This document shows, one piece after another, positions 1 to 64,000 of a stretch of 64,000 nucleotides of DNA (position 1 is its first letter; each line of letters opens with the position of its first letter). Source of the stretch: Eledone cirrhosa. Its lineage: Eukaryota. The stretch spans positions 1,178,001-1,242,000 of the forward strand of contig OZ024761.1 of assembly GCA_964016885.1 (NCBI GenBank), written 5' to 3'. Both the position numbers and the translations under genes were made by a program. A model generated the notes under the pieces. That model did no database searches. It saw only the letters and a program-made list of their open reading frames with translations, and was not told the origin of the DNA.

Positions 1-34
1 TGTCGTCTGTAACAGAGACGGACTTTAATCATAT

Positions 35-65
<31 letters not shown>

Positions 66-165
66 CACGCACACCTACATATATATATATATATACGCAC
101 ACCTACATATATATATATATATATATATATACACACGCCTACATATATATATATATACACACACC

Positions 166-227
<62 letters not shown>

Positions 228-565
228 CACACCTACATATATACATATATATATATAAATGAGAGGTATAGAGATTGTTTTAGCAAGAAGCTAACGGCAT
301 TCTATAACATATATGCGACTATAACGTCAAGATGGGAAAAGTAGTTAACGAAAGATTTAGGAAAAATAACTCAAACTCATCTCAAAAGAGAATCAGGATA
401 TAAATTCATCCACAGAATTTAGTAAAATCCAGGGATATACATACATGCTTACATAAATATATACATATATACAAACATACATATATATATAAACATATAT
501 ACATATGTGCATATATATCCATGTACATATACACATCTGTGTATGTATGTATTTGTGTACGTATG

Positions 566-844
566 CAGGGTTGGAATTAGACCTTTGAGGGCACTTCAAA
601 TTTAGGAGGCCCTTCATATACAAATAATTAGAATACACAGCAAACCCCCTAATTTTACATATCAAAGTTAGCTTGGCGCAAGTAAATGGAATTGAAACGT
701 TATACATACAGGTGTTAAATTTCACAAATATTAACCACCCTAAAGCTAAAAAGCCGAGCTGAGGACACAAAAGAATTGCTACAGCCATCGCAGCAAGGGA
801 CCCGGGGCAATTGCCCCCTTTGTGACCCATTAAATCCGGCCCTG
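566..844. mobile_element. hAT-like MITE
   Basis: Imperfect terminal inverted repeats CAGGGTTGGAATTA / TAAATCCGGCCCTG. Flanked by a near-identical 8-mer (tacgtatg / tatgtatg) inside a (TATG)n tract. An 8-bp TSD with CAG ends is typical of hAT. Confidence 0.6.
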
Positions 845-1474
845 TATGTATGCGTATTTGTATGTATGTATGTATGTACGTATCTATGTATGTATGTGTG
901 TATATATGCATGTGTGTATATATGCGTGTATGGGTGTATGTATCTATATATGTATGTATATGTGTATGTATGTATATGTGTATATATGTATGTGTGTATG
1001 TATGCATGAATGCGTGTATGTGTGTATGTATGTATTTATGTATGTATGTATGCATGCACGTATGTATGTATGCTTATATGTATGTATGTATGTATGCTTA
1101 TATGTATGTACGTATGTATGTATGCTTATATGTATGTATGTATGCTTATGTATGTACGTATGTATGTATGCTTATATGTATGTATGTATGCTTATGTATG
1201 CACGTATGTATGCTGATATGTATGTATAATCTCGTGAGAATGGCGTATGAATGTGCAGGTGTTTGACCAACTGAACCAACTTTGTGAAAAGTGGTTGAGT
1301 TTTCCAAAGGCACGTGTACCTCTAAGATAAAGTGGCATAATACTAGATGACAAAGCGGCACTTTCGAATTACAGGTTCAGCCCATAAGATGGGCTTCCAC
1401 ACTAACACCCTCTACCAAGTTTTACGCCCGGACATATACATACATACATACGTAAGTACGTACACACACACATA

Positions 1475-1630
1475 CATGGTGGCTGCCAACTCGTTTTCGA
1501 GTACGGCCACTACTTTATATCCATGTAGGAGAACCCCTACCGATGCGCTGAACGAGTGTGACTTTTTAGTCCAGCCAGCGACTTGAAAACTCTGGTACAA
1601 ACACTACACTTGTGACAATTATTGACACAA
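1475..1630 (-). mobile_element. 3' end fragment of RTE-type LINE (C2H2 knuckle + (ATGT)n tail)
   Basis: Translates CSVCTRVFKSLAGLKSHTRSAHR* followed by a short UTR and an (ATGT)n tail. Reverse complement of 3668-3822. Confidence 0.6.
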
Positions 1631-1634
1631 TACA

Positions 1635-1668
<34 letters not shown>

Positions 1669-1856
1669 CATGCATACATACATGCATACATACATACATG
1701 CATACATACATACATACATACATATATGCATACATACATATGCATATATACACATGCATACATACGTATATACATATATAGATATATATACAGATACATA
1801 AATACATGCATACACACACATATGTACATACGAACATATATATATATATGCACATT

Positions 1857-1893
<37 letters not shown>

Positions 1894-2317
1894 AATATAA
1901 GGTTTTTTTTTATTTTAAAGTACTTTACTGCGATCTTACCCATGGTCAATTCTGATCCTTATTTGACATAGTTCTATATTTGTGTGTAGGTGTGCGTGTG
2001 TGTGTGTGTGTGCGCGCGCGTACGTGTGCGTGTGTTTATGTATCTCTCTCATTCTCTCTCTCTCTCTCAATATATATATATATATATATATTTCAATCAT
2101 ATCTCATTTTGTTTGACCCGTTTGGCTTGTCCGCTTTTTTGGCTATGGTGGTTAATGGCTTCTTAACCATCGTTTCAGCGTGTGTGACTATTTTAACTTA
2201 TGTTTATAGCTCTGGTATCTTCTTCTTCATATACATGGAGCGCTTGTCTGCACAATATGGAGGTTGCGTTTCGCTAATTTCTACCCGCCGAAATGCGATT
2301 CTCGCTAAATTTATATT

Positions 2318-2398
<81 letters not shown>

Positions 2399-2785
2399 CG
2401 AAGATACTGGGTTGTATGAATGTAACAAGGAGACATGGTTTGTGTGTATAATATTTAATTAACAATCATGGATATAGATAGAACAGTATAGTTGACATGT
2501 CAAAGTAATAGATGATAGAATGAAGCAAAGTTAGTAGTTACCGTTTTGATTGCCAGGCAAACGCGAGACGCCTGGCGAAGGCCAGGCGCCGGAAGGGCAA
2601 ATGAGAGGGAGAGAGCCGAGAGCTATTCGTTTTATAGGGCTCTGCCGGAAGTTACAGAAAGGTTCTACTTCCCGTCTAGATGTTAATCTATTGGGGTTGT
2701 GAGTCACAACAAGGGAGACAACCGCTACATATATATAATCAAATAACAGGAGGCTGGACTGGTGTAAATCCTTGAAAGGTTTATT

Positions 2786-2843
2786 ATACTATGATCATTT
2801 CAATTACCGGGTTCGGTATGAATCCGGTGACATCATCAGGTAT
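2786..2843 (-). ncRNA. Minimal type-I hammerhead ribozyme
   Basis: Minus strand reads atac-CTGATGA-tgtcaccggattcataccgaacccggtaatt-GAAA-TGATCA-TA-gtat. 4-bp stem I, long stem II, palindromic stem III, AUA cleavage triplet. Confidence 0.8.
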
Positions 2844-3061
2844 TCAAAATATAACAAACGAATATAACAGATAAAATCCATGGGGCTGAAAATCAGAGAC
2901 AAGAGGACGACCGACTATTTAGCAGCTTCTATCTCAGTCGGCCGCCCTCGAGTAACATGTATATATATATATGTATATATATGTCTGATGGTAACTAAAA
3001 TGCTTGCATAGGCGGTATGTCGATTGAGCACTCTATGCTCTTACAGAGCAGAGTATGATTG

Positions 3062-3342
3062 AATAGAAAACGAAAAATCAATGATGCATCTGAACTCAAT
3101 TTATTGTGTGTTACAATTGTTTCCCCGGCGGACAGCTCGAGACGTGATCATTGTGTGGATCTGTCTGATTCTGGACCCAGGTTCGACGGACACTCTAATG
3201 ATTTCGGAGCATATTCCCTCCAACCTGCGGGTCCAGAATCAGACAGATCCACACAATGATCACGTCTCGAGCTGTCCGCCGGGGGAACAATTGTAAAACA
3301 CAATAAATTGAGTTCAGATGCATCACTGATTTTTCGTTTTCT

Positions 3343-3345
<3 letters not shown>
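3062..3345. mobile_element. Fold-back Penelope-like terminal-repeat cassette
   Basis: ~117-bp inverted arms (3062-3178 / 3229-3345) between TA-rich microsatellites. Contains a variant hammerhead. Confidence 0.6.
3108..3193 (-). ncRNA. Variant-core hammerhead-like motif
   Basis: gtgt-CCGTCGA-a-cctgg...ccggg-GAAA-CAATTG-TA-acac. All three stems form, but the core deviates from CUGANGA at positions 4 and 6. Confidence 0.45.
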
Positions 3346-3380
<35 letters not shown>

Positions 3381-3667
3381 TGTATGTATGTATGTATGTA
3401 TGTATGTATCCGGGAGAGATGACCCCTTAGCCTTTGTTAAGGCAGAATTCTAGGAGAAGGAAAACTCTGATATAACACCTGCAACCCTGATGGTATCCAA
3501 TGATGTTGACTTGTTCTTCTTTTTGGTAAATATCATCTTGGTTAAGAGAGTGGGACTGGCTTTGTGCAGTGCCTTTGCTCACTATAAAAGCTTCACAGCA
3601 CAGGCATTGCTTTATATCTGGAGATCTCTCTGCACTTGTCATCACATGGTACCATGGGCCCTGCACT

Positions 3668-3822
3668 ATGTGTCAATAATGGTCACAAGTGTAGTCTTTG
3701 TACCAGAGTTTTCAAGTCGCTGGCTGGACTAAAAAGTCACATTCGTTCAGAGCATCGGTAGGGGTTCTCCTACATGGATATAAAGTAGTGGCCGTACTCG
3801 AAAACGAGTTGGCAGCCACCAT
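3668..3822 (+). mobile_element. 3' end fragment of RTE-type LINE
   Basis: CSLCTRVFKSLAGLKSHIRSEHR* then UTR and (ATGT)n tail. Second copy at 1475-1630. Confidence 0.6.
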
Positions 3823-3974
3823 GTATGTATGTATGTATGTATGTATGTATGTATGTATGTATGTATGTATGTATGTATGTATGTATATGTGTGTGTATAT
3901 ATTATATATGTAAATATCTAGGCAGTTATACAAATACACCTCAACATCTACATATATATATATACATACAAAAG

Positions 3975-4286
3975 ATCACCATCACCACCACCATCAGCAA
4001 TAATAGTAACCGCAACAACAACAATAAAAACAACAACAACAACAACACCGCCTCCACCTCCACCACTCACAGCAGTAACAACAACAACAGCAACACCGCC
4101 TCCACCAACAACGACAACACCAACAATATGAACAGTAGTAACAATAACAGTAACAACAATAACAACAGCACCACCATTGCCTCCACCACCACGAGCAACA
4201 ACAACAATAACAACAACAACAGTAATAACAGCAACGCCGCCAACACCACCACCACCACCAACAACAACAGTAACAACAGCAGCAGC

Positions 4287-4317
<31 letters not shown>

Positions 4318-4430
4318 GTAACAACAGCAGCAGCAGCACCACCACCACCAACAACAACAACAGTAACAACAGCAGCAGCACCACCACCACCACCAACAAC
4401 AACACCAACAACAACAGTAACAACAACAAT
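3975..4430. repeat. (AAC/CAC/AGC)n trinucleotide low-complexity tract
   Basis: Direct reading. Confidence 0.9.
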
Positions 4431-4750
4431 ATACCGTGTGCCCTATTTTCACAAAGATATATTTATTTAAGGAACTCAGATATGTTCACCTTGGACTAAA
4501 TAAATATTGATGTTGTTGTTCTTGTCGTCATCGTCATCGGGCCTCCTCCCCCTCCTCATTCACCCCCATTAACCCCCCCCCCCCCCCACACACACTTCCT
4601 CCTCCTGTTGTTGTTATTGTTGTTTTGTTTTACCCTACTTCACTCTTCATTCAGAAGACCTATGTGTGATCAAAGAAAGGAATTTCAGCTGTGACCAACC
4701 TGTCTTTTATTCAGGCATAGTGTACCTTGGACTACATTATTTAAGGACTT

Positions 4751-4912
4751 AGGGTCGGACGCCATGCTTTCTAGCATAGCTACGTCCCTTTACATTCTGA
4801 GTTCAAATCCCGCCGAGGTTAACTTTGCCTTTCATCCTTACGGGGTCGATAAAATAAAGTACCAGTAATGCACTGGGTAATTGATGGCCTTGTGCCAAAA
4901 GTGGAAACAATT
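4751..4912 (+). mobile_element. tRNA-derived SINE family A, 5'-truncated
   Basis: B-box GAGTTCAAATCCC and conserved block gcctttcatccttacggggtcgataaaataaagtaccag. attatttaagg is duplicated on both sides. Confidence 0.8.
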
Positions 4913-6254
4913 ATTTAAGGTCTTGTCTTTTTGTTGATGTTGTTTAACTCCATTCCAGGTCTTATTGTGTAGAACTGTGATCAAAGTTGTTGCAGCTGTG
5001 ACCATCTTGTCTATTATTCAGACATAGTGTACCTTGGACTACATTATTTAATGTGTCTTGTCTTTTTGTTGATGTTGTTTCACCCAGTTCAGGTCTTATT
5101 GAGTAGACTAACTATCAAAGGTGCTCCAGCTGTGACCATCCTGCCTTTTATTCAGACATAGAGTACCTAGGACTACATTATCTAATGTATCTACCGTCAC
5201 TGAGTAGACTATCAAAGGTTTTCCAGCTGTGACCATCCTGCCTTTTATTCAGACATAGTGTACCTAGGACTACATTATCTAATGTATCTACCGTCACTGA
5301 GTAGACTATCAAAGGTTTTCCAGCTGTGACCATCCTGCCTTTTATTCAGACATAGTGTACCTAGGACTACATTATCTAATGTATCTACCGTCACTGAGTA
5401 GACTATCAAAGGTTTTCCAGCTGTGACCATCCTGCCTTTTATTCAGACATAGTGTACCTAGGACTACATTATCTAATGTATCTACCGTCACTGAGTAGAC
5501 TATCAAAGGTTTTCCAGCTGTGACCATCCTGTCTTTTATTCAGACATAGTGTACCTAGGACTACATTATCTAATGTATCTACCGTCACTGAGTAGACTAT
5601 CAAAGGTTTTCCAGCTGTGACCATCCTGCCTTTTATTCAGACATAGTGTACCTAGGACTACATTATCTAATGTATTTACCGTCACTGAGTAGACTATCAA
5701 AGGTTTTCCAGCTGTGACCATCCTGTCTTTTATTCAGACATAGTGTACCTAGGACTACATTATCTAATGTATCTACCGTCACTGAGTAGACTATCAAAGG
5801 TTTTCCAGCTGTGACCATCCTGTCTTTTATTCAGACATAGTGTACCTAGGACTACATTATCTAATGTATCTACCGTCACTGAGTAGACTATCAAAGGTTT
5901 TCCAGCTGTGACCATCCTGTCTTTTATTCAGACATAGTGTACCTAGGACTACATTATCTAATGTATCTACCGTCACTGAGTAGACTATCAAAGGTTTTCC
6001 AGCTGTGACCATCCTGCCTTTTATTCAGACATAGTGTACCTAGGACTACATTATCTAATGTATCTACCGTCACTGAGTAGACTATCAAAGGTTTTCCAGC
6101 TGTGACCATCCTGTCTTTTATTCAGACATAGTGTACCTAGGACTACATTATCTAATGTGACTTAACTTGTTGTTTAACCCCAGGTCTCATTGAGCAGACT
6201 TAACTATCAAAGGTGTTCCAGTTGTGACCAACTTGTCTTATATTCAGACATAAT

Positions 6255-6440
6255 TGTTTCTACTTTTGGCACAAGGCCAGCAATTACCCAGTACATTACT
6301 GGTACTTTATTTTATCCACCCCATAAGGATGAAAGGCAAAGTTAACCTCGGCGGGATTTGAACTCAGAAGGGCAAGGGCCGTAACTCTATGCGTCAAAGC
6401 ATGGCGTCCGACCCTCTACCGATACTGCCAATCGACCGCC
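6255..6440 (-). mobile_element. SINE family A, full length, 18-bp TSD
   Basis: A-box (tggcagtatcgg) and B-box on the minus strand. TSD cttatattcagacataat at 6237-6254 and 6441-6458. Confidence 0.9.
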
Positions 6441-6607
6441 CTTATATTCAGACATAATGTACCTAGGACTACATCAGTATGGTGTGACGTAGCGTTGTTA
6501 TTTAGCCCTATGCCAGGTTTAATTGAATAGACCTATAATCCAATGCATTCCAGCCACGACCATCCTGTCTTTCAGATATAGTACATCCATGACCACATTA
6601 TATTGTA

Positions 6608-6756
6608 TGCTTTGTAGCATAGTTACGTCCCTTTACGATCTGAGTTCAAATCCCGCCGAGGTTGACTTTGCCTTTCATCCTTACGGGGGTCGATAAAATA
6701 AAGTACCAGTAATGCACTGGGTAATTGCTGGCCTGTGCCTAAAGTAGAAACAATTA
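6608..6756 (+). mobile_element. SINE family A, 5'-truncated
   Basis: Same B-box and central block. Confidence 0.8.
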
Positions 6757-6959
6757 TATTGAATACACATATCTTCTGTAGGGTATGGTTTGATGGAGAT
6801 TTGGCTGTTATTTTTAGCAAAAAAAACTCATAGTTCATCGCATTTTTATTAGTAAGTTACTCTCTTCCCCCTCTATCTTTCTCAGTAGAACGACGTAAAT
6901 ATAATTCAAAGGGGAAAGTTTGTCCCTATTCCAGAGTTCAGTAATTCTCAGGGAGATTC

Positions 6960-7175
6960 AGCATTACACAGTGTATGGTAAGACTGGTCCTTTGAATTAC
7001 GGGTTCAGTTCATCCGACGGGCATCCACACAGTTTCCGCCTACACAATTTCATTCACAAGGCTTGGGTCAACCCTAGGCTATAGTAAATGCCATTTGCCC
7101 TGATATACTATGCAGTAGGATCGAACCTTTGACATCACCATTGCGAAACAAATCAATTAACCACTGAGCCATGCT
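6960..7175 (-). mobile_element. Diverged tRNA-derived SINE
   Basis: Minus strand reads gcatggctcagtgg (A box) ... ggttcgatcc (B box). Confidence 0.5.
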
Positions 7176-7640
7176 TGCGCCTGGTTTCCTGTAGTATTAA
7201 GCAACTGGAAGTCCGAAACTTTGTGCCATACCATGGATAGGACGCCAGTCCATTAATATGTTATCTTCCCAGCTAAAGTTGCTGGCACTCATTCCACCGT
7301 CACCAGCAGAATGGACTGGAGCAAGGCAAAATGAATGAAGTGACTTGTTCAAGGATACAAGCTGCTGCATGATCCACCTCAACACCCCTGCTTCAGTCCG
7401 GCCTGGTCCCGGAAATTGAGCCAATAACCTGACGTTTGTCAGTCTACCATCCGAACCATAAGGCGGCATGCCATCCGCTTTTATTCTTGAAAGAGAGAGA
7501 GAGAGAGAGAGAGAGTAATTACGCTGTTGTTAATCACGTGGTATATTTACATCAGCTTAAATGTATGTTTACTGAACGTAAGCATTTACGTTTATTTACA
7601 CACCTCATATATATAATCAATATATACAATATATATATAT

Positions 7641-7793
7641 CAGACCTGTTAACTCTCCCCGTTCAAGGGGAGATCTCTCACCCACTTTGAAAATGGGTAT
7701 AGCTTTCATTATGTAAAACCTCCCACATTTCTCCCTGCTTTGGGGCACTTTTTTTCATGGTACTCCCCGCTTGGGTCTTTAGAGGTTGGCAGG

Positions 7794-7797
<4 letters not shown>
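7641..7797. mobile_element. MITE-like DNA transposon derivative
   Basis: Terminal inverted repeats CAGACCTGTTAAC / GTTGGCAGGTCTG, inserted in (TA)n. Confidence 0.55.
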
Positions 7798-7840
<43 letters not shown>

Positions 7841-7864
7841 CGTGTGTGTGTACACACACACACA

Positions 7865-7948
<84 letters not shown>

Positions 7949-7994
7949 AGGAGGTTATAGTTCACTTGAAGCATTGTGTTATGAGGTATAAACG

Positions 7995-8272
7995 TTAGAA
8001 TATGTGTAATAAGGCCAAGACAATGCAGATATGGACATAGAAAAAAGAATGCAATAGTGAAAGATATTGATGTGAATTCGTCTTCATTAGAGATTTAAAG
8101 ACGCTGGTCTGAGACCTTTACTTCCCTCCGAAGAAGAGATATTATCTCGAAAATTAAGGACATTTAAATAAATTCAAGGTGAAAGACGAATTCACATCAA
8201 TATCTTTCACTATTGCATTCTTTTTTCTATGTCCATATCTGCATTGTCTTGGCCTTATTACACATATTCTAA
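7995..8272. mobile_element. Fold-back cassette with hammerhead-like loop
   Basis: 90-bp perfect inverted arms (7995-8084 / 8183-8272). The loop contains CCGAAGA-a-gagat-att-atctc-GAAA-ATTA (8123-8160). Confidence 0.6.
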
Positions 8273-8529
8273 AATATATATATACTGCTTGGGTTCCACT
8301 TAGCCTTCTATGATAATATGACTATATGACATATGCCGGAAGGTGTAAAGTAATATCATAATTTATGTCATAATTAACTCCGCTGTCGTTATGGCTAGCT
8401 GCTGATGGACGGGTGACTTGGGTTGTGATAACTGTTTTGTTCGGCTGCATTACTTGCATAAACATTCGCTGATTGATCTGCAAATATATTAGTTACAGCA
8501 TACAGCGTGTGTTTGTATGTGTGTGCATA

Positions 8530-8628
<99 letters not shown>

Positions 8629-8772
8629 ATATATATATGCTTACAAATATATAAATGTATAACACACGCGCTCATATGCATACACATACATGCGCACACA
8701 TGTATCTCCCTCCCCCTCTCTCTCTCACTAATATATATGTATGTAAATATGCATATACATATGCATGAACAT

Positions 8773-8844
<72 letters not shown>

Positions 8845-8904
8845 TATATATATATGTATATATATATATGTATATATGTATATATGTATATGTATATATA
8901 TATA

Positions 8905-9180
8905 AAAGTCTGTCTTAAGCCAGAAGGTTCATTTGGCCGGTGCTTATCCCAGTTTCATGGTGTGAAGCGACTGAGAGTACAAGACTCCCCCGGGGACAGG
9001 ATGCCAGTCTATTACAGGGTTAAACCCCCAGATAGTGCTGGTACTCATTTTCAGCTGAGTAAACTGGAGCAACGTGAAATGAAGTGTTTTGCTCAAGAAC
9101 ACAACATACAACCCAGGAATCGAACCCACTACATTAGGATAGTCAGTCTATCACCCTTACCACTAGGCCACGTGCCTCCA
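8905..9180 (-). mobile_element. tRNA-derived SINE family B
   Basis: Minus strand reads tggcctagtgg ... ggttcgattcc, then ttcttgagcaaaacacttcatttcac. Homologous to 23135-23418. Confidence 0.8.
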
Positions 9181-9191
9181 GACACACACGC

Positions 9192-9296
<105 letters not shown>

Positions 9297-9321
9297 AACA
9301 AACACACACACACACACACAT

Positions 9322-9351
<30 letters not shown>

Positions 9352-9355
<4 letters not shown>

Positions 9356-10140
9356 GAAAAAGTTTGTCCTCATCAGTGGCCATCCAACCGTCGTAGGCAT
9401 TTCGTCGCATTAAAGGCCTTTAATGCGACGAAATGCCTATGACGGTTGGATGGCCACTGATGAGGACAAACTTTTTCATATGTAACCCATTTGCAGCGCC
9501 GCAGCTCCATTATTATCATATTTACACATATATTTTTTCCTCCGCTGCCACCAGTCTGTTTCGTTCTTTGTGTCTTTACCCTTTCTAGCAGTCTCTCTCT
9601 GTTACCCTCTTCCTCACCTTTCACTCACTCACTCTCTGTCACTACCTCTCCTCCTCCCCTTTCTTCCCGTTTGACCTGTCCACAATCCTTTTCTCGCGGG
9701 CACTTGACCAAGCCGGTATGAATTTTTTTCTCTCTCTGTCTCGTCTGCGACTTCACAGAACTTATGTTTACCGAATTCGCAGACCAGACCCCTTCTTCCT
9801 CCCGTTAGACCTGTGCGAAATTCCTTCCTTGCTCACATTTCAACCAGGTTTGATGGTCCTTATTCTCTCGTTCACGATTCCACCGAATTTATATTCATAG
9901 AAATCTGGGACTTGTTTCCTTCTTCCTCTCTTTCTGCTGCTTAAACCATTTTGTTTGTTTACCCTAGCGCCCCCTTTATTTACGTGTCCCAACGACTCTT
10001 TTTTAGTCGTTGCTCGCACCAACCTGAGGTATATGGCCTTTAATGCGACGAAATGCCTACGACGGTTGGATGGCCACTGATGAGGACAAACTTTTTCATA
10101 TGTAACCCATTTGCAGCGCCGCAGCTCCATTATTATTATG
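9352..10140 (+). mobile_element. Penelope-like architecture: inverted partial repeat plus direct terminal repeats
   Basis: 130-bp palindrome at 9352-9481 centred on AAAGGCCTTT. 9415-9517 is directly repeated at ~10036-10137. (TA)n on both sides. Confidence 0.6.
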
Positions 10141-10144
10141 TTAC

Positions 10145-10193
<49 letters not shown>

Positions 10194-10570
10194 TTGTTTG
10201 TTTGTGTGTGTTAATTATGACATAAATTATGATATTACTTTACACCTTCCGGCATATGTCATATAGTCATATTATCATAGAAGGCTAAGTGGAACCCAAG
10301 CAGTATATATATATTTAAAAAAAGCTGTTAAAGGGCGAATCAACTCATCAGACTCAACGGTCATCCGATGATATTTGTTTTTGAAATGCGCATAATAAAA
10401 TACATGGAACTCTTTTAACCATATTTTGATCTTATATATATATAATGTAGGAGGTGAGTTTTATTGTAGCACAATAAAGCAATGCAAATATCGGATAAGC
10501 AGCACTCTACAGTTTGTAGGACTGGAGTATAAATAATATAAGATCAAAAGATGGTTAAAATAGTTCCAAG

Positions 10571-10641
10571 TATTTTATTATGCGCATTTCAAAAACAAAT
10601 ATCATCATGGGATGATATCTGCGTTTTCATCAGATAAAATA
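10571..10641 (-). ncRNA. Type-I hammerhead ribozyme
   Basis: tattttat-CTGATGA-(long stem II)-GAAA-TGCGCA-TA-ataaaata. 8-bp stem I. Confidence 0.85.
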
Positions 10642-11995
10642 GGGATACATGATATGAAGCTTAAAAAACACTTGTGAATAGTGAATTTTTAAATCAACAT
10701 ATGAAAAATAATTTTGCTAGCTGAGAAATTTACCATTATATCTAATTTCAATTCTATAATAAATAGACGCACGGATTTATTTTCTCTCTGCTTGCATAAA
10801 TTCCACAGAACATTCCATAAAGTATACAGCTAATATCTAATACCTACTAGTTTAAAATCCTTTTTCTTAAAGGCTTATATATCTTTTAAAAATATACCCT
10901 TCTTTCTACCTTATTTCAATGTTATTTATTATATATTATATAATACAAGTTACTCATTCTATATCACTCCTCTTTATCACTTTCCTTTCTTCCTCTTTTC
11001 TTTTTAATTTCTAACCTCTAATCTCTACTTTTTCTTCCTAACTATTTCTCAATTCTTATTATTACTCACCACAACATTATCCATTCTTCCATCTTTCCTC
11101 ATATCATTGGCCATAAAAATTATTATTATTTTTTTAATACATTATAGTATTACCTTTAATAGTCCTTCGTAAACATAAACATTTTTTTTTTTTTTACGTT
11201 AGATTTTTCTTCCTTAAATTCCTTTATCTCATCCTTTCATGCTAGTTTGACTTTTACATATTACAATACATAAAAACAAACTTAAACCCTAACTAATTTC
11301 TTTTAATATATTATATTATTACCATTAGAAAATATTTCGTAAACATATATATTTTTTGATATTTTCTTCCTGAAACATTCTTTTCTTCTTTGTCTTCTGC
11401 GCTCATTTTTAAACAAACTATTTACGTACAAATATTACGCACATATATTACATTACATAAAAACAAATTTAAACCCTAACTAATTCCTCTAAATTTATAA
11501 CTCATTTATTCTTCTACTTTTTTTCACATTATATCCTTAATAACATTAATATTTTTATTTTAATAATACATATTAATCATTTCTTTTCCTCGCACATATT
11601 AAACCTTTCAATATACACACCTTAATTTAATATTATTCTTAATCCCTTTTTCTCTTCATGCATAAACCTCTTTAATTTTTAATTTCAAATTCTTTTAAAT
11701 TGTCTATTATCTTCCAACGGCTTATTAACTTCTCTCTGTGAGACAATATATATTTTTTTCTCGGTTGTAAAGGCTATCTCTCTCGCTTTATCACCCATCT
11801 CTCCTCCTCTCTCATCCTTCCTTCTTATACTGCTCCCCCACCACTCTTTACTCTCATCTCCTCCTCTTCCTTATTTTTTCCAACCACCCCCTCACTTTTT
11901 TCCAATCTCATACACCAATCTTAAATTATTTTTCATATATTGATTTAAAACTTCACTATTCACAAGTGTTTTTTAAGCTTCATATCATGTATCCC

Positions 11996-12066
11996 TATTT
12001 TATCTGATGAAAACGCAGATATCATCCCATGATTATATTTGTTTTTGAAATGCGCATAATAAAATA
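11996..12066 (+). ncRNA. Type-I hammerhead ribozyme
   Basis: tattttat-CTGATGA-aaacgcagatatcatcccatgattatatttgttttt-GAAA-TGCGCA-TA-ataaaata. Confidence 0.85.
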
Positions 12067-12189
12067 CTTGGAACTCTTTTAACCTTCTTTTGATCTTATA
12101 TATATATATATATATATATATGGCCTCAGCCGGATGGCTGGAACAGGTAAAAGAATAAAAGAGTAGAATATATATATATATATATATAT

Positions 12190-12872
12190 ATAAACGGAAA
12201 AAATGAAACGAAATTTCATTTCTCACTCTTAGTACGGCTGTTACTTAAATATAAGTATGTATACGTATATACATATATGTATACAGACGTACAGTAGTAT
12301 GTATATATATATATATATATATATACATACACGCACACATATATATATGTACGTATGGATTCACCGAACATTTATTATAATGCTCGGTGTGTTTGCAAAC
12401 AAACATCCCGTATTAAGCCGTACAGTGTCTAGCAACCATCGTTGCTCATTTGTTCAACACTGACAAAGGAACGCTGTACTAGTTTCAAGCTTATTAGCTA
12501 TCGTCAGCAACGTTTACCTTCCTGCCAGATGGTTGAACGTCTGAAAGTATATACTTTCCTTATGCATATTAACGGCTGAGCAGCCTAATTTGCATATCGA
12601 GTGAGTTAATCGGCCGGGGTACCGAAAACGATAAACGGAAAAAATGAAACGAAATTTCATTTCTCACTCTTAGTACGGCTGTTACTTAAATATAAGTATG
12701 TATACGTACATACATATATGTATACAGACGTACAGTAGTATGTATATATATATACATACATGCACACATATATATATATGTACGCATGGATTCACGGAAC
12801 ATTTATTATAATGCTCGGTGTGTTTGCAAACCAACATCCCGAATTAAGCCGTACAGTGTCTAGCAACCATCT
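12190..12872 (-). mobile_element. Partial-tandem Penelope-like terminal repeat
   Basis: 12190-12440 is repeated at 12632-12870 (period ~442). Carries a hammerhead. Another copy at 22203-22690. Confidence 0.7.
12470..12514 (-). ncRNA. Minimal type-I hammerhead ribozyme
   Basis: aacgttg-CTGACGA-t-agct-aata-agct-t-GAAA-CTAG-TA-cagcgtt. 7-bp stem I, palindromic CTAG stem III, GUA triplet. Confidence 0.85.
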
Positions 12873-12948
12873 ATATATTTATTAAAATAACAGATTAAAG
12901 TTTAAGCAAAGAATCGCTGATTTCACCCTTAACGGGATCTTCTGAAAC

Positions 12949-13022
<74 letters not shown>

Positions 13023-13449
13023 TATACAGCCGTTATCTTACGAACGAGAGATATATTTGCTGATCACTGGAAACATCTATTTATTCAAATTTCTATAAAA
13101 CTGCAGTCCTTTAACGTTCAGTAATGTGTTCCTCAGAAGCATGCGCCTACGGCGACTGCCTAGTTGATGTTAATGGAAACGTCGGACCTGACAGTACAGC
13201 TGTCAAGAGAGAATCTGGAACTGAAACGCTGTCTTGTTAAAATAAAGAAATCATTATTATTAAATAAAGAAATCGTTATTATGTGAAACAAGGTTGTCTC
13301 CCCTTGAGAAAACTGTTCTTCATTAGCTGGGAATTACCGCCCTTTATTTTGTGCTCGTGGAACAGGAGTATTCTAATAGAGTTTGGGGTGAGGGGGACGT
13401 TATTTACTACTTTATTTATGTTGTTTATATTTATTATATATTATAAAAG

Positions 13450-13848
13450 AGCGGTGGATTGGAAGTATCGGTCGGGATTCGGACTCCATGCTTTGCAGCA
13501 TAGAGTTACGGCCCTTTATGATATGAGTTCAAATCCCGCTGAGGATAACTTTGCCTTTCATCCTTACGGGGTCGATAAAATAAAGTACCAGTAATACACT
13601 GGCGTCGATTTAATCGACTTTCCCCTTCCCCAAAACTGATGGCCTTGTGCCTATATAAGAAACCATTATATGCAGTATCGATAGAGGGTCGGACGCCATG
13701 CTTTCGAGCATAGTTACGTCTTTTTACGATCTGAGTTCAAATCCCGCCGAGGTTGACTTTTCCTTTCATCCTTACGGGGTCGATAAAATAAAGTACCAGT
13801 AATGCACTGGTTAATTGCTGGCCTTGTGCCTAAAGTAGAAACAATTAT
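13450..13848 (+). mobile_element. Two tandem SINE family A copies
   Basis: Two A/B-box plus central-block units at ~13450-13668 and ~13672-13848. Confidence 0.85.
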
Positions 13849-14074
13849 ATATTATAGAATAACATGGGACGTATAATTGATGGGACATTTGTATACATAC
13901 TTGTCTCTCTCTCTCTCTCTCTATATATATATACATATATATATACATATATATATATACATATATATATATCGACAGTCGATCGACTTTCGTCAAATCG
14001 GACCGAGGAAACAATGTTTCCATCGGTCTTTCCAATTGCTAATACTATCTATCGGTCGCAACTCCAGGTAGAAG

Positions 14075-14192
14075 CAGCAAAGTGAAATAAAATGTCTTGC
14101 TCAAGGACATAACGCATCGTCTGGCGCGGGAATTGAACTCACAACTTCACAATTGCGAATTCAATTCTCTAACCACTCAGCCACGCGCCTTC
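14075..14192 (-). mobile_element. SINE family B, 5' part
   Basis: Minus strand reads ggcgcgtggctgagtggttagag ... gagttcaattccc ... ccttgagcaagaca. Confidence 0.65.
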
Positions 14193-14223
14193 ATATATAT
14201 ATAGATAAATGGATAGATATATA

Positions 14224-14321
14224 CAGGGTGTCGAAAAAATGTATACACACTTCAACAGCATTCTAATAAATATTACCTGTACAGGTAATCAAAGTGTGTA
14301 TACATGTTTTGGGACACCTTG
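14224..14321. mobile_element. Tc1/mariner-like MITE (98 bp)
   Basis: TIRs CAGGGTGTC-AAAA-ATGTATACACACTT with TA on both sides. Second copy at 31653-31750. Confidence 0.7.
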
Positions 14322-14341
14322 TATATATGTATCTATGTCTG

Positions 14342-14396
<55 letters not shown>

Positions 14397-14465
14397 CTAT
14401 GTATGTATATATATATATGTGTGTGTGTGTATGTATGTATGTGTATATATATATGTATTTATGTT

Positions 14466-14521
<56 letters not shown>

Positions 14522-14637
14522 TGTATATATATGTATAAATGTATCTATGTTTATGTATAAATGTATATATATGTATATATGTATCTATGTGTGTGTGCGT
14601 ATATATATACGTATATATGTATCTATGTATGTGTATG

Positions 14638-14677
<40 letters not shown>

Positions 14678-14744
14678 TGGGATAACAAGTTATCGTTATA
14701 TATATAATCATCATCATTTTACGTCCGCTTTTCCCTGCTTGCAT

Positions 14745-14815
<71 letters not shown>

Positions 14816-14835
14816 ATATGAATGTATGCATGTAT

Positions 14836-14912
<77 letters not shown>

Positions 14913-14926
14913 ATATGAATGTATGC

Positions 14927-14982
<56 letters not shown>

Positions 14983-15394
14983 CGTTTCTGAATATGTTTA
15001 GCAAGATTCTTTATCTGAAAACGTGTGTTGAAACCGATATTGTTATACTTTGGGAGGGTCATGTTGCCAATAAGAAACACACGCACCATTTGTTTTCACT
15101 TCAATTTATTATAATAAATTTATAAATTTAGGAATTTATAAATTCCCGGTTGGTTGGTTGGTTCCACAACCATTTGGTTGTTTATATATATATTGTCAAA
15201 GTTCTTTCGTCACACATTCTGTGACCTCTTCAGTGACTAGGGATTATTTTCTTTGTTTTTTTTAGCCTCTCCTTTGTTCTGTTCTACGCCATCTTGTTTT
15301 TGTGTGTGTGTTGTGACACAACACACACACAAAAACAAGATGGCGACATGTAGGGGACAATATAATGAAATGAAATGAAATATATATATATATA

Positions 15395-15434
<40 letters not shown>

Positions 15435-15753
15435 CACACACACACACACATATATATATATAACTTTGATAGCTTTCGGCCAGTATTGGCCCAGGCCATA
15501 GGTTCTAGTGTTTAACTGGGTGTGTCTATTTCGTATGTATATATGTGTGTGTCTGTGTGTATATGTTTCTATGTGTATGTCTGCGTACTCTCTCTATGTT
15601 TAAGAAGTTATTTTCATCTTAAGTTAATTCTCTAAACCCAATTCATTTCCTCACTTTTACCCCACTCTCCCCCTCTCTCTTCTCTCCTCTCTCTCTTACT
15701 CTCCCCGCTTTCCCTTAGCTTCTTCTCTCCCTCTCTCACTCTCTCTCTCTCTA

Positions 15754-15794
<41 letters not shown>

Positions 15795-15879
15795 TCTCTT
15801 CTATGTCATTCTCAATGTGTCACGTTTAACATAAAAGTTTTTTTTTACGTTTTCCTCGTTCTTGTTCTTCTTGTTCTTC

Positions 15880-17000
15880 TTGTTGCTGTAGTAGTAGTAG
15901 TAGTAGTAGTTGTTGGTGTTGTTGTTGTTGTTATCTATGTTGTTGGTGGTCTTCTCCTTCTTCTTTTTCTTCTTCTTCTTCTTCTTCTTCTTCTTCTTCT
16001 TCTTCTTCTTCTTCTTCTTCTTCTGTTGTTATTGTTGCCACCTCCATTATTCTGACAATCCTCCTTACAACAAAGGAATTCCCAAACTTCCATCTAGTTT
16101 CTTTTATTTCCCCCCTCCGCTCTCCCTTCCGCTCCCAACCCACCTCACCAGCCTGAGATTTGGTACTGTTGGTGTTGTCGTTGTTGGTGCTTGTGTTGTT
16201 GTTGGTGTTGATGGTGTTGTTGGTGTTGGTGTTGTTGTTGTTGTTGTTGTTGTTGGTGCTTGTGTTGTTGTTGTTGTTGGTGTTGTTATTGTTGTTTTTG
16301 GTGTTGTTATTGTTGTTTTTGGTGGTGGTGTTGGTGCTTGTTGTTGGTGGTGTTTTTGTTGGTGGTGTTGTTGGTGTTGTTATTGTTGTTGTTGGTGTTG
16401 TTGTTGGTGTGGTTGTTGTTGTTGTTGTTGTTGTTGGTGGTGGTGGTTGTGTTGCTGTTGTTGTTGGTGGTGGTGGTGTTGTTGTTGTTTTTGTTGTTGT
16501 TGTTGGTGCTTGTGTTGTTGTTGTTGTTGTTGTTGGTGGTGCTTGTGTTGTTGTTGTTGGTGTTGGTGGTGGTGTTGTTGTTGGTGCTTGTGTTGTTGTT
16601 GGTGTTGTTGGTGTTGGTGTTGTTGTTGTTGTTGGTGTTGGTGGTGTTGTTGTTGGTACTGTTGTTGTTGGTGCTTGTGTTGTTGTTGTTGGTGGTGTTG
16701 TTGTTGGTGGTGTAGGTGTTGGTGCTTGTGTTGTTGTTGGTGGTGTTGCTGGTGTTGGTGCTTGTGTTGTTGTTGTTGGTGGTGTTGTTGGTGTTGGTGC
16801 TTGTGTTGTTGTTGTTGGTGGTGTTGGTGTTGGTGCTTGTGTTGTTGGTGGTATTGTTGTTGTTGGTGGTGTTGGTGTTGGTGCTTGTGTTGTTGTTGGT
16901 GGTGTTGTTGTTGTTGGTGGTGTTGGTGGTGTTGTTATTGTTGGTGGTGTTGTTGTTGTTGGTGGTGGTGTTGATGCTTGTGTTGTTGTTGGTGATGATG
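15880..17000. repeat. (GTT/GGT)n and (CTT)n low-complexity tract
   Basis: Direct reading. Confidence 0.9.
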
Positions 17001-17139
17001 GTTGTCTATGGTGAGGCCTTTTGTATTGTTAGACTTGCTTTAGTTGGGGCGATGTTGTTGTGGTGAAGGTGGTGGCTGGCATGGATGATATCACCCCTCT
17101 CCTACAAAAGGCCATATGGGGCATACATGACTCAGCACT

Positions 17140-18900
17140 ACCCACCACCACCACCTACCATTCCTTCCCGATGACAACACCCACCGCCACTACCATCACC
17201 ACTACCACCACCTACCATTCCTTCCTGATGACAATACCCACCGCCACCACCATCACCACCACTACCACCACCTACCATTCCTTCCTGATGACAACACCCA
17301 CCACCACTACCACCACCTACCATTCCTTCCCGATGACAACACCCACCGCCACTACCATCACCACCACTACCACCACCTACCATTCCTTCCTGATGACAAC
17401 ACCCACCGCCACCACCATCACCACCACTACCACCACCTACCATTCCTTCCTGATGACAACACCCACCGCCACCACCATCACCACCACTACCACCACCTAC
17501 CATTCCTTCCTGATGACAACACCCACCGCCACTACCATCACCACCACTACCACCACCTACCATTCCTTCCTGATGACAACACCCACCGCCACTACCATCA
17601 CCACCACAACCACCACCTACCATTCCTTCCCGATGACAACACCCACCGCCACTACCATCACCACCACTACCACCACCTACCATTCCTTCCCGATGACAAC
17701 ACCCACCGCCACTACCACCACCTACCATTCCTTCCCGATGACAACACCCACCGCCACTACCATCACCACCACAACCACCACCACCACTACCACCACCTAC
17801 CATTCCTTCCCGATGACAACACCCACCGCCACTACCATCACCACCACAACCACCACCTACCATTCCTTCCTGATGACAACACCCACCGCCACTACCATCA
17901 CCACCACAACCACCACCTACCATTCCTTCCTGATGGCAACACCCACCACCACTACCACCACCTACCATTCCTTCCTGATGACAACACCCACCGCCACCAC
18001 CATCACCACCACCATCACCACCTACCATTCCTTCCTGATGACAACACCCACCGCCACTACCATCACCACCACTACCACCACCTACCATTCCTTCCCGATG
18101 ACAACACCCACCGCCACTACCATCACCACCACTACCACCACCTACCATTCCTACCCGATGACAACACCCACCGCCACTACCATCACCACCACCATCACCA
18201 CCTACCATTCCTTCCTGATGACAACACCCACCGCCACTACCATCACCACCACCACCACCACCTACCATTCCTACCCGATGACAACACCCACCGCCACTAC
18301 CATCACCACCACAACCACCACCTACCATTCCTTCCTGATGGCAACACCCACCACCACTACCACCACCTACCATTCCTTCCTGATGACAACACCCACCGCC
18401 ACCACCATCACCACCACCATCACCACCTACCATTCCTTCCTGATGACAACACCCACCGCCACTACCATCACCACCACCACCACCACCTACCATTCCTTCC
18501 CGATGACAACACCCACCGCCACTACCATCACCACCACTACCACCACCTACCATTCCTTCCTGATGACAACACCCACCGCCACTACCATCACCACCACTAC
18601 CACCACCTACCATTCCTACCCGATGACAACACCCACCGCCACTACCATCACCACCACCACCACCACCTACCATTCCTTCCCGATGACAACACCCACCGCC
18701 ACTACCATCACCACCACTACCACCACCTACCATTCCTTCCCCCCCGATGACAACACCCACCGCCACTACCATCACCGCCACTACCACCACCTACCATTCC
18801 TTCCCCCCCCGATGACAACACCCACCGCCACTACCATCACCAGCACTACCACCACCTACCATTCCTTCCCCCCCCCGATGACAACACCCACCGCCATCAC
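17140..18900. repeat. 60-bp C/A-rich minisatellite (about 30 units)
   Basis: Unit acccaccgccactaccatcaccaccactaccaccacctaccattccttcc(t/c)gatgacaac. Confidence 0.92.
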
Positions 18901-19231
18901 CATCACCAACACCACCTCCAAATCCACCACCACCACCACCACCATCACCACCACCATCACCAACACCACCAACACCATCACATCCACCACCACCACCACC
19001 AACACCACCACCAAATCCACCACCAACACCACCAACACCATCACATCCACCACCAACACAACAAACAAACGGCACTAACAAACAGATATACAAAGATTGG
19101 GACAGACAGATGGGTAGGTAAATAGTTGTATAGTGCCGTTGTATGTGTGTGTGTATATATATATATGTGTGTGTGTGTATGTGTTTGTGTATGCATGTAT
19201 ATATGTGTGTGTATTTATATATATATATATT

Positions 19232-19262
<31 letters not shown>

Positions 19263-19654
19263 TCATGTATCTACACACATAATGGCAGATATATATACAG
19301 ATACATACATACATATATACATACACACACATATATACATACACACACACACATACATATATGCATATATATATATATGTATATATATATATATGTATAT
19401 ATATATGTATATATATATATATATAAAATCATATATATATACACATAAACACACATATAAACATATATATACACATACACACATGTATATCATATATTTA
19501 TATACACATACATATATACATACACACATATATATATATATATACATATATACATATATACATACATGCATACATATATATAGATACATTATATATATAT
19601 ATATATACATTATATATAGAGATATATATGGCTCTGTCTAGTTTATGTATAAAC

Positions 19655-19685
<31 letters not shown>

Positions 19686-20699
19686 GAGAGAGAGATACAT
19701 TATATATACACACATATGTACACACATATGTACACACATATGTACACACATATGTACACACATATATACAGACATATATACACACATATGTACACACATA
19801 TGTACACACATATGTATGTATGTATATTGAGAGAGAGAAAGAGAGAGAGAGATAAGTGCCATGTGTTGACAAGATATGTGAGGTGGAAGTGCAAGAGTAT
19901 AAAAAGAACTGCTTCAGGTAATGGGTGGTACAGGTGTGCAAATGTTTGGAATGTTGGGCTAGATTAGATGTTTTGTGGACAGTAGGAGTTGGCAGGGAGG
20001 GAGGGATATATATATATATATCATCATCATCATCATGAGAGAGAGAAAAAGAGAGAGAGATAGGGAGCTAAAGAGATACATGTGTTTTCTCTTTCTCTTA
20101 ATTTCGAGTATATTTTTTTGACCGGCCACCTTCCTGGTGGCAAGGTTGTAAAAGAAAAGAAATTGTCATCTCTTGAATCGCAAGAATGTTTTGCATATTT
20201 TGAAGGTGCCAGCTATGTGTGTATGTGTGTATGTATGTATGTATGTATGTATATATGTATATATATATATATATGCGTGTGTGTATGTATATATATATAT
20301 ACATGTATATATATATGTATGTGTGTAATGTATGTATATGTGTGTGTTTGTATGTATGTATGTATGTATATATATGTGTAATGTATGTATGTATTGTGTA
20401 TGTATGTATGTATGTATGTATATATATATGTGTAATTTATGTATGTATGTATTGTGTATGTATGTATGTATGTATATATGTATGTGTATGTGTGTATACA
20501 GATGTGTATTGTAGAAAAAGCTTCAGGGTATAAAAAAAACATGTCAGAACAATACATAAAAATGAAACAAAATAAGAAAATGTCTGAAAGGTGGGGTGAT
20601 GGGGTGGTGGTTAGTGATGGGGGTAGATGATGGGGGTTGAGTAGTGGCTATTGAGGGTGAGTGGTGATGGTATGTGAGTGGCAGTAGGAGATGATGGTG

Positions 20700-21060
20700 T
20701 GTGACATAGTAATGAGTGACCGAGGGTATGTGAGTCACTGAAGGTATTTGAGTGAGGGTGAGTGACCAAGGGTATGTGAGTGAGGGTGAGTGATCAAAGG
20801 TATTTGAGTGAGGGTGAGTGATGGTGAGTGATTGGAGGTATGTGAGTGACCAAGTGTATGTGAGTAAGGGTGGGTGACCAAAGGTAGTTGAGTGAGAGTG
20901 AGTGATGGTGAATGATTGGATGTATGTGAGTGACCAAGAGTATGTGAGTGATGGTGAGTGTTTGGAGATATGTGAGTGACCAAGAGTATGTGAGTGATTG
21001 GAGATATGTGAGTGAAAGTGAGTGACCAAGTGTATGTGAGTGAGAGTGAGTGATGAAGGT
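20700..21060. repeat. Degenerate GTGA-rich minisatellite
   Basis: Recurrent tatgtgagtgaccaag. Confidence 0.7.
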
Positions 21061-22149
21061 TTTGTCACTCATCTTAAAAGATTGCAAGCAACTCTTCCAT
21101 GTGTTCATTTGTGTTGATGTGACATTTCTTACCTGGCAGGTCTGAAGGAAGGGACAGTGCCATAGCCTTCACTAGATCTGAAGGAAGGGACAGTGTCCTT
21201 GACCTTCAATAAATCTGGATGAAGGGATAGCTATTTTCCTTTTTTTAAATCTCTTTTTATACACAGCTCACTGGTTGATACCTAAAATTCCCAATTTCAC
21301 CAGTTTGTGTCTGGCTCAGAGGTGGATAGGCCAATGTAGTAGTGGTAGAAAAGGCAGAAGGAGGAGGCATCACTTCTGTGGGTCAGAGGATAAGTATAGT
21401 ACATCACTTTAACCATATTGATACAAACTTGTTCAAATATTACAAATGAAGGCTTCCAGGGTTAAACAAATTTCTTATACTCTCTGATTGGTTTATGTCA
21501 TTGGACTGAAGCCAGTCTGGAGCACCGCCTTGAAGGGAGGAAGATTATCAGATGAACACTCACACATACACACAGGCAAACTCACACACATACACAGATT
21601 CACATGCAGACACTCCTATACACTCACACAGAAATACACACACAGAGGGCAAACTTACACAGATTCACACCACCACCACCACCACCACCACCATCACCAC
21701 TACCATAAACACCAACAACTCATTCAAAATCCTATCTTGCTACAAACATACCTGCAAATACAGATACACATATACACAGACGCCCTCCCACACCATTATT
21801 AAACACACACACACACACACACACATGCACTCACTCACACCACGGAGCATATTGTGAAATATAATGAGAAGAAGGATGAATTTTCTGACATACAGACATA
21901 CGTCAATGTTAAGTATAACAACGTCAACAGGTAGTGGTTGTCTGCCCCTTTCTTTCTCTCTCTCTTGAATCAAAGCCGTCATGGCTAAATGGCCGCCACA
22001 TATGTAATCAATTGTTCTCATTGAATTATCAACGTCTTACCAGGTTCAGTCTTGATTTTATTGAGTACAGGTTATGGGTGTGGTCACTAACAACATGCAA
22101 GCATTCTGACAAAGGTTAAAAAAATAAACATCATGTATGTATGTATGTG

Positions 22150-22202
<53 letters not shown>

Positions 22203-22208
<6 letters not shown>

Positions 22209-22690
22209 GGAAAAAATGAAACAAAATTTCATTTCCCACTCTTAGTACGGCTGTTACTTAAATATAAGTATGTACACGTACATACATATATGTATACAGA
22301 CGTACAGTAGTATGTATATATATATATACATACATGCACACACATATATATATATGTACGTATGGATTCACCGAACATTTATTATAATACTCGGTGTGTT
22401 TGTAAACAAACATCCCGAATTAAGCCGTACAGTGTCTAGCAACCATCGTTGCTCATTTGTTCAACACTGACAAAGGAACGCTGTAGTAGTTTCAAGCTTA
22501 TTAGCTATCGTCAGCAACGTATACCTTCCTGCCAGATTGTTGAATGTATATACTTACCTTATGCATATTAACGGCTGAGTAGCCCAATTTGCATATCGAG
22601 TGGGTTAATCGGCCGGGTGCACCGAAAATTTAACGGTCGTAAATACCTGGATAAAATTCTTTTTTTTAATGCTTACCTGTGTTTTCTCTT
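22203..22690 (-). mobile_element. Penelope-like terminal-repeat copy (family of 12190-12872)
   Basis: Near-identical to 12190-12630. Flanked by (TA)n. Confidence 0.7.
22477..22520 (-). ncRNA. Minimal hammerhead, stem III point mutant
   Basis: As 12470-12514 but GAAA-CTAC-TA, which breaks the CTAG palindrome. Confidence 0.6.
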
Positions 22691-22708
22691 TCATCCTATA
22701 TATATATA

Positions 22709-22844
22709 TAGAAGTGGTTACACAACAGTTAGTTCACCATACCGAGAACAATTGTTTCACCTTAGCGGATCCTCAGCTCGTAATCCGCTAAGGTGAAACA
22801 ATTGTTCTTGGTATCGTGAACTAACTGTTGTGTAGCCACTTCTA
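22709..22844. mobile_element. Fold-back hammerhead cassette
   Basis: ~62-bp inverted arms (22709-22770 / 22783-22844) adjacent to (TA)n. Confidence 0.7.
22743..22780 (-). ncRNA. Minimal type-I hammerhead ribozyme (38 nt)
   Basis: cgag-CTGAGGA-t-cc-gctaa-gg-t-GAAA-CAATTG-TT-ctcg. Confidence 0.8.
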
Positions 22845-22907
22845 CCTAACTCGTCCCATGGACTGAGTGCTCTACCACTACAGATATTACCTTCCAGTGT
22901 TCTACCA

Positions 22908-22963
<56 letters not shown>

Positions 22964-22967
22964 TTAC

Positions 22968-23056
<89 letters not shown>

Positions 23057-23134
23057 TATATATATATATATGTTTATATATATGTATATGTATGTATGTA
23101 TGACATATGTGTCATATATATATGTATGTATGGT

Positions 23135-23418
23135 GAAGGCACATGGCTTAGTGGTTAGAGCATAAGGCTTGCAATCGAAAGGTTGTGAGTTTCTTGGACC
23201 GGGTGATGTGTTGTTTTCTTGAGCAAGACACTTTATTTCACATTGCTCCAGTTTACTCAGCTGAAAATGAGTACCAGCAATAGCTGGAGGTTTAACCCTG
23301 CGATGGACTGGCGTCCTGTCCAGGTGGGGGGTCTTGTACTCTCACTCGCTTCACGCCATGAAACCGGGATAAGCACCGGCCAAATGAGCCTTCTGGCTTG
23401 AGGCAGATTTTAGACTTT
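23135..23418 (+). mobile_element. SINE family B, near full length
   Basis: A box tggcttagtgg and body ttcttgagcaagacactttatttcac ... aaccctgcgatggactggcgtcc. Confidence 0.8.
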
Positions 23419-23587
23419 TTAGATGTATGTATGACATATATATATATATATTTATGTATACAAGAGTGTTGTTTATCTTAGTTGTTACATAGTAACTTCC
23501 TGATGACAAGCAGGTTCAAGCGATCCAGTCAGTAGTTTATCCCAGCTAGGTGATATTCAGTGACGGAGTATTCATTTATCAAATAAT

Positions 23588-23972
23588 TGTTTCTACTTTA
23601 GGCACAAGGCCAGCAATTACCCAGTGCATTACTGGTACTTTATTTTATCGACCCTGTAAGGATGAAAGGCAAAGTCAACCTCGGCGGGATTTGAACTCAG
23701 ATCGTAAAGGGACGTAACTATGCTGGAAAGCATGGTGTCCGACCCTCCACCGATACTGCCAATCCACCGCCCTTTATCAAATAATTGTTTCTACTATTGG
23801 CACAAGGCCAGAAATTACCCAGTACATTACTGGTACTTTATTTTATCGACCCCGTAAGGATGAAAGGCAAAGTTAACCTCGGCGGGATTTGAACTCAGAA
23901 TGGCAAGGGCCGTAACTTTATGCGTCAAAGCATGGCGTCCGACCCTCTACCGATACTGCCAATCCACCGCCC
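23588..23972 (-). mobile_element. Two tandem SINE family A copies sharing a triplicated TSD
   Basis: tttatcaaataat at 23575, 23773 and 23973. Confidence 0.9.
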
Positions 23973-24024
23973 TTTATCAAATAATGGTAGTTAAGATAGG
24001 TTTAAATCACCATAATTGTTTATT

Positions 24025-24075
24025 GCATTATATATATTTCTGTTACATGGTTATACATGTGACTTCGTCAGATGC
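24025..24075 (-). ncRNA. Minimal type-I hammerhead ribozyme
   Basis: gcat-CTGACGA-a-gtcacatg-tataac-catgtaac-a-GAAA-TATATA-TA-atgc, followed by AATAAA. Confidence 0.82.
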
Positions 24076-24284
24076 TTACACAATCATTGTGATATGCGGG
24101 TGGCCATGCACATCCATCCTATGGTGAAGTAGATCGGCAACAACACTACCACCATAACCTGGTAATAAATAAATAAAGACTCTAGTTTATGTGTACACAC
24201 CCTAACTAAATAAATACTTCAACACTAGTTCAGACAGTCAATAGAGATAACTAACTGTATATTCCTATTGTCATTGTCATATAG

Positions 24285-24490
24285 CATCATCATCATTTTA
24301 CGTCCGCTTTTCTCTGCTTGCAAGGGTGGAACGGGAACTGATTCTGGCTTGATTTCTACAGCTGGATGCCCTTCCTAACACCAACCTCATTTACAGTGAG
24401 TGCTGGGTGCTTTTTTTTCCGTGGCGCCTACACGTCCACTTTACAGCGTGGGCTGGGTACTTTTTTTACCGTGGCACCTCCACGACCACT
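24285..24490 (-). mobile_element. RTE LINE 3' UTR fragment
   Basis: Similar to 41111-41370 (gctggatgcccttcctaacaccaacc) with a (CAT)n tail. Confidence 0.6.
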
Positions 24491-24534
24491 TTGGAGTGGA
24501 ATGATGGGGACCCGAGTCCCTATCATCTTATTTC

Positions 24535-24670
24535 TACAGCTGAGTAAACTGGAGCAATGTGAAATAAAGTGTCTTGCTCAAGGAAACAACACATCACCTG
24601 GTCTGAGAATTGAACTCACAACCTTTTGATTGCAAGGCCAATGTTCTAACCACTAAGCCATGTGCCTCCA
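24535..24670 (-). mobile_element. SINE family B, 5' part
   Basis: Reverse complement of 23135-23265. Confidence 0.75.
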
Positions 24671-26099
24671 TATATATATATTTATTTATTTATTTGCATT
24701 CCAGCTGAGGGGGCTGGGGCCATGCTGGAGTCATTGTCACTGAAGCTACACTTACTTGATGGTTGACATTTCACTGTAATGCAGTTGTGTTGAAGAACTC
24801 ATCTGGTTTACTTATTTGCATGTGACTCATTGGAGGTATGAAAACACATTTGTATTGTTCATTCAGTTCCTCACTTATCTCTTGGGGGCCTGCTCTTATG
24901 GAAAAGTGCTCCTATCCCATAGTGTGCCAAGGCAGTTTCTTTTGCAAATTTAAAGAAGGCCTTAAATACAGAGTGATTCAATCATGTAATAAACTTTCTC
25001 ACATTGCAATGGAACATATAAGTGAGATGCAACCATCTCAGCTATCTAAGCTCAGAATGTGACAACCTGTCTAACCCATGTCAACAAGGAAAATAGACAT
25101 TAATCAGTGATGATGAACATTTTAACCCTTTAGCATTTATAATACTCTATATTTACTATTATATTTTCATGGTAAAGGCTTTACCTCACATAATTATATC
25201 ACATAATATCAAATCTATGAGATTTTGATATTATTTATTTTGAGAACAATACCTTAACATCAGTATGAGTGGGTTAAAAGAATACAATAGGATACATAGA
25301 ATACTGCCTCAAGACGTTGTGTGCAACCCATGCCAGAAAGGAAAATGCAGCAGAACAGATATGTGAAAACCTTGAGCTATGAAGACACAGATGTTCATAT
25401 ACAGCTTTTGATCATAGTTTTGTCTGTTTGATAAGATCTGACCTGTGTGTAAACACTCAAGAACTTCTCTCCCCTGCTGTGAGAACTAGAAAAACACACG
25501 AAACATTACTCATCATTCAATGCAACCATGCTGCTAACTTTGTTGATAGTGAAGATAAGCTTATCAGTACGAACTGGGACATTTCATGTAAGAACCTTTG
25601 TTAAGTTACGCCCCAAACACCCCAAGCATAGTAATGAGAAAGTTAGCTGTTTTACAATGTCACTCTGAATTCTTGGTTATTTTGAAATGTATTTGAAAAT
25701 TATTGACAGTGATTTCATGAGAAATATGCTTCCTAATTGAGGCACAAGGCCAGCAATTTATGGGATGGGATTAGGCGATTATATCAACAGCACCCCCCCC
25801 CCACATACTTGATTGGTACTTTATTTTATCAACCATCTGTACATTGACTGGAATTTTATTTTATCAACCCCCAGTACTTGACTGGTTGTCCTCGTTATCG
25901 TTGTCTTCTTTTTCTTCTTTGCCTTCTTATTCTTCTTTTTCCTTTTCTTCTTCTTCTTCTTCTTCTTCTTCTTCTTCTTCTTCTTCTTCTTCTTCTTCTT
26001 CTTCTACAACACGAGTCCCAGACACCCTGAAAGAGATTACGAGCCCTGTTCTTCCCTATATCATGACTCCAAGAGACCCTGAAACGGGTCATCAGCCAT

Positions 26100-26302
26100 G
26101 CACTGGATTGGGCTGGGCTGAACTTGGCAGGATTGGGCTGGACAGGGCTGGATTTGACTGGACTGAGCGACTGGGCTGGACAGGGCTCTATTGGGCTGGA
26201 CTGGGCTGGACTGGGCTGGATTGGACAGAACTTGGCTGGATTGGGCTGGATTGGACTGTACTGAGCTGGACTGGACTGGGCTGGATTGGGCCGGACTGGG
26301 CT
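26100..26302. repeat. Pentanucleotide (GGCTG/GACTG/GATTG)n
   Basis: Direct reading. Confidence 0.8.
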
Positions 26303-27085
26303 GATGATCCTTTTATTTGATTGACCCTTAGGACAAAAGCCAAAGTTTACTTCACATGGGATTTGATCTCGGGCGGTGGGGGAAGTATAGCACAAACACC
26401 AAACATGCATTCTAGTCCCCACCACACATCACACCACTCTAAAGACTCTTCCAGTTCACAACCACCATTGACATACATCAGAGTCAGTTTATTATCTATG
26501 TTGGGGTGGATTTTATGACAAGGAAAATAATGGCCAATTTCACGCTAATTTAAGGTTTGCTAAAACTGAGGTATGAGATGGGGGTATAGGGGTGGGGTGT
26601 ATGGGGTGGAGGGTATATGGGTGGGGTGTGTAGGGAGGGGTGAGATGGAGGTGTATGGGGGATCTGTAGGGTGTGGAGTGTATGGTTGGCATGGATGTGG
26701 TATGGATGTATGCTGGGTGGGTCGAGGGTATGGGGAGGTATGAGGGGTATGGGGGTGGCTTGGAGTTATGGGGAGGTATAGGGGTGTATTGGGGAATATG
26801 AAGCAGTCATCATGGCAGCTACCCCCTCCCCCCATCATCCGACACTGGATACTAAATGCACCATACTGTTCTGAGTTCAATATCGACTCTATACTCTCTC
26901 TCTGTCTCTCTGTCTCTGTCACTCTCCCCCTCTCTCTCTCTTACACTTTCTCCCCCTCTCTCTCGCCCCCCTCTCTTTCTCTCTTGTCCCTCTCTCTCTC
27001 TCGCCCCTCTCTCTCTATCTATCTTACCCAACTCTCACTATCTCTCCCTCTATATATATACTCTCTCTATATATCTATCTATATA

Positions 27086-27124
<39 letters not shown>

Positions 27125-27164
27125 ATATATTAACAAATGGAAACTATATTTATAAAACCATATT

Positions 27165-27230
27165 TATTTTATTATACATATTTCAAGGGCCACCAAGGCA
27201 AATTATGGTGTGCTTTCATCAGATAAAATA
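27165..27230 (-). ncRNA. Type-I hammerhead ribozyme
   Basis: Reverse complement of 27376-27441. Confidence 0.8.
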
Positions 27231-27375
27231 CAATACAGATTTGTTTTATAAATAAATATTGACATACCCTGAAAAAAGACAACCTTAACGGTTGGAGCTT
27301 CCAGGAAGCTCCAACCGTTAAGATTGTCTTTTTTCAGGGTATGTCAATATTTATTTATAAAACAAATCTGTATTG

Positions 27376-27441
27376 TATTTTATCTGATGAAAGCACACCA
27401 TAATTTGCCTTGGTGGCCCTTGAAATATGTATAATAAAATA
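27376..27441 (+). ncRNA. Type-I hammerhead ribozyme
   Basis: tattttat-CTGATGA-aagcacaccataatttgccttggtggccctt-GAAA-TATGTA-TA-ataaaata. Confidence 0.82.
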
Positions 27442-28252
27442 AATATGGTTTTATAAATATAGTTTCCATTTGTTAATATATTATATATTTACTCCACTAA
27501 ATTGTTGAGTGCTTTATATCAGTTATAAAAATGTTTAAGCTTGTTGAATCCCAACAAATTAAATATAACCTCTGCATATATATATATATATATACTCTCT
27601 CTGTCTCTCTATCTCTTTATCCCTCCCCCCCCCGCTTCTCTCTCGCTTTATCTATTTCTCTCTCTCCCCCTCTCTCTACCTCCATCTCTATCTCTCTCTC
27701 TAGCCCCCCTCTCTATTGTTCTTTACTACCATGGAACCTCTTTATCATCATTCCACTTTGCTACCTGACATTAAAGAAAACATATGAAAAAAATAAAATA
27801 CATAAAATAAAACCACAAAACCAAAACAAACCATAAAATTAAAATAAAAGAAAACAACAAAAAAGCCCCCAGGTGATGACTAAGATGACAACGATGATGA
27901 TTATGATGGTGATGATGATGATGATGACAATTATTATTATCTTACAAAAAAAAAAAGGATGAAACAAAACAAAGAAACAAACAAACAAAATCCTTACTAA
28001 TTCATAAACATGTCAACATTCTGTTGAAAACTTGATGAAATATCTTCTCTCATTCTGGTGGCTCTCACACTTATATATATATATATAAATATATATATAT
28101 ATCAGTGTGTGGGTGGTTGTATGGGTGTGTGTGTGTATGTGTATGTGTGTGTGTGTACATGAATATATGTATGTATGTATATATATATATATATGTATGC
28201 ATCGAGTACTTCTCTGATTTGTGGTCTTCCAGATGTTTACACCATAGACATT

Positions 28253-28297
<45 letters not shown>

Positions 28298-28436
28298 TGT
28301 ATGTATATGTGTGTGTGCATAGATATATACATATATATATTTGCGTATATATATATATATATGTATGTGCATATATATATATTTGCATATATATATGTTT
28401 ATATATATATATATGTGTCTGTGTGTATATATATAT

Positions 28437-28508
<72 letters not shown>

Positions 28509-28562
28509 ATATATATATGCATATATATATTTATTAAGGCCAGTTACTACTACAGCACCATA

Positions 28563-28610
28563 CCAGTTACGTACATTTCGTTAGTCCTGTGGACCAACTT
28601 GTTCAACTTG
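28563..28610 (-). ncRNA. Degenerate hammerhead 3' of the Penelope-like ORF remnant
   Basis: Strong stem II gttggtcc-aca-ggactaac followed by GAAA-TGTACG-TA. The 5' core has decayed (TTGAACA). Confidence 0.45.
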
Positions 28611-28837
28611 TGTCAATGAAAATGAACTGGGAAATGTTTACTCTAAAAGGAAAATACAGAACAATAGGGAAAGAGAAGAGAGCAGCAAATCAAGGGCAGA
28701 TAATTTGGATGGTTTGGGGCGATAATTTGACTGAAGGAAAGCGAAGAAATGATAAATTAGCTGATAATTATGAGAGATTAAGAATGATTTTGGGGGAAAT
28801 ATATAAATCAATATTAAGGTGGCCAGTTCTTTAAAAG

Positions 28838-29590
28838 TTACTTAGAAATGTGAGAACATCGCGAGAAGAATTCCGTATGTGTGTTAAGTGGTTTGTTATT
28901 GCTGTGGAGATTATTCAATATCCACCGTTTTTCAACATTACATAATATGCAGGCATTGTTCCCATAATATATGGTCAACATTTTTATACTATTTTCCATT
29001 TGATGGAGAAGACTATGTTCTTGTCTTAAAGGTGCCATATTTTATTCTCCAAATTTGTGGTGTTTCATTTTATTGAGTATTATGAGTATTATGAGTTTTA
29101 TGGGTTTTAAGCTGGCTTTCTAACATACCAACGTATTTCCAGGATTCCTATTGGTGGTGTTGATTCAATGGGGAGACTTTAGGTTCGTATATTATCGCTG
29201 GGGTGTTGCATTGTTGATCCAGTGGGCACAGGCACTGGTTTTTTACAAGAACATCCATATACTTTGGGGCTCTGTTGTTTATGCGGGAGGCGTGACTTCA
29301 TATTTCTGGCACAGGAGTATCCAATTTTGACTGTATGATGGTTAAAGATCTGGTGGTATTTGTGTCCTGATAGCTGAAAACTTCTATCTGACAATAGTTT
29401 TGATATTTAATGAAAAGAACCAGATTTTTGCTTTATTTCTAGGGTTTTCCTATAAGTATTTGGGGAATGGTGTGGAGTGAAGGAAATATTCATGGGGAAG
29501 ATGTTGTTGTGTAGGGCTGTATCATAGTAGGGGGCTGCCCTTAACGAAAATGACATGATTAGAAGAGGGGTTAGAGATTTGCTTGTTAAT
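28838..29590 (-). pseudogene. Penelope-like retroelement ORF remnant: linker + GIY-YIG endonuclease
   Basis: Across frameshifts and stops: AAPYYDTAL, HKYHQIFNHHTVKIGYSC, CSC..CPLDQQC, IIY...WKYVG, IKWKI, CILCNVEK, LN..TEFFSRCSH. This is the motif order of PLE C-terminal GIY-YIG domains. Confidence 0.85.
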
Positions 29591-30131
29591 ATTCTTATCT
29601 AATATTTAAAGACTATAAGGGGTGTGGCATACACACATATATATATATATATACATTTATTCACATACATATATACATACACACATTCATACATACCTAA
29701 ACACACATACATTCACCCATAAACATACGTTCAGAAATTCATACATATATACTCACATATAGATACACACACACAAATAGGTACATACTGTACATGCATA
29801 TATATATACATGCATGCCCACATACATGTACATACATACACACAAACATACATACATGGCTACAGACATATATACATACATACATACATATATAGCTATA
29901 TACATGTATACACATATACATACATTCATACATAGCTATACTCATGCATACATACATGCCTACACACACACACACATCCACACACACATATACACAAACA
30001 CACACACACATACATTGACCCCCACACACAAATACGGACACCACACATGCACACACACACACACACACACACATGCACACACACATACGTAGATATATTT
30101 AATTCATGTTACAGATTATATCCAGGTAAGC

Positions 30132-30175
30132 AAAGACTGATGAAACGTTAATGAGTAATGAAACTTTTGTCTTTT
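30132..30175 (+). ncRNA. Hammerhead-like motif
   Basis: aaga-CTGATGA-aacgttaatgagtaat-GAAA-CTTTTG-TC-tttt, then AATAAA. Core intact, stems weak, stem III not palindromic. Confidence 0.5.
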
Positions 30176-30432
30176 CAAATAAAAAAAATGGAGATTTTTG
30201 TTTGTGATACTGTTTCTCCAGTGAAAATATGATTATAAATATTTTCACATTTTATGGAAAGAAAAAAAATCACAATAAAATAACAAGGGTTATCTCAATC
30301 AGTTGTTCCAAAGAGGAGCATCTGCATCCATTTTGTGGCATACCTGAGCCGACATTTTAAATATTTGAAGAACTTCATAATCAGGAAGGTTTATCAAAAG
30401 TATCAGGACACAGCACAGCTATTGGTAAGTAA

Positions 30433-30469
<37 letters not shown>

Positions 30470-30484
30470 ATATATATATATATA

Positions 30485-30621
<137 letters not shown>

Positions 30622-30771
30622 GTGTGTATATTTATAAATATATATATGTATGTGTGTGTATATGTATAAGTATATATATATATATGTATATATATATGTG
30701 TGTATATTTATATATATGTGTGTGTGTGTGTATGTATAAGTATATATATATATACTTATACATACTTATAC

Positions 30772-30803
<32 letters not shown>

Positions 30804-31025
30804 ATGTATAAGTATATATATATATATATATAAATATATATATATAAATATGTATATATGTGTATACATATATGTATATATATATTGTGTGAAACTAATA
30901 ACAATTTTTGTCGTTTATTTTTTAACATACATATATATGTATGTATATATTTATATGTATGTGTATATATATATATGTGTATATATATATGTAAATATAT
31001 ATGTATATATCTACCTATTTATCTA

Positions 31026-31133
<108 letters not shown>

Positions 31134-31159
31134 TATATATATATACATATATATATTCA

Positions 31160-31201
<42 letters not shown>

Positions 31202-31570
31202 TGTGAATATGTATATATATATATATTGTGAAACTAATAAGCTGTTTGTGTCGTTTATTTGTTGTATGTATGTATATCATATGCATGTTTGTCAATCTGT
31301 CTATCTACCCTTCTCCATATATGTCAGTATGGACTGTATGTGGATATATATATATGTATATATATATATGTATATATATATATGCATATATATATATGTG
31401 TGTGTGTATGTGTGTGTATGTGTGTATATGTGTGTGTGTATATGTGTGTGTGTATATGTGTGTGTGTGTGTATATATATGTGTGTGTGTGTATATATGTG
31501 TGTGTGTGTGTGTATATATGTGTGTGTGTGTGTGTATATATGTGTGTGTGTGTATATATGTGTGTGTGTG

Positions 31571-31613
<43 letters not shown>

Positions 31614-31652
31614 ATATATGTATATGTGTATATATATATATATATTTATACA

Positions 31653-31750
31653 CAGAGTGTGCAAAACAATGTATACACACTTTGGTTACCTGTAGAGGCA
31701 ATATTTATTAGAATTCTGTTGAAGTGTGTATATATTTTTGGGACACCCTA
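31653..31750. mobile_element. Tc1/mariner-like MITE
   Basis: Diverged inverted copy of 14224-14321. Confidence 0.65.
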
Positions 31751-31841
31751 GATACACTCACACACACGCACACACATACATATATATATTATATATACAA
31801 TGATATTAAATAAATGGAAACTATATTTATAAAACCATATT

Positions 31842-31902
31842 TATTCTATTATATATATTTCAAGGGTACCAAAATTTTGGTAAGCTATCATCAGATAAAA
31901 TA
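31842..31902 (-). ncRNA. Type-I hammerhead ribozyme (relative of the 27.2-kb family)
   Basis: tattttat-CTGATGA-tagcttaccaaaattttggtaccctt-GAAA-TATATA-TA-atagaata. Flanks match 27135-27232 but stem II is different. Confidence 0.72.
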
Positions 31903-31988
31903 CAAGTACATGTATGTATGTGTATATATATATATACATATATACATATATATATATATAGATATATGTATATATACATATATATATG

Positions 31989-32072
<84 letters not shown>

Positions 32073-32074
32073 TG

Positions 32075-32174
<100 letters not shown>

Positions 32175-32182
32175 CATATATC

Positions 32183-32291
<109 letters not shown>

Positions 32292-32304
32292 GTATATACA
32301 TATA

Positions 32305-32376
<72 letters not shown>

Positions 32377-32382
32377 TGTATA

Positions 32383-32470
<88 letters not shown>

Positions 32471-32478
32471 GATATATG

Positions 32479-32546
<68 letters not shown>

Positions 32547-32590
32547 TATATGTATATACATATACATATATATATATATATAGATATATG

Positions 32591-32755
<165 letters not shown>

Positions 32756-32809
32756 ATATTTATATATATATAATATATAAGATCAAAAGGTGGTTAAAAG
32801 AGTTCCATG

Positions 32810-32880
32810 TATTTTATTATGAGCATTTCAAAAACAAATATCATCATGCAATAACATTTGCGTTTTCGTCAGATAAAATA
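32810..32880 (-). ncRNA. Type-I hammerhead (stem III loop variant TGCTCA)
   Basis: Reverse complement of 32963-33033 with one change. Confidence 0.7.
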
Positions 32881-32962
32881 GGGAGACATGATATGAAGGT
32901 TAAAACACACTTGTGAATAGTGCAGTTTTAAATGCAGTTTTAACCTTCATATCATGTCTCCC

Positions 32963-33033
32963 TATTTTATCTGACGAAAACGCAAATGTTATTGCATGAT
33001 GATATTTGTTTTTGAAATGCGCATAATAAAATA
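32963..33033 (+). ncRNA. Type-I hammerhead ribozyme
   Basis: tattttat-CTGACGA-aaacgcaaatgttattgcatgatgatatttgttttt-GAAA-TGCGCA-TA-ataaaata. Confidence 0.85.
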
Positions 33034-33169
33034 CATGGAACTCTTTTAACCATCTTTTGATCTTATATATTATTTATACTCCAGTCCTACAAACTGTAGA
33101 GTGCTACTTATCCGATATCTGCATTGCTTTATTGTACTATAATAAAACTCACCTCCTACATATATATAT

Positions 33170-33363
33170 ATAAGTTATTCCGGGTTGAATTGGAGGTAAC
33201 CACAGTAAGTAAGGTACTCAATACATAGCAGAATATAAAAGTTTTAATATAGAAGAGCTTCTACAAGACTAGAACTGTTTCATTCGTGAGAAATCATCAG
33301 GGAGCTCACTGATAATTTCTCATGAATGAAACAGTTCTAGTCCTGTAGAATCTCTTCTATATT

Positions 33364-33364
<1 letters not shown>
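33170..33364 (-). mobile_element. Fold-back cassette with partial hammerhead
   Basis: Inverted arms 33245-33300 / 33309-33364. Minus strand reads CTGATGA-t-ttc-tcac-gaa-t-GAAA-CAGTT. Stem I is lost at the inversion point. Confidence 0.6.
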
Positions 33365-33397
<33 letters not shown>

Positions 33398-33399
33398 CA

Positions 33400-33495
<96 letters not shown>

Positions 33496-33561
33496 GAAGA
33501 GAGAAGGAACATTTAGATATAATTAGTAATAAAATGTATCATACCTAAACTGCTCCTAAGT

Positions 33562-33645
33562 TCCTCGACTACGTAGTTTCGTGGCATAAACAATATATCA
33601 TAAAGATATAGAGTCCTTGCGAGGTCTGCCGACTTATCAAGAGGA
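33562..33645 (-). ncRNA. Hammerhead with U3-A8 core
   Basis: Reverse complement of 34102-34190, 5 nt shorter in loop II. Confidence 0.75.
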
Positions 33646-34101
33646 TACCTCATTTTACTAGTCTCAAGAACGCGTCTACACGACGTGAGAAAGAATCCCA
33701 AAAGGCGGAGGGGGAGATAGTCACGCGATATAACGGTCGAGAAACAGAGCTAAGCCTCTTATAACCCCGAAGAAAATACCACGGAGGCGGAGGGGGTATT
33801 TATATCGAGGCCGTAGAAGAGGTGGTGAAGAAGGCGAGAAGTATGAGTAATGGAAGCTTTCCAGCTGTCCCCACACTTCAAAGATTGCTCGACCAGAGGG
33901 AGTTATTAACAATATATTTAGAAACACACAGATACATGCGGACACACACATATATACATGAATGCATCCGCACCCAACTGTGAGTTAAGAGGCTTAGCTC
34001 TGTTTCTCGACCGTTATATCGCGTGACTATCTCCCCCTCCGCCTTTTGGGATTCTTTCTCACGTCGTGTAGACGCGTTCTTGAGACTAGTAAAATGAGGT
34101 A

Positions 34102-34190
34102 TCCTCTTGATAAGTCGGCAGACCTCGCAAGGACTCTATATCTTTATGATATATTGTTTTGTTTATGCCACGAAACTACGTAGTCGAGGA
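34102..34190 (+). ncRNA. Hammerhead with U3-A8 core
   Basis: tcctc-TTGATAA-gtcggca...tgccac-GAAA-CTACGTAG-TC-gagga. GUC triplet and palindromic stem III. Confidence 0.78.
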
Positions 34191-34423
34191 ACTTAGGAGC
34201 AGTTTAGGTATGATACATTTTATTACTAATTATATCTAAATGTTCCTTCTCTCTTCATAATGTATTTTTAACTCTGATACTGGTTCAGTCTAGTTCAACT
34301 GAATTGGTCTGTCCCAGTCATTCATTGAGCAACATCGGTGAAGTTGGCACCCTTAACTCACAGTTGGGTGCGGATGCATTCATGTATATATGTGTGTCCC
34401 CGCATGTATCTGTGTGTTTCTAA

Positions 34424-34557
<134 letters not shown>

Positions 34558-34559
34558 CT

Positions 34560-34590
<31 letters not shown>

Positions 34591-35859
34591 TATATATACA
34601 TATATATATATACATATATACTATATATATATATATATATATATACAAGTCTAACCCATGCTAGCGTGGAAAGTGGATCTTAAACGAAGATGATGATGAT
34701 GATGATGATGATGAAGCATGGAAAATTGACATGACAATGGTGATGAAATACATACAGACACATTTACATACAGGACAAAACACAGAGACTCAAACACACA
34801 TATATACACAGACTCAAACACACATATATACACACACAACACACACATACACACACATCACACAAACACACACAAGTACATGAAAACACAAAAAAAGAAG
34901 AAAACCCAGCTAATATGTGACCAGTCTGTTACAATTTCAGGCCATCTTCTTCTATCGACAGTAAAGAAATAAATGTTTTATTCAGTTAAAATATATTTTG
35001 GTGCAGAGATTTGCCTGACAGTTAGCAAAATATTCATAACTTTTATATATATTTTCCACCCCTTCTCTGTAAACCCAGCCCTCCCTCTACCTCCTCTCTC
35101 TACCCCTCCCTCTACTCCCCCTCTCTATACACCCCACCCCCTCTTCTCCCCCTCTCCAGACCCTCCCCTTCCTCTACTCCCCCTCCCTCTTCTCCCCCTC
35201 TCTACCCCATCCCCTCCATCTACCCCCTTCTATACACCATCTTACTCTCCCCCTACCCCCTCTCTACATCCCCTCTGCTCTCCCCTCTCTACCCCCACCT
35301 ACCCCCTCTCAACCCCTCCTTCTACATCCATCTCTCTCTACCCTCCCCTCCCTCCCCTCCCAACAAGTTTGGTTTTAACTGATGTTGTTTTTTGGGGTTT
35401 TTTTAAATATGAGATTTCTATATTTAAAAGAAAAAAAAATTATCATCATCATCATCACTGCCACCATATGTAGTATACCACCAGCGCCACCACTTTTATC
35501 ATCACCACTGCCACCACCACTGCCACCACCACCACCACCACCACAACCATTATCATGAATGTCACCACCGCTATCATCACCTCCACCACTGCCACCACCA
35601 CTACCACCAGCACCATCATCATCATCATCATCATTAATGTCACCACTACCACCACCATCGTCACCATCGTCACCATCATCATCATCAATGTCACCACTAT
35701 TATCATCCTCATCATCATCATCACCACAACCACCACCATATAACACCACGAGCACAAGCACCACCACTACAATCATCATTATCACCACTGCCAACACCAA
35801 TACCACCTCTACCACCACTGCCACCATCAACAACATCGTCATAACCACTGCTACCACCA

Positions 35860-38800
35860 CATCCCACCACTACCATCACCAACACCACCACCACTACCAT
35901 CACCAACACCACCACCACTACCATCACCATCACCACCACCACTACCATCACCAACACCACCACCACTACCATCACCAACACCACCACCACTACCATCACC
36001 AACACCACCACCACTACCATCACCAACACCACCACCACTACCATCACCAACACCACCACCACTACCATCACCAACACCACCACCACTACCATCACCAACA
36101 CCACCACCACTACCATCACCAACACCACCACCACTACCATCACCATCACCACCACCACTACCATCACCAACACCACCACCACTACCATCACCAACACCAC
36201 CACCACTACCATCACCAACACCACCACCACTACCATCACCATCACCACCACCACTACCATCACCAACACCACCACCACTACCATCACCAACACCACCACC
36301 ACTACCATCACCAACACCACCACCACTACCATCACCAACACCACCACCACTACCATCACCAACACCACCACCACTACCATCACCAACACCACCACCACTG
36401 CCATCACCAACACCACCACCACTACCATCACCAACACCACCACCACTACCATCACCAACACCACCACCACTGCCATCACCAACACCACCACCACTACCAT
36501 CACCAACACCACCACCACTACCATCACCAACACCACCACCACTACCATCACCAACACCACCACCACTACCATCACCAACACCACCACCACTACCATCACC
36601 AACACCACCACCACTACCATCACCAACACCACCACCACTGCCATCACCAACACCACCACCATTACCATCACCAACACCACCACCACTACCATCACCAACA
36701 CCACCACCACTACCATCACCAACACCACCACCACTACCATCACCAACACCACCACCACTGCCATCACCATCACCACCACCACTACCATCACCAACACCAC
36801 CACCACTACCACTACCATCACCACCACCACTACCATCACCAACACCACCACCACTGCCATCACCAACACCACCACCACTACCATCACCAACACCACCACC
36901 ACTGCCATCACCATCACCACCACCACTACCATCACCAACACCACCACCACTACCACTACCATCACCACCACCACTACCATCACCAACACCACCACCACTG
37001 CCATCACCATCACCACCACCACTACCATCACCAACACCACCACCACTACCACTACCATCACCACCACCACTACCATCACCAACACCACCACCACTGCCAT
37101 CACCATCACCACCACCACTGCCATCACCATCACCACCACCACTACCATCACCAACACCACCACCACTGCCATCACCATCACCACCACCACTACCATCACC
37201 AACACCACCACCACTACCACTACCATCACCACCACCACTACCATCACCAACACCACCACCACTGCCATCACCATCACCACCACCACTGCCATCACCATCA
37301 CCACCACCACTACCATCACCAACACCACCACCACTGCCATCACCATCACCACCACCACTACCATCACCAACACCACCACCACTGCCATCACCAACACCAC
37401 CACCACTACCATCACCAACACCACCACCACTGCCATCACCAACACCACCACCACTACCATCACCAACACCACCACCACTGCCATCACCAACACCACCACC
37501 ATTACCATCACCAACACCACCACCACTACCATCACCAACACCACCACCACTACCATCACCAACACCACCACCACTGCCATCACCAACACCACCACCACTG
37601 CCATCACCAACACCACCACCACTGCCATCACCAACACCACCACCACTACCATCACCAACACCACCACCATTACCATCACCAACACCACCACCACTGCCAT
37701 CACCAACACCACCACCACTGCCATCACCATCACCACCACCACTGCCATCACCAACACCACCACCATTACCATCACCAACACCACCAACACTACCATCACC
37801 ACCACCACTACCATCACCAACACCACCACCATTACCAACACCAACACCACCACCACTGCCATCACCATCACCACCACCACTACCATCACCAACACCACCA
37901 CCATTACCAACACCAACACCACCACCACTACCATCACCAACACCACCACCACTACCATCACCACCACCACTACCATCACCAACACCACCACCATTACCAA
38001 CACCAACACCACCACCACTGCCATCACCAACACCACCACCATTACCAACACCAACACCACCACCACTACCATCACCACCACCACTACCATCACCAACACC
38101 ACCACCATTACCATCACCAACACCACCACCACTACCATCACCAACACCACCACCACTACCATCACCAACACCACCACCACTGCCATCACCATCACCACCA
38201 CCACTACCATCACCAACACCACCACCACTACCATCACCAACACCACCACCACTACCATCACCAACACCACCACCACTGCCATCACCAACACCACCACCAC
38301 TACCATCACCAACACCACCACCACTGCCATCACCAACACCACCACCATTACCATCACCAACACCACCACCACTGCCATCACCATCACCACCACCACTACC
38401 ATCACCAACACCACCACCACTGCCATCACCAACACCACCACCACTGCCATCACCATCACCACCACCACTGCCATCACCAACACCACCACCATTACCATCA
38501 CCAACACCACCACCACTACCATCACCACCACCACTACCATCACCAACACCACCACCATTACCAACACCAACACCACCACCACTGCCATCACCATCACCAC
38601 CACCACTACCATCACCAACACCACCACCATTACCAACACCAACACCACCACCACTACCATCACCAACACCACCACCACTACCATCACCACCACCACTACC
38701 ATCACCAACACCACCACCATTACCAACACCAACACCACCACCACTGCCATCACCAACACCACCACCATTACCAACACCAACACCACCACCACTACCATCA

Positions 38801-39170
38801 CCACCACCACTACCATCACCAACACCACCACCATTACCATCACCAACACCACCACCACTACCATCACCAACACCACCACCACTACCATCACCAACACCAC
38901 CACCACTGCCATCACCATCACCACCACCACTACCATCACCAACACCACCACCACTACCATCACCAACACCACCACCACTACCATCACCAACACCACCACC
39001 ACTGCCATCACCAACACCACCACCACTACCATCACCAACACCACCACCATTACCATCACCAACACCACCACCACTGCCATCACCATCACCACCACCACTA
39101 CCATCACCAACACCACCACCATTACCATCACCAACACCACCACCACTGCCATCACCATCACCATTATCAC
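35860..39170. repeat. 21-bp C/A-rich minisatellite (about 155 units)
   Basis: Unit caccact(a/g)ccatcacca(a/t)cac, with occasional 18-bp units. Confidence 0.95.
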
Positions 39171-39819
39171 CACTGCCACCACCAATAACACTTCTACCAT
39201 CACCATCAACATCATCATCATAACCACTGCTACCACCAAACCATCACTACCACTACCACCACCACTACTACCACCACCAACATCATCATCATAACCACTG
39301 CCACCACCAAACCATCACCACCAACATCATCATCATAACCACTACCACCACCACCAACATCATCATCATAACCACTACCACTACCACCACCACCAACATC
39401 ATCATCATAACCACTGCCACCACCTAACCATCACTACCACTACCACTACCACCACCACCAACATCATCATCATAACCACTGCCACCACCAAACCATCACT
39501 ACCACTACCACTACCACCACTACCACCACCAACATCATCATTACTAATGTAAAGTCATGTGGATCAGTGGTTAATGTGTTTGGCTGATGCTGGTAAGCTC
39601 GTGGGTTGTGTCTTTTAGCAGGCTGAGTGGACTGAGGTACTGTGAAATAAAGTGTCTTGCTCAAGGACACAGTGCACATCCTGGGGAATCGAACTCAGGT
39701 CATTATGGTTGTGACTTGAAAGCCCTCATCCCTAAGTACACACGCACATAGACTCTTTTACTCTGTTACTCTTTTACCTGTACCAGCCATCCGGCTGAGG
39801 CCATGCTACGGCACACATA

Positions 39820-39920
39820 AAATAATAATGAAATTATTGTGTACAGTGCTCAGGTGCACTACATCTCATCAAAGGTGCATGTATAGTACATAGTGAACAG
39901 TGTGTGAGTCATGATATACA
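39820..39920 (-). mobile_element. 3' tip of CR1/L2-type LINE
   Basis: aataataatgaaattattgtgtacagtgctcaggtgcactac matches 43111-43165. Confidence 0.6.
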
Positions 39921-40987
39921 TATGTGCGTATGTATGGAGGGGACACACACGCATACATAAATACACACATCCTTTATACATATACATAAATTCATACACA
40001 CATACACACACACACATAAATATTACATATTCCATCAGATAACATGCACACACACACAACACAAAAATCATCAGAGAACATACGTACATACACACATATA
40101 TGCATTCATACACACATACATACATATATGCATACATACTTCATACATACACACATATATGCATACATACATGCATACATACATACGCATACATATACAC
40201 ACATACACACACATATACACATACATATATGCATGCATACATACATTCATACATGCATACATACATACATATGTACATACATACACATACGTACATTCAC
40301 ACAGATACACACACGTAAGCATGTATAAATACACACATATACTTACACACGCATATATATACACACACATACATACATACACACATACATACACACACAT
40401 ACATACATACACATACATACACACATACACACAGACATATTTACACACACATACATACACACACATACATACATACATACATACACATACATACACACAC
40501 ACACATACACACATACATAAATACATACACACACACATACATACACACATACATACATGTATACAGTGACACATATATTCACATCTGTATATTAAAATTA
40601 CTTAAGACTTGAGACCGACAACTGTAATATATAATATGTTAAAAAAAAAAAAAGGAATAAAAAAAAGAAAAGTGTAATAGGGAAAAAGTCATTGAAAATA
40701 AGATCCCCCCACCAATACCCCACACCCTGCCAAAAAAGAATAAAGAAATCCTTTTTTTTTTCTAGCGAGAAAATGTTGCGGAAGTAAGATTTTCCTTAAA
40801 GTTCTCTTTGAAAATATAAACATCACAGTTATAGAGTTTCATTGAAATTCCTTATGTAAACATGTACCACACCTTATTTAAAGACAGACCAGGTAAATAT
40901 ATGAACAAACTGGACTGATATATATTCATATGTGTGTGTATATATATATTTGTGTGTGTGTATGTATATGTATATGTATGTATATGC

Positions 40988-41056
<69 letters not shown>

Positions 41057-41110
41057 AATGAGTGTGTATGTATATGTGTGTATATATATGTATGTATATG
41101 TATGTGTGTA

Positions 41111-42443
41111 CATCATCATCATCATCATCATCGTTTAATGTCCATATTCCACGCTTGCATGGGTTTGGACGGGAGTTTTCCCACTTGAGGCAAGAGTGGT
41201 TGTCTTGCTCGCATAGGACTGTCTGGCGGGTTTTCTACGGCTGGATGCCCTTCCTAACACCAACCACATTTACAGTGTGAAACTGGGAGGTTTTTACCGT
41301 GTTACCTACACGGCCACATTACAGCGTGGACTGTGTTTTTTTGTCGTGACACCTACACAACCTCATTTGTTTCGGGCTGGATGTTGTGGTACCAACATAA
41401 CTTTACATTGAAAGGGGTGGTGTGGATGGGGTGGGGGTAGTGGGACGGGGGTGTATTTTGTTAGAGGTGCCTACTGACTGTAGTAGGTTTCACTTTGTAC
41501 TTAGGTAAGGCGGGTCTTCTGTATTACTGTGTAGCGCCAAAGATCTCGGTCCAGTGACATTGTCTTGGAGAGGTGTAAGTGTGTGAGGTCGGAATTTATC
41601 ATCTTGTCCCTGGTTTTTCTGGGTCTGCCTACTCCGTGGCTACCGTCTATTTTTATTGCCCTGCACTTTTTTATACAGCTGTCGTCTTTCATGCGCATCA
41701 CGTGACCATACCAACGTAGTCTTCTCTCGAGTAAACAACATCTGATCCTTCTTATTTCTAATTTTTCCCTTAGCTCGTTTATGCTTTGCCGTTCACGTAT
41801 ATTACTATTACACATCCAGCGGAGCATGCAAGCTTCGTTCCTCTCCAGTCTGCGTATATCCTCTGCACACAATGCCCAGGTCTCACTGCCATGTAACATT
41901 GCTGTTCGTATGCAGGCATCATACAGCCTGCCTTTCATTTTTAGGGAGAACCCTTTAGCGGCCAATAGTGGTATAAGCTCTCTGAACTTTTTCCATCCAG
42001 TTCTGACTCTAGCTACTGTACTTTCAGAGCACCCTCCGCCACTACTGATTATGTCACCCAGGTAACGAAGCTGTCCACTATTTCTATAGAACCATCTGTG
42101 CAATCGAATGAGCTAGTATTCTGTGGGCACTTGCTGCTACTTATTGCACCTGAGCACCGGCCACATATAAAATCTATGTTCTTAGTTAGCTTACCTGTGA
42201 TCCCACTACATCTTTTATGCACCCATACTTTGCATTTGGGACATAAAATGGAGTTTCTACCTATTCCTTTCCTACACACTGAGCATGGCCATTTCCCGGA
42301 TGGGAAGTATAGGGGTTTACTTTTAGCTAGGTAGTTGTCGTACAATGAAAAGAGCGTCTGTGGTACTTTTACCTGACACAAACCCGAACTGCATTTCATC
42401 TAGATCAATTCTCTCTCTGATTAGTTGCGCTATTACTTTTTCC
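41111..42443 (-). mobile_element. RTE-clade LINE, 5'-truncated, internally deleted and frameshifted
   Basis: MQFGFVSGKSTTDALFIVRQL, a Cys/His cluster, then YLGDII..GG, LYDACIRTAMLHGSETW, RLRWYGHVMR, GRPRK, a 3' UTR and an (ATG)n tail. Confidence 0.9.
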
Positions 42444-42716
42444 GTATATATATGTATATATGTCTATATGTAAATATATATGTATATATGTATATATATA
42501 TGTACATACATATATATACATATATATATGCGTATACATATAAACATATATATATATATATATATATGTATGTATATATGTCTACATGTATATATATATA
42601 TATATGTGTATATATATATGTACATATATATATATATATATACATATATGTATATATGTATATATATGTACATATATATATACATATATATACATACATA
42701 TATACATATACATATA

Positions 42717-42833
<117 letters not shown>

Positions 42834-43057
42834 ATATGTCTACGTATATATATATGTACATATATATATATATATATACATATATGTATATATGTATATA
42901 TATGTACATATATATATACATATATATACATATATATATACATATACATATAAACATATATATATATATATATGTATATATGTCTACATGTATATATATA
43001 TATGTATATATGTATGTATATGTACATATATATAAATATATACATATACATATAAAC

Positions 43058-43092
<35 letters not shown>

Positions 43093-43099
43093 TGTATAT

Positions 43100-44408
43100 A
43101 TAATAATAATAATAATAATGAAATTATTGTGTAAAGTGCTCAGGTGCACTACAACTCGTCAATATAGTACATAGAATAATACACAAATGTCAGGGAAGTA
43201 CATGTTTGTATGTGTTAGCTGTAGTGTTGGCGGATCTCGGGAAGCATGGAGGCGTTAAAGGATGCAGTGTCTCGACAGCTAACAACTGACGCAGGCAGTT
43301 TGTTCCATGAGTGTCTTAAAGGATGCAGTGTCTCGACAGCTAACAACTGACGCAGGCAGTTTGTTCCATGAGTGTCTTAAAGGATGCAGTGTCTCGACAG
43401 CTAACAACTGATGCAGGTAGTTTGTTCCATGCTTCAGCAACTCTGAGCGTGAAAAAATGTTTCCGAAAGTCATGGGAACTGTGCTGTTTTCTTACTTTGT
43501 GGGCATGTCCATGTGTGTTAGACACATGGAAATCAAAAAGGTACTCAGGGTTGTTGTTGGCAACATGGTTAACGATTTTGTGGGTGTTTACCAAGTCAGT
43601 TGCCAGGCGTCGGAGCTTCAATGAATCCATGTCCAGGGAAGCAAGGCGCTCAGAGTATGGTAGATGCCTGATGGAGGGTATTCGCTTGGTTGCACGTCTC
43701 TGAACAGTTTCCAGGCGGTCAATGTCCTGAGCAAGATGGGGGTTCCAGACTGGTGATGCAAATTCTAAGTGTTGTTGCACCATAGTGGTATACAGCCTTA
43801 AATAGATATCTGGAGAGCGGCTGACAAAGGTCTTGCTGAGTGATGCTAAGACACCCTCGGCCCTCTTGACAATTTTAGAGACGTACCTCGTCCAACGCAA
43901 ATCGCTGCTGACCATAATGCCCAGGTAACGTTCACAGGAAGACTTCTTGATATTAGTGCTGTGGAGGGAGTATGTGGACGCTGGGTTTTTACTCCCAAAA
44001 TGCATGGTGGTGCACTTGTCCACAACTGGCTTGAGTTGCCAGTCTGAGATCCATTGTTGCATTGTGTCCAGGTTAGACTGCAAGCAAGATCTATAGTGTT
44101 CAGGATCTGTCCTTTTTATCTCAAGGTACAGCTTGATGTCATCTGCGTACTTTAGTACTGTGGCATTCTTTAAGTTGGCATCTATGTCATTAATATATGC
44201 CACAAACAAAAAAGGGCCAAGAACAGATCCCTGTGGTACACCAGATGACATCTCATATGGTGAGGAATGCTGTCCCAGAACCGTGACTACCTCTCTTCGA
44301 CTGAGAATGAAGGACTTCAACCAGTTAAAAAGATCATCCTTCACACCCATTGCAGAGAGTTTTGCCATAAGCCTTTTGTGTGGCACAGAATTGAAGGCCT
44401 TCGCAAAG
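43100..44408 (-). mobile_element. CR1/L2-type LINE reverse transcriptase, 5'-truncated
   Basis: FAKAFNSVPH, SGVPQGSVLGP, YADD, YLGI, LETVQRRATK, RKHFFTLRVAEAWNKLP and a (TTA)n tail. The annotated N-terminus is microsatellite. Confidence 0.92.
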
Positions 44409-44889
44409 TATGTGTATATATATATATACACACACACATATATATATATATGTACACAGATACTCATACATATATATATATATACACAATATTTGCATAG
44501 ACATTTATACAGCGGCGATGTGGGAGTTGTGTTCTTCACAGAATAGTGTGATAAATAGACAGATAGACAGCCAGGCTTGTTTGACCATTGTTTGCTGAAA
44601 AGGGATGGAAACTTTGGAGGATGGTGGGTTGGATTGGAGGGTTGTGCAGATTAGGGTATTACTGTAGGATGGGGGATTGAATTGGAGGGGTAGAATTGGG
44701 AGGTATGTGGGGCAGAAATGGGGTGAATCTGGAGAATGGAGCGCTAAATTGGAGGGGGTATTACTGGAGTATGGGGGACTGAATTGAAGGGGTAGATTTG
44801 GGAGGAATGGGGGGAAGAAATGGAGTGTAACTGGAGAATGGAGTGCTAAATTGGGGGGGGGGGGGGAATTGAGGGGAATAGTATATTAC

Positions 44890-47800
44890 TGGAGAATAGG
44901 GCACTAAATTAGAGGGGGTTGAATTGAGGAAATGGTATATTATTGGAGAATAGAGCACTAAATTGGAAGGGGTTGAATTGGGGGGAATGGTATATTATTG
45001 GAGAGTAGAGCACTACATTAGAGGGGGTTGAATTGGGGGGAATGATATATTATTGGAGAATAGAGCACTAAATTAGAGGGGGTTGAATTGGGGAGAATGA
45101 TATATTATTGGAGAATAGAGCACTAAATAAGAGGGGGTTGAAGTGGGGGGAATGGTATATTATTGGAGAATAGAGCACTAAATTGGAGGGGGTTGAATTG
45201 GGGGGAATGGTATATTATTGGAGAATAGAGCACTAAATTAGAGGGGGTTGAATTGGGGAGAATGATATATTATTGGAGAATAGAGCACTAAATTAGAGGG
45301 GGTTGAATTGGGGGGAATGGTATATTATTGGAGAATAGAGCACTAAATTGGAGGGGGTTGAATTGGGGGGGAATGGTATATTATTGGAGAATAGAGCACT
45401 AAATAAGAGGGGGTTGAATTGGGGGGAATGGTATATTATTGGAGAATAGAGCACTAAATTGGAGGGGGTTGAATTGGGGGGAATGGTATATTATTGGAGA
45501 ATAGAGCACTAAATTGGAGGGGGTTGAATTGGGGGGAATGGTATATTATTGGAGAGTAGAGCACTAAATTGGAGGGGGTTGAATTGGGGGGAATGGTATA
45601 TTATTGGAGAATAGAGCACTAAATTGGAGGGGGTTGAATTGGGGGGAATGGTATATTATTGGAGAGTAGAGCACTAAATAAGAGGGGGTTGAATTGGGGG
45701 GAATGGTATATTATTGGAGAATAGAGCACTAAATTGGAGGGGGTTGAATTGGGGGGAATGGTATATTATTGGAGAGTAGAGCACTAAATTAGAGGGGGTT
45801 GAATTGGGGGGAATGGTATATTATTGGAGAATAGAGCACTAAATTGGAGGGGGTTGAATTGGGGGGAATGGTATATTATTGGAGAGTAGAGCACTAAATT
45901 AGAGGGGGTTGAATTGGGGGGAATGGTATATTATTGGAGAATAGAGCACTAAATTGGAGGGGGTTGAATTGGGGGGAATGGTATATTATTGGAGAGTAGA
46001 GCACTAAATTAGAGGGGGTTGAATTGGGGGGAATGGTATATTATTGGAGAATAGAGCACTAAATTGGAGGGGGTTGAATTGGGGGGGAATGGTATATTAT
46101 TGGAGAAGAAAGCACTAAATTGGAGGGGGTTGAATTGGGGGGGAATGGTATATTATTGGAGAATAGAGCACTAAATTGGAGGGGGTTGAATTGGGGGGAA
46201 TGGTATATTATTGGAGAGTAGAGCACTAAATTGGAGGGGGTTGAATTGGGGGAAATGGTATATTATTGGAGAGTAGAGCACTAAATTGGAGGGGGTTGAA
46301 TTGGGGGGGAATGGTATATTATTGGAGAATAGAGCACTAAATTAGAGGGGGTTGAATTGGGGGGAATGGTATATTATTGGAGAGTAGAGCACTAAATTGG
46401 AGGGGGTTGAATTGGGGGGGAATGGTATATTATTGGAGAGTAGAGCACTAAATTGGAGGGGGTTGAATTGGGGGGGAATGGTATATTATTGGAGAATAGA
46501 GCACTAAATTGGAGGGGGTTGAATTGGGGGGGAATGGTATATTATTGGAGAAGAAAGCACTAAATTGGAGGGGGTTGAATTGGGGGGGAATGGTATATTA
46601 TTGGAGAATAGAGCACTAAATTAGAGGGGGTTGAATTGGGGGGAATGGTATATTATTGGAGAGTAGAGCACTAAATTGGAGGGGGTTGAATTGGGGGGGA
46701 ATGGTATATTATTGGAGAATAGAGCACTAAATTAGAGGGGGTTGAATTGGGGGGAATGGTATATTATTGGAGAAGAGAGCACTAAATTAGAGGGGGTTGA
46801 ATTGGGGGGGAATGGTATATTATTGGAGAAGAAAGCACTAAATTGGAGGGGGTTGAATTGGGGGGGAATGGTATATTATTGGAGAGTAGAGCACTAAATT
46901 GGAGGGGGTTGAATTGGGGGAAATGGTATATTATTGGAGAAGAAAGCACTAAATTGGAGGGGGTTGAATTGGGGGGGAATGGTATATTATTGGAGAATAG
47001 AGCACTAAATTAGAGGGGGTTGAATTGGGGGGAATGGTATATTATTGGAGAAGAGAGCACTAAATTAGAGGGGGTTGAATTGGGGGGGAATGGTATATTA
47101 TTGGAGAAGAAAGCACTAAATTGGAGGGGGTTGAATTGGGGGGGAATGGTATATTATTGGAGAATAGAGCACTAAATTGGAGGGGGTTGAATTGGGGGAA
47201 TGGTATATTATTGGAGAATAGAGCACTAAATTGGAGGGGGTTGAATTGGGGGAATGGTATATTATTGGAGAATAGAGCACTAAATTGGAGGGGGTTGAAT
47301 TGGGGGGGATGGTATATTATTGGAGAATAGAGCACTAAATTGGAGGGGGTTGAATTGGGGGGGAATGGTATATTATTGGAGAAGAAAGCACTAAATTGGA
47401 GGGGGTTGAATTGGGGGGGAATGGTATATTATTGGAGAATAGAGCACTAAATTGGAGGGGGTTGAATTGGGGGAATGGTATATTATTGGAGAATAGAGCA
47501 CTAAATTAGAGGGGGTTGAATTGGGGGGAATGGTATATTATTGGAGAATAGAGCACTAAATTGGAGGGGGTTGAATTGGGGGGAATGGTATATTATTGGA
47601 GAATAGAGCACTAAATTGGAGGGGGTTGAATTGGGGGGGAATGGTATATTATTGGAGAATAGAGCACTAAATTAGAGGGGGTTGAATTGGGGGGGAATGG
47701 TATATTATTGGAGAATAGAGCACTAAATAAGAGGGGGTTGAATTGGGGGAATGGTATATTATTGGAGAATAGAGCACTAAATTGGAGGGGGTTGAATTGG

Positions 47801-50640
47801 GGGGAATGGTATATTATTGGAGAATAGAGCACTAAATTGGAGGGGGTTGAATTGGGGGGGAATGGTATATTATTGGAGAATAGAGCACTAAATTGGAGGG
47901 GGTTGAATTGGGGGGAATGGTATATTATTGGAGAATAGAGCACTAAATAAGAGGGGGTTGAATTGGGGGGGAATGGTATATTATTGGAGAATAGAGCACT
48001 AAATTGGAGGGGGTTGAATTGGGGGGGAATGGTATATTATTGGAGAATAGAGCACTAAATTGGAGGGGGTTGAATTGGGGGAATGGTATATTATTGGAGA
48101 ATAGAGCACTAAATAAGAGGGGGTTGAATTGGGGGGAATGGTATATTATTGGAGAATAGAGCACTAAATAAGAGGGGGTTGAATTGGGGGAATGGTATAT
48201 TATTGGAGAATAGAGCACTAAATTGGAGGGGGTTGAATTGGGGGGAATGGTATATTATTGGAGAATAGAGCACTAAATTGGAGGGGGTTGAATTGGGGGG
48301 GAATGGTATATTATTGGAGAATAGAGCACTAAATTGGAGGGGGTTGAATTGGGGGGGAATGGTATATTATTGGAGAATAGAGCACTAAATTGGAGGGGGT
48401 TGAATTGGGGGGAATGGTATATTATTGGAGAAGAGAGCACTAAATTAGAGGGGGTTGAATTGGGGGGGAATGGTATATTATTGGAGAAGAAAGCACTAAA
48501 TTGGAGGGGGTTGAATTGGGGGGGAATGGTATATTATTGGAGAATAGAGCACTAAATTGGAGGGGGTTGAATTGGGGGAATGGTATATTATTGGAGAATA
48601 GAGCACTAAATTAGAGGGGGTTGAATTGGGGGGAATGGTATATTATTGGAGAATAGAGCACTAAATTGGAGGGGGTTGAATTGGGGGAAATGGTATATTA
48701 TTGGAGAGTAGAGCACTAAATTGGAGGGGGTTGAATTGGGGGGGAATGGTATATTATTGGAGAATAGAGCACTAAATTAGAGGGGGTTGAATTGGGGGGG
48801 AATGGTATATTATTGGAGAATAGAGCACTAAATTGGAGGGGGTTGAATTGGGGGGAATGGTATATTATTGGAGAATAGAGCACTAAATTGGAGGGGGTTG
48901 AATTGGGGGGAATGGTATATTATTGGAGAATAGAGCACTAAATTGGAGGGGGTTGAATTGGGGGGAATGGTATATTATTGGAGAAGAGAGCACTAAATTG
49001 GAGGGGGTTGAATTGGGGGAAATGGTATATTATTGGAGAATAGAGCACTAAATTGGAGGGGGTTGAATTGGGGGGAATGGTATATTATTGGAGAATAGAG
49101 CACTAAATTGGAGGGGGTTGAATTGGGGGGGAATGGTATATTATTGGAGAATAGAGCACTAAATTGGAGGGGGTTGAATTGGGGGAATGGTATATTATTG
49201 GAGAAGAGAGCACTAAATTGGAGGGGGTTGAATTGGGGGAAATGGTATATTATTGGAGAATAGAGCACTAAATTGGAGGGGGTTGAATTGGGGGGAATGG
49301 TATATTATTGGAGAATAGAGCACTAAATTGGAGGGGGTTGAATTGGGGGGGAATGGTATATTATTGGAGAATAGAGCACTAAATTGGAGGGGGTTGAATT
49401 GGGGGAATGGTATATTATTGGAGAATAGAGCACTAAATAAGAGGGGGTTGAATTGGGGGGAATGGTATATTATTGGAGAATAGAGCACTAAATAAGAGGG
49501 GGTTAAATTGGGGGGAATGGTATATTATTGGAGAATAGAGCACTAAATTGGAGGGGGTTGAATTGGGGGGAATGGTATATTATTGGAGAAGAGAGCACTA
49601 AATTGGAGGGGGTTGAATTGGGGGAAATGGTATATTATTGGAGAGTAGAGCACTAAATTGGAGGGGGTTGAATTGGGGGGAATGGTATATTATTGGAGAG
49701 TAGAGCACTAAATAAGAGGGGGTTGAATTGGGGGAAATGGTATATTATTGGAGAATAGAGCACTAAATTGGAGGGGGTTGAATTGGGGGAAATGGTATAT
49801 TATTGGAGAGTAGAGCACTAAATTGGAGGGGGTTGAATTGGGGGGAATGGTATATTATTGGAGAGTAGAGCACTAAATTGGAGGGGGTTGAATTGGGGGG
49901 AATGGTATATTATTGGAGAGTAGAGCACTAAATTGGAGGGGGTTGAATTGGGGGGAATGGTATATTATTGGAGAGTAGAGCACTAAATTGGAGGGGGTTG
50001 AATTGGGGGAAATGGTATATTATTGGAGAGTAGAGCACTAAATTGGAGGGGGTTGAATTGGGGGGAATGGTATATTATTGGAGAGTAGAGCACTAAATTG
50101 GAGGGGGTTGAATTGGGGGAAATGGTATATTATTGGAGAGTAGAGCACTAAATTGGAGGGGGTTGAATTGGGGGGAATGGTATATTATTGGAGAGTAGAG
50201 CACTAAATTGGAGGGGGTTGAATTGGGGGAAATGGTATATTATTGGAGAGTAGAGCACTAAATTGGAGGGGGTTGAATTGGGGGGAATGGTATATTATTG
50301 GAGAATAGAGCACTAAATTGGAGGGGGTTGAATTGGGGGGAATGGTATATTATTGGAGAATAGAGCACTAAATTAGAGGGGCTTGAATTGGGGGGAATGG
50401 TATATTATTGGAGAATAGAGCACTAAATTAGAGGGGGTTGAATTGGGGGGAATGGTATATTATTGGAGAATAGAGCACTAAATTGGAGGGGGTTGAATTG
50501 GGGGGAATGGTATATTATTGGAGAATAGAGCACTAAATTGGAGGGGGTTGAATTGGGGGGAATGGTATATTATTGGAGAATAGAGCACTAAATTGGAGGG
50601 GGTTGAATTGGGGGGAATGGTATATTATTGGAGAAGAGAG
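44890..50640. repeat. 55-bp G-rich satellite (about 100 units)
   Basis: Unit aatggtatattattggagaatagagcactaaattggagggggttgaattgggggg with variable G-run length. Degenerate units extend left to ~44620. Confidence 0.95.
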
Positions 50641-50961
50641 AGTATATTATTGGAGATGGAGTATTACTGGAGAACAGTGTAGCCCTAGTTCTGTTGGCCA
50701 TGGCAAACCCTTTACTCTGTGGACCCTCAGTTCAGGTGCCGCATGGAACCACTATACCAAGGGTCTGGTGAGATGGCCCCGCCTAACCCATCTCACAGTG
50801 TAGCCATCTTTTTGGAGCCCGGTACTGGATGGCACAGCTATGAGGAGGGACATTTCTATATATATATATATATAATGGGTGGATCTCTAATATATTTTGG
50901 GATATAACCACAGTTGAAAAGGGTACTCAATGCATCGGTAGAGTATGGGCATCATTATTTT

Positions 50962-51351
50962 GGTGGGTTGGCAGTATCGGTAGAGCATCGGACGCCAAGC
51001 TTTGCAGCATATAGTTACGGATCTTTGTGTTCTGCGTTCAAATCCCACCATGGTTAACTTTGCATTTTATCCTTACGGGGTCAATAAAATAAAGTACCAG
51101 TGTGGTCAAATTAATTGACCCATGCCCCAAATTACTGGCCCTTTGCCTATACTAGAAATCATTAGTGGATTGGCAGTATCGGTAGAGGGTCGGACGCCAT
51201 GCTTTGACGCATGGAGTTATGGTCCTTGCCATTCTGAGTTCACATTCCGCCGAGGTTAACTTTGCCTTTCATCCTTACGGGGTCGATAAAATAAGGTACC
51301 AGTAATGCATTGGGGTAATTGCTGGCCTTGTGCTAAAAGTAGAAACAATTA
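50962..51351 (+). mobile_element. Two tandem SINE family A copies
   Basis: Two A/B-box units. Confidence 0.85.
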
Positions 51352-51507
51352 TTTTATTATAGAAATGACTTCTACAGGACATACATATAGAAAGTTATAT
51401 ATATACACATAGACACATACATACACACGTAAACTACACACACACACACACATAGACACATACCCATTCATATACATACATAAATATACAGACACACATG
51501 TAGGTAA

Positions 51508-51541
<34 letters not shown>

Positions 51542-51705
51542 CATATACATATATCTCTACATATATATATATGTCCATACCTATAAACATAATATATATA
51601 TATACATATACCCATATATATATATATATATACATATACCCATATATATATATATACATATACCCATATATATATACATATACCCATATATATATATACA
51701 TATAC

Positions 51706-51744
<39 letters not shown>

Positions 51745-52339
51745 CCCATATATATATATATATACATATACCCATATATATATACATATACCCATATATA
51801 TATATATATGCACATACTTACACATATATACATACACATACATATACACATACATAATCACATACATACATATCTAACTCATGCTGACATGAAAAATGGA
51901 CGTGAGATGATGATGATACATATTCACATACATACACACACACACATAGACACATATACACATATATACATATATACATATATACACATATACACATATA
52001 TACATATATACATATACACATACATACACACCCACATAGACACATATATACATATACACATATACACATATATACATATACACATACATATATACAAATA
52101 CATATACATACGCATTTACACATACGTATTCATATACACATACATGTACATAATCACATACACGTTTAACCCATGCTAGCATGGGAAAATGGATGTTAAA
52201 TGGATGATGATGATGATACACATAGTTACATACACATACATACACATATATGTATACACACACATATATATATAAAGATACACATACATGCGAATCCATA
52301 CACATATACACATACATACACATGCACATACATATAGAA

Positions 52340-53457
52340 ACACATATTCATATATACATATACACACGTAGAAACACATATTCATATATACATATACACA
52401 TACATAGAACTACATATTCATATATACATATACACATACATAGAACTACATATTCATATATACATATATATATATATATACATATATGTATACACTCATA
52501 CATATAGCAATACATATACACATATGTACACATACATACATACATACACATACATACACACACATATATACATAGAACTACATATTCATATATACATATA
52601 CACATACATAGAACTACATATTCATATATACATATATATATATATATACATATATGTATACACTCATACATATAGCAATACATATACACATATGTACACA
52701 TACATACATACATACACATACATACACACACATATATACATAGAACTACATATTCATATATACATATACACATACATAGAACTACATATTCATATATACA
52801 TATATATATATATATACATATATGTATACACTCATACATATAGCAATACATATACACATATGTACACATACATACATACATACACATACAGACACACACA
52901 TATATATATAGAAACACATATTCATATATACATATACACATACATAGAACTACATATTCATATATACATATATATATATATATACATATATGTATACACT
53001 CATACATATAGCAATACATATACACATATGTACACATACATACATACATACACATACATACACACACATATATATATAGAAACACATATTCATATATACA
53101 TATACACATACATAGAACTACATATTCATATATACATATATATATATATACATATATGTATACACTCATACATATAGCAATACATATACACATATGTACA
53201 CATACATACATACATACACATACATACACACACATATATATAGAAACACATATTCATATATACATATACACATACATAGAACTACATATTCATATATACA
53301 TATACACATACATAGAACTACATATTCATATATACATATATATATATACATATATGTATACACTCATACATATAGCAATACATATACACATATGTACACA
53401 TACATACATACACACACATATATATATATATATAACTACATATTCATATATACATAT

Positions 53458-53460
<3 letters not shown>
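52340..53460. repeat. 168-bp tandem repeat built from CA/TA microsatellite
   Basis: catatagcaa at 52501, 52669, 52837 and onward. Confidence 0.8.
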
Positions 53461-53524
<64 letters not shown>

Positions 53525-53824
53525 CACATACACATCTACTAGTTTCTCTCTCCATTTTCAGTGGCCATCAATATCGTTTGGAGGAGAAATAGACTGTTCA
53601 ATAAGTAATGAACGTTTTTGACAGACCTAATATATTATGAATGAAGAAAGAAAATTACTCTGGCTTTAAATATTTCACTGAGCTTACACTACAGTCAACA
53701 CACAACCCCCTCCTCCGTCTCCTCCTCACATATAATATATGTTAACAAGAGGAGGAGGAGGGGGGGGGGTAATAAATAAATAAAATAATAATAGTAATAA
53801 TAATAGTAATAATAATAATAATTG

Positions 53825-54491
53825 AGTCTACATTTGGCACAAAGCCAGCAAATTACCCAGTGCATTGCTGGTACTTTATTTTATCGACCCCCTAAGTAAG
53901 GATGAAAGGCAAAGTTGACCGCAGCAGGAGTTGAACTCAGACTGTAAAGGGACGTAACTCTATGCTGCAAAACATGGCGTCCGACCTTCTACCGATACTG
54001 CCAATCCACATCCATTAGTAATCCAATAGTAACCCAATAGTAATAATAATAATGCTTTATGATTTAGGCACAAGGCCAACAATTTTTTTTTTTGGGGGGG
54101 GGGGGGGTAAGGTTGATTAAATCGAACCCAGTGAATTACTGGTACTTTATTTTATTGACCACTGTAAGGATGAAAGTCAAAGTAAACCTCAGTAGGATTT
54201 GAACTCTAACCCTAAAAGGCCGTAACTCTATGTTGCAAAGCATGGTGTCTGACGCTCTACCGATTGCCGCCAGAAAAAAACAATGATAATGGTTTCTGAT
54301 TCGGGCACAAAGCCAACAATTTTTGGGGAAAAGGGGAAAGTCGATTAAATCGACCCCAGTGCATTACTGGTACTTTATTTTATCGACCTCCGTAAGGATG
54401 AATGGCAAGCCTTGGGATTTGAACGGAGAACGCAAAGGGTCGTAACTATGCTGCAAAGCATGGTATCTGATGCTTTACCAATACTGCCAAT
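53825..54491 (-). mobile_element. Three stacked SINE family A copies
   Basis: Units at ~53825-54010, 54053-54272 and 54288-54491. Confidence 0.85.
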
Positions 54492-54496
54492 GGGTT

Positions 54497-56240
54497 CTGT
54501 CACCCATTTTAACACCACCACCTGGTCTTTGGGTGGTAGACTTAATCTGTCACCCAGTTTAACACCACCACCTGGTCTTTGGGTGGTAGACTTAATCTGT
54601 CACGCAGTTTAACACCACCACCTGCTTCTTGGGTGGTAGACTTAATCTGTCACCCAATTTAACACCATAGCCTGGTCTCTGTGTGATACACTTCATCTGT
54701 CACCCAGTTTAACACGACCACCTGGTCTTTGGGTGATAGACTTAATTTGTCACCCAATTTAACACCATAGCCTGGTCTCTGTGTGATACACTTAATCTGT
54801 CACCCAATTTAACACCACCACCTGGTCTTTGGGTGATAGACTTAATTTGTCACCCAGTTTAACACCACCACCTGGTCTTTGGGTGATAGACTTAATTTGT
54901 CACCCAATTTAACACCACCACCTGGTCTTTGGGTGATAGACTTAATTTGTCACCCAGTTTAACACCACCACCTGGTCTTTGGGTGGTAGACTTAATCTGT
55001 CACCCAGTTTAACACCACCACCTGGTCTTTGGGTGGTAGACTTAATTTGTCACCCAGTTTAACACCACCACCTGGTCTTTGGGTGGTAGACTTAATCTGT
55101 CACCCAGTTTAACACCACCACCTGGTCTTTGGGTGGTAGACTTAATCTGTCACCCAGTTTAACACCACCACCTGGTCTTTGGGTGGTAGACTTAATCTGT
55201 CACGCAGTTTAACACCACCACCTGGTCTTTGGGTGGTAGACTTAATCTGTCACCCAGTTTAACACCACCACCTGGTCTTTGGGTGATAGACTTAATCTGT
55301 CACCCAGTTTAACACCACCACCTGGTCTTTGGGTGATAGACTTAATCTGTCACCCAGTTTAACACCACCACCTGGTCTTTGGGTGATAGACTTAATCTGT
55401 CACCCAGTTTAACACCACCACCTGGTCTTTGGGTGATACACTTAATCTGTCACCCAGTTTAACACCACAACCTGGTCTTTGGGTGGTAGACTTAATTTGT
55501 CACCCAGTTTAACACCACCACCTGGTCTTAGGGTGATACACTTAATCTGTCACCCAGTTTAACACCACCACCTGGTCTTTGGGTGATAGACTTAATCTGT
55601 CACCCAGTTTAACACCACCACCTGGTCTATGGATGATACACTTAATCTGTCACCCAGTTTAACACCACCACCTGGTCTTTGGGTGGTAGACTTAATTTGT
55701 CACCCAGTTTAACACCACCACCTGGTCTTTGGGTGATAGACTTAATCTGTCACCCAGTTTAACACCACCACCTGGTCTTTGGGTGATAGACTTAATCTGT
55801 CACCCAGTTTAACACCACCACTTGGTCTTTGGGTGATAGACTTAATTTGTCACCCAGTTGAACACGGCCACCTGGTCTTTGGGTGATACACTTAATCTGT
55901 CACCCAGTTTAACACCACCACCTGGTCTTTGGGTGATAGACTTAATCTGTCACCCAGTTTAACACCACCACTTGGTCTTTGGGTGATAGACTTAATTTGT
56001 CACCCAGTTGAACACGGCCACCTGGTCTTTGGGTGATACACTTAATCTGTCACCCAGCTTAACACCACCATCTGATCCTTAGATGATATACTTAATCTGA
56101 TACCTAGTTTAATACCACCACCTTCTCCCTGGGGGATCAACTTAATCTCTTACCTGGTTTAACACCACCACTTGGTCCTTGGGTGGTAGACTTAATCTGT
56201 CACCTAGTTTAACTCCATACTTGGTCCTTGAGTGATAGAT
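54497..56240. repeat. 50-bp satellite (about 34 units)
   Basis: Unit cacccagtttaacaccaccacctggtctttgggtggtagacttaatctgt. Confidence 0.95.
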
Positions 56241-56502
56241 TTAATCTATTACCTGATTTATGACATTTTATTGTAGTACATATTTCTAATGAAAGACTTT
56301 ACCTATGATTTTGAAATAATATTGAAAATAATCAAGAATTTTGTGGGATTTAGTAATATAACTAATTTTCGCATTATTAAGCTGGTATTTCGAACATAAC
56401 TTAACAAGGGGTCTTACCTAGAATTATGATGGAAAGTAAAACAAACAGTTTTTTTCCTTATCATAGAACCAGAACCTCGTCTTTCTGAGTCTGCCACAAT
56501 CG

Positions 56503-57552
56503 AGTCCTTGGGTGGTAGACTTAATTTGTCACCTGGTTTCACAACATTATCTGGTCCTTGCGTGGTAGACTTAATTTGTCACCTGGTTTCATATCATCTG
56601 GTACTTGAGTGGTAGACTTAATATGTCATCTGGTTTCACATCATCTGCTCTTGGGTGGTAGACTTAATATGTCATCTGGTTTCACATCATCTGGTCCTTG
56701 GGTGGTAGATTTAATATGTCATCTGGTTTCACATCATCTGGTCCTTGGCTGATAGACTTAATCTGTCATCTGGTTTCATATCATCTGGTCCTTGGGTGGT
56801 AGACTTAATCTGTCATCTGGTTTCATATCATTTGGTCCTTGGGTGGTAGACTTAATCTGTCACCTAGTTTCATATCATCTGGTCCTTGGGTGGTAGACTT
56901 AATTTGTCACCTGGTTTCACAACATCATCTGGTCCTTGAGTGGTAGACTTAATCTGTCACCTGGTTTCACAATATAATCTGGTCATTGGGTGGTGGACTT
57001 AATCAGTCATCTGGTTTCACTTCATCTGGTCCTTGGGTGGTAGACTTAATCTGTCACCTAGTTTCATATCATCTGGTCCTTGGGTAGTAAACTTAATCTG
57101 TCACCTAATTTCATATCATCTGGTCCTTGGGTGGTAGACTTAATTTGTCACCTGGTTTCACAACATCTGGTCCTTGGGTGGTAGACTTAATTTGTCACCT
57201 GGTTTCACAACATCTGGTCCTTGGGTGGTAGACTTAATCTGTCACCTGGTTTCAGAACATCATCTGGTCCTTGGGTGGTAGACTTAATATGTCATCTGGT
57301 TTCACAATGTAATCTGGTCCTTGGGTGGTAGACTTAATCTGTCACCTAGTTTCATATCATCTGGTCCTTGGGTGGTAGACTTAATTTGTCACCTGGTTTC
57401 ACAACATCTGGTCCTTGGGTGGTAGACTTAATCTGTCGCCTAGTTTCACTACATCTGGTCCTTGGGTGGTAGACTTAATTTGTCACCTGGTTTCACAACA
57501 TCTGGTCCTTGGGTGGTAGACTTAATCTGTCGCCTAGTTTCACTACATTGTC
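56503..57552. repeat. 46-49-bp sister satellite (about 22 units)
   Basis: Unit catcatctggtccttgggtggtagacttaatctgtcacctggtttca. Confidence 0.9.
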
Positions 57553-57690
57553 TGGTTGGTCTTTGTGCATGTTTAGCAGAGGTCCAGTCTATTACAAGCA
57601 TTCGGTGTGAATTCTGAGACTTTCGTATAGCTTCATTTCTCACCTCCCTTACTCCCACCACCACCACCACCACCACCATCACTGCCTCTG

Positions 57691-57754
<64 letters not shown>

Positions 57755-57857
57755 CAAAAGGAACCATTGTCTCCTTTTGGGTTAACTATTGCATTAATAT
57801 TGTACTTCTATATTTAACTTAGGTTATTATGTATACATATATGTATATATATGTGTG

Positions 57858-57919
<62 letters not shown>

Positions 57920-58544
57920 ATTGTGTGTGTGTGTTTATGTATATATGTATATATATGTGTGTGTGTATATATATATACATACATACATTCGCACACACAC
58001 ACACATATATATACACACACACACCCGCATACATACACACGCAACTAATACTGAAACTATCGACTTTTCAACCAATCAGCAGTCAGCGTCAGCCTAGCTA
58101 AGGCGGCCATCATAATATATTTATAAACTCTAGCTCATGGAAATTTCATCAGATAAAACCTATTTAATAATTCATCGATATAAATTATTGATGACTTCCC
58201 TGAACAAACTTCAGTTGATCAGTGCAACAAGATTGCTAAATTAAACCAGTCTCCTTCCTTTCTTTCTTTCGCTCTTTCTTTCTCTTCCTTTCTCTCCTTC
58301 ATCTCTTTCCTTCCTCTCTTTCCCCTACTTTCTTTCTCTCCTTCTCTCCTTCCTCTCTTTCTCCTACTTTCTCTCCTTCTCTCCTTTTCATATTCTCCCC
58401 TCTTCTTTTCCTTGTCCTTCCTCTACTTTCTCTTCTTTCATATTATCCTCTCCTCTATTCTCTTTCTTGTCCTTCCTCCTTCTCCTTTTCTTCTTTCCTT
58501 CCTCTCCCCCTCTTTTCTCCCTTATTCTTTTTCATCTCTTTCCC

Positions 58545-58752
58545 TATTATTTTCTTCTTCTTCTTCTTCTTCTTCTTCTTCTTCTTCTTCTTCTTCTTCT
58601 ACAACACAAACGTCAATACCACCACCACCACCACCACCACCACCACCACCACCAAAAACAACAACAACAATACCACCACCACCACCAAAAACAACAACAA
58701 CAACAATACCACCACCACCACCACCAACAACAGCAACAACAACAATACCACC

Positions 58753-58784
<32 letters not shown>

Positions 58785-58808
58785 CGCCATCAACATCACT
58801 ACCACCAT

Positions 58809-58840
<32 letters not shown>

Positions 58841-59495
58841 CCACCACCACCACCATCACTATCAACAACAACAACACCTCTACCATCACCACCAACACCA
58901 CAACAATAACAACACCACCACCAACACCACCACGACAACAACAACACCACCACCAACACCACCACCACCACAACACCCCCACCATCACCACCAACACCAC
59001 CACCAACACCACCACCACAACAACACCACCACCATCACCACCACCAACACAACAACAATAACAACACCACCACCAACACCACCACCACAACAACAACACC
59101 ACTACCATCACCACCAACACCACAACAATAACAACACCACCACCACAACAACAACACCACCACCATCACCAACAACACCACCAACAACATCAACAGCAAT
59201 ACTAACTTCAATCCATCCATCTTTGTTTGGCTCACATCTCCAGAAGTGTTTATTGCTTTTTTTTTTTTGTAATTGTTTTTCATTTGTTTTTGTTTGTATA
59301 TTTTTACCTTGTCCACATCTCTTGGGGCAAAAGTATAGCACCCTAGCCCCCCTCGGGCTGTCTCTCTGTCCATCCATCAGTCCAGTTGTCTGTCTGTCTG
59401 TCCTGCTGTCGATTTGTCTAGCTAATGTATTTTTTTCAAATGTTTCTAAATACAAAGAATGATGATAGTGGCCAAAAAAACAAACAAAATAATAA

Positions 59496-59583
<88 letters not shown>

Positions 59584-59622
59584 ATTGCTACCACTACTAC
59601 TACTATTACTATTACTACTACC

Positions 59623-59653
<31 letters not shown>

Positions 59654-59701
59654 ATGCCACCACCACCACCACCACTACCACCACTTCCACCACCACCACA
59701 T

Positions 59702-59782
<81 letters not shown>

Positions 59783-59801
59783 CACCACCACAACTACTAT
59801 T

Positions 59802-59845
<44 letters not shown>

Positions 59846-59880
59846 TTACTGCTGCTGCTGCTACCACCACCAACAAAATA
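58545..59880. repeat. Mixed trinucleotide tracts (CTT, CAC/AAC, ACT)
   Basis: Direct reading. Confidence 0.85.
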
Positions 59881-59935
59881 ACTATCATAAGGTAGTCTCA
59901 CCTAGAGGCAGGGTACCAAGGATCTATGAGATGAA

Positions 59936-60578
59936 GGGCAGTGGATTGGTAGTATCGGTTGGGCATCAGACATGCTTTGCGGCATAGAGTTACGACCTTT
60001 TACGTTCTGAGTTCAAATCCTGGCATGGTTAGCTTTGCCTTTCATCCTATGGGGTCAATATATAAAGAACCAGTAATTGATTTTCCCCTCCCCTTCAAAT
60101 TGCTGGTCTTGTGCTCAAAGTAGAAACAATTGTTTTTATTATTTCTACTAGTTTAAGGGTGGTAGATTGGCAGAATCGGTAGAGCGGCGGACACTATACT
60201 CTTCAGCATAAAGTTACGACCCTTTACGTTCTGAGTTCAAATCCAGCCATGTTTAACTTTGCCTTTCATCCTTAAGGGGTCGATAAAATAAATTACCAGT
60301 AATATACTGGGGTCGATTTAATCGACTTTCCCCTCCTCCCAAATTGCTGGCCTTGTGCCTATATAAGAAACCATTATTTCTACAAGTGCGATGGATTGGC
60401 AGTATCAGTAGAGTGTCAGAGGCCATGCTTTGCAGCATAGAGTTACGGCCCTTTACGGTCTGAGTTCAAATCCCGCCGATGTTAACTTTGCCTTTCATGC
60501 TTACGGGGTTGATGAAATAAAGTACCAGTAATGCACTGAGATAATTGCTGGCCTTGGGCCAAAAGTAGAAACAATTAT
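59936..60578 (+). mobile_element. Three stacked SINE family A copies
   Basis: Units at ~59936-60132, 60157-60377 and 60391-60578. Confidence 0.85.
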
Positions 60579-60589
60579 TTTGACAGTAT

Positions 60590-61430
60590 ATATTTTTTTA
60601 TTAGTATTAAGTTTTCTATATATATATTAACATTATTGTAACTAAGCTTAGAAATACATTTATGTGTCCTACTTGAAAATAGAGTTGAAAATAGAGTTAA
60701 AGTGTATTTCCTTGTTATACCCTGATCTCGTAAGAGCTTCATTTTAATATTTAACATTTTAGGGGAATATATCTTTATTGGCCGAAAGTTTAGAAATTCT
60801 ACCTGATACATTATTAATAATAAATTTAATAATAGATTTTGGGTGATTCAAATTTTTATGCACATGATATAAAAATTCACCAGGTTCATGATAGGGTCTA
60901 AGAAGTTCTGTATTATTTAAATCAAGTGTAACACCCAGAAATTAATTACCTTTGTATTATTTTCCATCGTTATAGCTAGATTTTATTTTTGTAGAATTTA
61001 TACATGTGTTTTCTAACTCTCTCAAAGACAGAATTATTAAAAATGTTGAAGGTAAATAGAGCATCATCTCTATAAAGACCGCTTCATGCTAGGGAAATAC
61101 TTGAGTTGAGTCACTTGAACCCAGTGTTGGATTTACCATTGTGCATAGGTGTGCTTAAGCACAGGGCTCTGTTGGCCTGGTGTGTGGAGAGGGGAGAGGG
61201 GCATCTTCCTGTCCCAAAAGTTTTTTACCTCCTTCAGGGTCCAAGTAAATAGCCTCATAATTTAACTAAGCTAGGGCCTCATTTGTCCTAAATCTGGCAC
61301 TGCTTGAACCCATCGTAATATGAAAATTATTTGGATGATTTTTCCTAGACCAAAATCTACCATCAAATTCAATGATAATACATCTAGCTGCTACAATAAT
61401 GCCAATTTCCTGTCTTGTAATATTTGCCCA
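60590..61430 (-). pseudogene. Penelope-like reverse transcriptase remnant
   Basis: IIVAARCIIIEFDGRFWSRK..FHITMGS[MITE]SDSTQV, GLYRDDAL, LGVTLDL..RPYH, HVHKNLNHPKSIIK, RISKLS. This is a YRDD-type PLE RT core and thumb, with frameshifts and a deletion. Confidence 0.85.
61122..61302. mobile_element. hAT-like MITE (181 bp) inserted in the PLE RT
   Basis: TIRs CAGTGTTGGATTTA / TAAATCTGGCACTG. Perfect 8-bp TSD CTTGAACC at 61114-61121 and 61303-61310. Confidence 0.85.
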
Positions 61431-61591
61431 ATACACCGGACCCCATCCTTGAGTTGTATGGCTGTTACATTGACAACTGCATCGGCGCGACCTCACGTCA
61501 ACCGAGACTTATTATATGTGGAAATATTGTTCGTGAACTGATTTGTTCGTGATGTGAGGCATTCATGACCGAGTTTCCACTGTGTGTGTAT

Positions 61592-61753
61592 ATACTCTTT
61601 TACTCTTTTACCTGTTTCAGCCATCCGGCTGAGGCCATGCTGGGGCACCGCCCTTGATATGTATATATATATATATACATATATATATGTGTGCATGTAT
61701 GTATATATGTATGTATATATATATATATATGCATATATATTTGTATAGATATG

Positions 61754-61787
<34 letters not shown>

Positions 61788-61835
61788 CTCTGTTACTCTT
61801 TTACCTGTTCCAGCCATCCGGCTGAGGCCATGCTG
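61592..61835. mobile_element. Two short end-fragments of a dispersed repeat
   Basis: tactcttttacctgtt(t/c)cagccatccggctgaggccatgct, also at 12121-12168 (inverted) and 39753-39807, with diverged copies at ~21480 and ~24700. Confidence 0.6.
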
Positions 61836-62050
61836 TATATATATGTACATATATATATATGTATTTATATACATATATATATGTATATATATATATATAA
61901 ACATATATAAACATATATATATATACACATATATACACACATATATATATGTGTATATATATAAACATATATACATATATATATATGTGTGTATATATAT
62001 ATATAAACATATATATATACATATATACATATATATGTATATATGTGTAA

Positions 62051-62116
<66 letters not shown>

Positions 62117-62484
62117 TTGATACACATCTTCAATAATTTACAAGTTTTCAGAATAAGACATATTAAAAAGAGACGCGGCTCTCTGTGAATTAGCAATTTA
62201 AAATTCTCTTTTGAGCAAGTCTCTGTTTCCAATTGTGTAGACTGACGTACAAAAACCGAATACTTAGAATGGAATAGAATATACCAGAACTCTTGAAATA
62301 TTTACAAAGTCACCAAAATATAGAATTTTATGGAATCACTGCCTCTCTTTGCACCTATATCTCTCTTTCTCTCTTTCTCTCTCCCTCTCTCTGTATATAT
62401 ATATATATATATGTCTCTCTGTCTCTCCCTTTGTCTTTATATGTCCATCTCTTTGCCTTTGTATTTCTCTCTCCCCCCTCTCTC

Positions 62485-62529
<45 letters not shown>

Positions 62530-62827
62530 GTCTCTGTCTTTGTATTTCTGTCTCTTTCTCTTTATATGTCTGTGTCTCTCTCTCTATATATATGTATCTC
62601 TCTGTATCTCTCACCCTCTCTCTTTCTCTCTCTCTCTCTCTCGCTCTCTCTCTGTCTGTCTTTCTCTCACTCCCTCTCTCTCCCTGCATCTCCTCCCTCA
62701 CTACTCTCTCTCCCTCTCTACTCTCTCTCTCTCCCCCTCTCTACTCTCTACTCTCTCTCTCTCCTTAGAAAGAAGGCAACACTATTTAAACTTCTTACCC
62801 AGTTTTGGGTAGAAAGAATGAAATAAA

Positions 62828-63895
62828 ATGATGGTAATGATGATGATAATGGTGGTGATGATGATGATGATGATGATGATGGTGGTGATGATGGTGGTGG
62901 TAGTGGTGATGATGATGGTGGTGGTGGTGATGGTAATGATGATGATGGTGGTGGTGGTGGTGGTGATGATGGTGATGATGGTGGTGATGATGGTGGTGAT
63001 GATGGTGGTGGTGGTGGTGATGGTAATGGGTGGTGGTGATGGTAATGATGATGATGATGGTAGTGGTGGTGGTGGTGGTGGTGGTGATGATGATGGTAGT
63101 GGTAGTGGTGATGATGATGATGATGATGATGAAGAAGTGGGGGAAGTAAAGAAAGAGAAGAGATCATTGCTGTTGTTTTTGTTGCTGCTGATGTTGCTAG
63201 TGTTGTTATTGTTGTTGTTGTTGTTTTTGTTGTTGCTGTTGATATTGTTAATATTGTTGTTGATGATGTTGCTGCTGTTGATTTTGTTGTCGTTGTTGTT
63301 GATGCTGTCATCGTTGTTGTTGTTGCTGTTGTCATTGTTGTTGTTGTTGTTGCTGTTGTCGTTGTTGTTGTTGATATTGTTTTATTGATGAAAGGCCTTT
63401 GAAGAATTGAGATTTTTTTCTGAGAGGAGGAGGAGGAGGAGGAGAAGAATAAAGGGGTGGGAGTAGGAGAAAGGGGTGGGTGGCTGGGTGGGCAGGAGTT
63501 GGGTGGTGGTGTTATGGGTGGGCAAAAGAAGGGCAAGAAGACAATGAGCAGGGCGGAAGCCTTATTTGACACACAGACTGCTTGTTGTTGTTGTTGATGT
63601 TATTTTTGTTGTTGTTTATATTGGTTTTGTTGATGATGTTGTTGTTGTGGAATATGTTGTTGTTGTTGTTATTTTTGGTGTTGTTGTTGATGTTATTGTT
63701 GTTGATGCTGTTGATATTTTTAATGTGATTGTTATTGTGGTTGATGTCATTATTGACAATGATGATGTTGATGTTGTTGACAATCATGATGATGTTGATG
63801 CTATTATTGTTGACATTGTTGCTGATGATGATGTTGTCGTTGTTGTTGATGATGTTGTTGCTGTTGTTGTTGTTGTTGTTGATGTTGTTGTGTAG
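62828..63895. repeat. (GAT/GGT)n and (GTT)n low-complexity tracts
   Basis: Direct reading. Confidence 0.9.
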
Positions 63896-64000
63896 GTTGA
63901 TCTTGAAGATTAACACAAAAAAAAGAGTTGGAATAATGATTTATGAAGTCTCAGTTTCGAATTATACCAGACAAACTACCACCACCACCACCACCACCAC

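Follow-up and report, generated by a model that had tools for sequence, protein, structure and literature searches.

A U3-A8 hammerhead repeat with paired insertion ends in Eledone cirrhosa, a likely non-LTR retrozyme

Introduction

A 64,000-nucleotide stretch of the Eledone cirrhosa genome (contig OZ024761.1, positions 1,178,001 to 1,242,000 of the forward strand; hereafter the window) carries two inverted copies of a hammerhead motif whose core reads UUGAUAA instead of CUGAUGA. The locus raises two questions: does this core reflect scattered mutation of a CUGAUGA family or the state of a family of its own, and how did two copies come to lie head to head between (AT)n tracts?

The U3-A8 swap itself is already published and is not new. 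Natural covariation from C3-G8 to U3-A8 was described with several examples by Perreault 2011 (PMC3088659), activity of the swapped pair having been known earlier in vitro. Cervera and de la Pena 2014 (PMC4209133) reported U3-A8 in the hammerheads of Schistosoma Penelope-like elements (PLEs), with ~1,300 hits and UUGAUAA listed in the supplement; in the same study, metazoan PLE hammerheads cleaved poorly in vitro. According to a 2017 review, PLE-type hammerheads usually lack the loop I-loop II tertiary contacts of fast hammerheads, and far larger natural insertions are known in helix I.

Non-LTR retrozymes were defined by Cervera and de la Pena 2020 (PMC7229834), who described retrozyme circles and proposed that these are mobilised by PLEs. 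Li et al. 2026 (10.64898/2026.07.22.740005) linked retrozymes to pLTRs and observed no cleavage in 8/9 Xenopus retrozyme dimers. Both papers state the mechanism of retrozyme mobilisation to be open. For PLEs, a tail at one end of inverted insertions was reported by Craig 2021 (PMC8557442) and Arkhipova 2013 (PMC3846280) and explained by endonuclease resolution or self-priming, the origin of tails and inversions likewise being stated as open.

Materials and Methods

Family members were collected by exact matching to a 21-mer that covers the core, C or T being permitted at position 3 and A or G at position 8. Subfamily B was found by means of a query located outside the ribozyme. Insertion ends were classified by BLAST at 54 loci, which account for 97 of the first 100 matches by position along contig C1; one duplicated array of three was left out, and one segmental-duplicate copy and one low-complexity match were dropped from the end count. 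The arms of an insertion were compared where they overlapped by at least 60 nt.

Results

Between 34102 and 34190, three helices surround a core and stem I is open-ended, as in type I hammerheads. The core comprises a Watson-Crick 3-8 pair, U4 G5 A6, A9, GAAA, A15.1-U16.1 and an NUH triplet, which is GUC. The elements, read from the sequence unless noted otherwise, are:

34102..34190, + strand: type I hammerhead motif with a U3-A8 core, predicted cut after C34185
34107..34113, + strand: core UUGAUAA (U3 at 34107, A8 at 34112), its status as family state taken from genome matches
34102-34106 and 34186-34190, + strand: stem I, TCCTC and GAGGA
34114-34120 and 34166-34171, + strand: stem II, with G10.1-C11.1 and one bulged C
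34121..34165, + strand: 45-nt loop II with a two-part hairpin of ~13 bp (about 34128-34161), from folding and alignment
34172-34175, + strand: GAAA
34175..34184, + strand: 10-nt palindrome, predicted to form a stem III of 3 bp as a monomer and a 10-bp duplex as a dimer
33562..33645, - strand: inverted hammerhead copy, loop II shorter by 5 nt

The stem III palindrome reads CTACGTAG, which is 10 nt counting A15.1 and U16.1, and the 45 nt of loop II between the stem II strands become 58 nt with stem II included. In these respects the initial annotation is borne out: the UUGAUAA core recurs in both inverted copies (34102-34190; 33645-33562), stem I TCCTC/GAGGA, the GUC triplet and the palindromic stem III are all present, and the structured stem II insert put at ~50 nt corresponds to a hairpin-forming loop II close to that size. 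Both inverted copies are real, but they are the two arms of a single insertion and do not constitute independent evidence.

No match to the Rfam hammerhead models was obtained, either in the window at the gathering score or locally at E ≤ 10. The miss, in line with what had been anticipated for standard CUGANGA searches, is likely due to a limit of the models, given the long loop II combined with the core swap. Directly 5' of the core, an invariant GAGG-TAT-CCTC (34096-34106) could fold into a small hairpin that rivals stem I in all subfamilies. This hairpin is a possible off-switch.

The 21-mer retrieved 6,033 exact matches from the 3.0-Gb genome versus 0 for the reversed control, which rules out a chance motif, and the copies are dispersed over many contigs. 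U3-A8 is found in 99 among 100 matches listed and in about 6,020 copies genome-wide. Position 3 is other than U in 14 copies (6 C3-A8) and position 8 other than A in 12 (7 U3-G8, none C3-G8), compared with 9 copies that vary at the free position N7. U3-A8 is therefore the consensus of the collected copies and a fixed state of the family, and the alternative of a CUGAUGA family with scattered mutations is not seen. The further proposal that the double change is a sign of selection finds no support here: no C3-G8 relative was found to give polarity, and N7 varies no more often than position 3 or position 8. With the N7 control equal, within-family variants are uninformative about position-specific selection; the low variant counts at both positions are attributed to a young family, and selection on the 3-8 pair is not demonstrated by them.

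A genome search for a canonical-core relative, defined as CUGANGA 40-70 nt before an identical stem III, gave 0 matches. There is no amplified short-loop-II version either: the 7 matches obtained all lack the stem II 5' strand and proved to be chance TTGAT words within loop II.

Comparison with subfamily B extends the analysis beyond the main family. Two distinct subfamily B monomers share 73-74% identity with the main family outside the ribozyme, while 40-41 of the 42 core and stem positions of the ribozyme are kept (Fisher p 9e-5 to 3e-4); the best 42-nt window outside the ribozyme reaches 36/42. Loop II retains 31-33 of 46 positions, and an intermediate copy shares 40/42 ribozyme positions versus 81% elsewhere. 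These sequence comparisons argue for purifying selection on the ribozyme region, and we infer that this selection acts on catalysis. Stems I-III are nearly invariant across representatives without covariation, however, so a sequence-level constraint (promoter, protein site) could also explain the conservation. Among 15 chosen representatives, the loop II hairpin is paired in 98.4% of cells. Its changes are one-sided in six pairs, from G-U to A-U, with one column reading U-A, U-G and C-G; in this set no two-sided change was counted and the shuffle control for covariation was not exceeded.

Predicted folding was evaluated against shuffled sequences. Loop II together with stem II folds better than shuffles (z = -2.49); the whole 101-nt motif does not (z = -0.85). 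The predicted circular monomer reaches z -4.9 in the main family (A) and -2.8 in subfamily B (30 shuffles each). In this circle GAGGA is paired to +68-72; the 5' strand of stem I lies, in the main family, in a small hairpin of its own. With tertiary contacts ignored, the active fold is predicted to cost ~8 kcal/mol in context versus 1.1 in isolation, and the palindrome is predicted at -12.9 kcal/mol as a duplex versus +1.5 as a hairpin. These modelled energies would fit dimer cleavage in tandem precursors and a silent monomer. Dimers of small PLE hammerheads were reportedly treated in a 2017 paper. Dimer cleavage with a silent monomer has been described for other type I motifs (PMC4209133; PMC7229834; 2017 review).

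The motif sits in a monomer of ~591 nt (590-597 nt among 43 distinct full monomers, with two size outliers). Monomers occur in tandem, in head-to-tail arrays of up to about 5.8 units, and are non-coding, the longest ORF measuring 75 aa from Met and 86 aa from stop to stop. No RT + GIY-YIG ORF, as expected of an autonomous EN+ PLE, is present in the monomer or between tandem units. Tandem hammerhead units, absence of coding capacity, dispersed high copy number and a stable predicted circular fold agree with a non-LTR retrozyme, and 5' truncation, an inverted arm, a one-end tail and a microsatellite target form the signature of PLE-type insertion. The repeat is likely a non-LTR retrozyme mobilised in trans by a PLE enzyme. 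In one of four sequencing runs, assembled contigs contain loose (AT)n ends at +80 and +245; a second run yielded one 621-nt contig, from which circle and tandem DNA are indistinguishable. Two matches to viral contigs were discarded, neither continuing into the motif.

The insertion in the window (33487-34431) and the predicted hairpins near its end sites are organized as follows:

33358..33492, no strand: (AT)n target tract, left
33487..33989, - strand: left arm, made of monomer 168-591 followed by 1-80; it meets (AT)n at the short (+80) end site
33986..34431, + strand: right arm, made of monomer 393-591 followed by 1-247; it meets (AT)n at the long (+245) end site
34423..34620, no strand: (AT)n target tract, right
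34186..34257, + strand: predicted hairpin +1 to +72 sequestering GAGGA, with the +80 end site (about 34265) just 3'
34355..34419, + strand: predicted long hairpin immediately preceding the +245 end site

The two arms overlap by 4 nt at the inversion junction. Long hairpins directly 5' of both end sites are kept across subfamilies, with two-sided changes in 4/61 predicted pairs.

This arrangement recurs throughout the family. At the 54 loci, 3' ends lie at +80 or +245 (within a few bases) past the cut site and run into (AT)n, with two exceptions; upstream of the ribozyme there is in every case more monomer sequence. Direct insertions (n = 27) end at +80 in 13 cases and at +245 in 14. In inverted insertions, +80 is paired with +245 in 25/27 (p = 3e-6 vs 0.5), the two odd ones being +80/+80 (a compound locus) and +80/other. 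The 27 distinct subfamily B loci, classified by eye, comprise 18 unlike pairs, 2 long/long, 2 other and 5 direct insertions, unlike pairing amounting to 18/20. Since (AT)n is symmetric, the asymmetry of the ends would have to come from the RNA-protein complex. Truncation at the 5' side is not significantly enriched at the cut site in the position-ordered set, coinciding with it in 6 cases versus 3.7 expected (p = 0.16), and in 10 versus 5.2 expected over all loci (p = 0.03, for one of seven bins). Whole insertions are also found duplicated with their flanks, at 2.55-kb and 13.7-kb spacing (one locus on C1; C1 26.29-26.30 Mb), by either segmental duplication or assembly duplication.

The arms of one insertion differ from each other by 0.6%, versus 2.9% from other loci (p = 9e-5 over 21 insertions). 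When copies within an insertion were compared at 38 diagnostic sites, 14 of the 1,229 comparisons were discordant where about 320 are expected, and 33 private alleles are common to all copies within an insertion. Gene conversion could homogenise arms. The inverted arm could also have arisen without a second priming, by fold-back self-priming of one cDNA and endonuclease trimming, the published explanation for PLEs (Arkhipova 2013, PMC3846280; Craig 2021, PMC8557442). Fold-back demands that one arm nest in the other. This is the case in 15/24 inverted insertions, which are accordingly compatible with it, and several junctions are near-palindromic. Nesting fails, on the other hand, in 9/24 (one three-piece junction being left out), and in 3/24 as well as in the window copy each arm holds sequence absent from the other, although later deletions could mimic such patterns. 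In addition, either site can end the longer arm, which also speaks against fold-back, and on balance we regard this origin as rather unlikely. Instead, it is likely that a Penelope-type enzyme copied the insertions from a single, probably circular RNA, beginning at two fixed points.

The genome also harbors a very abundant, young ORF-bearing family with frames of 713-726 aa, containing RT-like and C-terminal GIY-YIG-like parts. By its motifs we take it to be PLE-type, as also indicated by Atlas neighbours with HTH_animal, GIY-YIG and RVT_1; the ORF gave no Pfam or PDB match. Its two ends lie about 90 nt apart and are unlike in 11/12 loci with both opposed ends visible, a single-event origin of the pairs being assumed. 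Matches between the monomer and this one family (30 loci) were of low complexity only, and the comparison with it thus revealed no autonomous partner sharing the monomer's sequence. The family has a ~1-kb 3' region, and a hammerhead scan was negative. A second PLE-type family, presumably Neptune-like and with a Cys-rich linker and a GIY-YIG-like C terminus, often lies next to the retrozyme within shared (AT)n tracts; its 3' region contains a CUGA(C/G)GA-type core.

Elsewhere in the window, three further head-to-head pairs of type I hammerheads lie in (AT)n (10431-12112, 27115-27540 and 32765-33158). They have canonical CUGA(U/C)GA cores, TTTAT/ATAAA stem I, 6-nt palindromes and stem II regions of 31-36 nt, and represent two families that the Rfam gathering score misses too; in each pair, one end is short (about +40) and the other long (about +130). 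A short element at 33170-33364, inserted in this (AT)n cluster, ends in a 120-nt near-palindrome, is similar at three other loci and looks like another repeat family. An ORF with an RVT_1 domain (E 1e-24) at 43340-44650 on the - strand is probably a LINE fragment, and a long tandem array with a 24-nt period and an extreme C-rich strand skew occupies about 35400-39300.

Discussion

We consider it probable that the ~591-nt repeat is a non-LTR retrozyme with a U3-A8 hammerhead, mobilised in trans by PLEs through two-site priming on one RNA. In the proposed cycle, tandem transcripts would self-cleave after GUC, probably as dimers via the 10-nt palindrome, with U3-A8 replacing C3-G8 and the loop II hairpin stacking as a tolerated extension of helix II. 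Ligation of the released monomer would yield a circle. There, both strands of stem I are predicted to be paired elsewhere, which would guard against re-cutting. A GIY-YIG/RT protein would cut both (AT)n strands. The two DNA 3' ends would then prime on a shared RNA, one DNA end using +80 and the other +245; a predicted long hairpin directly precedes either site. Reverse transcription would roll round, up to several monomers. Retention of both cDNAs would give a head-to-head inverted insertion as in the window, and retention of one a direct insertion, which may or may not carry the 165-nt 'tail'.

Several observations could also be read as a weak or inert hammerhead that is conserved as protein-binding or promoter sequence, PLEs mobilising linear tandem templates without circles. 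The stems are invariant without covariation, N7 is no freer than the core, truncations do not peak at the cut site, the active fold is predicted not to be the minimum in context, and the main substrate of the anole PLE is uncleaved RNA (Frangieh 2024, PMC11167929). Nevertheless, all catalytic positions and the three helices are intact across subfamilies about 26% apart, and near-complete homogeneity within insertions with clear divergence between them is more readily attributed to one monomer being copied repeatedly, which makes this explanation unlikely in our view. That the copies are pseudo-LTR fragments of an unsampled autonomous PLE, and no independent retrozyme, seems very unlikely. PLEs do typically show tails, 5' truncation, inversion and targeting of (TA)n (PMC3846280; PMC8557442), and PLE-type ORFs abound in the genome (60,625 first-look candidates), but with two exceptions the 54 loci end at one of the two sites and then (AT)n, are always preceded by monomer, and the head-to-tail arrays hold no ORF between their units.

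The retrozyme reading with two-site priming has points of contact with what is known of PLE enzymes. The anole PLE protein not only cuts both target strands but also extends them. It is predicted to be dimeric and uses two internal start sites without strand preference, and insertion of the anole PLE in vitro does not depend on cleavage (Frangieh 2024, PMC11167929). More tentatively, PLE-type insertion in general may be coordinated twin priming. In this scheme, one protein complex would grip a single RNA (here a circle made by the ribozyme) at two fixed sites flanked by hairpins and extend both ends of a double-strand break in a symmetric (AT)n, each end starting from a different site. If true, this one rule would account for the optional tail as well as for head-to-head inversions and tandem arrays in PLEs and retrozymes, and the 591-nt family, having no ORF, would offer a minimal substrate for twin-priming tests. 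Among the open papers covered by a literature search, neither a statistic on unlike-end pairing nor twin priming for PLEs or retrozymes was found.

The main value of the locus lies in genomic evidence for two-site, one-template, PLE-type insertion: an ORF-less hammerhead repeat bears the full PLE insertion signature, and its near-strict pairing rule leads to a direct biochemical prediction. It further provides a ~6,000-copy natural example of U3-A8 with an unusually long, conserved loop II hairpin. As the family is missed by Rfam, retrozyme counts based on CUGANGA and short-loop descriptors would be too low.

As far as the cited texts describe them, EN+ PLEs (Neptune/Nematis/Poseidon; PMC8557442, PMC3846280) share 5' truncation and tandem and head-to-head inverted arrangement with the present family, as well as the optional one-end tail, (TA)n targets and two internal starts (also PMC11167929). 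They differ in having an RT/EN ORF, which is absent here, and in a tail of 30-40 nt versus 165 nt (PMC8557442, PMC3846280). Ends here lie at A/U-rich, target-like sites, whereas the starts of the anole element are not homologous to the cut DNA (PMC11167929).

With regard to the ribozyme, the U3-A8 covariation is that of the natural variants of Perreault 2011 (PMC3088659), but it is fixed here in a ~6,000-copy family and combined with a long loop II. The U3-A8 hammerheads of Schistosoma mansoni Cercyon (PMC4209133) are likewise type I, with a palindromic helix III and UUGAUAA, and also occur as close inverted pairs, 100-700 bp apart. Compared with the PLE hammerheads in that study, loop II is longer (45 nt here versus 3-9 nt in the alignment), as is helix III (3 bp as a monomer, 10 bp as a dimer), and no ORF is attached.

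Like animal non-LTR retrozymes (PMC7229834; 10.64898/2026.07.22.740005), the repeat consists of non-coding tandems with one type I hammerhead per unit, is dispersed in thousands of copies, has a structured predicted circle and shares its genome with PLEs. Fixed, paired ends such as +80/+245 were not found in the parts of that literature covered here. In the circle, self-pairing is predicted to block the ribozyme, unlike in most metazoan circles, for which a free ribozyme was predicted (PMC7229834). The element differs from known non-LTR retrozymes in its long monomer (591 nt versus 150-450 nt typically, >1000 being mentioned; PMC7229834), its U3-A8 core and its 45-nt loop II.
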